From an uncultured virus (IMG/VR IMGVR_UViG_3300020358_000003) (lineage: Duplodnaviria > Heunggongvirae > Uroviricota > Caudoviricetes), in the IMG/VR virus record IMGVR_UViG_3300020358_000003: a DNA stretch of 20,000 bases; one strand, 5' to 3'. This document shows, one piece after another, positions 1-20,000 of this stretch (the first letter of the stretch is position 1; each line of letters starts with the position of its first letter). The translations under genes were made by a program, and so were the position numbers. The notes under the pieces were generated by a model. It was not told the origin of the DNA. It did no database searches and saw only the letters and a list, made by a program, of their open reading frames with translations.

Positions 1-96
1 TTTGAACTTCCAATAGGCATTTCCACTTGAGAATTTTCCATCCTCTTCATGTGAGCCATAATTTTCCAGAACTTGTGTGTGAACTACAAAAGTCAT
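1..96 (-). CDS. Hypothetical phage protein, N-terminal part only (runs off the window)
   Basis: Manual translation from ATG at 96: MTFVVHTQVLENYGSHEEDGKFSSGNAYWKFK, open to the window edge; purine-rich AAAGAGAGAA just upstream on the - strand. Confidence 0.7.
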   Translation of the reverse strand, partial: MTFVVHTQVLENYGSHEEDGKFSSGNAYWKFK

Positions 97-156
97 ATGA
101 TTCTCTCTTTCTATTGATTACAATTATAATTACTATAAGTTTATGGGTATGTCAAG

Positions 157-164
157 TATAAATA
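157..164 (+). promoter_or_regulatory. T4-type late promoter (gp55-dependent)
   Basis: Exact TATAAATA, intergenic, 34 nt upstream of a structural gene. Confidence 0.8.
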
Positions 165-166
165 CA

Positions 167-196
167 GATATAAACGGATATAATTGGATATAATCG
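167..196 (+). repeat. Three tandem 10-bp direct repeats GATATAA(A/T)(C/T)G
   Basis: GATATAAACG GATATAATTG GATATAATCG, followed by GATG containing the gp3 start codon. Confidence 0.75.
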
Positions 197-197
197 G

Positions 198-701
198 ATG
201 GCAACAGTTACCACAAATATGAACTATCTTCAGCCTACTAATTTTAAGGTAGTTATAAATCACAAAACTTTTGGGAACCTTGAGTTTTTTGCTCAAAGGA
301 TTATCCATCCAGGAGTAAGTGTTCAAGCAGCAAATGTTCCATACAAAAGAATTTCAAGTATTTCAATTCCCGGTGATACGCTTACTTTTGAAGATTTGGC
401 AATGGATATTTTAGTTGATGAAAATATGCAAACTTATATTGAAGTTTTTAACTTATTGAGTTCTTTGGTTGAAACCAAATATAAATCGCCTATTACTAAA
501 GCAGTAACTGCCAGTATAACACAAGAATTAGACATAACTTTAACCATAACTAGTAGTCACAATAATGTTGTAAGAACAATTAGATATATTGATTGTGTTC
601 CCACTAGCATTGGTACAGTTTTGATGGAAGCGACTTCTGAAACATCGCCTGTAATTACCTTTCCAGTAAACTTTAAGATCGGATATTACGAGATAAAATA
701 G
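198..701 (+). CDS. gp3: Tail completion / tail tube terminator protein (T4 gp3-like)
   Basis: NYLQPTNFK start, tube-protein-like PG..L.FEDL...LVDENM.TY.E and C-terminal F.V.F pattern; position before uvsY-uvsW as in marine T4-like phages; late promoter upstream. Confidence 0.75.
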   Translation: MATVTTNMNYLQPTNFKVVINHKTFGNLEFFAQRIIHPGVSVQAANVPYKRISSISIPGDTLTFEDLAMDILVDENMQTYIEVFNLLSSLVETKYKSPITKAVTASITQELDITLTITSSHNNVVRTIRYIDCVPTSIGTVLMEATSETSPVITFPVNFKIGYYEIK

Positions 702-736
702 ACCTATATATTGTTAATACATTATGGAGAATATGA

Positions 737-1183
737 TTGCTTAACCTTGAAGAAATACTTGAACATTGGTCAAACGACTGTAATATTGATGAACATAATC
801 TAGATAAATCTAGTGTGGACATTGCAAAACTACATGCAAAATATTTACAATTACTTTCTGTATATAAACTTCAAAAGAAAAAGTCTGAGATGAATCAAAA
901 AATTCTTCTCAAGGATAAGTGGTTATATTATAATGGTAAGATGACTGAACAGCAAATCATTGAAAAGAATTGGGAGTTTGACCCATTTGATGGTATGAAA
1001 ATTATGAAGGGTGATATGAACCATTATTACGATTCTGATCCAGATATTCAGAAAAGTGAAGAAAAAATAATCTATTATAAAACATTGATTGAAACCCTAC
1101 AAGAAATTGTAGAGACTTTGCGCTGGCGGCATCAAACAATTAGTAATATAATCAAATGGAAGGTATATCAAAGCGGTGGATAA
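737..1183 (+). CDS. uvsY: Recombination mediator UvsY
   Basis: W..D..ID...LD..S....KLHAKY, KW.YY.GK, C-terminal R...I.N.I.W...GG; directly upstream of uvsW; TTG start with GGAGA RBS. Confidence 0.9.
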   Translation: MLNLEEILEHWSNDCNIDEHNLDKSSVDIAKLHAKYLQLLSVYKLQKKKSEMNQKILLKDKWLYYNGKMTEQQIIEKNWEFDPFDGMKIMKGDMNHYYDSDPDIQKSEEKIIYYKTLIETLQEIVETLRWRHQTISNIIKWKVYQSGG

Positions 1184-2681
1184 GATAGTAGTGCAGAAGA
1201 AGAATGAATGCTCTCTTCTGTTAGGTTGTGACAATGGTATCATTCAAGAACTAAATGAATATTTTTCATTTTTTGTTCCAGGATATAAGTACATGCCAAA
1301 ATATAAATCAAAGATGTGGGATGGTAAGATAAAGATATTTAATGCTTTATCTCATGAATTGCCAGCAGGTTTGTTACATCAACTTAAAATATTCTCTAAG
1401 GAAAGAGGGTATGAATTAGACTATGAAGATGGTGAGTATGGACCACCAGAAGTTTTTAATAAAATAAACCCTAAAGAAATTATGAATTTTATTGAAGGTT
1501 TGAATTTAAGGAGTCGTGGTGAACCGATATCTATAAGAAGTTATCAATTTGATGCTGTGTGTTCTGCTATAAGAGAAAGAAGGTCTCTTTTACTATCACC
1601 AACTGGATCAGGTAAATCTTTAATTATCTATGTACTCATGCGTTGGTACATGGAAAATCATCACGATAATGTTTTGGTTATTGTTCCAACCACTTCACTT
1701 GTTCAGCAGATGTTTGCAGATTTTAGTGATTATTCATCACACGATGATAGTGTTAATATAGAAAATGATTGTCATTTTATTTATTCTGGTCAAGCAAAAA
1801 ATGGAATAAAAGAAAGAATAATTATATCAACATGGCAGTCAATTTATAAGTTACCTGCAACATGGTTTTCTAATTTTGGTGTAATTTTTGGGGATGAGTG
1901 TCATGGTTTTAAATCAAAATCTTTAACATCTATTATGAATAAGAGTAGAAATACTGGATACAGATTTGGAACTACTGGAACTTTAGATGGGACTGAAACA
2001 CATAAATTAGTATTAGAGGGATTGTTTGGTAAGGTAATAAAGGTAACCACTACAAAAAAATTGCAAGACGATTCAACATTAGCACCCCTTGAAATATATT
2101 TATTGAAATTAGAATATGATGAGGCTGATTGTTTTCAAAACGTAGGTAACACCTATGCCCAAGAAATTAATTGGATTGTTCTAAATGAAAAAAGAAATAA
2201 ATTTATTCGCAATTTAGCATTAGATATGAATGGTAATACTTTAGTATTATTTCAATTTGTGGAAAAACATGGTAAGGTACTTTATGATCTGATTTGTGAT
2301 AAAAAGGAAGATAAAAGAAAAGTATTTTTTGTTTCTGGTGCTACAGAAGCAACAGACAGAGAAGCGATTAGAAAAATTGTAGAAAGTCAAAAAGACTCAA
2401 TCATCGTCGCATCTCTAGGAACCTTTAGTACTGGTATAAATATTAGGAACTTACATAACATAGTATTTGCTTCTCCAAGTAAATCCCAAATTAGAGTATT
2501 ACAAAGTGTTGGGAGAGGACTGAGAAAAAGTGATGATGGAAGAATTACTAAATTATATGATATCGTAGATGATTTGAGACACAAAAAGAAATTAAATTAT
2601 GCTTTACTTCATGGGGAAGAACGATTGAAAATATATAAAAAAGAACAATTCAATTTTAAAAGGTATGAGGTCCGATTATGA
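1176..2681 (+). CDS. uvsW: SF2 DNA/RNA-DNA helicase UvsW
   Basis: Walker A SPTGSGKS, DECH, TGT, STGINI, QSVGRGLR; N-terminal WDGKI motif; 501 aa. Confidence 0.96.
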   Translation: MDKIVVQKKNECSLLLGCDNGIIQELNEYFSFFVPGYKYMPKYKSKMWDGKIKIFNALSHELPAGLLHQLKIFSKERGYELDYEDGEYGPPEVFNKINPKEIMNFIEGLNLRSRGEPISIRSYQFDAVCSAIRERRSLLLSPTGSGKSLIIYVLMRWYMENHHDNVLVIVPTTSLVQQMFADFSDYSSHDDSVNIENDCHFIYSGQAKNGIKERIIISTWQSIYKLPATWFSNFGVIFGDECHGFKSKSLTSIMNKSRNTGYRFGTTGTLDGTETHKLVLEGLFGKVIKVTTTKKLQDDSTLAPLEIYLLKLEYDEADCFQNVGNTYAQEINWIVLNEKRNKFIRNLALDMNGNTLVLFQFVEKHGKVLYDLICDKKEDKRKVFFVSGATEATDREAIRKIVESQKDSIIVASLGTFSTGINIRNLHNIVFASPSKSQIRVLQSVGRGLRKSDDGRITKLYDIVDDLRHKKKLNYALLHGEERLKIYKKEQFNFKRYEVRL

Positions 2682-3112
2682 GTTATAAAGAACTTAAAGA
2701 TTTTGATAAAGTAAAACAGATAAAGATTTCTTCTGGTGATGAAATTTTATGTGAAATAATGGATATTACGGATGAAGAACTTATAGTTCGTCACGCCCTT
2801 CAAATCTGTAAAATTGAAGTTGATGCCAGTAGAAGTTATGGTATGTTAAAACCTTGGATTTCGTTTCAAGAGCAAACACAAGAATTAGTATCATTAAACG
2901 ACATGCATATTGTTGCTATTGCTACACCTAGTGAAGATTTAATAGTTCAATTTGGTAACGCCATTAAAGGTAATAATAGCGATGAAGATTTTGATGTTGA
3001 TACTTGGATGGATAGATTGTATAATAAAAAAGAAAGTTTAGAAGTTAATTTTAGTGAGATGCTTGATAGTGATGAAAATATCATCAGTTTTCCATCTGGA
3101 TACAAACATTGA
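2678..3112 (+). CDS. Conserved T4-like hypothetical protein (possible Sm-like beta-barrel, acidic tail)
   Basis: IKISSGDEILCE...LKPW pattern of the small ORF commonly found between uvsW and gp55; ATGA overlap with uvsW. Confidence 0.7.
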   Translation: MSYKELKDFDKVKQIKISSGDEILCEIMDITDEELIVRHALQICKIEVDASRSYGMLKPWISFQEQTQELVSLNDMHIVAIATPSEDLIVQFGNAIKGNNSDEDFDVDTWMDRLYNKKESLEVNFSEMLDSDENIISFPSGYKH

Positions 3113-3137
3113 TTCCCCCCCATAAAGGATACTCCTT

Positions 3138-3166
3138 ATTATACACATAACTTATGATTCTGTCAA
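3138..3166 (-). promoter_or_regulatory. Consensus sigma70 promoter on the - strand (antisense to the uvsW region)
   Basis: - strand reads TTGACA-gaatcataagttatgtg (17 nt)-TATAAT. Confidence 0.75.
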
Positions 3167-3189
3167 CCCCTAAAATAAAATAATTATGC

Positions 3190-3218
3190 TTTACATTACC
3201 GTCTATTTGTGGTAGAAT
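3190..3218 (+). promoter_or_regulatory. sigma70-type early/middle promoter for gp55-47-46
   Basis: TTTACA-17 nt-TAGAAT with extended -10 TG. Confidence 0.7.
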
Positions 3219-3244
3219 GGTAGAAATATTAAGGAGTGAATTTG

Positions 3245-3841
3245 ATGCCAAAAGCAAAGTCTAAAAGTACGCATTATGTAGATAACAAAGAATTTTCCGC
3301 TAAAATAGTAGAATATGTTAAAACTATAAATGAAGCAAGAGATAATAATGAAGAATTGCCTGTAGTTCCAAATTATTTAGCATTATGTTTTTTAAGAATT
3401 GCTGAAAATCTTTCTCACAAATCTAATTTTATTAGGTATACCTATCGTGAAGAAATGGTTATGGACGCAGTAGAGAATTGTTTAAAGGCAGTAGAAAATT
3501 ATAATATTAATGCTGCTACTAGAAGTGGTAAACCAAACGCCTTTGCTTATTTCACTCAAATTATTTGGTATGCATTTCTAAGAAGAATTGCCAAAGAGAA
3601 AAAACAACAAGATATTAAAGAAAAATATATGTCCCAATCTGGCATAGAAGCATTCCTTGTGACTGAAACTGGTGAAGCATCAACTGGCGTTGCGACACAC
3701 TTCATTGACGTTCTCAAAGACCGAATTGACAAAGTAAAAGAATACGACACAGAAATAAAAGAATTTGGTAAGGTTGAAAGGCAACAAAGAAAAAAAAGAA
3801 CAGTTAATGTTGATTCCGATTTGAAAGACTTTTTAGAATGA
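3245..3841 (+). CDS. gp55: Late transcription sigma factor gp55
   Basis: HYVDNKEF, NF..YTYREEMVMDAVENC, NAFAYFTQI.WYAFLRRI.KEK. ATG 3245 preferred over GTG 3236 because of AAGGAG at 3231-3236. Confidence 0.95.
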   Translation: MPKAKSKSTHYVDNKEFSAKIVEYVKTINEARDNNEELPVVPNYLALCFLRIAENLSHKSNFIRYTYREEMVMDAVENCLKAVENYNINAATRSGKPNAFAYFTQIIWYAFLRRIAKEKKQQDIKEKYMSQSGIEAFLVTETGEASTGVATHFIDVLKDRIDKVKEYDTEIKEFGKVERQQRKKRTVNVDSDLKDFLE

Positions 3842-4899
3842 AATTATTAATACTGAACGATACACATACAGGTATAAGAAATGCCTCTGATATTTTTTTA
3901 GATAATGCTGCAAAATTTTATAAAGAAATTTTATTTCCGCATTGTGACGATCATAATATCAAGCAGATATTACACTTGGGTGATTATTATGATCATCGTA
4001 AGTTTATAAATTTTAAGGCACTGACACACAATCGCAAGAGTTTTCTAAATCCTATGCGAGAGCGTGGCATGACTATGGATATTATTCCGGGTAATCACGA
4101 CACATATTTCAAGAACACCAATGATTTAAATTCACTCAAAGAACTATTGGGTCATTATATGAATGAAATTCATATTGTTATGAAACCCACAGTAATGAAC
4201 TATGGTGGTCTTGACGTTGCGTTACTACCATGGATCACCAGTGAAAACTGTTCAGAATCTATGAATTTTGTTAAAAATTGCAAAGCATCATTCCTTGCTG
4301 GTCATTTAGAATTATCTGGTTTTGATATGATGAGAGGAATTCAAAATAAACATGGAATGGATAAAGAAGCGTTCTCTAGGTTTGAGTTAGTTTTATCTGG
4401 TCATTATCATACCAAATCTCAAAAAAATAACATTATGTATCTGGGTACGCAGATGGAATTTTTCTGGTCAGATGCACATGATCCAAAACATTTTCATGTT
4501 TTAGATACTGAAACTCGCGAGATTGAAGCAATCGTTAATCCATTCACATTATTTGAAAAGATAATCTATGATGATACAAAAACAGACTATAGTAATTATA
4601 ATGTAGACCATTTAGATAATAAATTTGTAAAATTAGTTGTGATCAATAAATCTAACCCCTTTACATTTGATAAATTATGTGATAAAATAACAGATAGAAA
4701 AATACATGAATTAAAAATTGCTGAGAATTTTGACGAATTTATAGGTGAAAGAGTTGGTGATGAGGGTGTATCTGTAGAGGATACTACCACCCTTCTTGAT
4801 AGTTACATTGATAATGTTGACACTGAATTAGATAAGTCTAGAATTAAAATTGAAATGAGAAACTTATTGACTGAAGCACAGGCACTTGAAATCGCATGA
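3838..4899 (+). CDS. gp47: Recombination nuclease gp47 (Mre11/SbcD-like)
   Basis: Metallophosphoesterase motifs DTH, LGDYYD, GNHD, GHL, SGHYH; precedes gp46. Confidence 0.95.
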   Translation: MKLLILNDTHTGIRNASDIFLDNAAKFYKEILFPHCDDHNIKQILHLGDYYDHRKFINFKALTHNRKSFLNPMRERGMTMDIIPGNHDTYFKNTNDLNSLKELLGHYMNEIHIVMKPTVMNYGGLDVALLPWITSENCSESMNFVKNCKASFLAGHLELSGFDMMRGIQNKHGMDKEAFSRFELVLSGHYHTKSQKNNIMYLGTQMEFFWSDAHDPKHFHVLDTETREIEAIVNPFTLFEKIIYDDTKTDYSNYNVDHLDNKFVKLVVINKSNPFTFDKLCDKITDRKIHELKIAENFDEFIGERVGDEGVSVEDTTTLLDSYIDNVDTELDKSRIKIEMRNLLTEAQALEIA

Positions 4900-6611
4900 T
4901 AATATTTAAATCGTTGAAGTATAAAAATTTCCTATCAACTGGAGATAATTGGACTGAAATAAAATTAAATAATTCTAAGTCCACTCTCATTGTAGGAATA
5001 AACGGCGCAGGTAAATCAACCATGCTGGACGCCATATCATTTGGGCTATTTGGTAAACCTCATCGTGGTATAAATAAACCTCAATTAGTTAATACAATTA
5101 ATAATAAAGATTGTGTAGTTGAAGTTGCATTTTCAATAGGTAGTAAAGACTTCAAAATTGTTCGCGGAATAAAACCAAATCTTTTTGAGATTTGGACAAA
5201 TGGTAATATGATTGATCAATCATCTCACGCTAAAGAGTATCAAAAAATATTAGAACAAAATATTTTAAAATTAAATCATAAATCTTTCCATCAGATTGTA
5301 GTATTAGGTAGCAGTTCTTTTATTCCATTTATGCAACTGCCAGCACAACACCGTAGGGATGTTATTGAAGACTTATTGGATATTAACGTCTTTTCTAAAA
5401 TGAATACTATTCTAAAAGAAAAAACTTCTTTATTACGCGAAAATTTAAAGGACATAAAATATACCATAGATTTGACTGAAAACCAGATAAAAACTCAAAA
5501 GAAATATATTAATGACATAACCACACTAAATGATGATTTTATAGAAAAAAGAAATACTGATATATCTAATTTAATTTCTGAGCGTGAAGAACTGGAAAGC
5601 GATAATGAAATATGTCAAAAGTTTATAGATGAAAATCAGAAAACTATGCAAGAGGAATTAGATAATGCGAATGATAAAAAGCAAGCGTTGCTCCAGTATC
5701 AAGCCCAATTCCAAACAAAAATCAAAAGATTGGTAAAGGAGAGCAAGTTTTATGAACAAAACGAAACATGCCCAACTTGTACCCAGAGTATTGACGAAAG
5801 TGTTAGATCAGAGAACCTTAAATCCGCAAAGGCCAAAGCAAAAGAATTTCAGCAAGCAATGGACCATGGACTTAAAGAGTCGGCTGCTGTGGAACAGATT
5901 ATTGAAAGGTACACTGAGTTGGCAGAAAAGATTAGACAACAAATGTCAACTATATCTTCTAACAATAACACAATCACACGGTTCCAAAGACAAGTACAAT
6001 CTTACCAAAATGAACTAAACCAACTTTCTGATCAAACTGGAGATTTGTCAAAGGCAAATATTGAATTAAAAGATTTAGAAGAAAAAAAAGAAATATCAAA
6101 TAATACGAGGTATGAGATAAACGAATCACATACCTATAATAACGTCATGGGTGAAATGCTTAAAGATACTGGAATTAAGACCAAAGTAATTAAACAATAT
6201 TTACCTGTAATTAATAATTTGGTCAATAAATATTTACAGACCTTAGACTTTTTCGTACACTTTGATCTAGATGAATCTTTTCAAGAGACCATTCGCTCAA
6301 GACATAGAGATGCCTTTTCATACGACTCTTTTAGTGAAGGTGAGAAACAGCGTATTGATTTGGCACTTTTGTTCACTTGGAGAATGATTGCTAAGATGAA
6401 AAATTCTGTCGCGACCAATCTTCTAATTTTAGATGAAACTTTTGATTCATCTTTGGACCATGACGGTGTTGACAATCTTATGAAAATACTATATACTCTC
6501 GGTGAAGATACTAACGTGTTTGTAATATCGCATAAAGGAGAAATTCTTGATGGGAAATTTGAAAACAGATTGGAGTTTTATAAAGAAAAAAACTTTAGTA
6601 GGATGAAGTAA
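4896..6611 (+). CDS. gp46: Recombination ATPase gp46 (Rad50/SbcC-like)
   Basis: Walker A GINGAGKST, coiled coil with CPTC zinc hook, FSEGEK signature, LILDE Walker B, ISH. Confidence 0.96.
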   Translation: MIIFKSLKYKNFLSTGDNWTEIKLNNSKSTLIVGINGAGKSTMLDAISFGLFGKPHRGINKPQLVNTINNKDCVVEVAFSIGSKDFKIVRGIKPNLFEIWTNGNMIDQSSHAKEYQKILEQNILKLNHKSFHQIVVLGSSSFIPFMQLPAQHRRDVIEDLLDINVFSKMNTILKEKTSLLRENLKDIKYTIDLTENQIKTQKKYINDITTLNDDFIEKRNTDISNLISEREELESDNEICQKFIDENQKTMQEELDNANDKKQALLQYQAQFQTKIKRLVKESKFYEQNETCPTCTQSIDESVRSENLKSAKAKAKEFQQAMDHGLKESAAVEQIIERYTELAEKIRQQMSTISSNNNTITRFQRQVQSYQNELNQLSDQTGDLSKANIELKDLEEKKEISNNTRYEINESHTYNNVMGEMLKDTGIKTKVIKQYLPVINNLVNKYLQTLDFFVHFDLDESFQETIRSRHRDAFSYDSFSEGEKQRIDLALLFTWRMIAKMKNSVATNLLILDETFDSSLDHDGVDNLMKILYTLGEDTNVFVISHKGEILDGKFENRLEFYKEKNFSRMK

Positions 6612-6615
6612 GAGG

Positions 6616-6644
6616 TTGACTAATTATTTATAATATGTTATAAT
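6616..6644 (+). promoter_or_regulatory. sigma70-type promoter for the gp45-44-62 operon
   Basis: TTGACT-17 nt-TATAAT with extended -10 TG. Confidence 0.85.
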
Positions 6645-6673
6645 CACAGAAATGAAACAATGGAGATTAAATT

Positions 6674-7360
6674 ATGAGAGAAGTGATTAGCGAAGCTACA
6701 ATTCAAGTATTGAAGAACTTCGCATCTATTAATTCAAATATTGTTATTGAAAATGGCAGCAGTATTAGAACTATTTCAGAAGCAAAAAATATTCTGGCAA
6801 AAGCGGAAGTTGAGCAAACATTTCCCCAAAGGTTTGGAATTTATGATCTAAGCGAATTTCTTGGAGTACTTGGTTTGGTTGACACGCCAGTATTGGATTT
6901 CGCTGGAGATTATGTGACTATTGGAGATTCTACTGGTAGATCAAATATCAAGTATTTTTTCTCTGATCCAGACATGCTGACAACATCTACAAAAGATGTA
7001 AAGATGCCAGAAGGTGACGTTAAATTTCGCCTAGATATGGATACATTAAATAAACTAAAACGAGCGGCATCCGCACTAGGTCACTCAGAATTGATCATTG
7101 AATCTAGTGGAAATGACGGTCTTGCGAAATTGACGGTAACGACAACTGATAATTCTACAGCGAATACTTTTTCTATTGATATTCCTGTTGAAGAAAATTC
7201 AAGTAGTTATAAGTTTGTGTATAACATTAACAACTTGAAAATTTTAACTGGTAATTATGATGTGGAGATTTCATCAAAATTGATTTCAAAATTAACTAAT
7301 ACTGAAACTAAATTGCAATACTGGATTGCACTTGAAAAAACATCTACTTATGGAGAGTAA
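6674..7360 (+). CDS. gp45: Sliding clamp gp45
   Basis: LKNFASIN, FGIYDL.EFL, C-terminal YWIALE; 228 aa; synteny; GGAG RBS. Confidence 0.95.
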   Translation: MREVISEATIQVLKNFASINSNIVIENGSSIRTISEAKNILAKAEVEQTFPQRFGIYDLSEFLGVLGLVDTPVLDFAGDYVTIGDSTGRSNIKYFFSDPDMLTTSTKDVKMPEGDVKFRLDMDTLNKLKRAASALGHSELIIESSGNDGLAKLTVTTTDNSTANTFSIDIPVEENSSSYKFVYNINNLKILTGNYDVEISSKLISKLTNTETKLQYWIALEKTSTYGE

Positions 7361-7366
7361 TTAAAA

Positions 7367-7585
7367 ATGGCTGACGATAAAAATAAAAAAGTTGAAGACC
7401 CAAATAAAAAAGCATATGATCTTATGAATCAAATTTCTCGCAGCGCGATTGCAGTAATTGATACCGTAACTCAGCGCGGTGGTTTTCGTGGTGAAGAACT
7501 ATCAACGATTGGGCAGTTGAGAGATCAGTGTACTCAAGGTGTACAGATTGTTGAAAACTATAAGCAAGAGCAAGCAGAAGAATAG
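7367..7585 (+). CDS. Small hypothetical protein
   Basis: 72-aa ORF with GGAG RBS; ID....RG.F.GEEL..IG.LR motif; fills the gap between gp45 and gp44. Confidence 0.75.
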   Translation: MADDKNKKVEDPNKKAYDLMNQISRSAIAVIDTVTQRGGFRGEELSTIGQLRDQCTQGVQIVENYKQEQAEE

Positions 7586-7608
7586 ATATTAAAGGATAGA
7601 TTTATATA

Positions 7609-8574
7609 ATGAATACTCAGAGTGACTTCTGTAATACAAATGAATTTCTGTGGGTGGAGAAGTACCGCCCACAGAAAATTGAAAGAACTATCCTACCAAA
7701 AGAACTAAAGCAAAATCTACAAAAAATCGTTGAGACCGCCGAAATTCCTAACATGCTATTTACTGGAACCGCTGGTCTCGGCAAAACAACAGTTGCCAAA
7801 GCATTATGTAATACATTAGGTTTGGATTACATAATAATTAATGGCTCTGAAGATGGTAATATTGATACCTTGCGTGGCAAGATCAAACAATTTGCTTCTA
7901 CTGTATCATTGCAAGGTGGTTATAAGGTTGTGATCTTAGATGAGGCAGACTACCTCAATCCACAATCAACTCAACCTGCTTTGCGTGGATTTATAGAAGA
8001 ATTTAGCAACAATTGTCGCTTTATAATGACATGCAATTTTAAGAATAGAATTATTGAACCTTTACATTCCAGATGTGGTGTATATGAGTTTAATACGACT
8101 AAAAAAGAAATGGCTGGTCTTTGTGGGGATTTTCTTAAACACGCTAGAAATATTCTTGAACAAGAGAATGTAAAATTTGAAGATCAAGACCTTGTTAATA
8201 TTATTATGAAACATGCTCCTGATTGGAGAAGGGTTTTAAATGAAACACAAAGACGATCTATGGGTGGTATTCTTAGTGGGAATAGTTCTAGTAATACTGG
8301 TATTAATGAAATTGACTCTCTCTTAAAGTTCATCAAAGACAAAGACTTTAAGAAAATGCGTTCTTGGGTGGTCAATAATATTGATACGGATAGTTCTGCT
8401 ATTTTTAGGGGAATTTATGATAAAATGTCAAATCATATAAAACCACACGCTATCCCTCAAGTTGTGTTAATTCTTGCAGAATATCAATATAAAAATGCTT
8501 TTGTTGCTGATTTAGAAATCAATACAGTTGCGTGTCTAACTGAAATAATGGCAAATGTGGAGTTCATAGAATGA
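7609..8574 (+). CDS. gp44: Clamp loader large subunit gp44 (AAA+)
   Basis: LWVEKYRP, GTAGLGKTT, ILDEAD, SRC motif. Confidence 0.96.
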   Translation: MNTQSDFCNTNEFLWVEKYRPQKIERTILPKELKQNLQKIVETAEIPNMLFTGTAGLGKTTVAKALCNTLGLDYIIINGSEDGNIDTLRGKIKQFASTVSLQGGYKVVILDEADYLNPQSTQPALRGFIEEFSNNCRFIMTCNFKNRIIEPLHSRCGVYEFNTTKKEMAGLCGDFLKHARNILEQENVKFEDQDLVNIIMKHAPDWRRVLNETQRRSMGGILSGNSSSNTGINEIDSLLKFIKDKDFKKMRSWVVNNIDTDSSAIFRGIYDKMSNHIKPHAIPQVVLILAEYQYKNAFVADLEINTVACLTEIMANVEFIE

Positions 8575-9182
8575 GTGTTGCTTATGAAGGATTAAATGAT
8601 TGTGTGATATATGACTTTGAAACACTTTCTGTTGATGTAAACAGAGGTGTTGTATTATCTTTAGGTCTGCTTACTTTCTCTAGGGCGAGATTTACAAATA
8701 ATCCATACAGTTATGAAGAACTTTTAGATGGTAGTGTTGGTATTAAATATGATGTTAAAAAACAAGTGGAAGTTTATGATCGTAAAATTTCAAAATCTAC
8801 ACTTGATTGGTGGAATAAACAGCCCAAAGAAACAACAGCAGCAGTGATGGTTCCATCAGAAAATGATAAAGATATTAGCGAAACCTATAACTTTTTTGTG
8901 CAGAATGTAAATATCAATAACCTAAAAACTGTGTTTTCTCGCGGAAATACCTTTGATATTCCTTTCTTTGAAGGTATCTTAAATGATACTGGTAAAAAAG
9001 TTCCTTATCCATTTTGGATGGTTCGTGATACAAGATCATTTCTTGATGGTTTGCTTTGGGGGTCTGGTGTTAAGAACGATTATATTCCAGAAGGATGTGC
9101 AGAAAAGTTTGTTAAACATGATGCGCGGCATGATTGTGTAATGGATGTAATGCGTATGCAAACAGTGATACAAAACCTATGA
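8571..9182 (+). CDS. dexA: DEDDh 3'-5' exonuclease, DexA-like
   Basis: DFETL (ExoI), TLDWW, RGNTFD (ExoII), RDTRS, HDARHD (ExoIII). Confidence 0.75.
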   Translation: MSVAYEGLNDCVIYDFETLSVDVNRGVVLSLGLLTFSRARFTNNPYSYEELLDGSVGIKYDVKKQVEVYDRKISKSTLDWWNKQPKETTAAVMVPSENDKDISETYNFFVQNVNINNLKTVFSRGNTFDIPFFEGILNDTGKKVPYPFWMVRDTRSFLDGLLWGSGVKNDYIPEGCAEKFVKHDARHDCVMDVMRMQTVIQNL

Positions 9183-9556
9183 ACCACTTTGATTATTTAA
9201 ACTCAATCAACCATAATAAAGGCGATATTATGGTTGATGATATCACTGAAAAATCATATAAATCATACTACATTAATAGATCGTTATCCTATTTTAATGA
9301 CACTATTCTTGCTGCAAACGAGATGAATAGGCACCATCATATTGATGGTAGGTTACAATATGATTTTATGCGTAATATTGTTAGGAAACGAAAGCGGTTT
9401 TCTAAATGGACTAAGGCTGATAAAATGGATGCTTTAGATTCAATTAAGGAGTATTATGGATACTCAAATCAAAGGGCAAGAGAAGTTCTAAAATTGATCC
9501 CCAAAGAGCATTTAGATCATATTAGATTTAAGTTGCGTAAGGGTGGTAAAAACTAA
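9179..9556 (+). CDS. gp62: Clamp loader small subunit gp62
   Basis: MNHFDYLNSIN, INRSLSY, ANEMN, QYDF, RKRFSKW, YYGYS; start at ATG 9179 overlapping the previous stop (ATGA). Confidence 0.93.
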   Translation: MNHFDYLNSINHNKGDIMVDDITEKSYKSYYINRSLSYFNDTILAANEMNRHHHIDGRLQYDFMRNIVRKRKRFSKWTKADKMDALDSIKEYYGYSNQRAREVLKLIPKEHLDHIRFKLRKGGKN

Positions 9557-9561
9557 AATTA

Positions 9562-9569
9562 TATAAATA
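9562..9569 (+). promoter_or_regulatory. T4-type late promoter upstream of regA and the island
   Basis: Exact intergenic TATAAATA. Confidence 0.7.
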
Positions 9570-9610
9570 CCATTGTCATTAATGAATATAACAAAAAAAG
9601 TGAGTTGACA

Positions 9611-10024
9611 ATGAATGAAGAAACAAATATAGTAAATTGGTCACCAACTGATATGTTGGAGATAACTTTAAATGAACCTGATGATTTCTTAAAAGTAAGA
9701 GAAACATTAACACGAATTGGTGTATCAAGTAGGAAAGAAAATAAACTATTTCAATCTTGTCATATCCTTCATAAACAAGGTAGATACTTTATAGTCCATT
9801 TTAAAGAGTTGTTTTTGCTAGATGGTAAAAAATCAAACTTAGAAGAAAGCGACATAGGCCGTAGAAATACTATCGCTACACTTATGTCAGATTGGGGTCT
9901 AGTCTCCATACAAAATGAATCAGTTGCTAAAAATTTAGCACCTCTGCGACAGATTAAGATTATTCCTTTTAAAGAAAAAAATAATTGGGAACTATGCCCC
10001 AAGTATAATATAGGAAGAAAATAA
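9611..10024 (+). CDS. regA: Translational repressor RegA
   Basis: PDDFLKVRETLTRIG, LFQSCHILHKQGRYFIVHFKELF, W.L.PKY.IG; alternative TTG start at 9605. Confidence 0.97.
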   Translation: MNEETNIVNWSPTDMLEITLNEPDDFLKVRETLTRIGVSSRKENKLFQSCHILHKQGRYFIVHFKELFLLDGKKSNLEESDIGRRNTIATLMSDWGLVSIQNESVAKNLAPLRQIKIIPFKEKNNWELCPKYNIGRK

Positions 10025-10588
10025 ATGCAGAGTTTCAAATCTCACCTTATAAATGAAAGTGCGCTTAGTGCGCTAAGAACTGCGACGAAAGCCCACAAAG
10101 GGCAGTTTAGAAAAAGTGGTGGTGAATACATTGCTCATCCAAAAGAAGTCGCTAAAATAGTTGCTAAGTTCAAACCAAAATCAAAAAATTTATCTGCATT
10201 AGTTCAAGCAGCATATCTGCATGATACTATAGAAGATACTGATTTATCACACGCTGACTTAGTTAAGCAGTTTGGTGGGTTGGTTGCCAATCTTGTTGAC
10301 CAATTGACCACTAAAAAAGATGATCTGGAAGCAGCAGGTGGTAAGGGTGAGTATATAAAAGATAAGATGGTCAACATGACAAGTTGGGCATTAGTTATTA
10401 AACTCGCTGATAGACTTGCTAATGTATCTGATATTAAGCAGCAGAAACCAGAATGGCAAAGAAAATATGCTGGCGATACAAAATTGGCGTTAGACGCTGT
10501 AAAAAGAGATAGAAAACATTTGAGTCCTACGCATAAGAAAATTATTAAGAATATAGAAACTATTATCAAACCTTATGTGAAAGGATAA
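10025..10588 (+). CDS. Stand-alone RelA/SpoT-family HD hydrolase (Mesh1/SAH-like) with internal-protein-like leader
   Basis: AH.GQ.RKSG..YI.HP..V, AAYLHDTIEDT, V..LT, IKLADRLAN; no synthetase domain. Confidence 0.9.
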   Translation: MQSFKSHLINESALSALRTATKAHKGQFRKSGGEYIAHPKEVAKIVAKFKPKSKNLSALVQAAYLHDTIEDTDLSHADLVKQFGGLVANLVDQLTTKKDDLEAAGGKGEYIKDKMVNMTSWALVIKLADRLANVSDIKQQKPEWQRKYAGDTKLALDAVKRDRKHLSPTHKKIIKNIETIIKPYVKG

Positions 10589-10593
10589 ATTCT

Positions 10594-10941
10594 ATGAAAC
10601 TTTTTTCTAAATTTATAACAGAAATAACTAAAAATCAACGTAAAAAGAAAGAAGCCTATGCTTTGACATATGTTAGGCAAGGCAAGATGGGTATTCTAAG
10701 AATTAGGCCATTACCAGGAAGCAAGTGGGTTGAGGTACGTGGTAAGGTGGGATTTGAAAATAATTACGATGAAAATGATTATTTACACAGAACTATGACT
10801 CTTATCGGTAAAGGTGTAAATGTATCTGAATTTGTAAATGGTTCAGAGGTTGTACTATATGATAGAGGTGATAAAGTTGCAAAACTAGCATTAAGAGCAG
10901 TTAGGGCAATTGTAAAATATCCAGACGTACAGCATTGGTAG
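10594..10941 (+). CDS. Hypothetical protein with internal-protein-like leader
   Basis: 115-aa ORF, AAGGA RBS, tight spacing, starts MKLFSKFITE. Confidence 0.7.
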   Translation: MKLFSKFITEITKNQRKKKEAYALTYVRQGKMGILRIRPLPGSKWVEVRGKVGFENNYDENDYLHRTMTLIGKGVNVSEFVNGSEVVLYDRGDKVAKLALRAVRAIVKYPDVQHW

Positions 10942-10951
10942 GTAATAATAA

Positions 10952-12160
10952 ATGAAAAGTTTTATATCTCATTTAAATGAAAGTATGTTAGAAAAACTTT
11001 TAACTATGAAAGTTAGAAAGTCTATTAAAAACGCTGGTGGTAAAATCTATCAAATTGGTGGTGTGGTTCGTGATGAACTACTTGGAAAGGTTTCAAAAGA
11101 CTTAGACTTAATCGTTGTTGGTGTAGAACTAAGCGATTTAGAAGAAATATTAAAGCCTCACGGTAAAGTGAATATGGTTGGCAAATCTTTTGGTATTCTA
11201 AAATTTGTACCAACAGGCTCAACAGAAGAAGAAGATGTTGATATTTCAGTACCAAGAGTTGACTCTAAGAGTACTGGGGCTGGTCATAAAGATTTTGAGG
11301 TACAATTAGGAAAAGGTATTACTTTACAACAAGATCAGTTGAGAAGAGATTTTTGGATAAATCAATTGGCTAAAGATGTTGATACTGGAGAGATTATTGA
11401 CACTGATGGCAAGGGTATGAAAGATATTAAGAATAAAGAAATTCGTATGATCAGTCCTACTTCATTTGAAGATGATCCTTTAAGAATGTTAAGAGCCATT
11501 CAATTCGCGGCTAGGTTTGAATTTAAAATTGAAAAAAATACTTTCAAGGAAATGAAAAAACAAGCACATACTATTTCATCAGTTTCTTCTGATAGATTCA
11601 ATGAAGAATTTAAAAAACTTTTCACCAAATCAAAAAAACCATCAATCGGTGTAAAACTTTTATTTGAAAGTGGATTGATTAAACATTTATTCCCAAAGGC
11701 ATCCATTAAAGACATTAATTTAAAAGCATTAGATAAACTAGAAACTAAAAACTATGGTGCTTTTATAGGAATGGTTCTAATGAGTTATAAACAAGATGCT
11801 GGTAAAATCGCCAAGGCTGGAATGAAATTATCTAATATTGATTCCAAAGCAGTTCAATCTGTAACTTCATACAAAGATATGGATTTAGTTAAATTAGTTG
11901 GATGGGCTAAAGATAACGATATTAAATCTGTTGATGCCTATCTTACTGCTATAGGAAAACCAACAGTATCATCAAAATTAAAAGGTGTTAAATACCTTTC
12001 AATTAAAGAACTACCTATAAATGGAAAAGATGTTTCTCAATTGGGGTTTAAAGGTAAGAGTATAGGTGATGCTTTACAATCTGCATTAGATTTCTCTATT
12101 AAGACTAATAAAACAAGTAAAAACGATCTTCTTAAACATATAAATAGTAAGAACAAATGA
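10952..12160 (+). CDS. cca: Class II tRNA nucleotidyltransferase (CCA-adding / PcnB superfamily)
   Basis: GGVVRD..L....DLD (motif A), RRDFWIN (B), FEDDPLRMLRA (D), DR..EE (E), C-terminal L.INGKD....G..G..IG tail; no fused HD domain. Confidence 0.88.
   Translation: MKSFISHLNESMLEKLLTMKVRKSIKNAGGKIYQIGGVVRDELLGKVSKDLDLIVVGVELSDLEEILKPHGKVNMVGKSFGILKFVPTGSTEEEDVDISVPRVDSKSTGAGHKDFEVQLGKGITLQQDQLRRDFWINQLAKDVDTGEIIDTDGKGMKDIKNKEIRMISPTSFEDDPLRMLRAIQFAARFEFKIEKNTFKEMKKQAHTISSVSSDRFNEEFKKLFTKSKKPSIGVKLLFESGLIKHLFPKASIKDINLKALDKLETKNYGAFIGMVLMSYKQDAGKIAKAGMKLSNIDSKAVQSVTSYKDMDLVKLVGWAKDNDIKSVDAYLTAIGKPTVSSKLKGVKYLSIKELPINGKDVSQLGFKGKSIGDALQSALDFSIKTNKTSKNDLLKHINSKNK
12139..12146 (+). promoter_or_regulatory. 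T4-type late promoter
   Basis: TATAAATA within the last codons of cca, 29 nt upstream of the next start, which has an AAGGA RBS. Confidence 0.6.
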
Positions 12161-12174
12161 TAAAGGACTGAAAC

Positions 12175-12747
12175 ATGGCATGGGTAACTATTACAAATAA
12201 TCCGAGTTGGCAATATGACAATGCCCCTGCTGATCCTGGTGCTAATAGCCCATTACGACCCTTATGGTTAAAGCAAACCAGCGGAGTTAGAACTACCAAT
12301 GGTCATGAGGTATATACAAGTGTTCGCAAAACTATCGCGGGAACTGGTACTGTTACTTTTGCTATAACTGTTTCAAATCCAGGAGTAGGAAATAGATACT
12401 ATATAGATGGTGTTGGTCCTGCTAGAATATTAAGTTTGACAGAAGGTAGAACATACCGATTCGATCAAAGCGCATCTTCTAATTCTGGGCATCCACTTAG
12501 ATTTTCTATTACGTCAAATGGAACGCATGGCGGCGGGAGCGAGTACACAACAGGAGTAACAACAGCAGGAACTCCAGGAAGTTCTGGGGCATATACTCAG
12601 ATATCTGTGGCTGTTGGTGCGCCTACCTTATATTATTACTGTACAAACCACAGCAATATGGGCGGGACTGCAAACACTCCAGCATCTAGTACATCTACAG
12701 TTTCTATGGGTGAAATTAGTAAAACTTTTTGGGATAATGTATCATGA
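12175..12747 (+). CDS. Probable virion-associated protein with a cupredoxin-like domain
   Basis: L.EGRTYRFDQS..SN.GHPLRFS...LYYYCTNHSNMGG; G/T/S-rich; late promoter upstream. Confidence 0.7.
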   Translation: MAWVTITNNPSWQYDNAPADPGANSPLRPLWLKQTSGVRTTNGHEVYTSVRKTIAGTGTVTFAITVSNPGVGNRYYIDGVGPARILSLTEGRTYRFDQSASSNSGHPLRFSITSNGTHGGGSEYTTGVTTAGTPGSSGAYTQISVAVGAPTLYYYCTNHSNMGGTANTPASSTSTVSMGEISKTFWDNVS

Positions 12748-13013
12748 TTAAGTTTATGACATTTATAACTGATGAGTATCAGAGAGATTACAAAAAAGAA
12801 CGAAAAAACTATCTTGGAACTCCAGAGCAGATGGAGAGAAACGCCGCTAGAAAACGCGCTAGAAGAAAGATGGAAAAAGAGGGTAAGGCAGAGCCTTTTG
12901 ATGGAAGAGATATTCATCACAAAGATGGTGACCCACTCAATAATAATCCAAAAAACTTATCAAGTGTAACTGTCCATTATAATCGTAAAGAGCCAAGGAT
13001 GAGAGATAAATGA
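12744..13013 (+). CDS. Small HNH-family protein with internal-protein-like leader
   Basis: DIHHKDGDPLNN...NL......N.K HNH core preceded by basic helix R..R.RARR. Confidence 0.8.
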   Translation: MIKFMTFITDEYQRDYKKERKNYLGTPEQMERNAARKRARRKMEKEGKAEPFDGRDIHHKDGDPLNNNPKNLSSVTVHYNRKEPRMRDK

Positions 13014-13276
13014 AATCTTTTAAAAATTTTAAAGAAGGTATGGACCGAGATGCTATCGCCATTTTTGCCAAAGAAGATGACGAAGAGGGTGGAGATATAA
13101 CCATTTATAAATTACCTAACGTCCCATATTATAACCATGGTTACGGTGATAAGGGATGGGTTGGTGATGTACGTTCAGATTATGATTTTTTCGCTAAAAG
13201 TATGGCAGAACTTAAACAAAAAATTAAACGTGCTGGTGGCAATCCAAATAAACCAATATATGGAAAACTAAAATGA
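13010..13276 (+). CDS. Hypothetical protein with internal-protein-like leader
   Basis: 88-aa ORF with ATGA overlaps at both ends; starts MKSFKNFKE. Confidence 0.7.
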   Translation: MKSFKNFKEGMDRDAIAIFAKEDDEEGGDITIYKLPNVPYYNHGYGDKGWVGDVRSDYDFFAKSMAELKQKIKRAGGNPNKPIYGKLK

Positions 13277-13674
13277 AAACATTCAAAAATTTTATAATAG
13301 AAGATAAATGTGATTTGGTAGGTATGAAACAAATCAAAGCATTTGAATCTATTGTTGATAAACTATTCAAAAAGTATGGAATTGATTTTAAATTCACTCG
13401 TCATTTTGGTGATAGGATGGGAGATGATAGAAATAATCCTTGTATTTCCATGAAAGAGTTGGCAGAATTTATAAAAAAGATTTATGCAAAGCAAGGCAAA
13501 TCCCTTAAAGGTGTTGCTGGTGCAGAAGCGGTAATTAAAGATATGCAAACTAATTTGAATATTCCAGTAGCAGTTAAGTATGATCAAAGAAATGATGAAT
13601 TTGATGTTGTACTGAAAACCATTATGCGTAAAAAAGATTTTAAAACTCCAGATAAGATAATACGATATGCGTAA
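13273..13674 (+). CDS. Hypothetical protein with internal-protein-like leader
   Basis: 133-aa ORF, ATGA overlap; starts MKTFKNFIIE; FTRHF.DR..D.RN and KTIMRK motifs. Confidence 0.75.
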   Translation: MKTFKNFIIEDKCDLVGMKQIKAFESIVDKLFKKYGIDFKFTRHFGDRMGDDRNNPCISMKELAEFIKKIYAKQGKSLKGVAGAEAVIKDMQTNLNIPVAVKYDQRNDEFDVVLKTIMRKKDFKTPDKIIRYA

Positions 13675-13709
13675 GAATGGAATGGCGTAGAACATTTTTG
13701 GATTAAATT

Positions 13710-14399
13710 ATGAAATACTTTATATCAGCACCTTTTGGAAACTATTTAAAACTTCCTAACGCAATTAGCGTAACTGGAAGTTGGACTGTTGAAAAAAGAG
13801 AAGGACTCATTCCTCAAATTTTTAAAACTCTTAGGTATAAAAATGGTGGATGGATTAATAAAATTGGATTGCGTAACGCAGGAATATATGAAGGTTTAAA
13901 AAGAACAAACTCTACAGATGTGTTGAGCCTTGCCGCAATAAATGAATATGATTGGATAAATTTAGACCGCATAGTAGGTAAAAATTTGTCTGTTGAAATT
14001 AATATAAGTTGTCCAAACCTTGATAAAGATGTAGGAGCGGTTAATCTTCGCGGATTTGATTTATTTCCTAAAAATAACAGAGAATGGTGTATATGTAAGA
14101 TACCGCCTACTGCGACAGAATGTCTCATAGACAAGATAGTAGATTTGGGGTATAATCAAATACATGCAAGCAACACTTTGTACTCTTTAAATGGGGGTCA
14201 AAGTGGAACAATTTTAAAACCATATACTACAAGGATTATAGAATATATAAAGAGAAAACATCCCAGTGTCACTATAATCGCTGGTGGTGGGGTTACAAAT
14301 AAGGATGATGCAGAATTTTATTTTGATAAAGGCGCAGACTATGTAAGTCTAGGAACAGTATGTTTCACACCTTGGAAAATAAAAAACATAATTTCTTAA
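13710..14399 (+). CDS. Dihydroorotate dehydrogenase-like FMN TIM-barrel (class 1-like, short)
   Basis: INKIGLRN.G, EINISCPN (catalytic Cys loop), SNT, GG.SG, IIAGGGV, GAD.V.LGT. Confidence 0.8.
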   Translation: MKYFISAPFGNYLKLPNAISVTGSWTVEKREGLIPQIFKTLRYKNGGWINKIGLRNAGIYEGLKRTNSTDVLSLAAINEYDWINLDRIVGKNLSVEINISCPNLDKDVGAVNLRGFDLFPKNNREWCICKIPPTATECLIDKIVDLGYNQIHASNTLYSLNGGQSGTILKPYTTRIIEYIKRKHPSVTIIAGGGVTNKDDAEFYFDKGADYVSLGTVCFTPWKIKNIIS

Positions 14400-14416
14400 T
14401 TTTTTTTACCTAACCC

Positions 14417-14444
14417 CTTGAAATCACAAAATAAAGACATATAT
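14417..14444 (+). promoter_or_regulatory. RpoH (sigma32)-like heat-shock promoter
   Basis: CTTGAA-15 nt-CATATAT upstream of hsp20, close to the alphaproteobacterial RpoH consensus CTTG-N17-CYTATAT. Confidence 0.6.
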
Positions 14445-14450
14445 ACTAAT

Positions 14451-14538
14451 GAGTTAGCATTTTGGTGCTAATCAAATTAAGGGGATGCGAATAATCGGTC
14501 CCATTAATATCTTGCTTGATCAAAAGGAGATAACAATG
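14451..14538 (+). promoter_or_regulatory. ROSE-like RNA thermometer in the hsp20 5' UTR
   Basis: Two upstream hairpins, then UAUCUU-G-CUU (14508-14517) pairs with AAGGAGAUA (14524-14532): the ROSE U(U/C)GCU motif with unpaired G opposite the SD. Confidence 0.8.
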
Positions 14539-15018
14539 ACAGGCTTACAAACACTTTTTCCACGTTCATCTTTCGTGGGTTTTGACCATCTATTCAATGA
14601 ACTAGAGTTCACTGCTAAACATGCTCAAGATCACTATCCACCACACAATATTATTAAAGCAGGAGAATCAGATTACTTGATTGAACTTGCTATTGCTGGA
14701 TTTTCACAAGATGAAATCAATGTTGAAGTAAAAGATAGAACTTTGACAATAACTGGTGAACACGTTTCTAAAGGTAGAGAATTTATCCATCGTGGCATTT
14801 CAACAAAGAAATTTAAACGAACTTTTAGGCTGTCTGAACACGTACAAGTAAACGGAGCAGATATTCAAGATGGTATTCTGGCAATTGAGTTGCAGTATAT
14901 TATCCCAGAAGAAATGCGTCCTCGTAAAATTAAAATTGGCAATTACGAGGAAAACTCAAATGCAACACATACTAACAACGCACAACTACTTAACGAAAGG
15001 TCTAACAGGACTGTTTGA
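14536..15018 (+). CDS. hsp20: Small heat shock protein Hsp20 (IbpA-like)
   Basis: GFD.LF, YPPHNI, IELA.AGF, HRGI....F.R.F.L, A....GIL.I.L, PRKIKI (IXI); AAGGAG RBS supports start at 14536. Confidence 0.95.
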   Translation: MTGLQTLFPRSSFVGFDHLFNELEFTAKHAQDHYPPHNIIKAGESDYLIELAIAGFSQDEINVEVKDRTLTITGEHVSKGREFIHRGISTKKFKRTFRLSEHVQVNGADIQDGILAIELQYIIPEEMRPRKIKIGNYEENSNATHTNNAQLLNERSNRTV

Positions 15019-15172
15019 TCTTTTATCATCTTTAGTAAAAAGTATTCAACTCACAAGACAATGTTCTGCAAATGCAGATTTGGTAAGATATTTTAGAATA
15101 GAATATCCAAATATGTCTGATCACGAAATACTGACTGAACTAAATAGGAGAACTTTGGAGGAATTTAAATGA
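14960..15172 (+). CDS. Small hypothetical protein (70 aa)
   Basis: ATG 14960 with GAGG at 14947-14950; MQHILTTH...LEEFK; overlaps the hsp20 3' end by 59 nt and the next start (ATGA). Confidence 0.55.
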   Translation: MQHILTTHNYLTKGLTGLFDLLSSLVKSIQLTRQCSANADLVRYFRIEYPNMSDHEILTELNRRTLEEFK

Positions 15173-15333
15173 TTCATTGGATCAAAAATTTCTTTAAGAG
15201 TGCGGCTCCTAAAACTATGATAGAAGAAAGAGATGAATATTTTGCAAATGCAAAAGATTTATGTGACCTTGAAAGAAGAATGAAGGCGTGGGAAAAAACA
15301 TCTATGAATGAAAATCTTCGTGGGTGGATTTGA
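15169..15333 (+). CDS. Small protein (54 aa), DUF3563-like
   Basis: Not in the ORF track; GGAGGA RBS; MIHWIKNFFKSAAPKTMIEERDEYFANAKDLCDLERRMKAWEKTSMNENLRGWI; EY.A.A.D..DLERRM recalled as the DUF3563 pattern. Confidence 0.7.
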   Translation: MIHWIKNFFKSAAPKTMIEERDEYFANAKDLCDLERRMKAWEKTSMNENLRGWI

Positions 15334-15416
15334 TCTTATACCATATTATGATGAAATGGAAACTTTATAGACAGATTGCAGAATATATCTGGATTAGAGT
15401 TTTACCTTAAAATTAG

Positions 15417-15440
15417 GAAGGGCATCAATGCCCTTCTTTC
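15417..15440 (+). terminator. Hairpin, possible intrinsic terminator
   Basis: GAAGGGCA-TCAA-TGCCCTTC followed by a short TTTC tail. Confidence 0.55.
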
Positions 15441-15467
15441 ACACACACACAAATTATGGAGAATATA

Positions 15468-15773
15468 ATGAAAGAATATATTAATGACACTTGGAATAGT
15501 GTTATGGATGCAAACGTCAATCCTTTAAAGAATATCCCAAATTTACAAGTACGCCATTTAATCATGCAAATTCTTGCATGGATGTGGGTATCTGTATGTT
15601 CTATGTACATTGGTAGTATCACTTTTTGGGGGATCAACGCAATCGCACATACACTTTTACTCGCTGCAATTGTTATTACAGTTGGCACATTTGAGACTGC
15701 GAAGCGAAAACCTAAAGTTTTTGATAGAATTGATGGATACAACGGGCGACAAAAGAACGGCGAACATAATTAA
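15468..15773 (+). CDS. Small membrane protein of unknown function
   Basis: GGAGA RBS before ATG 15468; two hydrophobic stretches (LIMQILAWMWVSVCSMYIG; AIAHTLLLAAIVITVGTF). Confidence 0.75.
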   Translation: MKEYINDTWNSVMDANVNPLKNIPNLQVRHLIMQILAWMWVSVCSMYIGSITFWGINAIAHTLLLAAIVITVGTFETAKRKPKVFDRIDGYNGRQKNGEHN

Positions 15774-15792
15774 ATTTAGATAGGAACACACA

Positions 15793-16014
15793 ATGGCACA
15801 CAAAAACCCTTTTGAAATCCGCGCAGAAATGTTACAAATGGCAAAAGATTATATGGATCAGCAATGGACCATGAATATCCAACTTGCAAATGATTTGTAT
15901 GAGCAAGGCCATAAATCAGCAGAAGAAGTTAAGGAAGCGTACAAAATTTATAGTACAGATGATTTGATGGCAAAGGCTAAAGAAATGTATTCTTTCGTAT
16001 CAAAGAAAGATTAA
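15793..16014 (+). CDS. Small hypothetical phage protein
   Basis: AGGA RBS; helical NPFEIR.EML.MAKDY...AKEMY.FV pattern. Confidence 0.8.
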   Translation: MAHKNPFEIRAEMLQMAKDYMDQQWTMNIQLANDLYEQGHKSAEEVKEAYKIYSTDDLMAKAKEMYSFVSKKD

Positions 16015-16056
16015 TGATCTACAGATCATATTTTAAGTTTATGATCTGAAAATCAT
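16014..16056. repeat. Two ATGAT-N6-ATCAT palindromes 27 bp apart
   Basis: ATGATCTACAGATCAT (16014-16029) and ATGATCTGAAAATCAT (16041-16056); also CAGATCATA/TATGATCTG inverted repeat at 16022-16048. Confidence 0.6.
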
Positions 16057-16074
16057 ATTATTATTTTTAATTTG

Positions 16075-16103
16075 TTGACTAAACCTTTATATTATGATAT
16101 AAT
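16075..16103 (+). promoter_or_regulatory. sigma70-type promoter for gp43
   Basis: TTGACT-17 nt-TATAAT with extended -10 TG. Confidence 0.85.
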
Positions 16104-16124
16104 AACTCCAAACGGAGAAGAATA

Positions 16125-18626
16125 TTGAAAGCATTTTATACAAACGTAGCAAGATATGGCAACTCACTCTTATACCGTGGTTATAATGACCACGGTGTTC
16201 GTATTGATAAGCGAGTCAAGTTTAAACCAAAACTCTTTGTTCGTAGCAAAGAAAAAAATACAGTATGGAAAACCCTTGAAGGATTTTCTGTTGCACCAGT
16301 AGAATTTGAATCTATGAGAGCAGCAAAAGAATGGTTAGAGACTTACAAAGATATGGATAATGTCAAAATCTATGGCATGACTAATTATATCCAACAGTTT
16401 ATAACTAGTGCATTTCCAAATGAAATACAGTTTAATCGTAAAACAATCAATGTCGCCAACTTAGATATTGAAGTAGCATCAGATGATGGATTCCCACATC
16501 CAGATGCTGCTGATTATCCTGTTATATCAATTTGTCATAAATCGTCAACCTCTAATGTTTATCATGTTTGGGGTTTGGGTGAATATGATGTTGATAAGCG
16601 TGAAAACCAAAATTTGATTGTCCAGTATCGTCATTGTAAAAATGAATTAGAGTTATTAGCAAAGTACATGGAATTTTGGACTAAGAATCCACCAGATGTT
16701 ATAACTGGTTGGTATATTAAAATGTTTGACATGCCTTATCTAATTAATCGTATTACTAAAATTGCTGGTAATGATGTAGCAAAAAAGTTTTCCCCATGGG
16801 GTTTGATTAGTGAACGCAACGTAAATATCGCTGGTCAAAATAATAAACATTATGAAATAACTGGTATTTCTCAGTTAGATTATATGGACTTATTTAAAAA
16901 GTTTGGATATTCGTATGGAACTCAAGCATCGTACAAATTAGATCACATTGCCAATACTGTACTTGGCGAGAAAAAGTTATCGTATGAAGAGTATGGAACA
17001 CTTCATACTCTTTATAAAAATGATCATCAATTATTCATTGATTATAACATCAAAGATGTTTACCTAGTAGATAAAATTGATGAAAAGATGGATTTAATTA
17101 CTCTCGCGCTGACCATGGCATATCGTGGTGGTGTGAATTATGAAGCGACACTTGGAACAACTGCTATATGGGACTCAATTATATATCGTGAACTAAACAA
17201 ACAAAATATCGCGATACCGCCAAATGAAAACACAATCAAATCTCCATATCCAGGAGGTTACGTTAAAGAGCCTCAAGTCGGATTACATGATTGGGTGGTT
17301 TCGTTTGATTTGAATTCACTATATCCTAATTTGATTATTCAATATAATATGTCACCAGAAACTTTGGTTGTAGATATTGACAACACTTATCAATCAGGTG
17401 TTGAATATTATATGAATAATATTCCAAATGTAAAAAATGATCTTTCTGTAGCAGCAAACGGTTCAACTTATACTAGACAAAGGCAAGGCATTGTTCCTCA
17501 AATCATTGCAGATTATATGTTGGAGCGTAAAGCAACTAAGAAGTTGATGCTTGAAGCAATGCAAAAAAATCAAGATAATCCATCTACTGAACTTGAAAAG
17601 CAAATCAATCAACTTGAAAATCGGCAAATGGCGATTAAAATTCTATTGAATTCTCTTTATGGTGCTTTGGGTAATGCTTACTTTCGGTATTTTGATATGC
17701 GTGTCGCAGAAGGTATTACTCTGTCTGGACAGTTAGCGATTCAATGGGCAGAACGCGCTATGAATGATGAAATGAATAAAATACTCAAAACAGATAATTT
17801 TGATTATGTAATCGCTATTGATACTGACTCACTGTATATCAACTTTGGGCCTTTTGTAGATAAATTGAAACCTAATGACCCTGTTAAAGCATTGGACAAA
17901 ATTTGTGCTGAACATTTTGAAAAGGTTTTAGAGAAAGCGTATGATAAACTGTTTAATCAAATGAACGCATATACAAATCGCATGGTTATGGAAAGGGAAG
18001 CGATTGCAGATCGTGGTATCTGGACTGCCAAAAAACGATATTTACTGAATGTTCATAATAATGAAGGTGTTCAATACGCAGAACCAAAATTAAAGATCAT
18101 GGGTATTGAGGCTATCAAATCAAGCACACCTCAAGTGGTGCGAGATAAGTTTATGCATTCTTTTAAAATCATCATGTCTGGTTCTGAAGAAAAAACAAGA
18201 AAGTTTATTGCTGATTTCAAGAAAGAGTTTAAATCTCTACCACCAGAAGATATATCTTTTCCAAGAGGTGTTAGTGATATTATGAAATGGAGTGATAGAA
18301 ATACTATTTACAAGAAAGGAACGCCAATTCATGTGAGAGGTAGTTTACTTTATAATAATCAGATCAAAGATAAGGCATTAGGAAAAAAGTATGCACTTAT
18401 TCAGAATGGTGAAAAAATTAAGTTTTGCTATTTAAAGATGCCCAACCCTCTAAAGGAAAATGTTATATCATTTCCAGATTACATTCCAAGTGAGTTAAAT
18501 CTACATAGATATGTAAATTATGACGTTCAATTTGAAAAGACCTTTGTAGAACCAATTACACCAATCTTAGATGCAATTGGGTGGAGTGTAGAGGAAAGAT
18601 CATCATTAGAAGATTTTTTCTCCTAA
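16125..18626 (+). CDS. gp43: Family B DNA polymerase gp43
   Basis: Exo DIE, FD.PY, YNI.D; Pol SFDLNSLYP, KILLNSLYG, DTDS, KKRY; TTG start with GGAG RBS; no obvious intein or split. Confidence 0.98.
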   Translation: MKAFYTNVARYGNSLLYRGYNDHGVRIDKRVKFKPKLFVRSKEKNTVWKTLEGFSVAPVEFESMRAAKEWLETYKDMDNVKIYGMTNYIQQFITSAFPNEIQFNRKTINVANLDIEVASDDGFPHPDAADYPVISICHKSSTSNVYHVWGLGEYDVDKRENQNLIVQYRHCKNELELLAKYMEFWTKNPPDVITGWYIKMFDMPYLINRITKIAGNDVAKKFSPWGLISERNVNIAGQNNKHYEITGISQLDYMDLFKKFGYSYGTQASYKLDHIANTVLGEKKLSYEEYGTLHTLYKNDHQLFIDYNIKDVYLVDKIDEKMDLITLALTMAYRGGVNYEATLGTTAIWDSIIYRELNKQNIAIPPNENTIKSPYPGGYVKEPQVGLHDWVVSFDLNSLYPNLIIQYNMSPETLVVDIDNTYQSGVEYYMNNIPNVKNDLSVAANGSTYTRQRQGIVPQIIADYMLERKATKKLMLEAMQKNQDNPSTELEKQINQLENRQMAIKILLNSLYGALGNAYFRYFDMRVAEGITLSGQLAIQWAERAMNDEMNKILKTDNFDYVIAIDTDSLYINFGPFVDKLKPNDPVKALDKICAEHFEKVLEKAYDKLFNQMNAYTNRMVMEREAIADRGIWTAKKRYLLNVHNNEGVQYAEPKLKIMGIEAIKSSTPQVVRDKFMHSFKIIMSGSEEKTRKFIADFKKEFKSLPPEDISFPRGVSDIMKWSDRNTIYKKGTPIHVRGSLLYNNQIKDKALGKKYALIQNGEKIKFCYLKMPNPLKENVISFPDYIPSELNLHRYVNYDVQFEKTFVEPITPILDAIGWSVEERSSLEDFFS

Positions 18627-18667
18627 GAATTATATCTAAGTTATAAACCAAAAGGAATAATTATATT

Positions 18668-19228
18668 ATGAAACTAAAGCCAAGTGAAATGTACGATTTA
18701 GCAAAAAACAATGAAATACAGAATTATATACAAAACAATCTTTATGACCCATGGATAGGAAGCCCCTTTGAAGGATATAGATACATGGGTAATAAACAAA
18801 AGGGTGAACTAGGAGAGAGATTAGTAACTCTAATAATGGAAAAGGCTGGTTACAATGTTGAATTTGCTCACACATCAACCGCTGGATATGATAGAATTTT
18901 AAATGGAATTAAAACGGAAATTAAGTTTTCTGTTGCACATACAGACACTAAAAAAAGATCAATCAAAAAAGATTGTTTTACAATGAACCATGTCGCAGTT
19001 GGTAAAGATTGGGACCGTCTTATTTTTATTGGAGTAAATGAAAATCCTAATGAATTTAAGGCTGTGTATATGACAAAAGAAATGTTTGAAAACTGTCTGA
19101 AAACAGATAATCATTTTAATCATCAACAAGGTGGTAAAAAATCAAAGAATGATGATTATATGGTTACGGAGAAAAAACTTAGAGAACTAATACAATCAGA
19201 ATATGTAAAAGAATTGAGTGAATGGTAA
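18668..19228 (+). CDS. PD-(D/E)XK nuclease, putative restriction endonuclease
   Basis: KGELGE helix, GYD, then TEIKFS (E-x-K); overlaps a methyltransferase gene. Confidence 0.65.
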   Translation: MKLKPSEMYDLAKNNEIQNYIQNNLYDPWIGSPFEGYRYMGNKQKGELGERLVTLIMEKAGYNVEFAHTSTAGYDRILNGIKTEIKFSVAHTDTKKRSIKKDCFTMNHVAVGKDWDRLIFIGVNENPNEFKAVYMTKEMFENCLKTDNHFNHQQGGKKSKNDDYMVTEKKLRELIQSEYVKELSEW

Positions 19229-19950
19229 AAACTATACTTGGTGATTGCTTAGAGGTATTGCCTACAATTGAAGATAATTCAGTAGATATGCTTCTTGCTG
19301 ATCTTCCATATGGCACTACTGCATGTAAATGGGATTCTGTTATTCCATTAGATAAACTATGGGAACAATACAATAGGGTTTGTAAGAAAAATGCAGCAAT
19401 GGTTTTTACCGCAATGCAACCATTCACAACAATTCTTGCTGCTTCTAATATAGAAAATTTAAGATATGAATGGATTTGGGAAAAACCTCAAGGTACAAAT
19501 CCCATGAATGTAAAAATAATGCCTTTAAAGTCTCATGAAAACATCTTAGTATTTTACCGAGAGAAACCAACTTATAATCCTCAAATGTGGTATAGTACAC
19601 CGTATTCTGGATTTAGTAGCGATACTGCAAAAATTGGTGAAGTGTATGGCAATGCTGAATCAAAACATAGGGATAACCCAGAAGGATCAAGATACCCAAA
19701 AACAGTGATAAAACATAAACAAGAAAAGGGTTATCATCCTACTCAAAAACCAGTAGGTTTGATGAAATATTTAATAAAGACTTACACTAATGAATGGGAT
19801 GTTGTTCTTGATAATACGATGGGTTCTGGAACTACAGGAGTTGCTTGCGTTCATACAAATAGAGAATTTATAGGAATAGAAAAAGAAGAAAAGTATTTTA
19901 AAATAGCAGAAAAAAGATTAGGAACAAATTTAAACGAATTTTTCTATTGA
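19222..19950 (+). CDS. Beta-class N6-adenine/N4-cytosine DNA methyltransferase
   Basis: GDCLE, DLPYG (motif IV) near the N-terminus; HPTQKP and VLDNTMGSGTT (motif I) near the C-terminus. Confidence 0.92.
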   Translation: MVKTILGDCLEVLPTIEDNSVDMLLADLPYGTTACKWDSVIPLDKLWEQYNRVCKKNAAMVFTAMQPFTTILAASNIENLRYEWIWEKPQGTNPMNVKIMPLKSHENILVFYREKPTYNPQMWYSTPYSGFSSDTAKIGEVYGNAESKHRDNPEGSRYPKTVIKHKQEKGYHPTQKPVGLMKYLIKTYTNEWDVVLDNTMGSGTTGVACVHTNREFIGIEKEEKYFKIAEKRLGTNLNEFFY

Positions 19951-19975
19951 CTCTCTAATACGAATCATGTATTCA
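19947..19975 (+). promoter_or_regulatory. Possible sigma70-type promoter for the next gene
   Basis: TTGACT-17 nt-TATTCA; spacer contains CGAATCA. Confidence 0.4.
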
Positions 19976-20000
19976 TATAGTTGAAGTTAGTGAATAAAAC

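Follow-up and report, generated by a model that had tools for sequence, protein, structure and literature searches.

Candidate capsid-targeting leaders on a SpoT-type hydrolase and a CCA-type nucleotidyltransferase in a proposed cargo-gene island of an uncultured T4-like phage

The window analyzed here, a 20,000-nt stretch of an uncultured virus (IMG/VR record IMGVR_UViG_3300020358_000003; Caudoviricetes), carries behind regA an island in which at least six genes are tagged with an N-terminal leader: those of an HD hydrolase, a 115-aa ORF, a class II tRNA nucleotidyltransferase (the CCA enzyme), a small HNH protein, an 88-aa ORF and a 133-aa ORF (Table 1). The first of these genes follow regA in a gapless run, from the HD gene through the 115-aa ORF to the CCA gene, and the island as a whole lies in the replication module, not among the head genes. 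We lean towards a marine, uncultured T4-like myovirus whose replication region is seen in the window; within a sub-lineage, its interval from regA to hsp20 would have turned into an island of cargo genes.

Table 1. Genes, leaders, promoter-like boxes and the variable cassette of the island, in window positions.
Feature	Position	Strand	Remarks
regA translational repressor	9605..10024	+	Pfam Translat_reg 1.3e-42; stop codon adjoins HD start codon
HD hydrolase gene, 187 aa, mature pI 9.78	10025..10588	+	RelA/SpoT-type HD, small alarmone hydrolase architecture, single domain
HD leader MQSFKSHLINE	10025..10057	+	predicted cleavage E11/S12
115-aa basic ORF, leader MKLFSKFITE	10594..10941	+	sole ORF separating HD and CCA genes
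Class II tRNA nucleotidyltransferase gene, CCA-adding type, 402 aa, mature pI 9.55	10952..12160	+	no HD domain fused
CCA enzyme leader MKSFISHLNE	10952..10981	+	predicted cleavage after E10
Tail-fibre-like protein, 190 aa, without leader	12175..12747	+	PHROG tail fibre families, best 3.7e-21
HNH_3 protein, 89 aa, leader MIKFMTFITDE	12744..13013	+	family match and leader
88-aa ORF, partial leader MKSFKNFKEG	13010..13276	+	deviant positions 8 and 10
133-aa ORF, leader MKTFKNFIIE	13273..13674	+	contig's best match to T4 IPIII leader
Cassette of 115-aa ORF and CCA gene, 1,560 bp	10579..12138	+	missing in close relative L008; blastn breakpoints
TATAAATA box	9562..9569	+	43 nt upstream of regA
Second TATAAATA box	12139..12146	+	within CCA 3' end, 36 nt before gene at 12175

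The first-pass annotation of the window had recognized a stand-alone SpoT-type HD hydrolase, and homology searches bear this out: Pfam HD_4 is matched at 57.9 bits (cut-off 27.2), residues 16-153 align to positions 1-138 of TIGR00691 (spoT_relA), and the motifs AHP, LHDTIED and KLADRLAN stand in register with Rel hydrolase chains. Taking the catalytic residues of the family to be the H of HP, HD, ED, and the D and N of ADRLxN, as we presume, the predicted protein is a RelA/SpoT-family hydrolase in which all catalytic motifs are kept. HD_4 and HD were its only Pfam matches, a synthetase domain being absent, and it is closer to the hydrolase domains of long Rel proteins (4.7e-17) than to solved bacterial small alarmone hydrolases (SAHs; 1e-10 to 4e-6). 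A search for an alarmone-synthetase toxin beside it found no RelA/SpoT synthetase family among the 28 window proteins scanned, and the adjacent toxin of a toxSAS toxin-antitoxin module, in which the hydrolase would be a type IV antitoxin, is missing here. HD matches were obtained in 356 of 50,697 phage records. The protein resembles PaSpo of SSU5 and PbcSpo of PVP-SE1, single-domain RelA/SpoT hydrolases encoded by Salmonella phages, and differs from them in its putative capsid-targeting leader and strongly basic character. Every toxSAS toxin tested has been neutralised by stand-alone alarmone hydrolases of phages, and their use by incoming phages to bypass alarmone or toxSAS defence has been proposed (PMC7229694).

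The family assignment of the second enzyme as a class II tRNA nucleotidyltransferase also held, with PolyA_pol matched at 65.6 bits (cut-off 23), PolyA_pol_RNAbd at 57.5 bits (cut-off 22) and PHROG 2244, 'tRNA nucleotidyltransferase', at 1.9e-57. Its motifs IGGVVRD, DLDL, RRDFWIN and DDPLRMLRA align with 3h37, and with class II motifs A-D assumed to be GGxVRD, DxD, RRDF and [ED]DxxR, all four are intact in the deduced protein. The best NCBIfam equivalog score is 126 bits against a cut-off of 438.8, and since every equivalog cut-off is missed we file the protein as a family member, not as an equivalog. What does it add? An A-adding or poly(A)-type enzyme that tails host or phage RNAs, and not a tRNA CCA-adding enzyme, would suit the pcnB subfamily score (115.4 bits, near that of the best CCA model, both below cut-off) and the deposition of the solved relatives ranked second to fourth (4wby, 1vfg and 4wbz, which we take to be the Aquifex A-adding enzyme) as 'Poly A polymerase'. 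However, the top solved relative, which shares the DDPxR motif, is 3h37 (1.2e-22), whose deposited name is tRNA nucleotidyl transferase-related protein and which is presumably the Thermotoga CCA-adding enzyme; the firmicute CCA model PRK13299 aligns through body and tail (positions 10-368 of 396 over residues 19-376); and the PHROG match names a tRNA nucleotidyltransferase. We consider a tailing enzyme very unlikely.

The protein is like the class II CCA-adding enzymes of bacteria and phages in the length of its head, neck, body and tail and in the motifs GGxVRD, DxD, RRDF and DDPxRxLRA; it differs from them in its putative ten-residue targeting leader, its pI of 9.55, the lack of a fused HD domain and a contig without tRNA. 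Pfam found no C-terminal HD domain in it of the kind that marks the E. coli-type multifunctional CCA addition/repair architecture. CCA-positive records number 499 of 50,697. A further difference lies in its closest relatives, some of which are modules within giant multi-domain viral proteins: of the 150 closest CCA representatives, 87 are at least 600 aa long with the CCA module internal, and a viral contig of 95.8 kb encodes one giant relative at 100% identity. A cluster look-up of nine giant CCA-containing proteins yielded one name and no organism. Among 20 giant relatives scanned, three contain ART-PolyVal and five a 2H/Acb1-type domain. They recall the polyvalent proteins described for phages and conjugative elements (PMC5512222), which embody the same idea of effector enzymes brought in preformed alongside the DNA. 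The window proteins, by contrast, come from small individual genes that each have a tag of their own, and not from a single polyprotein; the term 'CCA-adding' occurs 0 times in that paper, and its passages on the domains consulted here name none of this kind. The giant relatives hint, independently of the leaders, at delivery.

Searches of Pfam, PHROGs and NCBIfam assigned the 115-aa ORF to no family. Its AlphaFold2 model, built from 16 sequences, has a mean pLDDT of 71.4, and the best structural matches were at E 0.5 (Foldseek against the PDB) and Z 3.7 (VIA-align over 48,161 chains). ESM Atlas scores reached at most 0.80, and the weak leads towards 2H/Acb1 among them were at chance level.

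The HD and CCA leaders are nearly identical, as the first-pass annotation had quoted them (MQSFKSHLINES and MKSFISHLNES), down to a common [LI]NE-S junction, and this likeness is not due to chance: across related loci, 126 of 994 distinct plus-strand ORFs begin with the leader pattern, compared with none of 1047 minus-strand ORFs and 6 of 4058 internal ATG positions. The leader is also kept in orthologues collected by domain homology alone. Counterparts are found in the T4 record, where ipII and ipIII begin with MKTYQEFIAE and ipI with MKTFKEFTST..., and where, according to PMC9026906, leader positions 4 and 7 have been mapped to targeting and positions 8 and 10 to cleavage. We scored leaders for an aromatic residue at 4 and 7, I or L at 8 and E at 10. 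The CCA enzyme, the 115-aa ORF and the 133-aa ORF fit these T4-mapped residues exactly, and the HD protein fits with a leader one residue longer, its E at 11, not 10. Counted over distinct proteins, all four residues are present in 31/53 HD, 14/17 CCA, 20/20 115-aa ORF, 11/12 133-aa ORF and 12/14 HNH proteins, compared with none in any of ten untagged neighbour families (0/9 to 0/18 proteins each). Of the eight HD ORFs that are extended at the N-terminus, five lack a leader at their called start.

The likeness to T4 goes further. Against the IPIII leader, the leader of the 133-aa ORF scores higher than any of the contig's 9317 internal 9-mers, and one HD orthologue has a leader, MKRFKEFTSH, identical to that of T4 IPI in 8 of 10 residues. 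T4 IPI, IPII, IPIII and Alt have their capsid targeting sequence removed by the gp21 prohead protease. Shared between T4 and the phage studied here are an N-terminal leader of 10-19 residues with aromatic positions 4 and 7, I/L at position 8 and a glutamate where cleavage occurs or is predicted, basic mature proteins, genes for gp21, gp22 and gp23, and unrelated, fast-changing cargo. The contig encodes gp21 (Peptidase_S77, 2.1e-33), the gp22 scaffold (T4_CASP, 1.2e-61) and gp23, and in the fetched loci the leader is carried by 24 unrelated families, among them a SAM lyase and an ADP-ribosyltransferase, the activity of T4 Alt. In basicity the tagged proteins match the T4 internal proteins: five of six have a mature pI of 9.55-10.04, whereas only 3 of 38 other proteins exceed pI 9 (Mann-Whitney p 5.5e-5), mature T4 internal proteins fall at 9.0-9.65, and a leaderless vibriophage HD protein and a leaderless CCA enzyme have values of 5.98 and 6.94. 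The differences concern cargo and place. T4 carries small inhibitor-like proteins, whereas the window's putative cargo consists of enzymes of RNA and nucleotide metabolism (a SpoT-type hydrolase, a CCA-type nucleotidyltransferase and an HNH protein), and its island lies between regA and hsp20.

These likenesses bear on the description of both enzymes as virion-delivered at first pass. Since the capsid targeting sequence of T4 is matched by the shared leader, the enzymes may reasonably be read as carried in the virion, which is a reading and not an observation. Predicted virion delivery of the HD and CCA enzymes is well supported by their sequences and by analogy with T4, and on that analogy they probably enter the host pre-made, along with the DNA.

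Could the leader do something other than packaging? It might be a common feature of translation starts or RegA operators, or else a handle by which recombination shuffles genes, with the enzymes acting only once made in the infected cell, where HD would lower (p)ppGpp and the CCA enzyme would serve phage tRNAs. The placement of the island behind regA, in the replication module, would suit such a role, as would the A/T-rich leader DNA, in which AAA and TTT are over-used at positions 2 and 4. Yet judging from codon choice the leader is conserved at the amino-acid level and synonymous change is free (K5 is AAA in 46 cases and AAG in 21, and position 8 uses all six Leu codons), and the conserved positions are exactly those mapped in T4 to targeting and cleavage. 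In one relative (L126) the HD gene was seemingly lost through a leader-to-leader crossover, so the leaders serve as recombination sites; basic charge, however, is selective to the tagged proteins and not shared by leaderless homologues. As for tRNAs, phage CCA enzymes are usually interpreted as maturation aids (PMC3622015), and jumbo-phage CCA genes have been interpreted as RNA repair (review, PMC7824862). No tRNA gene was found on the window's 32.5-kb contig, nor in two records with a window-type CCA gene (G004 and G005). Against a tRNA-maturing role, all 10 tRNA genes checked in two relatives (G002 and G003) encode CCA, both records being without a window-type CCA gene. We consider a leader unconnected with packaging unlikely.

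Candidate late promoters accompany the island. The TATAAATA sequence, which we take to be the T4 late-promoter consensus, recurs 42-46 nt upstream of regA in 11/11 distinct upstream sequences of relatives, and the second box is kept in 8/10. It is not enriched window-wide (6 sites against 4.09 expected, with 43 of 200 shuffles reaching 6). From the placement of these boxes, the island may be served by late promoters.

Are the two enzymes parts of one pathway? The first-pass annotation had joined them into a single system and named co-occurrence across phage genomes as a check. That claim is not borne out: HD and CCA are not a fixed pair but vary independently, with gain and loss of each in relatives. 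Among 25 informative syntenic contigs, 16 have both genes, less than 1 kb apart, seven have HD only and two CCA only, and the single-gene states arise by clean cassette indels; in the close relative that lacks the 1,560-bp cassette, the flanks around the missing segment are 95% and 87% identical. Further afield, no CCA gene was found in the fetched flanks of 60 more distant HD loci, PF01743 was not matched in an HD-bearing record of 182.7 kb (G002; 91% complete) or in five more HD contigs of 39-57 kb, and in a search with an HD profile (control 2e-48) the 150 closest CCA relatives showed no fused HD_4-like domain.

All of this weighs against a two-step system in which HD would unblock tRNA 3' ends and the CCA enzyme would rebuild them, as a dedicated answer to toxSAS/CapRel, and so does the absence of a toxSAS-type synthetase gene from the window. 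On the other side are the proximity of the genes where both occur, their common [LI]NE-S junction, and the HD-like and CCA-like matches found 2.2 kb apart in an uncultured huge phage (LR756508.1) and together in LR756504.1 and LR745206.1, in each case among the matches listed. A 2H phosphoesterase beside the CCA module in five of the 20 giant relatives would also fit a heal-then-add logic. SAHs do act on pyrophosphorylated tRNA, but the same study (bioRxiv 10.1101/2021.04.30.441581) reports that an SAH alone restores its aminoacylation, so rebuilding of the CCA end is not required. A two-enzyme tRNA 3'-end rescue system is thus weakly supported, and as a dedicated two-step answer to these toxins we hold it to be very doubtful. 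We incline instead to HD and CCA as independent cargo modules, possibly mutually helpful, with no obligate two-step pathway.

The explanation that we find somewhat more convincing than not, from gene content and the T4 precedent, is a capsid-tagged cargo island that would deliver the HD and CCA enzymes. The island genes would be transcribed late from the TATAAATA promoters, the leader would dock their products on the prohead's gp22 scaffolding core, and the gp21 protease would cut it off after (L/I)-x-E, leaving basic mature proteins that would remain with the packed DNA and reach the next host by ejection. In that cell the HD enzyme could remove 3'-pyrophosphates ahead of any phage gene expression, from (p)ppGpp, (p)ppApp or 3'-pyrophosphorylated tRNA, and so blunt the stringent response and alarmone-synthetase-type defences, while the CCA enzyme could add or restore tRNA 3' ends. 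A bolder version would make of the two an injected translation rescue kit: HD would strip tRNA 3'-pyrophosphates and destroy alarmones within seconds, CCA would rebuild ends damaged by defence nucleases, tailing toxins or starvation, and jointly they would disarm immunity directed at the tRNA 3' end (CapRel, other toxSAS) before the first phage protein is needed. We think this kit decidedly unlikely; if true, it would be a capsid-delivered 3'-end counterpart of T4 Pnk/Rnl1.

Phage alarmone hydrolases as counter-defence are already published, and the newer part is the tagged CCA enzyme. Should the tag function as it does in T4, sequence alone would tell which proteins a marine T4-like phage injects, and here these would include enzymes acting on host alarm nucleotides and tRNA ends. 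Being pre-made, they would act before phage expression, at the stage where the fate of the infection is settled by abortive-infection systems and the stringent response. Cyanophage MazG, long thought to lower host (p)ppGpp, cannot hydrolyse it (PMC6850273), and a SpoT-type hydrolase in this marine T4-like group would be a better candidate for that task. The capsid-tagged CCA enzyme, with its giant-protein relatives, would add the acceptor end to the anticodon loop as a site of counter-defence by tRNA repair. Our search of the literature on capsid targeting and internal proteins in T4-like phages and on cyanophage virion proteomes found no relevant work on marine phages. Leader-like genes of other families do occur in C48C1, Melnitz and HTVC008M. 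In phage C48C1, the closest complete genome (gp43 57% identical), the regA-hsp20 interval is without HD and without CCA. A leader cluster is present elsewhere in that genome.

The window belongs to a 32.5-kb viral contig (G+C 0.30-0.38) whose gene order is of the marine T4-like myovirus type: UvsY, UvsW, gp47, gp46, gp45, gp44, an Rv2179c-like exonuclease, gp62, RegA, the region in question, Hsp20, gp43 DNA polymerase and a DNA methylase. The polymerase shares 57% identity with its counterpart in Phage C48C1 (Kyanoviridae) and about 49% with those in Synechococcus myoviruses. The first-pass annotation had noticed two enzymes here, one unknown ORF apart and with near-identical leaders, and this observation is confirmed: the hydrolase (HD) begins MQSFKSHLINES, the nucleotidyltransferase (CCA) begins MKSFISHLNES, and the ORF that separates them matches no family in Pfam, PHROG or NCBIfam.

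Features of the window, its contig and related IMG/VR loci
Feature	Location	Details
HD, RelA/SpoT-type hydrolase, 187 aa	10025-10588	
115-aa ORF	10594-10941	leader MKLFSKFITE
CCA, class II tRNA nucleotidyltransferase, 402 aa	10952-12160	
Small HNH protein		leader MIKFMTFITDE
88-aa ORF		leader MKSFKNFKEG
133-aa ORF		leader MKTFKNFIIE
TATAAATA box	43 nt upstream of regA	kept in 11/11 distinct upstream sequences of relatives
Second TATAAATA box	36 nt upstream of gene following CCA	kept in 8/10 distinct upstream sequences of relatives
gp21-type prohead protease (Peptidase_S77)	directly upstream of window, same contig	2.1e-33; truncated at contig end
gp22-type scaffold	directly upstream of window, same contig	1.2e-61
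gp23	directly upstream of window, same contig	1.5e-144
Tagged ADP-ribosyltransferase	L040:1047-1988	
Tagged SAM lyase	L037:3167-3754	
Tagged Zeta/AAA_33-type kinase fused to NT5C-like domain	L134:8940-10118	
115-aa ORF of L126 (locus without HD)	L126:5367-5714	N-terminus MQSF, like HD; compared with window 10025-10036 + 10616-10965
Giant CCA-module protein on viral contig	L219:6341-10540	
Run of leader-like genes in Phage C48C1, closest complete genome	L218:1467-12582	N-termini MKFKTYLNE, LDFKNFITE, MLSFKQFVSE, MITFKKYLEE, MKKFKQYIDE
Rv2179c-like 3'-5' exo(ribo)nuclease	8571-9182 (+)	between gp44 and gp62; Pfam 1.2e-15; PHROG 255 'exonuclease'; no leader
TIM-barrel protein, 229 aa	13710-14399 (+)	distant dihydroorotate dehydrogenase likeness (Pfam 9.6e-13), far under NCBIfam cut-offs
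Genes past window 3' end	L136:1823-8569	TET-associated glycosyltransferase (9e-41), AIR-synthase-like, PEPCK-like (9.8e-92), phosphomannomutase-like, cytidylyltransferase, second N6/N4 DNA methylase

Both enzyme assignments hold. The stand-alone SpoT-type hydrolase matches Pfam HD_4 (57.9 bits), and its residues 16-153 cover positions 1-138 of TIGR00691, the RelA/SpoT model. The closest solved structures are the hydrolase domains of long Rel enzymes (4.7e-17), followed by MESH1 (4.7e-12) and bacterial small alarmone hydrolases (1e-10 to 4e-6); the AHP, LHDTIED and KLADRLAN motifs of the hydrolase align in register. The class II tRNA nucleotidyltransferase matches PolyA_pol and its RNA-binding neck as well as PHROG 2244 'tRNA nucleotidyltransferase' (1.9e-57), and is spanned by the firmicute CCA model over residues 19-376. 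Its best solved relative is 3h37 (1.2e-22), which we take to be the Thermotoga CCA-adding enzyme, and the IGGVVRD, DLDL, RRDFWIN and DDPLRMLRA motifs are conserved between the two. Because it scores under all NCBIfam equivalog cut-offs and almost equally with the pcnB model, CCA-adding, A-adding and poly(A) activity are indistinguishable here.

The leaders resemble the capsid targeting sequence of T4, whose ipII and ipIII products begin MKTYQEFIAE and ipI MKTFKEFTST... in the T4 record. Against the IPIII leader, none of the 9317 9-mers internal to the contig's proteins scores as high as the leader of the 133-aa ORF, and a fraction of 0.0001 reaches the score of the 115-aa ORF. In T4, residues 4 and 7 are reported to be the main determinants of targeting, and residues 8 and 10 those of processing (PMC9026906); the 10-residue tag is removed by gp21 and the cargo remains in the head (PMC10229621, PMC5694885).

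Could such leaders arise by chance? Across 99 related IMG/VR loci, 126 of 994 distinct plus-strand ORFs begin with the leader pattern; none of 1047 minus-strand ORFs does, and among 4058 internal ATGs it is matched at 6. The pattern presets some positions, and hence a second test used families delimited by mature-part homology alone. The four T4-mapped positions are all kept in 31/53 distinct HD proteins, 14/17 CCA, 20/20 of the 115-aa ORF, 11/12 of the 133-aa ORF and 12/14 HNH; among untagged neighbours the counts are 0/13 for gp44, 0/18 for gp45, 0/9 for RegA, 0/15 for gp62, 0/17 for the exonuclease, 0/13 for Hsp20, 0/12 for the dihydroorotate dehydrogenase-like protein, 0/11 for a fibre-like protein, and 0/12 and 0/13 for two small ORF families. 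Codon choice varies freely among synonyms (AAA in 46 and AAG in 21 for K5, TAT in 30 and TAC in 12 for Y7; all six Leu codons occur at position 8 and both Ser codon boxes at position 3), so selection acts on the leader peptide. With the leader masked, 24 unrelated families remain among the tagged proteins, including DUF6267, DUF5824, DUF6321 and the three enzymes from related loci listed in the table. A vibriophage HD homologue begins directly with its domain and has no leader.

Two more features are in keeping with T4-type cargo. As with T4 internal proteins (mature pI 9.0-9.65), the tagged proteins are basic in their mature form: pI is 9.55-10.04 and the net charge between +8.6 and +18 in five of six, compared with pI above 9 in 3 of 38 other contig proteins (p 5.5e-5); the leaderless vibriophage HD has pI 5.98 and a leaderless CCA enzyme 6.94. 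The genes from regA through HD and the 115-aa ORF to CCA run on without gaps, with a TATAAATA box, which we take to be the T4 late-promoter consensus, before regA and another before the gene that follows CCA. Across the whole window TATAAATA is not enriched (6 sites against 4.09 expected), and it is just the placement and conservation of the boxes that carry weight. The virion delivery proposed in the first-pass annotation is therefore well-founded as a prediction from sequence, given the T4-like leaders, their mapped positions and the basic mature proteins. The island would thus be a variant of the T4 internal-protein system whose predicted cargo consists of enzymes.

Do the two enzymes also work as one? 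The first-pass annotation had proposed a joint system rescuing tRNA 3' ends from toxSAS/CapRel-type defence, and the genes do lie close together in most carriers; among the matches listed, at least three uncultured huge phages have both, one pair 2.2 kb apart, and a 2H phosphoesterase lies beside the CCA module in 5 of 20 giant CCA relatives. As an obligate unit, however, the pair is unlikely. Among syntenic contigs with a readable regA-to-downstream interval, 16 carry both genes, seven HD only (L006, L008, L015-L019) and two the 115-aa ORF and CCA without HD (L126, L128). These gains and losses are clean cassettes: L008 lacks exactly window 10579-12138, the downstream edge of the gap falling at the TATAAATA box, and homology in L126 extends over the initial 12 bases of HD, then restarts at codon 8 of the 115-aa ORF, a pattern such as a leader-to-leader crossover would leave. 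This jump, between codon 4 of HD and codon 8 of the 115-aa ORF, suggests that leaders are crossover points at which cargo genes are shuffled or deleted.

Farther afield, 60 more distant HD loci (53-67% identity) lie in different tagged-gene clusters; the flanks fetched contain no CCA gene in any of them, and a relative of the 115-aa ORF adjoins HD in 15. The relative G002 (182.7 kb, 91% complete by CheckV) and five further HD contigs of 39-57 kb encode HD and give no PF01743 match, and in G001 (150 kb, the record behind L069) the CCA gene is of a different, unrelated type, leaderless with its domain at the very N-terminus, and 85 kb from HD. In a regA-anchored sample blind to HD and CCA, neither gene occurs in any of the 66 loci spanning regA to hsp20/gp43 in the part of the collection scanned, and 64 of these have no tagged ORF in the interval; the island is therefore special to the window's sub-lineage. 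Searching the 150 closest CCA representatives (139,844 residues) with a profile of 50 HD sequences gave no match (control 2e-48). Published experiments also found a hydrolase sufficient, MESH1 or ATfaRel alone restoring aminoacylation of FaRel2-modified tRNA (bioRxiv 10.1101/2021.04.30.441581).

The alternative that CCA just matures phage tRNAs lacking an encoded CCA is weakened, since 10 of 10 tRNA genes checked in G002 and another relative, G003, encode their own CCA, albeit in records without a window-type CCA gene. G001 has 31 tRNA matches, 27 of them in its first 13 kb.

The freshest element is the tagged CCA enzyme together with its giant relatives. Among its 150 closest representatives, out of 1.84 billion proteins, 87 have at least 600 aa and 61 at least 1000 aa, with the CCA module embedded. 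The giant relatives (P0016-P0138; 600-2400 aa) look like polyvalent proteins: of 20 scanned, three carry ART-PolyVal, five a 2H/Acb1-type domain and one GNAT, and a 95.8-kb IMG/VR contig encodes P0045 (1400 aa) with 100% identity. Polyvalent proteins are thought to enter cells together with phage DNA; the term 'CCA-adding' is absent from the paper describing them (PMC5512222). The nearest stand-alone CCA relatives (52-55% identity) have leader-like N-termini, such as MLKFNQFISE and MRKFNSYLIE, and more distant ones have none.

Parts of this picture have precedents. Phage small alarmone hydrolases are reported to neutralise every toxSAS tested, and their use by incoming phages has been proposed (PMC7229694; PMC9712102 likewise employs PaSpo). 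For jumbo phages, HD alarmone phosphodiesterases and CCA enzymes have been discussed as counter-defence and RNA repair (PMC7824862). In the literature searched, nothing turned up on targeting leaders of the T4 type among marine T4-like phages, nor on a packaged hydrolase or CCA enzyme.

Some neighbouring genes deserve mention. The TIM-barrel protein lies inside the island yet has no leader (N-terminus MKYFISAPFG). The Rv2179c-like exonuclease gene recurs in 5 of 80 regA-anchored loci (L180, L200, L202, L206, L216), and the genes past the 3' end of the window may form a DNA-modification or sugar-nucleotide cluster.
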